Below, piece after piece: positions 1 to 64,000 of a DNA stretch of 64,000 bases. The DNA lies in assembly GCF_009914755.1 (NCBI RefSeq), contig NC_060925.1. One strand, given 5' to 3'. The notes beneath the pieces were generated by a model. That model worked only from the letters and a program-made list of their open reading frames with translations, was not told the DNA's origin and made no database searches. Position numbers and translations under genes: made by a program. Every line of letters starts with the position of its first letter. The first letter of the stretch is position 1. Source of the DNA: the human T2T-CHM13v2.0 reference genome, Homo sapiens.

Positions 1-548
1 AGATAAAAATATATCTGTGGTATTTAACATGGTGGTGGTTGGAGATGTCAGCACGTACGCTGTTACACAGAGTCCGCATGTTACCGGGAAGCCCAACTTG
101 GAGGTTTGTAAATCATATCAGAGTTCCAGCTCTCCTGTTTATTAAATGCATACTGTTGTGCAGGTCATAGATTTTTGAGCCTCAGTTTTCTTACCTCGAA
201 TGATTGTGAGGGTTAAATGAGAATCAGGTATGTGCAAACCCTTGCTGTATCATTGCAAGGTGTTCTTCAAAGTGGCAAGTGTTCTGCACCATAGACCAAG
301 GGCATATTCTTTTGCTGTCTATACTCATTTCCAATTATAAGTACCCTCCCACATCCTCTCTCCCACTTGTTGATGGTACCTGTTCTTTGTTCCCCTGCTG
401 CTCTCTGAGGACCAAGCAGGGGATAGGTTGGAGACCTAGAATATCGGAACATAGATAGTCACCTTCATACCCCTCTGCCAAAGGCCAGAGATAGCACTCC
501 AAGGGGCAGGGGGACCCAGAAAGATCAAGTGGTCTCAGCGGAGGCTCT

Positions 549-866
<318 letters not shown>

Positions 867-1403
867 AAGGCCCTCTTAAGTACGCTCTGCCCTGGATGGC
901 TGCAGTTGTTCTGGTCTGTATAAAACCTAAGTTCCAGGATTCCTTATACCCAGGGATACCAAGGCCTAGGGGACAAAACCCTGAATGAGGACCTGAGAAA
1001 CCTGAATCTATACTTTGTTCTTTCACTCATTAGCTCTGCAACCATTAGTAAGTCTCTTGCCCTTTTGGGGGCATCCTCAGTTTCTTCTTTTGTAAACCGA
1101 GGAAAAATAGAAAAAGTTCTTGTGTGCCTAAAGCTAAATGTAAGTTATGAGTTACAACTTCTTCCTCTTTCAACAAAGGGCTAGATGGGATGTGGCTAAT
1201 CACAGGTCCAGGAGAGGGCACAGAAGCCACTTGGCCATGGGGCTTAGTTTCAGCTTTAAGTTCTCATCCTGGAGACCAGAAGTGTGGTGGAACCCAGTGG
1301 ACTTCTGTATGAGATTATCTTTGATGTTGTGTTCCTTTACCTGACTCCAAAAGAGGATTTTTCATTTAGGACCTGCTTATTCAGTGAAAAAGCTTTGCAT
1401 TAA

Positions 1404-1718
<315 letters not shown>

Positions 1719-2642
1719 TAGAGGAATGTTGATTTACCATCTACCTGTGTTGGAAGCCTGTTCATTTTGGGATTTTATGATTGAAAACAGCAGCGGTGTG
1801 TGTTTCCTGCCTTCTGCCAGGATCATCTTATATTGGAAGCTGTTAGGAAAGGGTTGCTTTTCAAAATTTGTGCACATTACCCACAAACTCAGAAAGCTAC
1901 CTAAATCATTAAGACTAGAAATCTCAGTAGTCCAGGCATCTGGTGAGATACCTGCGGGCACTTCTTACTCGTGGCTAGGAGCCGGAGTTGAGTGGGTGGC
2001 AGGAGGCTGGAGGCCAGGCTGGGTAAGTCCAAGCTATGTTTCAGGGTATCACATGGTTAAGTGCAAGAAACAGGATGCGGTGTCATTTCTTCCTGGGTAT
2101 GTTGGGTGAGGGCAAGAACTTTGCAAACCCTAGGAGAGGATTATATTGTCAACAAGTCAAGTGATTTATATACAGTGTCAGTTTTTGTTGGCAATATCCT
2201 TTCAGTTATTTGTTTGTTCATTTTTTGGCTATATGAGGTGTGAGCTCCCTCACGAAGCCTGAAGGATTGATAAATTTCACCTGTGATCTAAAAACTTAGG
2301 AAAGATTCCCACTAGTGAAACCAAGTCACCAGCCAAGTAGATCATCCGTAAGAAAGCCTGAAATCTGCCTATGTTTCTGAAAAGTTAAGGTGGTCAGTGG
2401 TCAGGGGACAGGACAGGACTTCTGAGTCTGTATTCATTAATGGGTCACGTTGCACACCCTCAAGCATTGGTATTTCCTAGAAAAGTTGTGGCTGCCATGA
2501 CATTCTAGCATAGCTTGCTTTCCATTGTAGACTCAGTGTCTCATGTCCTTTGACTTTCTTTTTTGTCTGTCTGTCTGTCTGTCCTTGGTCTCCCCATCCC
2601 TCTCATTCTGTCTCATTGTCTTGCTGAAATTTGATGTCCCAG

Positions 2643-2681
2643 CCGCCCTTATGGCCAAACTGAAACTTTATGTAACAGATG
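2643..2681 (+). CDS. Candidate 39-nt alternative cassette exon of VANGL1: (A)ALMAKLKLYVTD(G)
   Basis: cccag|CC...GATG|gtaac, phase 1-1 matching the flanking exons, no stop codon. Peptide resembles the end of exon 5. No AG between 2537 and 2640. Confidence 0.55.
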
Positions 2682-2936
2682 GTAACATCTTCAGCACACT
2701 CTATGTGTTGTTTTTGGCCAACATTTTAATTGCCACCGTTCTTCATGCCCTTCTGAGTTCTTTTTCCATTTCCACTGACCAGATTGGGGTTTAGGGAGAT
2801 TCCTCTGCTCCCTTGCTTTGGACATAGTGAATGTGGAGCCGGGGCACAGTTCACCCTCCTGGGAAGTGACCTTTAGGATTTGTGTGTGTGTGTTTCATAG
2901 GGGGTGGGTAGACAACACTGACAGATTGGGTACTAG

Positions 2937-3500
<564 letters not shown>

Positions 3501-3596
3501 TCTTGTAGACTTTCAATCTTTCCTTTCTTACCACTAGAATGAGGTTTCTGTTTAAAAACATGACCTGCTGGGACACCTTTGGAGTGCACCTTGCTC

Positions 3597-3785
3597 CAGT
3601 GTTTCTCTAACTGAAGCCTGTATGAATATCACTGGGAGGGCTGTTCAAATACAGGCAGCAGGTTCTGGGCCCTGCTTGCAGAGACCCTACCCAATAGGTG
3701 TGGAGTTGGGCCCAAGAAATGGCATTTCTAACAGATTCCTGCGTGATGCTGATGCTCCTGGCCCCCAGCCCATACTTGAGTGGGT
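3597..3785. mobile_element. MER5-type hAT DNA transposon fossil
   Basis: cagtgtttctc...gggcccaagaaatggcatttctaaca...gtgatgctgatgct resembles MER5A/B. Confidence 0.65.
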
Positions 3786-4327
3786 CTGTTCTGCACCCCT
3801 GGACCCTTGCTGGTGTTCACCGTCAGGTCATATTCACTGAAGGGGACAGAGGTGCATTCCATCATGTGTGCTGTGCCTCTTCCTGTTTCCCAGGGGCTGC
3901 TGGTGTGGGTGGCTGGACCAGGGAGCACGCAGCTCTGCTTCTTTGTAGGGCTGCTTCTGCACCACCAGCCACCTCTCTCTGTACAGAGCCTTTTATAGCC
4001 AGTCGGAGGGGCCTCAGAACTCTTTTCATCTAACCATTGCAGAGATGAAAAAAGGACTAGTGCATTTCCCAAGCTCATTGGTGGCAGAATTCAGAACAGA
4101 GTTCATCTCCCAGTCCTGGGGCTCCTTTCCCCCAACCCCTGGGGCCCCTGTTCCACATGTTATTTTTGCTGTTGCCTTTCTTTCTCCCTTCCTCCCTCTC
4201 CACTCTCTGAGGGACAGCTAAGGATGCAAGCAGCGTGATTGGGCCTTGGGTATGTTGGCAGGTTGGGCCGCAGCAGGGTAGACAAGCGTCATTCTGTTCT
4301 CACACCCTGTGGCAGGCACCATCCTGA

Positions 4328-4762
<435 letters not shown>

Positions 4763-5228
4763 TAAATGTGCCTTTCGAAGGCCTCTGGATTCTAACAGAG
4801 GAGAGAATTTCGCTTGGAGGACAGTATGGAATAGTGATTGGAGACAGTATGGAATAGTGATTAGGGGTGCATTGTGGACTCTGGAGCTGAACTGATTCAT
4901 TCTAACCTGGCTCCTCCACCAACTAGATGCATAACCTTGGGCAGATGGCAATAGCTCTGTGCCTCAGTTTCCTAACCTGTTAATTGGTTAGGATAATACT
5001 AATAACTATCTCATTTGTATGTTTTGGGAACTGAAAGAGCAGGATACACATATAGTGCAACATATAAACAGAGGTCCTTATAAAAAACAGCTACCAAATG
5101 TTACACGTGTACCACATGCCAAGCTCATCTACTCTCTACCATGCGATTTACATGCCTTGTTGCCATATTCAATGTAATTCTTACACAACAACCCTGTCAG
5201 AGAGATATTATTATTATCCTCATTGATA

Positions 5229-5926
5229 CAACAGCAAACAAGTGTAGAGGAACTGAAACAGTTAATTCATGTGAAGTGCTTGAAACAGTACCTGTCATAT
5301 GATGAGGATGGACTAAATAGCTCTATTTATTGGTAAAAAATAGAATGGCGTGAACCCAGGAGGCAGAGCTTGCAGTGAGCCAAGATCGCACCACTGCACT
5401 CCAGCCTGGGCGACAGAGCGAGACTCCGTCCAAAAAAAAAAAAAAAAAAAATGCCATCAGGCATTTTGGGTGTTACAGAATTAGTTTTACTGAGTGGTCT
5501 TTTAGATTATGATATTTAGGACACTTTAAGAAGTGTTACAAGAAACAGCCATGTATCTAATAGAGAGTTGTGGCCAAGGAGGCAAACTAGAGTAAAGATA
5601 CAGCAAATGACTTCTCTACAGAGAAGTGGGTTCAAATCCTGGCTCCACCACTTAATTGTTTTGTGACTGTGCACAAATTACTCTACCCTCTATTAGATAT
5701 ATGGCTGTTTCTTGTAATATCCCTAAAAGTGTGCTAAATACTGTAATCTAAAAGACCGTTTGGTAAAACTGACTCTGTAACACCCAAAATGCCTGACAAA
5801 GCCATAGCATTATTTTTACCAATAGTAATAATAGCAATTTAGTCTGGCCTCTTCATATGACAGGTACTGTTTTAAGCACATCACGTGAATTAACTCTTTC
5901 AGTTCCTCTACACTTGTTTACTGTTG
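5229..5926. repeat. Long imperfect inverted duplication (arms 5229-5568 and 5685-5926)
   Basis: Manual alignment: 5457-5568 vs the reverse complement of 5685-5796 is ungapped with 17 mismatches in 112 nt. Outer segments 5229-5340 and 5812-5926 also align. Confidence 0.92.
5343..5451 (+). mobile_element. 5'-truncated AluY-like 3' fragment
   Basis: aatggcgtgaaccc...gagcttgcagtgagc...poly-A, inserted in the left arm of the inverted repeat. Confidence 0.9.
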
Positions 5927-6654
5927 AAAGTAAAGGGTCACACGAGAGTCAGTGATTACAGGAGCCTGAAGGAGGACATGTTAATCTGCCTGAGAGGTTC
6001 AAGAGAAGAGCCTTAAGAAGATTTGAAGGGCAGGGAAGAATGAGCTGAATGACAGTGTTTAGCTGGAGGAACAGCACATGTATCAGAACTCCATCGAGCC
6101 AGGTGCCACTGGAGCAGAGAACTCAGGAGAGGGAAGGGGGCATCAGGCCTGGGCATCCCCTGGACTGGCCATGTGCACACTTAGCCCAACATGGAATAAC
6201 CATTGCTTGCTTACCATGTCGGGCATTGCTGTGAGTGCTTTTTGAGAGCTAACACTTTCATCCTTACGGCAGCCCTGTGACTTAGGTAGTGTCATTGCGT
6301 CCACTAATAGAGAGTGTAAATGACTTGTGCAGAATCACTGCCAGTAAATGGTAGCGCATGCGTTCTTATTCATGCAAGTATATGCAGCTTGTATTTCCTG
6401 ACTGCTCCTTTGGGCCCGACACAGCCCTGGCCCTGAGAAACTTTTGGTTCAGGAGGAGGAAGACATGGAGAAACACATCAAGTAGGACCATACCCTAAGA
6501 ATGGAGTGATGCAGCCATGACGGCTTCCAGCCAGACACTGACACCAGCCACCCCATTTTCCCTCCCCTCTGTGGGTACCACTATTCTTGCGCTTGGTGGA
6601 TAGTAGGTAAAGGGGAGTGAGGAAGTCCAAGAAGTCTTCCCTCCCCAGTAATGA

Positions 6655-7083
<429 letters not shown>

Positions 7084-10000
7084 AAGTTCTATATTTGTGG
7101 CTTTATTAAAAAAAAAAGAAAAATATATAGAGAGATATATATCTATGCCAGAGGGGTGTCTTTTTTAAAAATTCTTCTTCATTGCTGACTGAAACTGGCA
7201 GATGATTGACCAGTATCCTTTGACCATCTGCACTTTATTTGGAAGGAAGCAGGGGCTGTCCACCCTGAAAAAGAGTGACTGATGACATCTGACTTTTGTC
7301 GATGGGACTTCTCAAGAAGCCATTCCTTGGAGCTTCTGTTACAGCTGTAAACCAAAGTGGAGCTGGTGCTTCTTGGGAGCCTCGCCTTACAACTAGTTCC
7401 TGCCTTTCGTCCAGTACCAAGTCCCCCGTTGCTTCTGGTCAGCCCACTTGTAGACTTCCAGGGGACACATCTTTATTCTGTTTCAGGAAACCAGTCACAA
7501 CACGTCCACATATGTATTTGTGTATGTTAATGTCCAGTATCACATCACCCATGAAAGTCGTGGGCAGTTCAGGAGATACCTGCCTTCGTCTTTGTTCTTT
7601 GTTGCCTTAGGTTCTTCAGAGAAAGATCACAACAAAAAATGTACACTGTCGTTTACAGCTATTAAGTGATTTGATTTTGTTTTTTTCCCAAAGAGAAAAC
7701 CTACCTGCCCTGTTTCTGATCCCACCCCTCTGCTGGCTTGAAGCAGGTAACCCTTTCCCAGCCCTGCAGCTGCCCACCTGGCCTCCATGCCATCCTGCCC
7801 CCACCTGGCTGGCAGCCCTGGCTCTCCATGTGTGCCCTCCGGCTCTGTGTGAAGCCTCAAGTCAGTCCCAGCATTGTTTCCATAGGGAAGTGTGGGGTGC
7901 CCAGCAGGTAAAGCACAGGGAGAGAGGGCAGTGGGAATGCCACCTTTAGGCTGCAGCAGGAGCCCCACACTGCCCAGTTTTCCTCCCCACTGTTCTACAC
8001 CAACCAGGGGAGACTAACACTGTGACTCTGGGATTGGCAGGTGCAACTTGGAGCCACTTAATTTCCTGGGGACGTAAGTTCTTCCCAAGCTTAGAGCAAG
8101 CTGCCCTGCCAAAGGAGACCAAACCATGCCAACCACGCTGGCAACTGCTGCTGTCCAGTCCCTGTGTTTTCTGACCACCGTCACTGTGCAACTCATCGCC
8201 TCTGCCACTTAGGACCAGGAAAGAGGCTGGTTTTGCTCCCACTCTTAGTTGCTGATAAAGTGGGGGAAGGAAAATGGACACTCTACAGAGTTTGGGGAAG
8301 GGAGAGTAGGGAGCCCATCTTGTCCAGAAAGATTCATCTGTGGTCTGTCTGTTAAACATAGCTGATTTCAGTGGGCTTTCCCCTGGCCCTGGGGGAGCAG
8401 ACACTGACTGGGTTGTGGGCAGAGGAGCCATCCTGGCGGAGCCCTGCTGCAGGGGAGCTCCTTCAGGAGCCCCATCCGGACCTCTTGCACTGGGCTGCCT
8501 TTGCCTCCATTTGCCTTCCTGTATCTGCAACAAACCTTTTAAAAGTGTTCACTCTTGCTTTTTCCAGTATTTCGGTAATCAGCCATCTTGCTGTAGTACA
8601 GGATGACATTGTCGAATGCTCTTTGTATGTGTGCACACCCCCTTACTCCCTTACTGCTTCATACACTCCACAAGTGGTACAGTATTTTGTGTCATTGTAA
8701 AAATCAAAATTGGCTTTGGATCTTTGTAATACACCTGTACCTGAAAAAGTAAACAACATTCTTCAATTACTAGCCTTCAGCTTGAAAAGACATGCTGGAG
8801 AAGAAGGAAGGGGGAACCCATAGGTGTGGCTTGGAGCCAAGATGTACTATTCAACTATGTGTTTCTGTTTATAAAAAACACATACCATGGAACCATGGTG
8901 CTTTTGTTCTTAGTTTTTGCCGTTAGATCCCTTCAAACTGGAAGTTCCTTACAATATCTTTCTCAGGAAATATTTTGGGAAATGGGGTAAGAGATGGCAA
9001 GTGTGAGACGGGCTGTGTCAGAGGTTGCTACGTCATGGATACAGTGCAGTTCCAAGTGCCATAAGTGTATGTACATATAGTTAATAATGACACTGTTCAT
9101 CACCATTCTAAAATACTGTTCTTCCAACCCTATCTTCAATGACCAGTCCAGAAGGGGTTAAGCTGGATTCATTTGCTCTGGCATGTGCATTCCCAGCAGG
9201 GTGAAGAAAGGTTTAAATTAAAGAATTTATTTTCTCTCTCCCCCTTCCTCTTTCTCCCAGTCTTTGCATAGGAGAATGTTAGACATTCAGAAATTACTGT
9301 TTCTGTTTTAAATTGAGTATTGATTTTTTTATATTGACTTTGTATTGAGTTCTTTTTGAAAGAATAACAAAATAAAATGCAGGATCTTTGTAAAGCCTTT
9401 GCACTTTCAACCTCTTTATAGCTTGAGTTACTGTTGCAGTGGGAACAATGTAAATGACATTTAAAAGATTTAAGGTTTCAGAAAGCTGCATCCCACAATT
9501 GAACACAATGCATTTTTATTTCAATTCTTGGAACTGGTAGGCTATTCTTTTTAAAAGGGGGTAAACTTCGCCCTAAGGCTGGTAGAATGTATGTTCACAT
9601 TATAGTAGACAGGATTTCATTTGCCTTATATGTTTATAGATTTTTTATAATTTTCATCCTACGTTATTAAAATTAGAGCATTGAGTGTTAAAGAACTTAA
9701 TGAGGAGTCTATATCTGAGATTGCTCTCTTCCCTGGTGATGTTTTAACTGGTAGATAATTTGTTCTTAAATATGTACTTTTGAAGATAGGACAGTTTTTA
9801 TAGTCCATGAACTGAATGTTAAAAAGTTCTGTATGCATTCTCAGAGAGGATTTTAAAGCTATATAGTTCATCCATCCTTTGCATTATCAAAATGTTAAGT
9901 CAAATCTGTAATACTTTGGCTAAAATTCATAAAGTAAGCCCTAGAGAAAATACTTGACCACCAAATTTTTGCCCAACTATCATCACCTCCCTTCCCCCGC

Positions 10001-11150
10001 CTCTGTTCTTGCCTTTTGACATCTACATGGAAGACAAGTTCTTTACAGCAAATGGTAAGAGGCAGGTGACCTGGTGTGTTTGCTGTGTTGTAGTTCATTG
10101 CCTGTGGCTTGGGACTCCTTTTTTAATGGAGAGACTAGCTGTGCAGGTGTGTGTTGGATAGGGATAAAGTGCTCACCCCTGCCCTCTCTACAGTAGTTGG
10201 TGGTAGATTTCTCTCTCATTTTGCCTCATAATCACTTTCGAGTGCATGTATTTACCTAAGGGCTGTAGCTCTGTGGGATGCTACCAGCATATTGGACTGA
10301 CAGAAATTGATTACCTTGCCACTCCAACCTACGTACTGAGTGAGTGCTCCAGCCACTCAGTGAAACCAACAAAAGTGAGTCCTTGGTTTACCTTCCAATC
10401 TGGGTCCTGCTGTGTAAGTATCCCTAAGTGGGGATGCATATTTGTTTGTGCGTTTTTATTTCCATATATGTGAGCATTTCTCTGAGTGTATTACCAGACG
10501 GATAGCACATTTATATGTCAGACATCTTAACATCTGTGTTATCTGTAGCAGGTGTGTAGCTCAGCAGATACGTGTCAATGTGTATATAGCTGAGTGTGTG
10601 AGGGTGTCTGTGTTTCTGCAGTCCCCTGTGTTTGAGAGATGACTTAATAACCCTGTGTTTTGAGAGGTCGCTCTAAACCAGTGACTTTTCCCTCCCCTGC
10701 TTTATTCCTTTCCCTCACTGACACTGGCTTCTCCCGCTAGAGTAAATGGCTTTAGCACAGCACTGTCTTCTGGGGAGCCTGCTGTCCTGCAGGCAAGTCC
10801 ATTAAACTCTTTCTTGCTTTAGGACTCTGAAAACAGCAAGAAACAAACAAACAAAGGTCAAGCTCTAAGAAAATTACTGCTCAAACTTCACTACCCTGGA
10901 AGCCTTACTAGATATTTCTTAAGGTAACTTAAAAATTGGGCTTTATTTTTAAAAAGTGATAGGTTACTTACAGTAGCACAGAAATGTTAGCATATTTATT
11001 TAAATAGTCCTGCAGCAGAGACCCTGCGATTGTAAAGTGATTTAAGTATTTCTGGGTAGTGTTTGTGATTTACGGATTTGTTACTGAAAAACAAAAAAAT
11101 CACTACTGTGAATTTACTACTATGTAACCTTGTGGTCGTATTTCATTATA

Positions 11151-11156
11151 AATAAA
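11151..11156 (+). terminator. Candidate alternative poly(A) signal in the VANGL1 3' UTR
   Basis: AATAAAATAA with upstream TGTA and downstream T/G-rich sequence. Confidence 0.55.
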
Positions 11157-13905
11157 ATAAGAATTGCTCTTCTGCCCACCGTTCTTGATTGGTATTCAGT
11201 GCAGTAGCGAAATGAGATAGTTTAGACACTGTTGAAATAACTGCATTGAGCTTTAACCAAGTGTATGCTCAGAAAATTCAGTTTTGGATCACATTTTGAC
11301 AAAACATGTTTTGGTCAAAGAAAGGAAAGGCTACTAACACATTTATCAGGTAATGTATGTCACAGTCCGTGTTCCACCCAGCCTTGTTATCCCCACATTC
11401 TTTCAAGATAGGAGTCATCTTGGTTTTTCGGGTGAAAAACGGAAGGTCAGAGAGGAAGGGGCTTGTCCAAGGTCTCATGTCTGGTTAACAGAATTTCAAA
11501 CTAGATGTTTGATTCTAACCCCTCAGTCCACTGTACCTTGAAGTATGGTCTAAATGATTTGGCACTTCTGGATGTTGAGGAAGGACCTAGAGACACATCC
11601 TTGAACTAGAACCTGGGGTGAGAGTTCATTGGGAGGCAGGATCTCTTCTTTCACTTTGGATTTACACCTTGTCCCTTGGAAAGCTTCTCCACTATGCTAG
11701 CAAATATCTTAGGATATTTGATGGAAAGAACTTGAGAATCCCTTCTGGAAAACCCAGCCTTTCAGTGTTAACACCTGCTGCAAGACAGGGATGCTGTTGT
11801 TCTGGCAGCCCCCCTTTGCTTTTGCCTGGCCCCACCTTCTGCTCCCACTCTGCTGGCTTGGGCAAGATGCGTGCCTTGGGCCTTGGGTGCAGGGAGGCAG
11901 GCAGGGGCTTGACCTGGCCTCTCTCTGGTGCCATGGCAACATTATGCCCCAAACTTCTTCCCTGGTTGGAGTGAGAGGGGCTGTCCACAGCCCCATCCTG
12001 TGGGGATCTCAAGCCGGAGTCCCTGGCCTGGCCTCCTTGACGTAGGTGTTCTCAGCAAGCAGTTTGCATCCCACCGTCTTTCTCACACTTGCCCCCAAGA
12101 CTTTTGACAGAGCAGACGTAAAACAGGACTCAGAAAACCATTTTTCTCTGTTCCCATATGTAGTAAGTTTTGATTCAGTTGTGCATAAACCATAGTTTTC
12201 TGCCCTGCTGTTTGCTTTCAATGGAAGACAGTAAAGGGAAGATGGTGCTCACATCTCTCCATGTGACATCTCATTAGGAATTAAGATGCGATGGATTAGA
12301 AATGTAAAACTTCAGAATAAAATTAAATTTCAGGGCTCTATAAGTCCCGTTTTCCCAGGTCCTGTTCCGTTTCTACGTAGATAACCCAATTTGTTTTGTC
12401 TATGAAATAAGCCTCTTTAGTGGGTTGTTTTAGTCTCTCCAACAAAAGAACAGATTCCTAAAGCCAGGTGCAGCACTGTGAAAAGTTTCTTTCAATATGG
12501 CACCAAGACTCTACCATTTATGTCTCTCTCAGCTTACAAACATCAGCGTTTTGTCCTTGTCATAGTGGAAGAAAGACACTTACTTTAAGCTTTGGGGACA
12601 AAGGTGACAAACCCCAGGCTTTTATCTTAAAAGTGTCTTTGGCACTTCTTTTGGCACTGAAATGGTATTTGGGAAGCATTATTTGAATGTACAGTTGTTT
12701 GGTTTTGTATGTGCTTATCTTTATCTGAGCTTTCACTTGTAGACATGGCCTTTTGTTGTGAAGTTGCTCATCATTTAGGAGTGTTTAATTCTAAAAAGCC
12801 TTCAGCCTAAGAAAGCTTCATCTGTGGGGACCGGAGACTTGTTGCTCAGGGAGTTAGTGATGGGACTTGGGCATCTGATCTGCAGGTGACAAGTTTAGTT
12901 CAACTGAAGTTGTAGGGAATTTTGACAGTTGCACATCATTGCCGTTCTAGGGGCCTTGTAGAAAGATGAAACAGTTGTTTTTCATTTACCAGCACCTCTC
13001 AGTTATAGAGGTAATGGAACATTCGCTTACTTTTCATCATCATTCTTTAAAAAGGGAACATACAAAAATCTAAACTTTGGCAATAATTTATTTTTATAAT
13101 AGTTTACGGTAGGCTTTAATTAAATGGCAAACTCCTCTGGGACCCCTAAGTTATGGCGTGATTAGCCAAATTTGATTTCCAACAGTCATTTATGGCCATA
13201 ACTATTGCATAGAGTGCAGGATGCCAGCAAAGATGAGGGTGGGGGCAGATACTGGCTCAGTGATTTAACTCACATTATAGTTGACCCCTTCCTCAACAGA
13301 AATGCTACTGAGAGAACCAGAGAGGCCTGGGCCAGGCAGGTCTTATTTGAGAGGAGATTATTTGATAATTGCTTTGGTTAGAAGGACTTTACATTTCCTG
13401 ATTTCAAGTCCAGCACCAATTTAGAAAGTTCAGAGATGAAACCACCTGTCTTTACCTGACAGAGTCATAACGGTTTGTGTAAAAATGTGGTCAGGGACCT
13501 TTTTTGTTCTTTCTGATTAGTTAATACTGTACATTGTAACCAGGAGGGGCAGTTTTGCCAACCAGCCTCTGCTCATGGTCACCATATGTGTATGACAAGG
13601 CCTGAGTGAGTTCCTGCATAAACTGGGTAGTGGGCTCTTTTGACACATTTGCAAGCATGTAAATGAATGAATGACACTACCAGCAACCATCTGTACAGGT
13701 CCATTTACTTACATTCATAAGGTTTATGCTATGAAACTTCTTCTCATTGTGATGTCAGTAACAGAGTTAGTGTCTCTGATGGAATAGTGTACCTGTCACC
13801 CAAGTTATTTTGTTCCTTTTTGGGTCCTCCAGTATAATCCCCCCCTCATCCCAATTAACTGTAAAATGTTTTACACATCACATTTTTTATACTGTAAACT
13901 TGGAA

Positions 13906-13911
13906 AATAAA
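13906..13911 (+). terminator. Distal poly(A) signal of VANGL1
   Basis: AATAAA with TGTA upstream (ctgtaaa twice) and tgtgtcttgtttcttttctt downstream. Confidence 0.8.
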
Positions 13912-14598
13912 CTGAAATATCAAATTGTGTCTTGTTTCTTTTCTTCATGTGATTATTTCAATCTAAAAAGTTGCTTACTTTTTCAGGGACATTTTTCACT
14001 CTTGCATAATTTTGAGACCTTCAGAATTTCAAGACAACCTGTCATATTTCTATAAAAACCAAGACAATTGTGATGGATTGGGAAAGTAGAATTACCATTG
14101 TAACAAAAACTGCTAGTTGTCAATCATTTTACAGTGAAGAAAATGTTTTGAATAGATAACTAAAAATGAAATCCTCAGGCTCTAAAACATGGAGATGAAA
14201 CAGATCTTTTGAGTAAACCAGCAAGTGGAAAGGTATTTGAGTCAAATAAGAAGACAGAAAAGTAACAGACTTTGGGTTGATGTGGGAGGTGAGTATTGGA
14301 TTATTTTCCTGAGTGGCTTGGGAATTCAAGTTAAATTATCAACTGATTTTAGATAGGTCTATTTAAAGGAAATTTGATTATTTGCAAAGAAATATGAAGC
14401 CTGTTTTCCGCTAACCTCAGTGGTAGAATTTTGACAGCACACAATCAAATTCTTAGCTATTGCATGGACAGAAATTAGAGAAAGCAATTGACTCAAAGAT
14501 ATTCATTGGTTAGATTATTGATAAGCTGTTTCTTTGGGCCATTAAGCAAAATGTACACAATTTATATCTACATAAGTAAACCCTGCTAATACACTTTG

Positions 14599-15032
14599 TG
14601 CTATCATTTGGATATTTGTTCCCACCAAATCCCCTGTTGACATTTAATCCCCAGTGCGGCAGTATTGAGAGGTAGGGTCTAAAGGGAGTGATTTAAGAAC
14701 TTGAGAACTTGGGTCATGGGATGGATCTTTCATGAATAGATGAATGCCCTCTCTGGAGGAAGTGGGGTGTGAGTGGGTACTCGCTCTGTTAGTTCCCTGG
14801 AGAGCTGGTTGTTAGAGGCTGGCACCTCCTCTCTCTCATGCTTCCTCTCTCACCATGTGATCTCTGCACACGCTGGTTTTCCTTTACCTTCTGCCATGAA
14901 TGGAAGCAGCCAAGGCTTTCACCTGATGCCCAGTATTGCAGCCAGCAGAATTGTGAGCGAAATAAATATTTTTTCTTCATAAATAACCCACTCTTAGTTA
15001 TTCCTTTATATCAATAAAAACAGACTAAGACA
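14599..15032 (+). mobile_element. MaLR solo LTR (MST-like) in the VANGL1-CASQ2 gap
   Basis: Starts tgctat...tttggatatttgttccc, contains aataaa, ends cagactaagaca. Confidence 0.8.
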
Positions 15033-15079
15033 CCTTGTAAGCTCTGTTACCCAATAGTGCTGGGGAATTATAGGTATTC

Positions 15080-15700
15080 TAGTTAATCAATTATTCATCC
15101 ACCAACTCAATAAATGAGTATCTACTTTGTGATGGGCAAAGCGCTAAGTGCTAGGGATTCTAAGATAAATTCCTTGCCTCTAAGGAGCCTGCAATTTAGT
15201 GAAAGGACAGACATGCAAATATATGTTATACCTTAAATGATAAGTGACATGATCCAGGGATGCACAAATCACAGGGGGGAAGGGGCACCTTCAGGTCACC
15301 TAGACAATTGGATAAATGGTGCTATCACCCACCCAAACTAGGACTCCATGAAGAGGAGAAGATGTTTAGGGGAGAAGGCAATGAGTTCAGGTTTTGTTGT
15401 GTTGAGTCTGAAGTGCTTGTACAACAACAAGTCAAGATATCCAGAGGCAGTTGAATGAATGTGTCTAAAAATAAGGCAAGGAGTCAAGGTTAGAGACTCA
15501 TATTTGGAGGTAATTAGCACATGGATAGTATTGATGGGCACGATGACATCATTTTGGAAGAGTATGTAGAGTTGAGATGCTGTGAAACACCATCATTCAA
15601 AGAGCAGGCAGAGGAAGAGGGGCTAGAAAGGAAAATAGAGAAGAAATAAGGAGGTAGGACTGGAGCCAGATGAGAATGAGCAGAGTCAGAAAAATCAAGA
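15080..15700. mobile_element. L2/LINE2 fragments
   Basis: attcatcc...aataaatgagtatctact and gagttcaggttttg...gttgagtctgaagtgc are typical L2 segments. Confidence 0.6.
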
Positions 15701-15709
15701 TAGGATTTT

Positions 15710-16940
15710 CAACATTGTCTGAATATTTTCAAAATATGAGTTTAATGACAGAATTAGTTAGCTAGTATTCCACAAAAAGTATTGCTCTATTTTCAAAAAA
15801 TTTGCACAGTGTCTTACACGTGCTAAAAGATTGAGAAAATAAATTAGAAAATTATACTGCACACTTAACACTAAATCTACCAAGCACAATGTAACTTTTA
15901 GACAGCTCAGAAGGCACTTTGGGATTTTTTTTTTTTCAGTGCCTCAGGGCATCAGTATGAACTCCAATTATTGTTGCCCTGGCCAATTGTGGGAGTACTG
16001 ATAACTGGAGAGTTAATTGACTGCTGGATAAAGCAATCTTTAATCTAAATGGGAAGGCTCACTAGCAGCTACAGAGAAGGGGTATTCAGATCCCAGCTTA
16101 GGCTAGGAAGCCAGCTGACCCAATCAGAGACATGAACCCATCAGAAAAATGTAAAAGTTTTCATCTTTCTAGTTTTCCCCCACCCTCCACTCCTGCTGAT
16201 GAATATGTGAGACTTGCCAACTAGAGGGAAGTTTAGAGAGCAAATCAACCTCCCATCCCAGTTTCCTAATATACTAGAAATGATGGTGACACCTGTACAC
16301 ATTTCAAGGCCTCTCCATAGCCATCCAAAGGCTTGAATATCCAAGTTCATAGTGATATGAATGACCATCACTTGAAATAAGTTTAACAAAGCCATGAGAA
16401 TATGATTTATAAGTTTGCTTCCAAGGCTGAGCCTTCTCTAAGAAGGATCATCTTGGCTAGAGGAGGGATCCCAACTGATGTTCGAGGTATGGAGGGAGCT
16501 AAATCATTAATCATGTGTCTTCCCTGGGCTCTGATTAAAAGGTCACTCTATGCCTGTGAGTTAGAAAGCTGTCAATTTTGTTACTGTCATAATCAAAGAC
16601 AAGTAAACTTGTGTTAGGGGATTGTTCACCCTAGACTGCCATGTTCAGGCACTGCCATGACCCTTGATGGTCCAGCAAAGAACAAGATCTGTTCCGTGAC
16701 AGTCAAGACAGTCAACATGGGAATAATTTTTCTCCTGTCCCTGCTAAGTGGGATTGCTGCATTTGAAAAGGCATTTGCTGAATGATGCTGCTCCTGACGC
16801 AAAGGGAGTGGGAAAAGAGATGATGGAAAAGGGAAAGGAGCTGGCTGGGTGTGGGGCAGAATTGCTTGCTGCCACCTTGTGCTGTCTGTATGGTAGTGGG
16901 TGCTGTGATTTTGTTTTCATCAGAATTGTTTGGAGTTGGG
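15710..16940 (-). other. CASQ2: CASQ2 3' UTR (~1.2 kb)
   Basis: Follows the TAG at 16941-16943 on the - strand; ATTAAA on the - strand at 15741-15746. The end position is approximate. Confidence 0.75.
15741..15746 (-). terminator. Likely CASQ2 poly(A) signal ATTAAA
   Basis: tttaat on the + strand near the boundary between unique UTR sequence and an L2-like block. Confidence 0.6.
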
Positions 16941-17228
<288 letters not shown>

Positions 17229-17572
17229 TTACACTTATTAGGAACGTGCACATTGTTAAATGGAAATGCCAAACGGCAAAACGGTATGTGTAGTATACTG
17301 TTTGTGTTGCATAAAAGGAAATGTGTATTCCATTGCCCAGTGGAATATATATGACATTTCTGGTAATATACCCATGAAACAACCACCAGTGGTTCCCTCC
17401 AGGAATGAGACTAGGGGTTGGGTCAGGGGAGTAGGAAATACTTTTTACTTTGACCTTCTAATCTACTGTTCTGTTTTAAAATGTTTTCACTTGAGCATGT
17501 TTTAAAAGTAATGTATTATTATTAATTTTAAAGTAGCTTACAAAATAAATGAATGTAGAGTTCCCTAGGTGA

Positions 17573-17925
<353 letters not shown>

Positions 17926-18549
17926 CCCCCATTCTTAAGAGATTCTATCTTAATTAAGTATGGCTCTAATAATCCTCTGTGATCATCCCTTTCTGTCCAC
18001 TGTTTGCCTGATTGTATCTGTCCCCACTTGAGTTTTATGATGGTGGAGTTGTATGAGATGTATGGACTGAGATCTAAGATTTCCTCGCATTCTGCCAGTG
18101 TACCTCACTAGCCTGTCCCACCCTCGGTTCAACAATGCCTGAACTCTGAGGAGAAGCCCCTTACTCGCATATGATTTTCTTCCTTCCCTTCTGCAGGCCT
18201 GGTCTCCTGCCTGTAGAGTAGTTGCCTGCCTGGGATTCTAGGCCACAACGGCCCCATCACCCATTGTGCAGTGATGGCTCCTGGTGTGGGTTCCCTTTTG
18301 TAAAGAGACCTTTTTGTTTGTTGTTTGACTTTGGGGGTAAATACAGGAGAGTTTACTTGAAGGGAAAGTTCCAAATCAGTGATTCAGGAAAGGCTGGCCC
18401 CATAGGCAAGAAAATGTGCCCATGGAAGAGAGCCATGGAACCACAGATTGGGACTGGCTCGGAGACCAGGCGTGGAACACACTGGCAAGTTTCCTTGAGC
18501 AGGACCCCTGCCCTCTTCTGAAAAGGCTGGGCTACTATAGATGCTCTCA

Positions 18550-18783
<234 letters not shown>

Positions 18784-19351
18784 TCACCATTGGTTAAAGG
18801 TCTTCAAAACAGCTGTGAGCACTTAGCAAATTGAAGACTTGGCCCCAGCCTTCAAGCACTTCAAATAAGCATTAAATAAAAGATGACATAGCATAAATTA
18901 TGGAAACATGTGTCTGCAGCTGTAAGAGAGAAAATTATAGAGGTGGTCTAATGTTGCTTTCCAAATTACTTGTGGCTGCTTTATAGTTTATAGAGCCATT
19001 TCCCTCCACCTCTTTTTAATGTCCCAGTTTTAAAAATACCTTATCTTGTGCTACATGAGATAGCTGGGAAAGCCATGATGGGTCATAAGTTGCCAAGTAA
19101 GAAGAAGGCTTCTTCATTCAACCAGGCTTGGACTCCATGTGGACAAATCTCTGACTGAGGCAAAAATAAAGGAGCAAGGGGCCACAGGATTTTTTTTTTT
19201 AGTGGAGATGTCCAGTGGTAGGAAATCTCCCACGCAAATATATGGCCTAGTGGGGACTAGGGATATTCAGGAATCTGGAAATCAGAATAGTCTGAAGATT
19301 TCTTCTTTGCAAAAACCAAGGCAAACACAAAGAACTGGCCAGAAGAGAGTC

Positions 19352-19632
19352 TGGGCATGGTGGCTCATGCTTGTAGTCCCAGCACTTTGGGACTGGAGTC
19401 CAGGAGTTTGAAACCAGCCTGAGCAACATAGTAAGACCTTGTCTCTACAAGAAATTTTAAAAATTAGCTGGGCGTGGTGGCACATTTCTATAGTCCCAAC
19501 TGCTCAGGAGGCTGAGGCAGGAGGATTGCTTGAGCCTGGGAGCTTAAGGCTGCAGTAAATTGAGATTATGCCACTGCACTCCAGCCTGGGTGACACAGTG
19601 AGACCCTGTCTCAAAAAAAAAAACAAAAAAAA
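19352..19632 (+). mobile_element. Alu (AluJ-like)
   Basis: Alu dimer with poly-A tail. Confidence 0.9.
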
Positions 19633-20825
19633 ACTGGCCAGGAAAACTGCAAACCATCTGCAAGCTTGTATAACAAAATAGTCAGATAAACTAGAAACAC
19701 AACCAGGCAGAAGCTATATCAACAAAGCTGTACTGTATGCAGTCTTATATGGCCATGACTTTGTTATAATTACCCAGTGCTATGACATTGGTCTCAAGTG
19801 TCATGGAAGCCTCTGCCTTTGATTCACCCCCTCCTCTACATAGGGCTGATTTTCAGGACCCTTGAGATCCCTCTCAATTTTCTCTATTTAATCACAGTAT
19901 CATCAGTCATGACCTATGCAACTAATGATAATTCCTGGAAGATAAAGTCATCATTCATAACCTAATGATAACTAAACTTGTACTGATTACTTCAATAAGC
20001 ATTTACCTAAAGCAGTCGGTAGACCAGGCTTTAGCATCATGTAGACCTAGATTGGAATATCACATCTATCACTCACTAGCTTTAACCTCCCCAGCTATCA
20101 TTCTCTCCACCTTGTGACAGGGATTATAATAGTACCTACTTCACAGGGTTGTTGAGAGGATTCGCTGTGATGAGGCATGTAAAGTATTACTCTAGTTCCA
20201 GGCATACAGTAGAATATATCAGCTATGCTTATTATCAGTACCAGTACTTATTATCAGCACCAGAACCAGTACCAGGGTTCAATACATGTAGTGTACAAAT
20301 GCTGTTTATTCTTTTTTAAAAACTAAGTATAATCAAAAGTTTCGGGCCATTGATCATGCACACTAGCAAAAGTGTGGACTTGAAGTTTCTTTCACATTCA
20401 TCGTAGGCTAGACACTATGCTAGGTCCTGGGGAGAACACGATGAACATGACAGGCACGCTCGCTTTCTCTCCACAAAGTTCTGAACTCGCTGAAAAATGT
20501 TCATCTCTGATTTTTATTACTTAGTAATTCAGGTGGCCTCAGAATGATGGTCCCCACCCAGAAAATAAAAGTAGTTCTGGGGACTGGGAATGGAGTGATG
20601 AGGGGCAGCTCTGCAGCTGCTGCTGAAGGAGTTTAGCCTGCTCACTTGGGTGGGACCCCGAGGGTCAAGGGTTTTCAACTCCTGGACTCCAGGGAGTAAG
20701 CTGAATCCTTTCAGGGTCAGCACCAGGCCCCAAGTTCAATACTGCCCCAAGGGCCAAGACCTCCCACACTGGGTGAGGACCGCCACTGGGTTTCTTCAAG
20801 TGCCCCTGCCTATTTCACCTCCTCA

Positions 20826-21041
<216 letters not shown>

Positions 21042-21835
21042 CTAATGTGGAGAGCAGAGTGTGATTTTTCCACGAGGACTTCTTAGGACATTTGGTGCTC
21101 ACCCTCAATTATAGGATTATTCTATAGAATGAGTCAGATGAGAGCTCCAGGCACAGAGCAGATTATACAAAGGAAACAATAAAAAATTTGAACAAAGGAT
21201 TAAAAGTTCACAGAGAACTGGCTGGTTTTTCACTGGAAGCCAAACTTCATTTGTGAAAACTGCCCAGCCTTGGGTCAGAAAGTCAGTCACGGAACAGAGA
21301 AATTCCTGCCTGTCCTTACTGATCCTGTGCGATCTCTTGAAACAGATGCTTTGCTGTCCCCTAGAGTCCCCAATAACATTTGCTCTAAGGACCAAGAATG
21401 TCTAAGCCTGGACCCTTAGTTTTCTACAACCAGGAATTGCTAAAACCTTCAAACCAAACGAGCTTCTGATTTACAGTTGGTTTCACAGCTCTGAGATAGT
21501 AAATGGGGCTTCCCTCCCTCCCTCCCTCCCTATTTCCTTGTATACTGGGCCCTCCCTCTGTTCAGTCAGCAGCAGTCATTGCCCCAGGGGTGGGATGATT
21601 CCTAAGAAAAGCAGAGAGGAGCTTTATAAGCTTCAAGAACACAAACTTGTTAGCTTTAAAAGCCTAAATCTTGAAGGACTAGGAGCATACAATTTTTGCC
21701 ATAAACAAAAATTTTAGGAGAACGTTTAGTAAGAGATAGCATACTCTCAACCCTCAGCACCACTCCCCAGCCCCCAGCTAGAAACAGAAAAAATAGTTTA
21801 GATTCTGGAAGGTCCCTGAGAATAATAAACCGTGC

Positions 21836-21950
21836 CTGTGTGTGTGTGCGTGCGTGTGTGTATGTGTGTGCGTGCGTGTGTGTATGTGTGTGTGCGTGTG
21901 TGTGTGCACGCGTGCATGTGCAGAAACACAAGCCATGTGTGCATGTGTGT
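21836..21950. repeat. Compound (TG)n/(CG) alternating purine-pyrimidine microsatellite
   Basis: tgtgtgtgcgtgcgtgtgtgtatgtgtgtgcg... Confidence 0.95.
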
Positions 21951-22707
21951 CCACGTACAGAATCTCCATTGTTTCAGGGAATCCCAGAGTATAGAAGACC
22001 CATGATTTGTTTCAGAATTAAACTCAGGCAAATGAAAAGATCCCAGAATCCCTTAGAGAACCCCCTAGTATAGGAGCACTAGGGCAGAAAAGCCTGTCAG
22101 AAGGCCCCATGGAGTTGTCTTGTCATTCTGAGGAACTTGAACAGGTAACGATGACCCATACCAGATGTGCACCCCACTCAGCTATGCCTGGGAACCAGAG
22201 AGACCCTGGATCCCTTGGGATAGTGGGGTTGGGGTGGAGGACCTTAATTATCAGCCCCAGCTTCCACCACTCAGTGGTATACACTCAAAATTGAAATTTA
22301 GGTTCAGTTCTAAATAATAAAGTTACATTTCTTGCATAGCTGAATTTGTGGCTTGAAATTTATACGTTGAATACAAGTAACTCACCAGCTACTTGGGAAT
22401 TCAATTAACTGTGCTTTCTTTGCACAGTTTTTCTTCTTTTGTCTGGAGTCTCAGCAAACTTGAGCTCTCCCTATGGCCTCTGTTTAGCAAACCTCTCCTC
22501 TCTCCAGGAATGCTAGCTTTTGTTTGGCTCTTTTGGACTCTTGGTAAAAGTTTTTTTCTACACTTCTTTATCTCTAATGCATTCCAGGCAAAACGCATAC
22601 TATTCTTAGCAACTCTACTTTGAGTTTTTGAGTTGGTGTAGTCACTGTTGCTAGCTCACACTGAAGATTCAGGCTGAGCCCCCTTAGGCCTTATTACCTG
22701 GGAAGCA

Positions 22708-22726
22708 CAGCGACCTCTAGTGGAGA
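22708..22726 (-). promoter_or_regulatory. CTCF motif match
   Basis: - strand TCTCCACTAGAGGTCGCTG vs consensus CCAC(C/T)AG(A/G)GGGCGC, one core mismatch. Confidence 0.55.
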
Positions 22727-22735
22727 AATAGTTCC

Positions 22736-23025
22736 TTTTTTTTTTTTTGTCTGTTGCCCAGGCTGGAGTGCGTGGTGGGATCATAGCTCACTGCAGCCTC
22801 GACCTCCCAGGCTCCAGTCATCCTCCTGTGTCAGCCTCACAAGTAGCTAAAACTACAGGTGTGTGCCACTATGCCCAGCTAGTCTTTTAAATTTTATTGT
22901 TTTATTTTGTGCAGACAGGGGTCTCACATTGTTGCCCAGGTTGGTTTTGAACTCCTGGGCTCAAGTGATCCTGCCTCAGCTTTCCAAAGTGCAGGATTAC
23001 AGATGTGAGTCACTGTGTCAGGCCT
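22736..23025 (-). mobile_element. Alu (AluJ-like)
   Basis: Alu consensus. Confidence 0.9.
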
Positions 23026-25415
23026 AGAAGGGGTCTTTATGGCCGGTGGCCACTTCTTGCAGAAATACAGAGTGGACCTGGGTGATCTTTTAATCCGTGC
23101 TCATAACCATATTGCAAATGAGATTATGACAAACACTGGAGACTGACAGGGCCCTAAGCATTAGACTTCATTTATCTGTCATTGCAGGGCTGGGGGTGAG
23201 GTGGGGTAGGGGCATTACTCCTGCTGCCTGTAGGTGGAACTGAGAAGGTCCTGCCTCTCCAGTGTATCACTGACTGACGTGTGGACACTATGGGTCGTCC
23301 TTTGGCCATGTGTCTGTCACAGGAGAGGGAAATATGGTGCCACCTTGGTTATCTGTAGAGATAGAAATCATAGTACAAAGACCACAAAGAGGAATTCCTC
23401 CAAAACAACTTCAGTTACTGTTTTTAGCTGCAGAAAATAAAGAAATGATAATCAATGAGGTGACACTGCCAGTACTTTGGAAGATGAGAGAGAGTCAAAT
23501 GTAAAAGGGACATGACAAAACTGAAATTCACAGAGAGGATGAAATGCAAAAACACAGACTCAAATGAAAGTAGAAAGTAAACTTGTGGTGCAAGAGACTG
23601 ATTCACATAAAGGAAAGGAGAGTCTAGGCAGGCACAAGTGTTGTGGAGGGACAGGATCTGTGACCCAGAACTATAAGCTGAATACACAACGGAGCACTGT
23701 TGTTTTCTTATGGGAAAAACTCTCTTAACATTGAGATTCATCAAAAGGAATGTGGTATACAAGAACTTACCTACTACGTTCCTATTTGACATTCTAGAGC
23801 AGGTTAAGAGATGAAAAGAAAAACTGAACTGTGCAAGAAAAATCAAATGGGTTGTAGTTTTTTTGTAAACGAGTGAAGTCAAAAGTGTGGCTTAATGCCC
23901 ATTTTCAAGAAAATAAAAGGTTTTTGTAAAGAGAATATTCTTTGTGTCTATGGAGAAGCAAAGAAATCCCAAAAACCATTCCCAGAATAAATTAATAAAT
24001 AAGGTTGACATTAAAGCTGAAAAAGTTTCCTCTAGATCCAAGGGCAGGTTTCTGATGTTCAGGGTGATGAATTCTGTAATGGACAATGTCTCTGACCCCA
24101 GATACTTTCAATGACAGAACAGAGCCCATTCTTCAGGGAGTCAGCCCAGCATGGCCCTTAAACACACAGACTCTGGGGCCAAATGACCTTGGCCAAGGTC
24201 GTGGATGTACCCTTAGAGTGTGACTTAGAACAAGTTATTTAATGTTTCTCTCCTCATCTTTAAAACAGAGATGATGAAAATGATAGCATCTACTTCGTCG
24301 GGTAGTTGTGAGTTAAATGAATCAGTATCTCTGAAGCACTTGGACAGTGCCTGGCATATAGTAAGGTTTAGCCATTATTTTACTTAAATTACCTGACATT
24401 CTATATTCAAAGGCAAGGAAGCTGGCTGGAACTCCCTAAGCCTGGCCATTCCTCTGCTCATTTACCACATCGGTATTACGTTCAGTGATCTGGGCACTGG
24501 GAGTGGGGTAGAGGCAGTCTTGGATCCACGTGGTACATGCTGACAGAAAACTATATCACAAAAGTGTACAGCGTGGGGCAGCTCCTTCCAGCTCCTGTTG
24601 CCGATTCTGTGACCAAAGGCTTCAGGGATGGCTGTGCCAGCTGGTGAGACCACGAGAACCGTGCCTTGATAACTGGGTCAGGGAAAGGTTTAATTCCTTT
24701 GCTTTTAAGGCATTAGCTTGTGTGGATATTCCTGATCAAAGGCTTAAAAGCCTCCAAGGCTCTCCCCTCTTCAGACACCAGCCTTGAGTGCAGACCTGTT
24801 AAAATGGATTGTCAATCTGTGAAAGTGAGTTAAGGCAGCTAACCTGGTCTCACATGTATTCAGTTGCTAAAATTGTAAGTTACAAGTTCAATTTTTTCCA
24901 AAGAGAGCCTCTGTTTCTTTGTAAAACTGGCAAGTTCCCTGGAAAAGAGAAACGTGCTCTGTGGATCCTCCCTTTTTGACCAGGAAGGCAGGTGTAGGAA
25001 GCCGCATTTCACTTTAGTAATTCAATGTTAAGCAAGGACTAGTCCACTGTTAAAATTACATGGATGAATGACTGAGTTTAAAATGAGTAAATGTTTCCTT
25101 TATCAGTGGTAGACATGGCTTGGAGCCCTTTCAAGACTATGGTCATGTATGTTTCGGAAGTAATATAGCCTATACTTCAAAAAACTGTATAGAGAAAAGG
25201 GGGAAGTACTATTCAGAGATGTGTAGGCTAATAGTTATCTAGACAAAGCAAGTAGAGGACTATTCTCTGCAGTTATCAGAAAAGCATCAGTTCTCAAAAT
25301 CAGAAGAGACCCCCGCAACCCAGACATTCCAAACTCCAGGTAGATGAATAGCCCTCACTCAGAACATTTGTCTCTGTTGAATATTTCCAGGACTGAGACC
25401 GTTTGACCTTGCTAA

Positions 25416-25966
<551 letters not shown>

Positions 25967-27329
25967 TAGTCTTGATGGAGGTTAGGAAGATTTTATCATC
26001 TCCATTTTAAAGAGGATGGAATTAAGACCCAAGGAGAGCAAATGACTTGCCCAGCATCACACGGGAGCAAATGGTAGAGCTGGGAGTTGAACTCAGGTCT
26101 TAAGTCTGCACGTCTGGAGCCACTTCCACTGTCTCCTACCCTCTGAGGTCTCCGCACTCCTACCAATGTTGCTGCCATCTTCCTTCCTCGAGTGCTTGAG
26201 ATTTTTAAGCCCAGTGTGAAAGCTTCAACATCAGGGAAGCAGGGGCTGGGACACTGAGGAAACTGTCCATGGGGTCAGTCCCAGGGCTGGCGGGCTGGCC
26301 TCTACCTTCCCATGGAGGGGTCCCTTCCCCTCCTTCAAACCACGCTGCCAAGCCCTCGCCTCCCAGCAGCTGTAGTATGATGGGTTGGCTAACTCAGGGA
26401 TGGCTCTGAGTGGGACTGGAGTCTCAGAGATGGATGTAAATAAAGAGACCTGGAGCTGTGAGAACTGCAACTCCTCTCCTGCCACTCAGGCTTGGAGTCC
26501 TGAGAGACCATGACCCACAGCCAAGGGATGCACGTTGAACCAGGAGGTTTCCCACGGCAAGCGACTGGCCTCTGGGAATCACATCTTTGTGGGAGGAGAA
26601 ACTGGTGATTATCCTCTTCTGTTTCCCTGGCAGGGACTGGTGGGAATGAGCCTTCACCAAGCCCTAGGGGACCGGTCCCAGGCCAGGCACAGCCAAGTCA
26701 GGAGCCAAGGCCACATTCAGCAGAGGCTCATGTGTCTCAGACCAACCAGTGGTCCAGGAGTGAACAGGTCCACAGCATGCAGCCTGCCCTGCCCTGCTAT
26801 CTGTCCTCATGGCCCCACTCCTGGGGGAGCTGGCTGTGCTCACTCCACAAAGGCACGGAAAGGGACCCTTCCTGACTCCATGCCATGGGAAGTTCTGGGC
26901 CTCAGGGTCTCTGCTCCTGTGAGGAGAGGCCTGAGCTTGGGAGGGCCAAGCTCTTAAAGTGGGGTCCTGCCCTTGCTTGTGTGGCAGGTGGACAGATAAA
27001 CGGCCGGGGCTGGAACCACACAGCTTAGAGGTTGTGTCTAAAGAGGGCACTGGGTCTGGAGTTTAAAGACCTTGCACAGGTTGCTTAACCGCTCCCCTTT
27101 CATCTCCTCCTCTGAAAGTGGAGAGAACAGCTGCCACATGACTTCTCAGGCATGTTGATATAACGAGATGCTATCAGCATGTGGGTTGGGCAAAGTGTGT
27201 AGGGAGACACATGCAGAAGGTCCTCATAAAGACTTTGTCTGTCTTCTTCCTTTCTCTCCTCCACCCCCATCAAACTCTTACTCATTTTAAGGTTTTTTTT
27301 TTTTTTTCACTACTTTGATCCTTCATTGA

Positions 27330-27632
<303 letters not shown>

Positions 27633-28306
27633 TTAAGGGTTTTGTTTGTTTGTTTGTTTGTTTTCAGCAGGCAGGTATAATTTGAGTTCCCACAACATCT
27701 TAAGCCCAGAGCCTGAGGCTGAGACACAAGGGTGAATAGGACAGGTCCTCTCTCAGAAAGACCTTGTTGGTCTCTAGGCCAGAGCTCACTCAGTAAATAT
27801 GGAATTCTCAAAAAGCAGCCTAGCATCTGAACTGGATCCTTTGGGAAACCTCAGAGGGACAGACAAGGCTGGGAGCTCTCCTCTCACAAGATGGAATTGC
27901 CAAGAAGTCACCCGTGAGAGTCAGACATCCGCGTAGGACAGGGGACATTGTCTGGGCCCCACAGCTATGAGACGGCACTTGAGACATGTGAATACGCTAC
28001 CACTCCTTACCACACCCTCTTTCTCTGCCTGTCTTCTCCTGGCGCTAAGATCCCAGAATTGGTGAAAAAGTCAAATGATATGGTGTTGTGATGAAGAGAA
28101 GCTTAAGCTGATGGTTACAGAGCCCAGACTCGGGGCTGGACTGCTGGGTTTGAATCCCAGTTCTATCACTGATTAGCCATGTGAGCTGGGGACATTATTT
28201 AACTTCTTTGTCCCTGTACTTTATCATCTGTACACCGGGGAAGATGATAAAAACAGCACCTAACACGTCGGGTTGTTGCAAAGGTTAAATATGTTGATAC
28301 TTGTTA

Positions 28307-28610
<304 letters not shown>

Positions 28611-31029
28611 TTAAAATCAAAAGCTCAAGGAGGCAGTTAGTGGTCCTACTTGAGACAATTGGTCTCAAAAAGATTTTTACAAGAACCTGAAGCAGTGGAA
28701 GCTTGGATGGAACAGAGCTTGGAGACGTTCCTTCCAGGGCCTGTCACTAATTCTGTTCCACGTGTGCAGACAGCAGCCTTTCCTTGCATTTCCAGCTTGT
28801 TAGCGCTAATATTCCCAGTGCCCTTTGAGGATATCCATCTAGCATGCACTCATGTAGAAACGCTGCTTTGCAAACCTTTCATCACATGTTATAAAGAAGA
28901 TGTCAGCCTGACACAGACACATCTAGGGGTGGTGAGGAAGACAGTCATTCATTTTCAAACCTGTCAGACGAGCGGCTCTGGCGGGCACTTTGAGCGCAGG
29001 AGCTGGAGGAAGACTGGCAGCACCACCAGGCAATGGGCAAGAGCACAGGGCTAGGAAATGTCCTTCCCAGCCAGGCCTGCCTGAGGGCATGGGATGAGTA
29101 CAGCAGGAGAGATCTGGCGATTAGGCTCGAGGGCCAGGAGAGCAGACTCTGCCTCCTGGCAGGTGGAGGTGGGAGTACAGGGTTGCTGCCTTCCCTCAGC
29201 TTCCTACCCTGGGTGAACTCAAGCTCTTGGCCATGAGGATCATGTCAGAACTGCTGGGGGAAGAAAGTGGTTGGGGCAGCTGGATCACTGGGACATGTGG
29301 TTGTTGCTGCTGTGTAATCTTAGATCCCAAACCTGGACAGACAGTGGGAGGAAGCCTGACTTTTCTTCCCTAACTAGGCTCTCAAGCTTCCAGGTGGTTT
29401 TGTGCTCTTCTCACCTCCGCCTGCTCTGCCTGCTCGTGTCCCCTTCCCCAGTACATGCGGCAGCACTGCACATGCTCAGAGCCTGCACTGGCTGGGGCAT
29501 TGTTTGGAGTTGGTGTGATAGGGTGGACTGTGCACAGGAGGGGCCCTTGGGAAATCTAAGCTCGATTTCCCACTATTCCTATAACCCTGTGATCCCGAAC
29601 ATGCCACTGCATTGCCCTGGGTCTCCGCTTTCTTGTCTTTCAAATGTTGGAGGTGGAGGAGATGGTGAAGGGCAATAGAGAGGCAGGAAGGAGGATCGAA
29701 TGATCACTTAGCATAAGGCCCTGCTACAGACGTATATGCCACTCAGAGTTGCTAACCTGACGACTTCATATAACTCTATGGCAGGGCCTTGTGGTTAAGG
29801 GTGTGGGCTGGGAAGCCAGACATCCTCAGCGTCATTCCAACTTCATGCTTCCCAGTGAGGTAAGCTCTCTCAGCCTCAGCTTCCTCAGTTGTAATAAAAA
29901 TAATGCCTTCCTCATGGGGTTCTTGTGTACATATAAGTACACAGTAAGTGACAATCATCATCATCTTCCTCATAGTCATGATGTATTTAGAGGTCAAGAT
30001 AGCCTGCTTGAATTTGAATCTTGGCTTAGGTATAGTGAGTGATTTGGGCAACTTATTTAACCTCTAAAACTCACGTTCCTCATCTGACACTAGAATAATA
30101 ATCATCATGCACGTATTACAGAGTGGCTTTAGGTGCTAAATAAGGTCATCTACATAAAGCTCCTAGCACAGTTCCTCAATACTGTTAGTTCTTTAAGAAG
30201 AACTGTATTATTTTCCTGGAGGTATGATCTCCTTCCTTGGGGTGGTGGGGTTAGGTGTTTGGTTGGGGTGAAAGGCCATGTCTAACTTGTTAGCAAGAGC
30301 AAAGGAATGCAGAGGGACTGTTTTGCAGGAATGACATTCCTAGTCCTGCAGTCAGGCCCATTGCCCCAGGTTACACATCAGCGCTCTGCAGGTAAATCAC
30401 TGATTAACCACAAATTCAGAGTCAGGGACTTTCACAGACAAGTCTTTCCCTTTCCCAACCCTGAGTGGCAAGGCCCTTGCTCACAGAAGATGCTTCTAGA
30501 GCTCCTCCCTATCCCCCTGCCCTCACCTCAGTGCATGCTTACAGCTTCCCAGTACAAGCCCCAGCTTGGGCTCTTTTGGGGAAAGGCACAGCTTCAGGCC
30601 CAGGGATATTTGTGCAGGGAGGAGGTGGAAGTAGTTTCTGGAGCTTGATTCATTACAGCAGCAATCTCGGTCAAACAGGTTCTTACAACTTCAGGGAGGC
30701 CTCTTTGTTCTATTGTTCCAAAGAGCCAGACAGGCTTCCCCACAATCCTGGAAGGTGGCAGGTGAGGTGGGGAAGGAGCCCTCTGGAGTCTGGCCAGCAG
30801 GCTGCTGCCTATGGCAACTGCATCTCTGTTCACATAACACCAGGGATCCGATTCTGTTTGATTATAGCTTGTAAACCTTAGGCAATTGGCTTCCTTTGCT
30901 ATTTGCTCCTCCAGGGAAGAGTGGTGGCCGGAACCTGTGGAAAACCCACTGAAACCACACTAGCTTTTTTTTGAGAGGTGGAGACAAGGGCTAGATCATG
31001 TTGAAAAGTGAAAAAGACAAGAGAGTGCT

Positions 31030-31420
31030 CAGATAATTCAGAACATAAATTTGGTTTTGATACAATGGAATATTATTCGGCCCTTAAAAGGAATGATATG
31101 TGCAATGTCATTGGGACACCTTGAAAACATCATGCTAAGTGAAAGATGCCACACACAAAAGGCTACATATTAAATGATTCCATTTATATGAAATGTCCAG
31201 AATAGGCAAATTTTAGAGATAGTAGGTAATTCCTGCTTGCAGAGGTGGGTGAGAGAGAAATGGGAGTGACTGCTAATGGCTATTTATCAAAATGTTCTAG
31301 AATTAGATACTGATTATGTTTGCACAACTTTGTGAATGTCCTAAAAACCACTGGAATCTTCACTTTAAAAGGGTTACTATTATGGTATATGGATTATATC
31401 TTGATTTTATAAATTATATG
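31030..31420 (+). mobile_element. Old L1 (L1M) 3' end fragment
   Basis: tacaatggaatattattcgg...atgctaagtgaaaga...ttccatttatatgaaatgtccagaataggcaaa. Confidence 0.8.
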
Positions 31421-32469
31421 ATAAAAAATGTGGGTTTCACTCTGTAAGAAACTATGGAGGCTATTAGTGTATTGCCAAAAAAGGGAAGGAAAAGCTGGTC
31501 TGCCAGTGAAGATTTTGGGGCTCTGTCTTGGTTGGTCATCTAACTCTCTAATCATCTGCCAGACAAATATTTATTGGGCGCCTACCACGAGTCAAGACAT
31601 TGTGCAAGAATCAGCTATATATTGATGAAAAAGGCGATCTGTTCACCCTTCATGATCTGCCACTAACTGTGTTCTCTTGGGCAGTTTGTTTAACTTCTCC
31701 AAACCGCTGTTTCCTGATCTGTCTCGTGGAACCATCTCTAGATCTCTCCCTATGAGTATACAAGAGACTGAGGTCCCCAGCAAATACCATGAAAGTCTAC
31801 ATTCCCTTGACTTCTCTGGTTACATTCTGGGTTGTCCCAGGGTTTCCAAAATGCACTTCAGAATCTGTGCTTCCACTTTCTCTTGGGGACTCTCTGTCTC
31901 ACAGAGCACTGCCATAGGGAATTGCTACCTGCAAAATCAATTTTCCTGCACTTCACTCTCCACTGGTGTTGAAAAGAGTGAAACCAGAGAAAAGTTGTCC
32001 AAGTTCCAAAAACAAAGTTACCCATCCATTTACAGGGTCATCTTGCACTTTCAAAATAAGCTGCTCATTTTCCCCAGGTCTCATTATTTAGGGGAATGTT
32101 TCCTACTTCATTTCCTAAGCACAGACAATATTTTATGGATCAAAGTATACATTTATCCTATTTTCAGGTAGAATTGTGGTTGATATAGGCTAGATGGCAA
32201 AATAGGTAAATAAACTTTTAATGTGAACAGAAGTTCACACGTGCACACACACACAAGCACACACACACCCTGTAAAGCTGGTATGTTTTAATATCTCCCC
32301 CAGTGCCCAGTGTACCTTTCTATGTTTGGGCAGCAAAGCAGAATGTTTGAGGTTCTTGAAAGCATCTCCAAAAACACTTTATAAAATCAACTGGAGAAAA
32401 AAATAAAATCCCGCTAGACTTCCCACACCATCGGCAGCAATCGTGAAGCTGGCTTGCCCTCTGGCCCAC

Positions 32470-33334
32470 TTCTCTTCACTGTGTACTACCCCAGGATAAT
32501 GTAGCCCTTGTCACAAGACTTGTTGTCCCTTCTCTGTTCTATAGACAAAATTTAAGACATGGTGAGATTAAAAGTGATATGGTTTGGATCTGTGTCCCCT
32601 ACCCAAATCTCCTGTTGAAATGTAATCCCCAATGCTGGAGGTGGGGCCTGGTGGGAGATGATTGGATCGTGGGGGTGATTTCTTATGATTTAACACCATT
32701 CCCCACTTGGTATGAGTTCTCACAAGATCTGGTTATATAAAAGTGTGTGGCACCTCCCCACCACCTTGGTCCTGCTCCTGCCATGTGAGATATCTGCTCC
32801 CGCTTTGCCTTCTGCCATGAGTAAAAGCTCCCTGAAGCCTCCCCAGAAGCAGATACTGCCCTGTTTCCTGTACAACCTGAAGAACTTTGAGCCAATAGAA
32901 GCTCTTTTCTTTATAAATTACCCTGTCTCTGGTATTTCTTCATAGCAATGTGAGAATGGACTAATACAATAAGATTTCCATTTGAGTTTCTCTTTTAGGT
33001 TCTGCATACCAATAAAACTACTGACATCAGCTGGTCTAAAAGGCTGAGCAAGGAGCTGACTTATGGAAGAATGCAGTTTCCACATCCTCACGATTTCATC
33101 CCCTTACCCAGATCAATCAATGACCCCAATTTTCCAGGCCCTCAGCTTCCATGATCCTCTTAAAAACCCTTGCCCAGAACCCCTTGAAGAATTGGATTTG
33201 TGGCCTGAGAATCCCTCCTCTTACCCATTTGGCAGCCTTGCGATTATTAAACTCTTTCTCTGCTGCAAATCCCACTGACTCAGTGTGTTGGTCCATTGCT
33301 GTGCAGCGCTGTAGGAACCTGGTAGTCTATAACA
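32470..33334 (+). mobile_element. ERV1-type (MER4-group-like) LTR remnant interrupted by the MaLR LTR
   Basis: 3' part has cttaaaaaccc (TATA-like), attaaactctttctc (poly(A) region) and ends ...tataaca. The 5' boundary is uncertain. Confidence 0.55.
32575..32968 (+). mobile_element. MaLR LTR (MSTA/THE1-like) nested inside another LTR
   Basis: tgatatggtttggatctgtgtcccc...ggactaataca termini. Confidence 0.88.
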
Positions 33335-33404
33335 TTCTGATTTGTTCACACCTTTTCTTCTCTTAGCCGTGTGCACAATTGAAAACGAACTCATACTTAA
33401 TGGG

Positions 33405-33423
33405 CGACCACCAGGGGGTGCCC
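33405..33423 (+). promoter_or_regulatory. Strong CTCF motif match
   Basis: CGACCACCAGGGGGTGCCC vs consensus TGGCCACCAGGGGGCGCTA. Confidence 0.65.
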
Positions 33424-33539
33424 AATATCTTGCAGTTGCATTGTGGATGGGATGTGAGAGAAGAGAAAGGTGAGGGCTGGCAAAGGTGAGAAATCAGTTC
33501 TTGCTAGAGCTGTAAAAGAGCAGGTTGAAGGTTTCCTAC

Positions 33540-33594
33540 CTGGATCACTCTTCTCTGCAAAGGCCACAATGTGGATCCCATTCAAATCATCTTC
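33540..33594 (-). CDS. CASQ2: CASQ2 exon 8 (55 nt): EDDLNGIHIVAFAEKSDP(D)
   Basis: atacag acceptor, G|gtagga donor, phases consistent with neighbours. Confidence 0.96.
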
Positions 33595-35842
33595 CTGTAT
33601 GAGAAAAGTATCAAAAGTTACATTTCCAGCTGGAGGGATGCAAAGGACTGAGCCAGGGACAGGGACTCAGAAGCTGGAATGGAAATAGGAGAGGTAGGGA
33701 GAGGTGTGGAAGCGGGGATGAACACAGAAGCACAGAGGAGTACAGCGGGGCTCACATTAAGGAAGGAATGCTGAGGAGCAACTGCCAGGAATGCATAGGG
33801 TTTGGATCAGGGACTCAGATAAATGAGTTTGCAAGACAGGAAAATACCAACCACACGCAAGACATTAGCACTAAATGAGCCTCACTCCTGTGGTCTGGTG
33901 GTTCCAGGAGTGCAGCAGTAAAAGGCAAAATGAGAAAGAACATGAGTCTGGTTTATCAGGAGATCTGAGAGCAACAATGGCTCTGGAGGCAGCTCAGTAA
34001 AAGCAGCTGTCAGTCTCTGTTTCAAGAATTTACCACTGGCAGATAGAGTCAGTGATACACCAGATTATGGAGGCTTCTGAATGCTGTGGACAGATCCTGA
34101 AACTATATCCAAATGGATGGCAGACAGGAATCATTGAGGTCAATTAGGATGTGGGCTGGTGTTGTTCACACAAGAATCACAGACAAGGGTTGTGCTTCCC
34201 TGTTAGGACCCTGCCTACAGAACCCATGTAGTGTGTAGGGGACACTGCTAGAATTGGCCTCTAGGTGACTTCCTTGAAGTCCTTGCCCAGTCAGTATAGG
34301 CCTCCAGTGCATTTCTGAGGCTGCAGGAATTGTCTGGAATTTGAGCGTAAGGAAGGTTGAGGGTGTGCGATTGAGAAAAGTGGTGTATGGCTGTGGGGGC
34401 AGGGGCAGGAAGAAGAACCTAGAGAGAGTATTTTAAGTCTATGGGGCAAACAAGGCGCATTTCATGTCTCTACACCCTGGGCAGCAAGGACCCTATGCCT
34501 TGTGTCTCCTTTGCAATGATTATTCCTGGAGAAAGAGGAGCTAGAGCTTGGAAGGGGCTCTGCTATCACAAATGTGATTCTCAGGAGACTTGGGGAGGAA
34601 TATGTGTGAGAAAGAGGCACCTGGGGACAAGGCCGAGTGCATAGTGATGATGAGACATGGGGAGAGGTATGCTTTGGGCACCCTGAACATCATATCAGAA
34701 TCATCCTATGGAAAAACCTCCAGGCGTCTCAACCTTCCCATGATCTCTGTTTCCATTTCAATTGATTTTAATGCTGGCGCAATCCTATCTAAATGCTAAT
34801 TTTTTTCCTTTGAGTTTGGAATGGACAAAGCCTCCACAAATTCTAAGAAAGATTAAATGGAAAATATTATTATTAAAAACAAGACAGTGGGCACTGCCTT
34901 GGTCAGATTCTCTGGAGAATTTAATTTTACAGATACGCATGTGTGTGCCTGTGTGTGCCGGCTTATTACACAAATCCGACAGCAACCAGAAGGGGAGTCT
35001 GAGGTTTCACTGTTTTACATTTGCTATTATCGCCAGACAGAATATCCCGATCAGTTCTCATTAGGCTAGCCTGTGTCTCTGTCTCCTGCCATCAGATGGG
35101 AGTGAGCGCTGTTAATTCTGTGAAGCAGGCTTCATTTCTGTGTGCCCTGCTAGAACGCATTTGGAATTGGCTTTAGAATTAAGAATCCATATTTGTTTTC
35201 TAGAAGGCTGCTCATAATACGGCTGTCACTCCCCAGACCCAAGATGGTCCCTGGAGGGAGCACTGTCACCAAGGGAAAGAGCCTGTCACTGTGTGCGTCA
35301 CAAAGATTCAGCATGCAGACCTGTATTCCACATCCACAAGGAAGCAGGCCAGCGCTAGGTGCCAGGCATTTTCAAGTAATAAACTCACAGAGCCAGAACC
35401 CATGGGCAAGCTGGCAAGTTGGGGTTACTCAGTGAGAACCCAGCTTGCACAGGGGAGGAATAGCTGTGCTGACTTCAGGGCTGAGAACCCCCGGGGCTTC
35501 TCTGAATCCCACAGCCTTTGCTACCCAGATCTCTCATTTGGTCTTTAGGTTGTCTTGGAAATTCTGTTTTTAATTGCATGAATCTTCCCTCCTCAACTAG
35601 ATGGAAAGCTCACTAAAAGAAGGGATTATGCCTTAAGATAACAACAGTTATTAAAGTGGCAACAATATCTGCTATTTGCCACTTTTTCTGTACTTACTTT
35701 GTAAGTACATTATCTCAAAATCTCATAAGAAAGTCTTATTCTTATTGAATGCTTGAAGAATCAAAGTGTCTTACCTAAGGCCACAGAACTAGTAGTGACA
35801 GAAGGGGGATTCAAGCCAGTTCTGTCTGGCCCCAAAGCCCAC

Positions 35843-36197
35843 TGTCTTGGTTTATTCGGGCTGCTATAACAACATATCAAAACCTGGGTAGCTTATAAAC
35901 AACAGAAATTTATTTCTCACTGTTATGGAGGCTGGGAAGTCAAGGCGCCGGCAGATTTGGTGTCTCGCGAGGCCTGCTTTCTGGCTCAGAAGCAGGGCCT
36001 TCCTGCTGTGTCCTCACGGTGGAAGGGACCAGCTAGCTCTCTGGGGCATCTTTTAGGGCATTAATCCCAACATGAGAGTTCAGCCCTCAAGACCTAATCA
36101 CTTCCCAACGGCCCCATCTCCTCACACCATTACCTTGGGGGCTATGATTCCAATGTATGAATTTGCATGGGTACACAAACATTCAGACCACAGAACC
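35843..36197 (-). mobile_element. MaLR LTR (MLT1A/MSTC-D-like)
   Basis: tgtcttggtttattcgggctgctataaca...aacaacagaaatttatttctcac...acattcagaccaca. Confidence 0.85.
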
Positions 36198-37242
36198 TGT
36201 ACTCTTTCTTTCTCACCACCACCAGCAGAACAGGCTCCATGAATTTATTCCCCTGCAGGGTTTGCAGAAAATGTTGTAAACTTGGATCAATGGCTCTTAA
36301 GTTGAAAGAGGCTGGAAAGAGACCTGTATATAAAGTAACTGAGTGCAAGATTTCCCAAAGAACCGGAGATTTGGGAATAACGTCAGTGAATCCCTTCCTT
36401 TGGATACCCCAGCACTTTGTACGCCCCCCTGTCGCAGCAGTGAGCATGCTGGGCTGGCGTTATATGTCTTGAGACTGTTTCGTCTACTTAATCTGAGCTC
36501 TTAAGGACAGGACAGCAATGTTAGCTTTTATAACCTCATTGTTTAGCACAGAGGTTCTTTTTAACGCCTATAGACTCAAAAAAGGAGTATGGCAATAAAA
36601 ACCTTACTCACTGAAGAAAATTAGAAAATATTAGGTATACCAAGAAGAAACTATGCTTATCAATTACCTACCAACAACATATATTACCACTTAATATTTT
36701 ACTCAGTTTCCTTCCAGTCTCTGTTGAATGTTTGTTCTCATGTTGAATGAAGAGATGCAAAGAAAAATGCGGTTAAAATAAGCAGGCTTCCTATTTAAGG
36801 TGCAATGGAGTGACCTAGATGCTTGTCTGGGGGTCTCTGACCCCATCTTGAAAGTATTTTGTTGTTGCAATATAGGGAGGCTTCTTTTAGAAGAAATTGC
36901 TGACTCTCCTTCCCTGTGGGCAGTTCCCCAGGACTCCAGCGGGCCACTTGGCTAGATGGAGGGTGAGGTCTCGAGGGGGAATGACAGATCAGCACTGGGT
37001 CTCTTTTTGCCCTGCCTCAGCTTGACATTCTTTGAGTATTTAAAATAAATAAATAGCTTTCCAATGTACACACAGCAAATATTACCAGGCACCAGTTTCT
37101 TTAGTAATCATATGTGATGTGTTTTCTATGGCCTGCATCTTAAAAACCTGCACAATTAGAGTGAGAGAAAGATCAATAGTTGTTTTAGTCCTAGCTGGCT
37201 TTCCCATCTTATTTAAATATTTCTCAATGTCTCGGGAAGTAG

Positions 37243-37581
<339 letters not shown>

Positions 37582-38390
37582 TGAAGTTCATTAACTGGTC
37601 ACTTTCCACAACCACATCTGTGGTTTAAGTTGCTGTGGCCACGTGGCCCACAGGGATGGCACTCTTTAGAGCAGTGACCTGCTAGGGGGCCCAGGTAGAG
37701 GAGGGGGTATGGAAAGTGGCTCCTCAGAGGTCCTTTGGATGGACTGATTTCTGTTTCTCCCTTTCAAGGAAACAAAGATGACACTGGAGAGGCCTGTCCT
37801 GCCTTCCCCCTAGTTGGAGACTTGAATGAGGGGATGACTAGGTCTGGTTAGGGTTCCTGGGTAAGACATGAGGCTGTTCCAGAACGGGGAGGGAAGGAAT
37901 AAACCATTTCAGTTGCCCTTTTCTCTGCCTGGTTAAATTCAATACGCTGCTCTCTTCCCCAAGTTAAGAACAATTCAATATGCAATAATGTGGAAAATAT
38001 GAGCCATCACCATTATTTTATATTATAGCAAAAGGCTGTATTTTATCTTATTCATTAAATGAAAAGAAAGGAGAGAATGAGTTCCAATGAAACCAGACAC
38101 TGAACTTCCTTTCTGAACATCTGCCTCTAATGTGTCAACAGGGAGTATTTCTGTAGCAGTGTGGGATATGTGAGGACACAGGCTCCCCATCTACAGAACA
38201 CCATGGTCTTGAGTGATACTGCTATGACAGGAAGGAAAGACCTGGGAGAAGGGGTCCATAGTGGTATATTCCCTCCCTTCCTAGAACCTAGATAATTGAG
38301 ACTTGCCTCTTAGGAATAAAGACAATAAAAAGAAAAAAACTGAAGATAAAGCCACAGCAGAAGAGAACATCAATAATGACTCTCAATTTA

Positions 38391-38915
<525 letters not shown>

Positions 38916-38945
38916 TCAGTGTTAATTTCCTGATTTTGAAAATTC

Positions 38946-39005
38946 TATCTCTCTATATCTATCTATCTATCTATCTATCATCTATCTATCTATCTATATC
39001 TCTCT

Positions 39006-39066
<61 letters not shown>

Positions 39067-39086
39067 ATCTATCTATGTATCTATGT
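38946..39086. repeat. Compound (TATC)n/(GATA)n tetranucleotide STR
   Basis: Several interrupted tatc runs. Confidence 0.97.
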
Positions 39087-39183
39087 AGCTAGAAGGGATG
39101 GTAAAATGTTAACATTTGGGAGATCTAGGTGAAGAGATATTGAAGTTCTTTGCACTATTTTGGTACATCTGAAATTATTTTAG

Positions 39184-39567
<384 letters not shown>

Positions 39568-40022
39568 ATAAGACCCTTTTAATATCTTTGAAAGGTTTAA
39601 ATGTTAGGAAAGTTTGTTTCTATTGTGCTGAGTTGTTATTAAATAGTCCGCTCCTCTGGACTGGATTATTTACCCTTTGGTATCTTGTGAAATGTTTGCT
39701 CTACCTTCAAACATCCAAGTAAGTTACAGACCAGTAAAACAGTGTCAAGTTGCTCCCTGGTTCTGTTCATCCATCACTTCAAAGAATTAAACAGATAAAT
39801 ACTTCCGTGTTAATTCCTTTCTCCTCCTTCCCAGCCCTCACACCAAATGGCCCCTTGTGGGGACATAGTCACTCTGGGGAGGCATTCTGCAGAGAACACC
39901 AGGTTTGGCTCCAGATGGCTTATATTTAAGTTCCAAGAACTAATGGTTTTTAGTTATGTGTCTTTTAGTGATTAATCTGTATGAGCGTCAGTTTCTGACT
40001 ATGTCAAACGGGGCTAAAATAG

Positions 40023-40200
<178 letters not shown>

Positions 40201-40742
40201 AATAATACTTGTTCTACATCACTTTCTAGAGCTATTGGAAGATCCAAATAAAAAGATGCATGAAATGCTTTGAAAAATGCTCCACAGCCTTTGTTATTTA
40301 TGAACTTCTGTACATAAGGTGTGGGTTGGGGGTTTATCTCCAAGGCCCTCTATCTAACACTGTTTGAGCTGCCTGACATATTATCCATGACACAAACCTA
40401 GAAGACAAGTTGGCTCAGCTGCTTGCCAGTGCCTTCAGTTGATATTTTTAAAAAACAGCTACCATATAGTGAACTCTTCATATTCATCCTTATAAAAAGT
40501 CCCAATTTTAGATGAGGAAATTTAGACAGCTCAGAAAGGCCACAGGACTTGACATAGTACACAAAGCTACTAGGTGGCAGATTCTGGACTTGAACCCTAG
40601 TCTCTATTACTTTATAGCCTGAGTTCCTTCCACTGTGTTACTGTGTGGCTCTGATGATCAATGAACAGAAGCTATAGTCACTGCAGGAAATTAACTAAGA
40701 GCAATTTTGCCTAGTGAGTAGTACCAAAGAGGCTTGGATTGA

Positions 40743-41092
<350 letters not shown>

Positions 41093-41236
41093 ATCTGTCC
41101 ATGTTTCAAATACTCATCTAGACATCCACCTCAGCCAAATAAACTTGGTTTGAGTTTGGGGACTTAATCTAAGAAGCACTCCTCTTTGGGACTATACTCA
41201 TCTCTACAAGGCAAAGAGAGTTTGCCTCTTTCTTAC

Positions 41237-41282
41237 CCATGTTTCAAACATTTCTTCTGGGCGCAGGCGACGTAGAGTGGGT
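41237..41282 (-). CDS. CASQ2: CASQ2 exon 7 (46 nt): (R)PTLRRLRPEEMFETW
   Basis: T21-ccag acceptor, gtaaga donor. Confidence 0.96.
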
Positions 41283-41995
41283 CTGGAAAAAAAAAAAAAA
41301 AAAAAAAGAAAGAGCTTCCTTGAGTAGGGATCACTGTGGCAGACACAGCAGCCACAGCATTATGAAATGTAAAATGAGATGATGCTTCTTTTGCAAGGCA
41401 GGGAGAGCCCTAAAAACCCACTTATCTTCTAAGGAAACAGACCTGCTCTACTCTGCTGTGTCAGACAGCGAGCTGGGCCAAGGCACTCAGCCTTTTCATA
41501 GACCCACTGATCCAAGAATTATAAAGTCTTTTACAAACAATGGGTCAGAGGGCACAGGGTCAGCTCATTCCCAGGGCAAGATGCCATTTCCTTCCTCACA
41601 GATAGCCACCACTCCAGAGAGCCCACAGCAGGCCTGGAATGAGAAACCTGAGGGGGAAAACAGGAAATCTCGGATTTTGTAGGTTAAAACTGCCTTTGTT
41701 TTATCATCTGGTGTATACATTGAAAGTCCTTTAGGGATATTTAGGGGAGCAGACAGGATCTATATTTTGCTCATAGTTTCATTTCTTTCTGAATATTGGC
41801 AAATGGTGCTGGACATATTAATATTTGCTCCTCCAAGTACTGCCTTCCTGAAGGAACTAGGACTGTCCAGGTGAGGGGGATCACAGTACTGCAGGTCCAA
41901 TGAACACACTCGTGTACATGCCAGGTAGGGTGGAGGGACAAGCCAGTGAGTCCACTACCATGTTCCATATTCCCATATCTTCCCTCCCTCAAGAG

Positions 41996-42219
41996 CAGGG
42001 GTCAAAAAACTACAGCTGGTGGGACAAATCCAGCCAGGGCCTCCTGTTTTCCTAAATAAACTTTTACTGGTACACAGCCACACCCATTTGTTTATACATG
42101 ATCCATGGCTGCTTTCATGCCACAGCCGCAGTCAAGTAGTTGCTACAGACGCCATCTGGCCCACAGAACCTGAAATATTTACCATTTTGTTCTTTACAGA
42201 AAAAGTTTGCTGATCCATG
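41996..42219. mobile_element. MER58-type hAT MITE
   Basis: cagggg(g)tcaaaaaactacag...aaagtttgctgatccatg. Confidence 0.8.
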
Positions 42220-42651
42220 CTGGAGCTACACTAAGTGGTATCAAGCATTTCTCTCCCAGAAGTTCTATGCATAGAGTGTTCATCCTTGGCTAAGTTACTT
42301 AACTATTGAGTCCAATTCCTTGATCTGTAAAATTGGGATAATAATAATTACTCCCTAAGGTTGGAGATTAGATAAAATAGTTTCCCTAAAGCACTGGGCA
42401 TGGTTATTGGTATATGGGAACTTTCACTAAATTGCTATCATTCCTAGTATAGAATTTTATTTATATCTTGCCCTGGCTTTGAGGGGATTTGCTGACTGAG
42501 GGATTTATCAAACTCTGCTTGCAGGTGCAGACTTAGATTCAGAAGTAATAACATCCCTGCTAGTCATTACTGATCAACAAAGCCATACTACTGAGTTCTG
42601 TACTGCTGGGGTACTAACTAGGTTGTTGCTCTTGGCAGGTCTGAAATGTTA

Positions 42652-42858
<207 letters not shown>

Positions 42859-44760
42859 TTAGAAATAAGACAAAGTTTATTTGAATACTAGTCTAGAATA
42901 GCAGTGTGTTGTCCATCTAAGATAAGTGTGTATGTTTTCCGGCAAAGACATAAAAACAGATGTACAGTTTTAACTTCAATGTTGAAGTGACAGGAACTTA
43001 TCACCCAAGGCCTGGCTAGACTAATCTTCTTTTGTGATCAAAGAAGGAAAGATAGGAAGGAAAAAGACTTATCTAGCAAATGAGGGTCGGGCAGGGGCAG
43101 GGAGCAGTTGAGATGCGAAGTGGGAAATTTAATTCTACAATCACCATCACTCTACTGCATTTGCCAGGGCTGGATGGGAAGCAAATGCCAATGGAGCATA
43201 TTTACTATCCTGTGTTGTATGGATTTAATGGAACCAATGTTGATAAAACAGGCAATTGATGGAGATCCTTAAGGCATATAGGTACTCAGAATCAGAACCC
43301 AACCCATTAGCCTGTCTTTGATCTGCTCATAGCCCTAATTGCTTTTTAGGTTGAAGTGCTGGCCCTACAGTTAAATCTCTCAGTACCCAACTTGCTTCAT
43401 GGTTTGTCAGGCTTTGGGAGCTGCCCAGTTTGTCAGCAGTTATGAGGTGACTGACCATCTTGCTTTGTTCTGGGTGGAAGGGCTCCCTGGGATGCAGGAC
43501 TTTCAGTACTGAAACTTGGACAGACCCCAGTAAGCCAGGATGATTTGCTCATCTTACAACAGATAAAGAGCTCGGAGAGCCAGCCGATAGCCAGGAAGAC
43601 ATTTTCTCTCTGGATTAAAGCAGCCACATGTTCAGTGTGTTGTCAAGGCAGAATGGTTGCTGTTTGCCTGCACAGCTGCTGAACTCAGGACCTCTGTTTG
43701 TGAAATGATTTCAGAGGCCTGGAATGTGCAACGCTCTATAGAAAACCAAATGCCACTCTTTTCTAGTTCAGAGCTGTGGTTCAAGAAAGCGCAGGGATGA
43801 ACAGTGGTTCCCTTTAAGCTGAAGAGGAATTGCCTAAGAGCTGATGCACTGTGGTGGTAACCCGTGGTGCCGTGACCCAGGGCGGCTGCAACTAACTGGG
43901 GAAGGGGAGGAGCTGGGTATTGCATAAGCTCTTACACAAGGAGATCCATTCTGAGGAAACATTGATATCCATATGGTTTTTGTCATCAATTGCTATGAAT
44001 TCCAGGTCACTATATTCTGAAAGGCATTTCATATAGTACTTAAGGGAGAGAAATTCCAGCATCCTACTCAGAGATCAAGAAAACAGGCCATGTTGACAGC
44101 TATAGTCAGTCAAGGGAGATTTTATTGTCAGGTTAATTTTAAGAGAGGGAGACGTGGAGTTTTTTCTAACTGTTTTTCCCTCTTCTCAGGGGTAGGGGGG
44201 TGATGTAGATGATGAGGTGATGAGGCAGGGAGCCAGAGTGGGCAAGAAAATGACATTGAATTCTGGTTTTCTGAGTTCACTTACTATGTATTCTAGGAAC
44301 CAGAAGACTGTTTCCATGAAAGGAGAAGTGATCAGAATGAAAACAGTAATAATAACAAACATATGGAGTGCTTATCACGTGCCAGGCACTGCTGCCAGGT
44401 GTTTTAGGTTGATTCTTTGTTTAATTCTCACTTTGATTGTATGTGGTAAGAATGATTATCATAGTTATTTTACAAATGATGAACCTGAGGCACAATTTGG
44501 GTAAGAAATTTGTCAGGATCATATATCTGGAGGGAGCAGAGCCAGAAGTCAAACCCGCCTGGTGGTGGTGATAGTCTCGTCTCTGAATGCCAATGTCTGG
44601 GTCCACAGTGCTGTCTAAGAATGTAAAAATTGGATTGTCGTGTCCTTAATTTAAGTCTTGGAAATGCTAAGTAAAAATTTCCCAGGGATCTCTTCACTGT
44701 CTACCTACCACCATCATGGAGTGCTCTCATCTTGTATCTCAGAGAATCCCTCTCTTTCAT

Positions 44761-45131
<371 letters not shown>

Positions 45132-45463
45132 TGATTGGTTGAAGCTTTTATTCATTCATTTATTCAGTAAGTATTTAGTGGGGCCTACTGAACCCAAGGC
45201 ATTATTCCAGGAGGAGATCTGGTTCATGGGTATTAGCATTATATAAGAATGAATTATATTATTAAGAACCAAATGGGTCCATAAAAATGAATTCTTTCAT
45301 GCTTTTATCTGTTAACTAGTTGGAATAGATTTCAACAAAGATAAGAAAACTACAAAGTACAATGCCAATTTTCTGACATGTGCATGTATATGAATTTTGA
45401 TACAAATCATTTTTCCTCCAGTTAGCAAGTCATTTTAGTTGTTGCCAATGAAACCAACTCAAG

Positions 45464-45524
45464 TATTAGGTTGGTGCAAAAGTAATCGCAGTTTTTGCCA
45501 AAAGTAATGGTTTTTGCCATTACT
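45464..45524 (+). mobile_element. Half MADE1 (Hsmar1 mariner MITE) with an internal duplication
   Basis: TA + ttaggttggtgcaaaagtaatcgcagtttttgcc matches the Hsmar1 TIR. Confidence 0.85.
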
Positions 45525-47619
45525 AAATTTAGGTCTTCCCAACATCTATCTTCTCCACTAACTTTGTTTAGTCACAGCACCCTTTGGCCCCAGTGTGATT
45601 TAAAAAAGAAAGTGATTTTTCGTCTCATTGTTCACTCAGACAGAGAGAGGAACAGGTCAGTGGGCGGGGACATGGGATTTTAAGAACTGATATTTTTCAG
45701 GCTGTGAGGTGCAGCAGAGTGGAACCATCCTTGGCCCTCTGACACTTTCTTGTTCTAACTGCTTCTTCAGAGAGGTTGGGCCTTCGTGTGGCTTGATTTA
45801 GGATTAGTATTAATAGATCAGTACTGGTCCTAAACCTCCACACCCTTTAAAATTCCTTGGGTGGCTTTTGAAAATGCAGATTCCCAGACACTGGCACAAC
45901 CCTAAAAAATTAAAATTTCCAGGGCTGGGGCCCAGAGACCAATGGTTTTAAAAGCTTGTTGGAGGATACTAATATGGATAGTGGTTGGGAACTACTGACT
46001 GACAAATTTACATCAGCAGCCATGACATCTCACCCTCTTTACAGTCTTGCAACTCATATGATGTATTTATTGGTTTGTTTACTTTTGAACTTTCTGTCTT
46101 TCCATCTTCTCTTTCCCACAATAAACTTTAAATTCTAAAGGGCAGGAATCTGCTTTGCTCAATGTTGTGTCCCTGGCACTAAGAAGAGTGCCTGGCACAT
46201 AAAGGGCACTCAATAAATACTTGTTGAGTGAATGACTGAATTAATTAATTAATTAATTAAGGACATTTCCAGTTGAATGTTTCCCCAACTTTTAGAAAAT
46301 AGAACTCATAACCCCATCTCTTGTTCCTCAATAGATTCTTCTTCCTGGATTTCCTAATGTTTTCAGTAGCTTCATAATTTTTGCTGTCTTAACGCCAAGA
46401 CTTGCTATCTTAAGTTATTTTGAGGCCTTCTCTCATCATCTCATCAATGGCCAGATCTTCTTGTTATATCCACTTTTACTAGTGCCAGTTGTTTTTTGCA
46501 TTTTTGTGACCGCATTAGTGCTTTCTTGTCCCTTGCCTCTCCTGGTTTCAGACCTCAACAAAGCACCTCCAGGTCCCTCTGAGATTCCCTAGGATGTGTT
46601 GTACAAACAGGTCCTTTCAGCCACTTCACATTTATTACTTTTCTCCTCTTCTGTCCTAGCACTCCCTGCTGGAAACCACTGAGGCTCTACCAGGTGCAGT
46701 CATGCCTTCTGGACTCCACCATCTCCCCTTGGACACCCCCTCCACCCCAACTGATGGATGCAAGTTCTTAAGCACCAAATGGCATCAGAGTCCTCTCAGT
46801 GCTCTCCCCTCTGTGTACCTTTGTCTCTTTAAATATTCTGAAATCCAACAAGGCTACATGAACACTGGCACTTATGACTCAGTGTCCTACAGAGTTTGAA
46901 TAAAGCATCTCTCTGAATTTTTAATCATAGCCTGACCTCACCTTTTTCATGGACCACAGGCATGAAGCTATACAGTTGCACTAGGAGGCACTTCTACAAA
47001 CAAATACTACCCTGAGCTCAACGTTGAACCACCCCTCTAAAAACTAAGGCTTTGTTGCTGGACAAATTAATTGGCCTGCCTCTCTATTCCTTTCAGCTGG
47101 ATTCTTACCCAGGAGCCTCTTTAGCCACACCTAGTCCATTAGAACCAAATGGTCCATCAGAACCATATGTCAGTAATGGATTCAGTTTCGGCTTCTCTGT
47201 TCCTCCCTTTCTCTACTAATATCCTATCCAATCCTCCCACTTCCTGGGCCTAGATGATTGCTTTCTTATGAACAATGGTGCTCATAGCTGGCTAACTATT
47301 ACTGAATGCTTCCTGTGTGCCAAAAACCAGCTAGGCAGTTTGCATATATTGCTTCTTTCTCTGGAGTAAAGTAGGACAGAGCATTGACTTTGAAGTCAGG
47401 CTGGTCTGAGATTATAGCAAGCTTCTCAATTCAGTAACTACATGATCATGAAAAAATCACTTAATCTTTCAGCACCTCAGTTTCATCCTCTGTAGAATGA
47501 GGATACTAATTCCTCCCTTATGGGAGTGTTGAAAGGATGAAGTGAGAAAATCCATGTTAACTTCTTAGCACACACTCTGGCACAAAGAGACTTCTTAGCA
47601 CAGACTCTGGCACATAAAA

Positions 47620-47941
47620 ATTTTTTTGAATTTATTATTTTTTATATTTTTATTTTTTGAGAGAGGATCTCACTCCATTGCCCAGGTTGGAGTACAATGG
47701 TATGATCACAGCTCACTGCAGCTTCAACCTCCTGGGCTCAAGTGATCCTCCCACCTCAAGCCTCCCAAGTAGTTCGGACTACAAGTGTGTGCCACCACAC
47801 CCAGCTAATTTTTGTATTTTTTGTAGAGATGGGGTCTCACCATGTTGCCCAGGCTGGTCTCCAACTCCAAGGCTCATGCAATCCACCCCCGTCAGCCTCC
47901 CAAAGTGTTGGGATTACAGGTGTGAGCCACAGCACCTGGCC
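47620..47941 (-). mobile_element. Alu (AluJ-like) within a MIR
   Basis: Alu consensus. Confidence 0.9.
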
Positions 47942-48603
47942 CATAATAGACACTTAATACATGATAGCTTTTTTGATTATTCTTGCTCAAGATCCCTCCC
48001 AACTGTAATACAACTAATTAGGATAAACATTCTTCAAGTTTAGATTATGTTACTTGGATTATAGAGCACTCTTCTGGATCATAGGCTTGAAGACTGGGCC
48101 ATGTCTACAGAAGTGGTTCATCATATACATGAACTGAATGCAATCTCATCCCACCACGTCCCTTCCCTGCTTCAGCTCACTGACTTCCTCTTGTTTTTCG
48201 CAGAACACTTGCTTGAACTAATCACAGAGGAGTTCCCATTCTACTTCCCATCCTGACACAGTAGAAGGGGAAGTATGCAACCCCAGGAAGGGAGAGGATA
48301 CCCCCTAAGGAAAAAGGAAGCAGTGGCTCAGTGGGCTGGCACACTCTGGGCCCACACGTTTCCCATCTCAGTGTATAAGAAGATAATGGTGGGTCATCAC
48401 TTTTCCTTGGATGTTTTCATAAATATCCTTACATCCTCTGACTTAGTCATCTTTGTACTCATCTTAAATCCAATAGTGATTTAGTGATATAATTCTTAAC
48501 CCTTCTAGAGAAAGAGGCAAGGGAGGATGGTTAATGTTGCTAAAAGAAAAGAAAGAGTGGTGAGAGTTCAAACTTTAATTCTTCATGCCTACAAAACTGT
48601 TCA

Positions 48604-48765
<162 letters not shown>

Positions 48766-51605
48766 TTAAATGGTGTAGAGAGTAGAAAGCCAATTAATCC
48801 TGATTGGATAATAATTTAGTAGGTATTGTTTACATAGATGTTATTTAATATTATTTAAGCCCATAGTTCCCCCCAAGGAGTTGGAATTGACTGGCATTCA
48901 AACGCCCAAGAGAAGACCCATTCACCACACTTTTATGAACTGCAGGTAGAAAGCACGAAACAGAGGGAACCGGGAGGAAAAGAGAGAGAAAAAGACGCGT
49001 AAAACTCCAAACCAAAATAAAAAGACCTTTCATTCTAACTCACTGCTACTTATAATCATGCCCTCTAGAGAGAGTGCAGTTTGCCAGAATAAATGAGCCC
49101 TAAGTAAGAAGGAAATTCGTCTCACAGTGTAAAGTAACCTCAATCACAATTGACATCACAGAAGTATTTTAAACTTCTTCATGGAAGTACTCCTGTTGCT
49201 GAATTCTAGTTTTCTTTCCCTTTTTTTCATTTTAAAGTTTTCTTTTTTATTCTGATGCCTCAAGAGGATTTCTTAAACTTAATCAAGCTCTTGATTGACT
49301 ATGGTCTCAAACTTGAGTCCATACTGGCCGAGGCAGTATGAGATCAGGTGAGTGTGGGAGTGCTGTACCTTGGTACACCTGGGGAGTTACTTGGGAAAGA
49401 GATTTGTCCTCAAACCTTAGTTGTGAGGGTGATGGTAATTGTGGTGGTGGTGGTGGTGGTTATGAATAAATGCTATAAGCCTGAGAGTCAATGAGCCTGT
49501 GATTTATTCTTAACAAGATTAGCTTCTTTCCATTTCATGGAATTCCATTTCCCTTAACCGTGTGAAGTATAAGCCTTTGTTAGAATTCTGGGACCATGCA
49601 GAATTTACTAAGATTCTATCAAAATTTTTTTAGAACAATGTTAATCCAGAGGATACCAAAATGAATAAGACAAAGATACTGATCTTCAAAAGCTCTCAGC
49701 CTAGAGAGAGCTATTGATCCTTAAAGAATCAAAATGCAGCATGATAGTTGTTACAACAGAGGTGAGTGCCGCAAGCACAGGTGAGAGAGGGGTTGGAAAG
49801 TCATGAGAATACTTGCACATACTGATACACACTCACACTAACTTGTCCTCATAAAAGTAAGCAGGTAGTCAGAAAAGATATCCTGTAACATCATAGCTGG
49901 GGTCGAGAATTGGGTGGAGGGGAGAAGTTGGCTGAGAGCATTTGAAGAATGAATGGAGTGAAAGTAAGGAAGTAGAATGGCTAAAGCAACACCTAAGCCA
50001 TCTGTGTCTAAAGCAGCAGTGGGCTCTATCAGAATCCTCTATCCCCCTCTTTTCCAATCCCCATGTCCCTGATGAATTTCTCTTCCCCTCCATGAACTCC
50101 CACCCTGTTGGAAAGAATGGCTTAGGCCTGTGTCAGGAGCTTCCCTTCCTCTCTTGGAGAGCTGGTCTACATCACTTTAAGATGAAGAATGGAGCAAGGT
50201 GACCTCCAGATGGGTGATTCAAAATGTGGCTTGACCTTTAGCCTCAGCCAAACAGCAGTTGTTTTCCAAGAAGCCTCCTCTTGTCTTCTGCTCTGTTGGA
50301 GCTCAGGTCATCTCTAGGCTTTCCCTGCCTCCTGACCAGCCTGTTCCTGGTCCCTTCCAGTCAGACCCCTTTCCCACTTTCTTTGATGACTCTTTTGGCT
50401 TCTGGAATAGGCTCCTGAACATTGAGTTCCCAGCCTCCAGCTTACTAAAAACTTATCTTAGCATTTTCTCTCCTTTCTTCCCCCTCTCTCAGGGTTGTGC
50501 GTACTGGATATTAGTATCACAGACGTTAGTAACTGGGTGTGGTTGATGGCACCAGTTAGAAACCCTGACCAGAAATGCTTGGAATAATATCATCTGTCTT
50601 ACAAAGAAGAACCAAACCAATTTGTTGGGGATGAAACATTCAAAGAAGTAAATAAACATGTCAAAATAGATTCTGAAAGCACTGCACAAAATAAGTGTAC
50701 ACAATTAAATGTATAAACTTTATAGTGTATGAATTCTATACACAGTTAAACTCTGAAGTCAGATTTTGAATGTCCAAGTTCATGTACTGATAGTACAGCT
50801 ACAATGACAAGAAAGTGTAAAGGCTTTACATCAAGCTCTTTCTGAAAATCTTGAGATTCAAATAATATTTATTCAGAGAAAAAGTTCATCATATAAAGGT
50901 TTGCCTGTGAATCTGCATTCCACAAAAAGGTTGTTATTTTTAAAAAGTGACTCCAATAACATTCAAACCTGTATAACTCCTTCTCTTTATAGCTTTTGGT
51001 GAAGAAATGGGTTCAGGAGACCTCTCCCTGCTCTTTCATCCTAAAGTGGGTTAACTGCGCAAGAATTTTACAGAGTTTATTAGCTAAAAACTAGATTTAA
51101 AACTATGCTATGAATTATGCTTACTTTGAAAATATTTTGAGGGATCATTATTGGCTTCAAAAAAGGCTAGATCTTGCTAAACACCTACTTGAATGTACTT
51201 AATTGAAAATTGCAAGGGCTACGTGAAATATATAATGTACTAACAAAGTTTATACATTTAAAAACAAAAATTCAACCTTAAAAAGAGGTTAAAATGATTC
51301 ACTAGCAATTTTATTAAATTTTAAGAATGATTATTAAGATCAGTAGAGCAATATCTGTGTATTCCTAAGGAAAAGCTTCATTATTATTTTGAAATATTGA
51401 TGATATACAAAATTTAATTAAGATCTGTAATCCTTTCAAATTCATTCAAATTATTATAAGGAATATGAACATTACATTTGTCAATGAAAAGAAAAGTGAT
51501 AGCTGTCAGATTGAACTAAGTGCCCTTGAAGGACACTTTAGAGATGGAATTATCTGAATTATGTCCAATGGCAAAAAAAGAAAGCTCATCAGTCAAAGAA
51601 AGAGC

Positions 51606-52044
<439 letters not shown>

Positions 52045-52074
52045 TTAAGCATAAAACCTAATATCAAAAAGCTA

Positions 52075-52404
<330 letters not shown>

Positions 52405-53950
52405 TCAAAATTTTTTTTAAAAATTGGAGGTTTTTTACAATGCAATATGTAATATATTTCATATTACTTTTGTACACCATACTAGCCATGTGATAATGGG
52501 CAAGTTAATTGAACCTTTCTGTTCCATCCTTTCATCATCATTAACATGCAGGTAATAATGATAATCACCTCACAGGCTTGTTGTGAGAATGAAATTAAGG
52601 CATCCATATAAGCTCCTAGCATAGGCCCTAGCATATGAAATGTGTTAATTAAATACTATTATCATGATGATTCGTCTAGGCGGGGGAAGACGCCAAGGGT
52701 ACTGAAAGGTGTGCTCTTTATCCTAACCTTGTTTTGCTTCCCTCTTATCTGCCATCCTGAGCTACATGGATGAAGAGGATAGAGGAACATAAAGATGGAA
52801 ACAAATTGAGACAGACGAACTGAAAAGGAAGGGGAAGGAGAAGCACCCCAGAGTAGTCAGCACTGATACGGAAATGTACAAACTAAAATAAAATTGCCTA
52901 AAGAAGAACTGGGGCAAATCTCCCTGGTTAGCCACCTCCCTCTAGCACATTCATTTTAAGCACTGTAAATGGAGGTTTTAATGAAGCAAATGAAAAGAGG
53001 GTTAAGTTGGGGCATGGGAGACAGAAAATGAATGGGTTGTTGATGAGGTGACTAAGGATGCTAGTGGGAAGACTGGTTAAAGAAATGGGTTTGCAAACAA
53101 TTTCAGAATATTTTGGGGTTCTCAGAAATAGTCATAAGCAGCCCACATTTGTACTTCCTACGTGTATGAATGCTACCAGAGTTATGCTCACCCGCTCTAA
53201 TGCTGTTCCTCTCTCCAAGGCTGAGATACCAGAAAAAAGCCTACCTCACAGGGGCCATGCTGCCAAAGCAGTTTTAAATATGTACAGTACTCAAGTGCTT
53301 ACTCCTCCTGGTCCCTTCTGCCTGCTCTTCCTGACTCACCCCCACCACCCGCTCATCCCTATATGGGCTGTAGTGATGTTATCATAGGTTCTGTGTCCAC
53401 CCAAAACCTGGTCACAAAGCTTTCAAAGGGAATATGTCCAAGGGTGTGGCTGCACTATGACAGGTAGCCTTGGTGGTCAGCTGTGGGCTTGGCCAGCGAT
53501 TTTTCACATTCTGTAGCCACTGCTAAGCCCATCCCTACCCCAATTTTCCACTCATGCTTTCCAATTGACTGCAAAGCTCTCCAGCTGGTGACCATAGGAG
53601 CTACCAATGCCAGGGAGACAGCCCATTGCTTGTCCCATTGTAGGGGAGAATCCGACTGGGAGGTGGGTAGGCAGGAAAAGTGGAGAAGAGCTTTTCTCTT
53701 TTTTGTAGAACACTCAGCCTGCTTTAAAGCTGGAGAACCTGGCCCCTCCTTAATATTCTTGCAGCTTTCCTGACTGTTTTGTACAATTTTTGCACATGTA
53801 CTCCACTGTGTTAGGCTCAGGAAGAATTCTAACTTCTATTCTACCCAGCAAAAGAGGTGCTGAAGACCCATCCTCTTTTGGGGTAACCTGACATACCTTG
53901 TTTGGAATCTAGCTTTTAGACTGATCGGCTGGGGTTGGCAGACAACTTAC

Positions 53951-54062
53951 ATTCTGAGTCCTCACTCTTGAAAAAGCCAATGAGTTTGATGTAGTCTTCA
54001 ATGCGTTCGAAGGCTTGGACTTCCAGTTTGCTGCTGATGATCTCCACTGGGTCTTCAATTAG
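53951..54062 (-). CDS. CASQ2: CASQ2 exon 4 (112 nt): [37 protein letters not shown](Y)
   Basis: tttcag acceptor, gtaagt donor. Confidence 0.97.
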
Positions 54063-54299
54063 CTGAAATGCCACACGCACATACACACATGTTCAAACAA
54101 GAGATTTCCTTCTTCACTGGGGAAACAGAGTGCATTGGAGGGAAGTTGTAGCGGACTTTGTGGTTGGTGCCTCAAATATCTATTCCATTCTCCCCACAAT
54201 CCCCCAGTGAGCATACCAGCAGTACCTTCTGAGGAATAGAACTTAACTTAAAGAGTTAAATGATTGGTGGGGGCAACCTATTCCTTTTGCCAGTTTTAG

Positions 54300-55220
<921 letters not shown>

Positions 55221-56458
55221 TAACTTCCCCTGCCAGTTATTGATTCAGGAATGGGCAAGTAACTGGCCCAATAAGGACAGATTTGCTGAAGGCTTTGGGA
55301 AAAGTTCTTTACTCTTAAAAGGGCAATGGGAAGCCAAATTTGTTTTTCTATCATGAAATATGAATGAGGAAATGCAATGTATTTGTTCCTACTGCTGGCC
55401 ATCTTATAGCTAACTTGAGAATAGTCAGCTTGAGGACACAAGCAACATACTGAAAACACAGTTATCTGTGATTTACAGAGAGAAATGGAGGCAGTGTCTG
55501 GATTCGATCAAGTCTAAAGTCTCCTCTAACTAGAGCCTTCTACTTAGGTAAGTCAATCACATTGTTTATTGTTTGAAGCAGTTAGTCTTATTTCCAAAAG
55601 CCTCCCCCTAGCTGATAAAGCTGGGGCAGCACCATGCTGTCCCAGAGTTGTTCTGTCACCCCTCTCAACTTTTTTAGGGCATGTGGGTGTGAGTCAATGA
55701 GATGGCCAAGCACAGTGGGTCATGAGATGGCACTTTTTTTGGTAAATGTAGCTTCCAACTCACTTCTGACCTTCCCTCTGGTTTTTGACACTGTAGAGAA
55801 AGAATGATAGACCACTGGGTACTGGCTGGTAGATAAAGAATCATCGGCATGGATGCTCAACACTAGGTTCTTTATCTGTGCAAGAATATGTGTTCAAAGC
55901 ATTGAACTTCACAGCGGTTACTGAAAGTGTGAGTTTATCTATGGATGAAATATTTTTATAATGTTTGTTCCTATGTTTGTCTAAGCATATGGATATGAGG
56001 CTGTGCTATGTCCATGGCTGAAAAAGTGTGATACTGGGGGGCTGTTTAGCTCTGCCACTTCTCTATGTTGCTCTGAGGGTGGCTAACTCAGGGTGACCTG
56101 GCTGATTGGTACTCCCATCCCTCCTCTCTCTTCAGGTGGCTGGTTAGCCCCCTCACTCCCCACATTCCCCAGCTCCTCTTCAGTAGCAGTGGAGCAAAAC
56201 CAAGGAGATTTCAATAGACGTCTATGTATAACTGGTAACAGAATTAGCATATTACTACTACATGGCCCCCAACAGTTTCTAGGGTGGCTTAAAGATCACT
56301 TTCCCAGTAGAGTAGACAGTGCAATAATATAGGTGCTCCTTAGTTTTTTGTGAATCCTGAAAAACCTGTCACAGATGAGGCCAGGTTCTCCAGCTTGTCC
56401 TTTCTTTGGGGTTCTATCTCTCCCTATATTTGAGGAGAGGCAGCTCCATGCAGGGTCA

Positions 56459-56608
<150 letters not shown>

Positions 56609-57794
56609 TCATCCTGACGTAGGAAGAGTGATTGTATTGGCTGAGGTCTGGCTAAGGGTTTCTGGGTGACAGTGGGGTCAGGATTAGTGGAACTAGCATT
56701 AACCAAAGAAGCAGTTGCCTTGAAATAACACTTTTGAAGAGCTCCTGAAGTGGACATTTAATTGGAAATAGTCCAGAACAATTCCAGCTGGATTTTGACT
56801 TAAAAGAAAAGTCTATTCTCCACTCCGCCACTGCTTTAGTTTTCCAAAAATACAGCTGATCCCATGTCATTCTCCTTATCAAAGAATTGTAATGGCCACT
56901 GCCCACCTGACTCCTTAACCTTGCTTTAAAGTCCTTCCAAAATCTGTTTCCAAATCTATCCCTTTCATTCTCCCTTGGGTAGACTTGTACTCCTTTGAGA
57001 ACTGCTCTCTTGTCCCCTGTGGGACTCCCTTTGCTTCCTGTCCACATGCTTATATGAAAAGGTGAGTAAAGGAAAAGTCACTGAGCATTATTCTCTAGAC
57101 TTAGTTTTTCTTGTTCTCCCAGCCTGGAATGACCTCCATCTTGCTTAGCTTCTTCAGGTCTCAGCTTAGGATTCATTTTTCTTAAGAAAGGTCACTTCAA
57201 TCTCACTGAACTCATGCCATTATTGATCTTTGTTCAGCTCAATTTACAGGTCTTCACTATCACAGTGAGTTCTCTGAGGGTAGGATCATTGTCTTCTTGG
57301 TATCCCAGTGCCTTGTACAGAGGCTGTGTACATCAGCAACCCATTAATGTATGTGGCCAGGCTGGACAGCTTGCTTTCCTGTTCCAGCTGAATCCCACAC
57401 ATCTTCTTTATCCAGTTGGCTGGTAGATGCTGCAAGGACAGGCTCAGCATCTTCTTATTTTGCTGCCCTTTAGCACCCTTGGTCTGATGTTGTGTACCTT
57501 AACAAATGCTTGTTGGAAAAATGCATTTTCCTCCTTAGGAATGTTAAATAAACAAAGCTGGCATTTAGTCCAATTGCATGGCATCCTTAATTCCTTAGAT
57601 TGTTGTAAAAGTCTATTAGCTGGAGAAAGTTTTCTCCAAATGAACTCTTCTGCAGAACGTCCAGGGACAGGAAACCTGGACTGCCGCCTGCTGTGTCCCA
57701 AGACATGCATGAGGTATAAGCAGCCTCTGACACGTGGGCGGGAAATGGTAGAGGCACCATTTGTAAATCAAAAGGAGCAATGTGCCAGGTATTC

Positions 57795-58026
57795 TTTTTG
57801 TTTGTTTGTTTTTTGAGACAAGGTTTTCCTTTGTCACCCAGGCTGGAGTGCAGGGCCATGATCATGGCTCCTGCCTCAGCCTCCTGAATAGCTGAGACTA
57901 CAGGCATGTGCTATGATGCTGGCTAATTTTTCATATATAAGTATATATGAAAAATTATATATTTTTTATATATGAAAAATTATACTATATATGTATATTA
58001 CAAGCATGAGACACCGTGTCTGGCCC
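57795..58026 (-). mobile_element. Doubly deleted Alu with an AT-rich palindromic insert
   Basis: Alu termini present; most of the left monomer is replaced by TA-rich sequence. Confidence 0.85.
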
Positions 58027-58515
58027 TGCCAGATTTTCTTGATATCAATGATGGCCAATCTCAAAAGGTGCTCTAGGGAACATTGGCCAGTGTCCTGCTG
58101 TTGGATTTTGTCTTGAGCAAAACCACAGTAAGAAGACTACTGCAATTGTTCAGGCACAACTTGATAGAGGCCAAAATAAGGCAAATGGAAAAGAAATGAA
58201 GATGAAGGAGCAGGTTCACAAAATACCTCCAGTCTCCTATAAACCCCCAGGGATCAAATAACCAGAAGGAACCTGCCCCAACTCCTCCAAACTGAGCTTG
58301 TTTCAGTGTATCAAGCCCCATCATATTCTTTGCTAGTCTATTTTTATGTATACTTGCCCAGCTTGTCCACCCAAAATTTTTAGATCACTGGGACACTAGT
58401 ATTTTTCTCTAACTAAATTTGCTGGAAATTCTCCCAAATGCAACTTCTCATTAAACCAATGGGAAGGCAGAAGAGGAATCAAGAGACTGCTGGGGGAGGA
58501 GACAGAACTCATTAA

Positions 58516-58828
<313 letters not shown>

Positions 58829-58939
58829 CATTAAACTGTTTTTGACTCTAGTGAAAGAGTTTAACATATTTTGCTCCCATACTCAAGGGAGAAAAATATC
58901 CCTCAATGTGTCTCCAGGGAAAGAGACATCCCAAGCATT

Positions 58940-59250
58940 CTTTATTTTTATTTATTTATTTATTTATTTATTCATTCATTCATTCATTTATTTTGAGACA
59001 GAATCTCACTTTGTTGCCCAGGCTGGAGTGCAGTGGCACAATCATGCAGGCAGAAGTCACGGCAATCTTGATCTCCCTGGCTCAAGCCATTCCCTCATCC
59101 CAGCCTCCCAAGTAGCTGGCACTACAGGCACATGCCACCATGCCCAGCTAATTTTTAAATTTTTTGTAGAGATGAGGTTTTTCTATGTTGCCCAAGCTGG
59201 TCTCAAACTCCTGGGCTCAAGCAATCCTCTGCCCTTGGCCTCCCAAAGTG
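58940..59250 (-). mobile_element. Alu (AluJ-like) with a (TTTA)/(TTCA) tail
   Basis: Alu consensus. Confidence 0.9.
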
Positions 59251-59593
59251 CCCAGACATTCTTAATAACTCATTATCATTGTATGGTCCTAAATAGTTTC
59301 CTATAATTTAAATCTTTTTTTTAAAAAAAGACTGGTCTTCTTGAAAATAAAATAGAAAACAGTTGTCTGTAATTTTCCAGGATAACGGACTTTTATGTAC
59401 CTGAAGGTATTCACTGAGCCACCACTAATCTTTTTTTTTTTTTCTGTACTTACTACTCCAAATCCAATTAACCTTTCTTCAAAGATCCTGTTTTATAACC
59501 CGCTATTTTTTTTTAATAGCCATTCTTCACTGGTCATGCAGAAAAAGCCAAATGGGCAGTACATGTGTGTCAGTGTTTGAAAATCAGAGGAGC

Positions 59594-59915
59594 GGGCCGG
59601 GAGCTATGGCTCACGCCTGTAATCCCACCATTTTGGGAGGCTGAGGCAGGCAGATCATTCAAGATCAAGAGTTCAACACCTGCCTGGCCAACATGGTGAA
59701 ACCCTGTCTCTCATAAAAATACAAAAAAAAAATGAACTGAGCATGGTGGTGTGTGACTGTAATCTCAGCTACTTAAGAGGCTGAGGCACAAGAATCGCTT
59801 GAATCCAGGAGGCAGAGGTTGCAGTGAGCTGAAATCACATCACGGCACTCCAGCCTGGGTGACAGTGAGAACCTGTCTCAAAAAAAAAAAAAGAAAAAAA
59901 GAAAAGAAAAAGAAA
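59594..59915 (+). mobile_element. Alu
   Basis: Alu consensus with poly-A tail. Confidence 0.92.
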
Positions 59916-60548
59916 ACCAGAGGAACTACCTACATTCTCTCTCTTTGGGATTACAGGGTTGTGAATCCTAAAGTGCACTGCACTTAAGCATGACATATCG
60001 ACACTAGAGAGTACAACTTCCATGTGCGGTCACTTAACCATACCTCACCTATGTCCTCCCCTCTCATCCTTGGTGATAATGCCCAACTGGGGTTTAGCCT
60101 TAAATTTAAAAAGCACTGTTACCCTGGAATTATTACTATTAATGCTGTCTTTTGTTGGCTGCTTCAGCTGCAAGGCAACGAAATAATACATGATGAAAGA
60201 AGAGAATTTTTAACTCTCTCAGAGAGATCACCACAGTGGTGAGATAAGAGAAGCTGGACTTTTAGCTTGCTTTAGAAGCTGAAAATAAAAGCTTGACTCT
60301 TTAGCATCAATTTCTCCAGGAAGAAACCCTCTTCATCGTACTGATACAACAATCTCTTACATGATTAATGTGAAACCATTCAATTCAGGCCTATATTTAC
60401 TTTTATGAAACTCTTCTCTAACCAAAGATGAAGGTATGCAGGATCATTTTATATATTTTAAAAGATAGTCCGCTTATGCAAGAATAATTGCAACTGTACT
60501 TTTCCTTTTGCAAGACACATTCGTTTCTTTCCCACATACAGTATCTCA

Positions 60549-60824
<276 letters not shown>

Positions 60825-61479
60825 TCAGGAGAATGCTGAGAATCAAGGAGGGAAAATCTGAGGAGCAGACCTAAGACAGAAAATTTGGAAGAATATATCC
60901 ACTGTCACATACCAGTTTCTGCCCTTGGAGTAGATAAAACCTGGATCGGGAGAAAGAAGAATCAGGAAGGAAGCATGGGTGCCTGACAAGGGGCCCTGAG
61001 CCCTTCTCTAGCTGCCAAATGTACCTGGGGCAGAGTGGGAACACAAGAGGACCTAAGAATAAAGGAGGCCTATGTCCTCAATATCCAAGCATTGCCCTCA
61101 ATTCCCCCACTCCTGGGCTTGTGAAGTAGGAATGCCCATTTGGTGAATAGACCTGAGATGTCTTCTCAAGGTTCCCTGAAGCACACTGAGACTAGTAGAG
61201 TATCGGGGGTCAGGGGTTTGGCTCCAAAGGCCAAGAGGATGCAGCAGTGTCCTAGATGGACAGATAGCTGAAAACTTCTCTGGGTAGACACCAGCATAGA
61301 TGATGACACCAAGCACAAGATTGGCATTATGTTAAGCCTCCTGCAATGCAGATATGAGCAAGTAGGGAATACTTGCTTACTTCAGGACTGAGACCTAATT
61401 CTTGCCATCTGTTTGAACAGGGACTTGAAACAGAAACAGAATGGAGATGCTACCAGACAGATCATGAAATATTAATACT

Positions 61480-64000
61480 ACTTTTTTAGTTAAACTTAGA
61501 AAAAAGATAATTGTAGATTAACATGCAGTTGTGAGAAATAATACAGAGAGATATCTTGTACATTTTACCCAGTTTCCCTCAACAGTAACATCTTGCAAAA
61601 CGGAGGTACAATGTTACAAATTGGATATTAACATTGATACAGTTAAGATACAGAACATTTCCACCACCACAAGGATCGCTCTGTTGTCCTTCATGGTCAC
61701 ACCCACTGGTTCGTGTCCCTATCCCCTCTTTTACCCTGGGCAACCACTAATTTGTTGTCCATTCCTATAATTTTGTCATTTCAAGAATGTTATGTAAATG
61801 GAATTATATAGTATGTAACCTTTTCAGACTGACTTTTTTCACTCAGTATAATTATGTAGAGATTTGTCTAGGTTGTTGCATGTATCAATACGCTGTTTTT
61901 TTTTTTTATTGCTGAGTAGAATGTATGGTATGAATGTACCATAGTTTGTTTAATCATTCACTCATTAAAGGATATGTGGGTTGTTCCCAGTGATTGGCTA
62001 GTATGAATACAGCTGCTATAAAGTTTAGTGTATAGGTTTTTGAGTTAAATATTAGTCTTAATTTCTCTGAGATAAATGTCTAATAGTACAATTGCTGGGT
62101 TGTATGGCAGTTACATGTTTAGTTTTTAAAGAAGCTGCCAAAATATTTTTCAGTGTAGCTGTATTGTTTTACCTTCCCATGAGCAAGGTATGAATAATCC
62201 AGTTTTTCCACGTCTTTGTCAGGACTTCGTAGCATAACCATTTTTCATTTTAGTCATTTTGACGGGTATGTAGTGCTGTCTCATTGTGGTTTTAATTTGC
62301 ATTTTCCTAATGGCTAACAATGTTGAGCATTTTTAAATGTGCTGATTTGCCATGTGTATGTTCTCTACTATGAAATGCCTGTTCACATCTTTTGCTCATT
62401 TTTCAACTGGATTGCTTTTTGGCTGTTGAATTTTGAGAGTTTTTTTAAATACCAGTCCTTTTTCAGATATATGGTTTACAAGCATTTTTTTTTACTCTGT
62501 ATGTGTGTTATTTCATCTTCTTTTTTGATTTGACAAATAATAATTGTACATATCCATAGGGTACACAGTGATGTTTTGATTCATATAATGTATAGTGATC
62601 AGATCAGGGTAATTAGCATACCTGTCATTTCAAATATTTATCACTTTTTTGTGTTGAGAACATTCAATATCCTAATCATTTCATCTTCTTAATAGGATCT
62701 TTCACAGAACAAAAATTGTCAATTTTGATGAAGTCCAGTTGATCACTTTTTTCATTCATGGATTGTACTTTTGATATTAAGTCCAAGAACTCTTTGTCTA
62801 GCCTCAGATCCTGAATTCTCCTATTTTTTCTAAAAATTTTACAGTTTTTCATTTTATATTTAAGTTCGTGATTCACTTTGATAAAATTTAAGATAGGTTC
62901 AGGTTCCTTTTTCTTTTTTTGCCAATAGATGTCCGACCGTTCCGATATTTTTTGGTGAAAAGGCTGTCTTTCATCCATTCAATTGCTTTTGTAACTTTGT
63001 CAAAAATCAGTTGGCATATTCATGTGGGTCTATTTGTGGTTTCTCGATTCTGTTCCATTGCTCTATATGTCTGTTCCTCTGCCAACACCACATAGTCTTG
63101 ATTGCAGTAGCTAGGATCAAGTATATCTGAAAGCAGGTAGACTATCTCTTTTCACTTTATTCTTTATTTTTCTAAATTGCTTTAACTATCCTAGTCCTTT
63201 AGCATTTTTGTATAAACTTCAGAATAATCTTGTTTATACACAAAAAAAAATATTACTAGAATTTTGATAGCAATTGCATTAAATCTGTGTATAAACTTGG
63301 GGAGAGTGACATATTTACTATGTTGTCTTCCAATTCATGAATATGGTATGTCTCCATTTATTTGATCTTCTTTGGTTTCTTTCATCAGCATTGCATAGTT
63401 TTCAGCCTACAAGTCTGGCACACATTTTGTTAGATTTATATCTAATCAGTTAAATTATTTCAGCTACTGTAAATTGTATTGTATTTTTAATTTTCATGTC
63501 CATGTGTTTATTGCAAGTATATAGATATACAATTAATTTGTTAATGTTAATGCTAAACTCACTTATTAGTTCTAAGAGGTTTTTGTTTTGTAGATTCCTT
63601 GGGATTTTTCTAGGTAGACAATTTTGTCACCTGCTAATAATTTCTTCCTTTTTCTGCATGCCATTTTATTTCTTTATGTTTACTTACTGCACTGGTGAGA
63701 ACTTCTAGCACTATTTTGAATAAGAGTGGTAAGAATGTCTTGTTTTCTTAAATTTTTTGTTTCTTTCCCATTCTTAGAGGTTTGTTCATTTTTCCTTTCA
63801 GTTCTATCAGTTTTTGCTTTTTGTACTTTGCAGTTCTATTATTTGGTCCAGACACATTTAGGATTTATTGTCTTCTTGATGGTTTGACCCTGGATCTGTT
63901 TGGCTCTACAACTCATACTATAAATCCCTCTACTTTCTTTTCTATGTTTGTTTCTTTGATATCTTCTTCATTTTTATGTCTTCCTTTCATTGTTCCTAGA
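61480..64000 (-). mobile_element. Old L1 (L1M) 3' UTR and decayed ORF2 fragments in CASQ2 intron 1
   Basis: ORF 62676-62978 reads QLDFIKIDNFCSVKDPIKKMK, an L1 ORF2-like peptide; typical L1M 3' UTR sequence upstream. Confidence 0.85.

What the first reader, a model, noticed from the sequence alone, without database searches (positions are those of the whole stretch)
2537..2690. Hidden 39-nt frame-preserving VANGL1 exon that duplicates the LKxY tyrosine motif of exon 5
Seen: 2643-2681 is bounded by cccAG and GTaac, is 39 nt long and is phase 1-1, so it fits between exon 5 (ends GAT G|) and exon 6 (|GC CCC). It encodes ALMAKLKLYVTD(G). Exon 5 ends [12 protein letters not shown](G), and the DNA shares ATGGCC---CTGAAA---TA(C/T)------GATG|GTA, including the same splice junction, which suggests an ancient partial exon duplication. 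Inclusion gives ...[28 protein letters not shown], 13 aa longer than the 524-aa form I recall. Recalled knowledge: this (F/L)KxY tyrosine (VANGL1 Y312; Drosophila Vang FKYY, Vangl2 FKVY) lies in the region where Prickle and Dishevelled compete for binding under phospho-control, just upstream of the [14 protein letters not shown]-binding helix. Inference: a splice switch that doubles a core planar-cell-polarity docking site. I do not recall it in the standard VANGL1 isoforms, but cannot exclude a database entry.
Basis: partly seen in the sequence, partly recalled or inferred. Interest (0 to 1): 0.9.

Follow-up and report, generated by a model that had tools for sequence, protein, structure and literature searches.

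The report
Unannotated conserved 39-base VANGL1 exon
A 39-base stretch inside a human VANGL1 intron matches a small optional exon that other vertebrates, from fish to mammals, are annotated as using, and it would add a second copy of a tyrosine-containing docking motif to this cell-polarity protein.

Summary
Window 2643-2681 is 39 nt, lies between AG and GTAACA, and is open in phase 1-1. It would insert AALMAKLKLYVTD between VANGL1 D315 and G316. No human RefSeq transcript uses it.

Splice-site strength and DNA similarity to exon 5 do not separate it from chance. The strongest evidence is comparative: 12 of the 120 vertebrate Vangl1 proteins listed carry a homologous 12-13-residue insert at the same junction. 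These are a bank vole, a gerbil, a marsupial, a lizard and eight teleosts including zebrafish. The human peptide is 12/13 identical to the vole and marsupial inserts.

A 104-nt AG-free, pyrimidine-rich tract ends at the acceptor. The encoded peptide matches the exon-5 tail at 7/13 positions, against at most 4/13 for 6585 control sites.

The insert falls in the unresolved loop 310-321 that holds the Y312 Prickle/Dishevelled switch.

It is therefore very probably the human ortholog of an ancient, VANGL1-specific cassette exon. Human usage and the "doubled docking site" function remain untested. I found no paper describing it.

The parts
1424..1557 (+). VANGL1 exon 5 (constitutive), encoding residues 272-315 and ending in phase 1
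   Evidence: RefSeq annotation; translation; match to PDB chain 8zxd_A residues 272-315
1519..1557 (+). Tail of exon 5 encoding [13 protein letters not shown], the LKVY312 motif. This is the stretch that the new exon resembles.
   Evidence: 24/39 nt and 7/13 aa identical, in register, with 2643-2681
2537..2640 (+). AG-free zone of 104 nt with a distal pyrimidine-rich tract (75-85% C+T from -21 to -100) that includes a (GTCT)n run at about 2565-2583. It is the presumed branch-point and polypyrimidine region of the cassette exon.
   Evidence: Only 7 of 4677 inter-AG gaps in the window are 104 nt or longer, and this one ends at the acceptor. Pyrimidine content is given per 20-nt bin. The repeat was read.
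2622..2624 (+). Single UGC at -21 to -19 from the acceptor, a possible SRRM4-type enhancer element (the motif rule is recalled, not tested)
   Evidence: Motif scan
2641..2642 (+). Acceptor AG (weak proximal context)
   Evidence: PWM score -0.1 bits, 2nd percentile of 256 real acceptors; 20 of the 90 intron AGs score the same or better.
2643..2681 (+). 39-nt phase 1-1 cassette exon (T2T-CHM13 chr1:115,694,643-115,694,681) encoding AALMAKLKLYVTD, inserted between D315 and G316
   Evidence: Orthologous inserts in 12 of 120 listed vertebrate Vangl1 proteins. Single copy in the human genome. Not in a masked repeat and not in any RefSeq transcript.
2682..2687 (+). Donor GTAACA (weak)
   Evidence: PWM score 3.2 bits, 2nd percentile of 252 real GT donors; 16 of the 110 intron GTs score the same or better.
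3001..3133 (+). VANGL1 exon 6 (constitutive). It starts in phase 1 with (G)GC CCC and encodes [21 protein letters not shown]..., which includes the VCP-interaction motif.
   Evidence: passage in PMC11698917 placing the motif at 326-336

Best explanation
Window 2643-2681 is the human ortholog of an ancient, VANGL1-specific alternative cassette exon of 36-39 nt in phase 1-1. It lies in intron 5 and is missing from the human RefSeq annotation. When included, it inserts 13 residues (AALMAKLKLYVTD) between D315 and G316. That point is inside the flexible loop 310-321, directly after the LKVY312NVD motif that selects between Prickle and Dishevelled, and ten residues before the VCP-interaction motif. 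The insert repeats the pattern A-x-L-K-x-Y-x-x-D of the exon-5 tail, so the long isoform carries two such modules in tandem. Both splice sites are weak and the acceptor is served by a distant pyrimidine tract behind a 104-nt AG-free zone. This is the usual anatomy of an exon that is skipped by default and included only where an activator is present or a repressor is absent. Shown here: the sequence anatomy, its conservation as protein in other vertebrates, and the position in the solved structure. Inferred: that human cells use it (about 0.7), that it arose by copying the 3' end of exon 5 together with its donor (about 0.5), and that it changes the valency or balance of Prickle versus Dishevelled binding (about 0.3). 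The confidence given below is for the identity claim, namely that this is the ortholog of a conserved cassette exon.
For: Junction and peptide conservation. Of the 120 Vangl1 proteins listed (206 passed E<=0.001 among 207 candidates), 12 carry a homologous insert directly after ...GLKVYNVD, or in 5 teleosts after a further short insert. They are P0057 bank vole isoform X1 (AALMAKLKLYVAD), P0033 monito del monte isoform X1 (AALMAKLKLYITD), P0056 gerbil (AALMAKLKLCVAD), P0106 wall lizard isoform X2 (AALVAKLKMHLAD), P0081 zebrafish isoform X2 (EFKAKLKSYLFD) and seven other teleosts (such as VFKAKLKAYLLD). K5 and L6 of the 12-mer are invariant. A4, K7 and D12 are each kept in 11 of 12, and Y9 in 10 of 12. 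The human peptide differs from the vole and marsupial inserts at one residue each. A search restricted to the insert region found the same four tetrapod clusters. The AG-free run 2537-2640 ends at the acceptor, and only 7 of 4677 inter-AG gaps are that long. Upstream pyrimidine content is 75-85% from -21 to -100. The donor-anchored peptide identity to the exon-5 tail is 7/13, against at most 4/13 for 6585 other GT sites. The locus is single-copy and not repeat-masked. The insertion point lies in the loop reported as unresolved (310-321), so a 13-residue insert should be tolerated structurally (passage in PMC11698883; PMC11698917 says 302-324 is almost invisible).
Against: I could consult no human transcript evidence. 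The supplied human RefSeq annotation has three curated VANGL1 mRNAs and no Gnomon model with this exon, although Gnomon models are present for VANGL2; this suggests low or restricted inclusion in human samples. Both splice sites score at the 2nd percentile of real sites, and 20 of 90 AGs and 16 of 110 GTs in the intron score as well or better. However, that PWM was trained on GC-rich loci and also scores VANGL1's own exons poorly. The non-human isoforms are computational predictions whose RNA support I could not inspect, and the protein clusters are 90%-identity clusters, so I cannot say how many species carry the isoform. Representatives from birds, turtles, caecilian amphibians, coelacanth, sharks and rays lack the insert, which may reflect annotation or true absence. 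For the docking-site idea, Tyr is His in the lizard and Cys in the gerbil model, and the residue at Y+2 is T/A/L/F/Y rather than the Val that fly Dsh binding needs. The AF2 model of P0057 draws the insert as a helix (316-328), but with pLDDT below 50.
Confidence: 0.78

Rival explanations
1. The exon is real in other vertebrates, but the human copy is a conserved-looking relic that human cells no longer splice, or splice only at noise level.
For: No human RefSeq or Gnomon transcript contains it, although human RNA data are the deepest of any species. The donor GTAACA and the proximal acceptor context are weak.
Against: The AG, the GT, the reading frame and 12 of 13 residues are intact relative to vole and marsupial. 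The 104-nt AG-free pyrimidine tract is also intact. A recently disabled exon could still look like this, so this rival is not excluded.
Confidence: 0.18
2. The exon is used, but it does not act as a second phospho-tyrosine docking site. Instead the insert forms a short amphipathic helix or a spacer. That would lengthen the alpha2-alpha3a loop and change the geometry between the Y312 motif, the VCP-interaction motif and the Prickle-binding surface of the helical domain.
For: The invariant residues are K5 and L6, with hydrophobic residues at positions 2, 6 and 10 of the 12-mer. The tyrosine is replaced by His in the lizard and by Cys in the gerbil model. The Gly of the exon-5 tail is Lys in every insert, which favours a helix. 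AF2 draws residues 316-328 of P0057 as a helix. The Y+2 Val needed for fly Dsh binding is absent.
Against: Tyr is kept in 10 of 12 inserts across fish and mammals, and five of the six best-conserved insert positions coincide with the exon-5 motif, which argues for the same kind of ligand. The AF2 helix has pLDDT below 50.
Confidence: 0.3
3. It is a chance pseudo-exon: an AG...GT open box that happens to resemble exon 5.
For: Intron 5 holds 142 frame-preserving open AG...GT boxes of 9-300 nt. The DNA similarity has E=0.031 in a small search, and a better unrelated hit (E=0.004) exists.
Against: The same peptide sits at the same junction in 12 of 120 listed proteins from mammals, a lizard and teleosts. 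Peptide identity to the exon-5 tail is 7/13, against at most 4/13 in 6585 controls. The long AG-free zone ends at the acceptor.
Confidence: 0.02

Closest known systems
Predicted 'vang-like protein 1 isoform X1/X2' of other vertebrates (for example P0057 Myodes glareolus 539 aa, P0033 Dromiciops gliroides 537 aa, P0106 Podarcis muralis 534 aa, P0081 Danio rerio 539 aa)
   Same: The insertion point is the same, after ...GLKVYNVD and before GP(S/G)NN. The length class is the same (12-13 residues). The peptide is nearly the same in mammals, at 12/13 identity to human.
   Different: These are computational models of other species. No such model is in the human RefSeq annotation supplied, and I found no paper that describes the isoform in any species.
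FKxY phospho-tyrosine switch of Vang/Vangl (fly Y374, mouse Vangl2 Y308, human VANGL1 Y312)
   Same: The insert has the core (L/F)-K-x-Y followed by an acidic residue at +3. It sits inside the mapped Prickle/Dishevelled-binding stretch, and five of the six best-conserved insert positions match the exon-5 motif.
   Different: No binding or phosphorylation data exist for the insert. The residue at Y+2 is not Val. Tyr is not universal (His in the lizard, Cys in the gerbil model). Gly is replaced by Lys.
Tissue-regulated short cassette exons or microexons, such as the SRRM4/PTBP-controlled neuronal programme (properties recalled, not from a call)
   Same: It is short, frame-preserving and deeply conserved, and it lies in a disordered loop next to an interaction motif. 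The splice sites are weak, the AG-free zone is long with a distal pyrimidine tract, and one UGC lies about 20 nt upstream of the acceptor.
   Different: 39 nt is longer than the strict microexon limit of 27 nt. No expression data were available. No GCATG lies within 2340-3000. No paper in the searched library holds both Vangl1 and 'microexon', and none of the four listed for Vangl1 plus SRRM4 looked relevant by title or abstract start.
Exons born by tandem exon duplication
   Same: It resembles the neighbouring exon, has the same phase, and has the same GATG|GTA exon-intron boundary.
   Different: Only the last 39-45 nt of the 134-nt exon 5 have a counterpart. The two copies are used together in tandem in the predicted isoforms, not mutually exclusively.
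Vangl2-Long, the N-terminally extended translational variant of Vangl2 (PMC11065751; search listing and start of abstract only)
   Same: It is another vertebrate-conserved way of making a second Vangl protein form.
   Different: It arises by alternative translation initiation, at the N-terminus, in the paralog VANGL2. It is not a splice insert in the C-terminal loop. Human VANGL2 intron 5 has no counterpart of the 39-nt exon.

Membership tests
Conserved Vangl1 cassette exon (the insert of isoform X1/X2 in other vertebrates) | Insert lies exactly between the exon-5 tail (...YNVD) and the exon-6 start (G-P-x-N-N) | tested here: met
   The human exon fits phase 1-1 between 1557 and 3001. Twelve of 120 listed proteins have the insert at that junction.
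Conserved Vangl1 cassette exon (the insert of isoform X1/X2 in other vertebrates) | Peptide homologous to the inserts of other species | tested here: met
   Human AALMAKLKLYVTD against vole AALMAKLKLYVAD and marsupial AALMAKLKLYITD is 12/13 each. The core AKLKxY is shared with teleosts.
Conserved Vangl1 cassette exon (the insert of isoform X1/X2 in other vertebrates) | Canonical AG and GT, no stop, length a multiple of three | tested here: met
Conserved Vangl1 cassette exon (the insert of isoform X1/X2 in other vertebrates) | Inclusion in human transcripts | not testable with these tools
   No read or junction data were available, and the exon is absent from the supplied RefSeq transcripts.
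FKxY phospho-tyrosine Prickle/Dishevelled-binding motif of Vang/Vangl | (F/L)-K-x-Y core | tested here: met
   Human has LKLY. Tyr is present in 10 of 12 insert-bearing proteins, with His in P0106 and Cys in P0056. The motif definition comes from a passage in PMC10381084.
FKxY phospho-tyrosine Prickle/Dishevelled-binding motif of Vang/Vangl | Lies within the mapped Pk/Dvl-binding stretch (human VANGL1 302-324) | tested here: met
   The insertion is after residue 315. The stretch is quoted in a passage of PMC11698917.
FKxY phospho-tyrosine Prickle/Dishevelled-binding motif of Vang/Vangl | Val at Y+2 (fly V376, needed for Dsh binding; described there as only partially conserved) | tested here: not met
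   Y+2 is T in human. In the other inserts it is T, A, L, F or Y. The requirement comes from a passage in PMC10381084.
FKxY phospho-tyrosine Prickle/Dishevelled-binding motif of Vang/Vangl | Tyrosine is phosphorylated, and the motif binds Prickle and Dishevelled | not testable with these tools
   This needs mass spectrometry and binding assays.
SRRM4-type neuronal microexon (criteria recalled) | Length 3-27 nt (strict) or up to 51 nt (broad) | tested here: inconclusive
   39 nt: outside the strict range but inside the broad one.
SRRM4-type neuronal microexon (criteria recalled) | UGC close upstream of the acceptor, behind a long pyrimidine tract | tested here: met
   One UGC at 2622-2624, and 75-85% pyrimidines from -21 to -100. 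A single trinucleotide is weak evidence.
SRRM4-type neuronal microexon (criteria recalled) | Neural-specific, SRRM4-dependent inclusion | not testable with these tools
   No expression data were available. No relevant paper appeared in the listing.
Exon derived by tandem duplication of the neighbouring exon | Sequence similarity to the neighbour beyond chance | tested here: inconclusive
   At DNA level it is 24/39, the best in the window, but blastn gives E=0.031 with a better unrelated hit. At peptide level it is 7/13, against at most 4/13 in 6585 controls. The peptide signal could also reflect selection for the same motif.
Exon derived by tandem duplication of the neighbouring exon | Homology over the whole exon and its flanks | tested here: not met
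   Only window 1516-1560 aligns with 2640-2684. Nothing else from exon 5 with 150 nt on each side aligns on the plus strand above noise.
Exon derived by tandem duplication of the neighbouring exon | Same intron phase on both sides | tested here: met
   Both end in phase 1 with GATG|GTA.

The most novel reading that the evidence does not exclude
VANGL1, but not VANGL2, has kept a regulated 13-residue splice insert since at least the common ancestor of bony vertebrates. The insert places a second copy of the phospho-tyrosine selector motif in tandem with Y312. The long isoform could then bind two cytoplasmic partners per protomer, or bind Prickle and Dishevelled at once, or need two phosphorylations to switch. 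Planar-polarity cells would gain a splice-controlled way of resetting the Prickle/Dishevelled balance, and this would be a first molecular difference in core function between the two Vangl paralogs.
Probability: 0.25. Interest if true: 0.8.

Novelty: new member of a known kind. Interest (0 to 1): 0.6.

Why it matters
VANGL1 and VANGL2 are core planar-cell-polarity proteins, and variants in them are linked to neural tube defects. The 310-321 loop with Y312 is the place where Prickle and Dishevelled compete, and it is invisible in the cryo-EM maps (passages in PMC11698883, PMC11698917 and PMC10381084).

A conserved optional exon that doubles this motif would mean that experiments with the 524-residue cDNA test only one of two natural forms. 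It would also mean that variants inside chr1:115,694,537-115,694,687 (T2T), now read as deep-intronic, could be coding or splice variants. The idea can be tested directly with junction-read look-ups, RT-PCR and pull-downs of the two isoforms.

If the exon proves unused in humans, the finding reduces to an annotation note about other vertebrates.

Tried and rejected
Splice-site scoring. I built position weight matrices from 256 internal exons of MANE-select transcripts in twenty 10-kb gene-dense chr1 stretches. Of the 256 donors, the 3 GC and 1 AT donors were dropped, leaving 252. The candidate scored at the 2nd percentile for both sites. VANGL1's own exons also scored poorly: the exon 5 acceptor at the 7th percentile and the exon 6 donor at about the 0th. 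The matrices therefore suit this AT-richer gene badly, and I give them little weight in either direction. MaxEntScan was not available.

DNA-level duplication. blastn of exon 5 with 150 nt on each side against the rest of intron 5 gave no extended homology, and a stronger unrelated minus-strand hit appeared. I therefore do not rest the duplication claim on DNA.

Paralog test. Human VANGL2 intron 5 (L021 5625-6128) has no xLKxY reading in any plus-strand frame. An origin before the VANGL1/2 split is therefore unsupported.

Teleost second insert. A GEFPAAPAE-like insert occurs in teleosts, but a pattern search found no human counterpart in intron 5.

Repeat or transposon origin. This is rejected: the region is not masked and gives a single self-match in the genome.

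Structure prediction. AF2 on P0057 used 73 of the 120 listed proteins as the alignment. I left out fragments and visibly aberrant models such as P0056, P0100, P0115, P0124 and P0145. The result was a low-confidence monomer (mean pLDDT 53.5), so I ran no fold search on it.

Literature. I ran these searches: Vangl1 + alternative splicing + exon (71 papers, 20 listed, mostly circRNA); Vangl1 + microexon (0); four peptide strings (0); Vangl1 + exon inclusion (1, unrelated by title); + SRRM4 (4); + alternatively spliced (17); + ESRP (18, 15 listed). None describes this exon, judged from listings. I read passages only in PMC2814853 (a gene-trap allele) and PMC13360528 (KAI1 splicing). One search, with min_terms 2, was badly framed and returned papers unrelated to VANGL1. 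Splicing catalogues usually list events only in supplements. The first two translations were in the wrong frame and are superseded.

Limits. Other vertebrate genomes, read data, GENCODE/Ensembl and cluster member lists were not available. I could not check nucleotide-level conservation, synonymous bias, primate sequences, or whether a human entry hides inside the 119-member cluster of P0057.
Full report
OBSERVATION. Positions 2641-2642 are AG, 2643-2681 is 39 nt, and 2682-2687 is GTAACA. Exon 5 (1424-1557) ends one base into a codon. Read in that phase, the 39 nt give AALMAKLKLYVTD and hand the same phase on to exon 6 at 3001. Exon 5 encodes residues 272-315 of human VANGL1, shown by an exact match to PDB chains 8zxd_A and 9jk6_A. 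The tyrosine of LKVY is therefore Y312, and the insert would lie between D315 and G316, giving 537 residues. The supplied RefSeq annotation has three VANGL1 mRNAs and none uses this stretch. Intron 5 holds no masked repeat, and the 261 nt around the exon occur once in the human genome.

IS IT MORE THAN CHANCE? Several simple measures say little. Intron 5 contains 90 AG and 110 GT candidates and 1906 AG...GT boxes of 9-300 nt, and 142 of these preserve the frame and are open. A position weight matrix built from 256 chr1 exons puts both candidate sites at the 2nd percentile of real sites, and 20 of 90 AGs and 16 of 110 GTs in the intron score at least as well. The matrix also scores VANGL1's own exons poorly, so it is a weak judge here. 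The in-register DNA identity to the exon-5 tail (24/39) is the best non-self match in the window on both strands, the next being 22. However, a local alignment gives only E=0.031 in a small search space, next to an unrelated minus-strand hit with E=0.004, and no homology extends beyond about 45 nt.

Two measures do stand out. First, the acceptor closes an AG-free run of 104 nt (2537-2640); only 7 of 4677 inter-AG gaps in the window are that long. The run is 75-85% pyrimidine from -21 to -100, while the last 20 nt are only 50% pyrimidine. This looks like a distant branch point and tract, which a proximal matrix does not see. Second, I translated the 39 nt ahead of every GT in the window in the donor-anchored phase. 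The candidate shares 7 of 13 residues with the exon-5 tail, whereas the best of the 6585 other sites (3486 on the plus strand, 3099 on the minus) shares 4.

THE STRONGEST EVIDENCE: OTHER VERTEBRATES. The protein search accepts only candidates of 0.55 to 1.75 times the query length, so I worked up in steps. Exon 4, translated by reference (202 aa), found 27 partial Vangl proteins. One of them, P0004 (318 aa, ending in the exon-5 tail), served as the query with its residues 272-318. It returned 206 proteins at E<=0.001 among 207 candidates, of which the best 120 were listed; 38 sample-only candidates were left out. Alignment and a pattern count show that 12 of these 120 have an insert directly after ...GLKVYNVD.

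The 12 proteins are:
- Bank vole isoform X1, AALMAKLKLYVAD (P0057, 539 aa, representative of a 119-member cluster).
- Monito del monte isoform X1, AALMAKLKLYITD (P0033, 537 aa).
- Mongolian gerbil, AALMAKLKLCVAD, in an otherwise aberrant model (P0056).
- Wall lizard isoform X2, AALVAKLKMHLAD (P0106).
- Zebrafish isoform X2, EFKAKLKSYLFD (P0081).
- Seven more teleosts with AFKAKLKAYLYD, VFKAKLK(A/S)YLLD, LFRAKLKAYLFD, VFKAKLRAYLLS or ILRDKLKSYLLD.

A third search restricted to the insert region of P0057 returned only the four tetrapod clusters among 54 candidates. The human peptide differs from the vole and marsupial inserts at one position each. Intronic DNA under no constraint would not keep a 13-codon reading with its AG and GT between marsupials and placentals, still less a recognisable core between teleosts and mammals. 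I conclude that the human 39 nt are the ortholog of an old cassette exon.

There are caveats. The isoforms are computational predictions whose read support I could not see. The clusters are at 90% identity, so the number of species is unknown. The listed representatives of birds, turtles, caecilian amphibians, coelacanth, sturgeon, bichir, sharks and rays lack the insert, which does not show that their genomes lack the exon. Human VANGL2 intron 5 has no counterpart, and all listed insert-bearing proteins are Vangl1.

WHAT IT WOULD DO. Passages of the two 2025 cryo-EM papers state that residues 310-321 of VANGL1 are unresolved and that Y312 lies there, between helices alpha2 and alpha3a (PMC11698883). 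They also state that 302-324, the stretch critical for Prickle and Dishevelled binding, is almost invisible, and that the VCP-interaction motif is at 326-336 (PMC11698917). Passages of PMC10381084 report that fly Y374 / mouse Vangl2 Y308 is phosphorylated. They report that the FKxY motif is needed for binding both partners, that charge at the tyrosine favours Prickle while Dishevelled needs the aromatic ring, and that V376 (Y+2) is needed for Dishevelled only. The insert therefore lands in a flexible loop where extra residues should be tolerated, immediately after that motif.

Across the 12 inserts the best-kept positions of the 12-mer are A4 (11/12), K5 (12/12), L6 (12/12), K7 (11/12), Y9 (10/12) and D12 (11/12).

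My preferred reading is a tandem second module of the same kind, included in a regulated way. I rate the specific idea that it changes Prickle/Dishevelled valency or balance at about 0.3. The main functional rival is a short amphipathic helix or spacer. In its favour, the Gly of the exon-5 tail is Lys in every insert, and hydrophobic residues recur at positions 2, 6 and 10. Also in its favour, Tyr is His in the lizard and Cys in the gerbil model, Y+2 is never Val, and AF2 draws residues 316-328 of P0057 as a helix, though with pLDDT below 50 in a poor monomer model (mean 53.5).

ORIGIN. The shared phase, the shared GATG|GTA boundary and the shared motif fit a copy of the 3' end of exon 5 with its donor, followed by recruitment of a new acceptor. 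The lack of extended DNA homology is expected after more than 400 million years but leaves convergence on one motif open. I rate duplication at about 0.5.

REGULATION. Weak sites, the long AG-free zone, CU-rich elements and one UGC at -21 resemble exons that are repressed by default and activated in particular cell types. These motif rules are recalled and not tested, no GCATG lies within 2340-3000, and I have no expression data. The absence of a human Gnomon model suggests low or narrow inclusion in humans. I put human use at about 0.7.

KNOWN OR NEW. The isoform exists as predicted protein records in other species, so it is not new to databases. It is absent from the human annotation supplied. 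I found no paper that mentions it (judged from listings; passages read were unrelated; supplements closed and not asked for). I file it as a new (unannotated human) member of a known kind, a conserved alternative cassette exon. Its position makes it of real interest to the planar-polarity field, and its function is open.

Noticed in passing
proteins P0073, P0107, P0110, P0111, P0117, P0118, P0120-P0125, P0128-P0131, P0133, P0134, P0136, P0141, P0142, P0144; window 1558-3000: Many teleost Vangl1 proteins carry a second short insert (GEFPAAPAE-like, 9-10 residues) right after exon 5, alone or ahead of the KLK-type insert. A pattern search found no counterpart in human intron 5.
   Followed up: partly
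window 2096-2155; protein P0100: A Macaca mulatta 'hypothetical protein EGK_01130' leaves exon 5 early and reads GTLGEGKNFTNPRRGLYCQQ. Human window 2096-2155 translates to the near-identical GMLGEGKNFANPRRGLYCQQ. This looks like an ab initio model using a different, probably spurious, piece of intron 5.
   Followed up: partly
window 1492-1534 (+) versus 1806-1848 (-): There is an inverted match of 69.8% over 43 nt between the middle of exon 5 and intron 5 (blastn E=0.004 in a small search). It is probably chance, though an exon-intron pairing that affects splicing was not examined.
   Followed up: no
window 2881-2895 and 2565-2583: A (TG)n run lies about 105 nt upstream of exon 6 and 200 nt downstream of the new exon. 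A (GTCT)n run lies inside the pyrimidine tract upstream of the new exon. Either could bind splicing regulators or vary in length between people.
   Followed up: no
window 1821-1942 and other boxes in intron 5: By the rough matrix, several intron-5 AG...GT boxes have stronger sites than the conserved exon; for example 1821-1942 is 122 nt with scores 9.0 and 8.9 but is not frame-preserving. They could be poison or cryptic exons or mere decoys.
   Followed up: no
L001-L023: the fetch from genomes returned 10,000 bases per region although up to 20,000 were asked for and the tool description allows that.
   Followed up: yes
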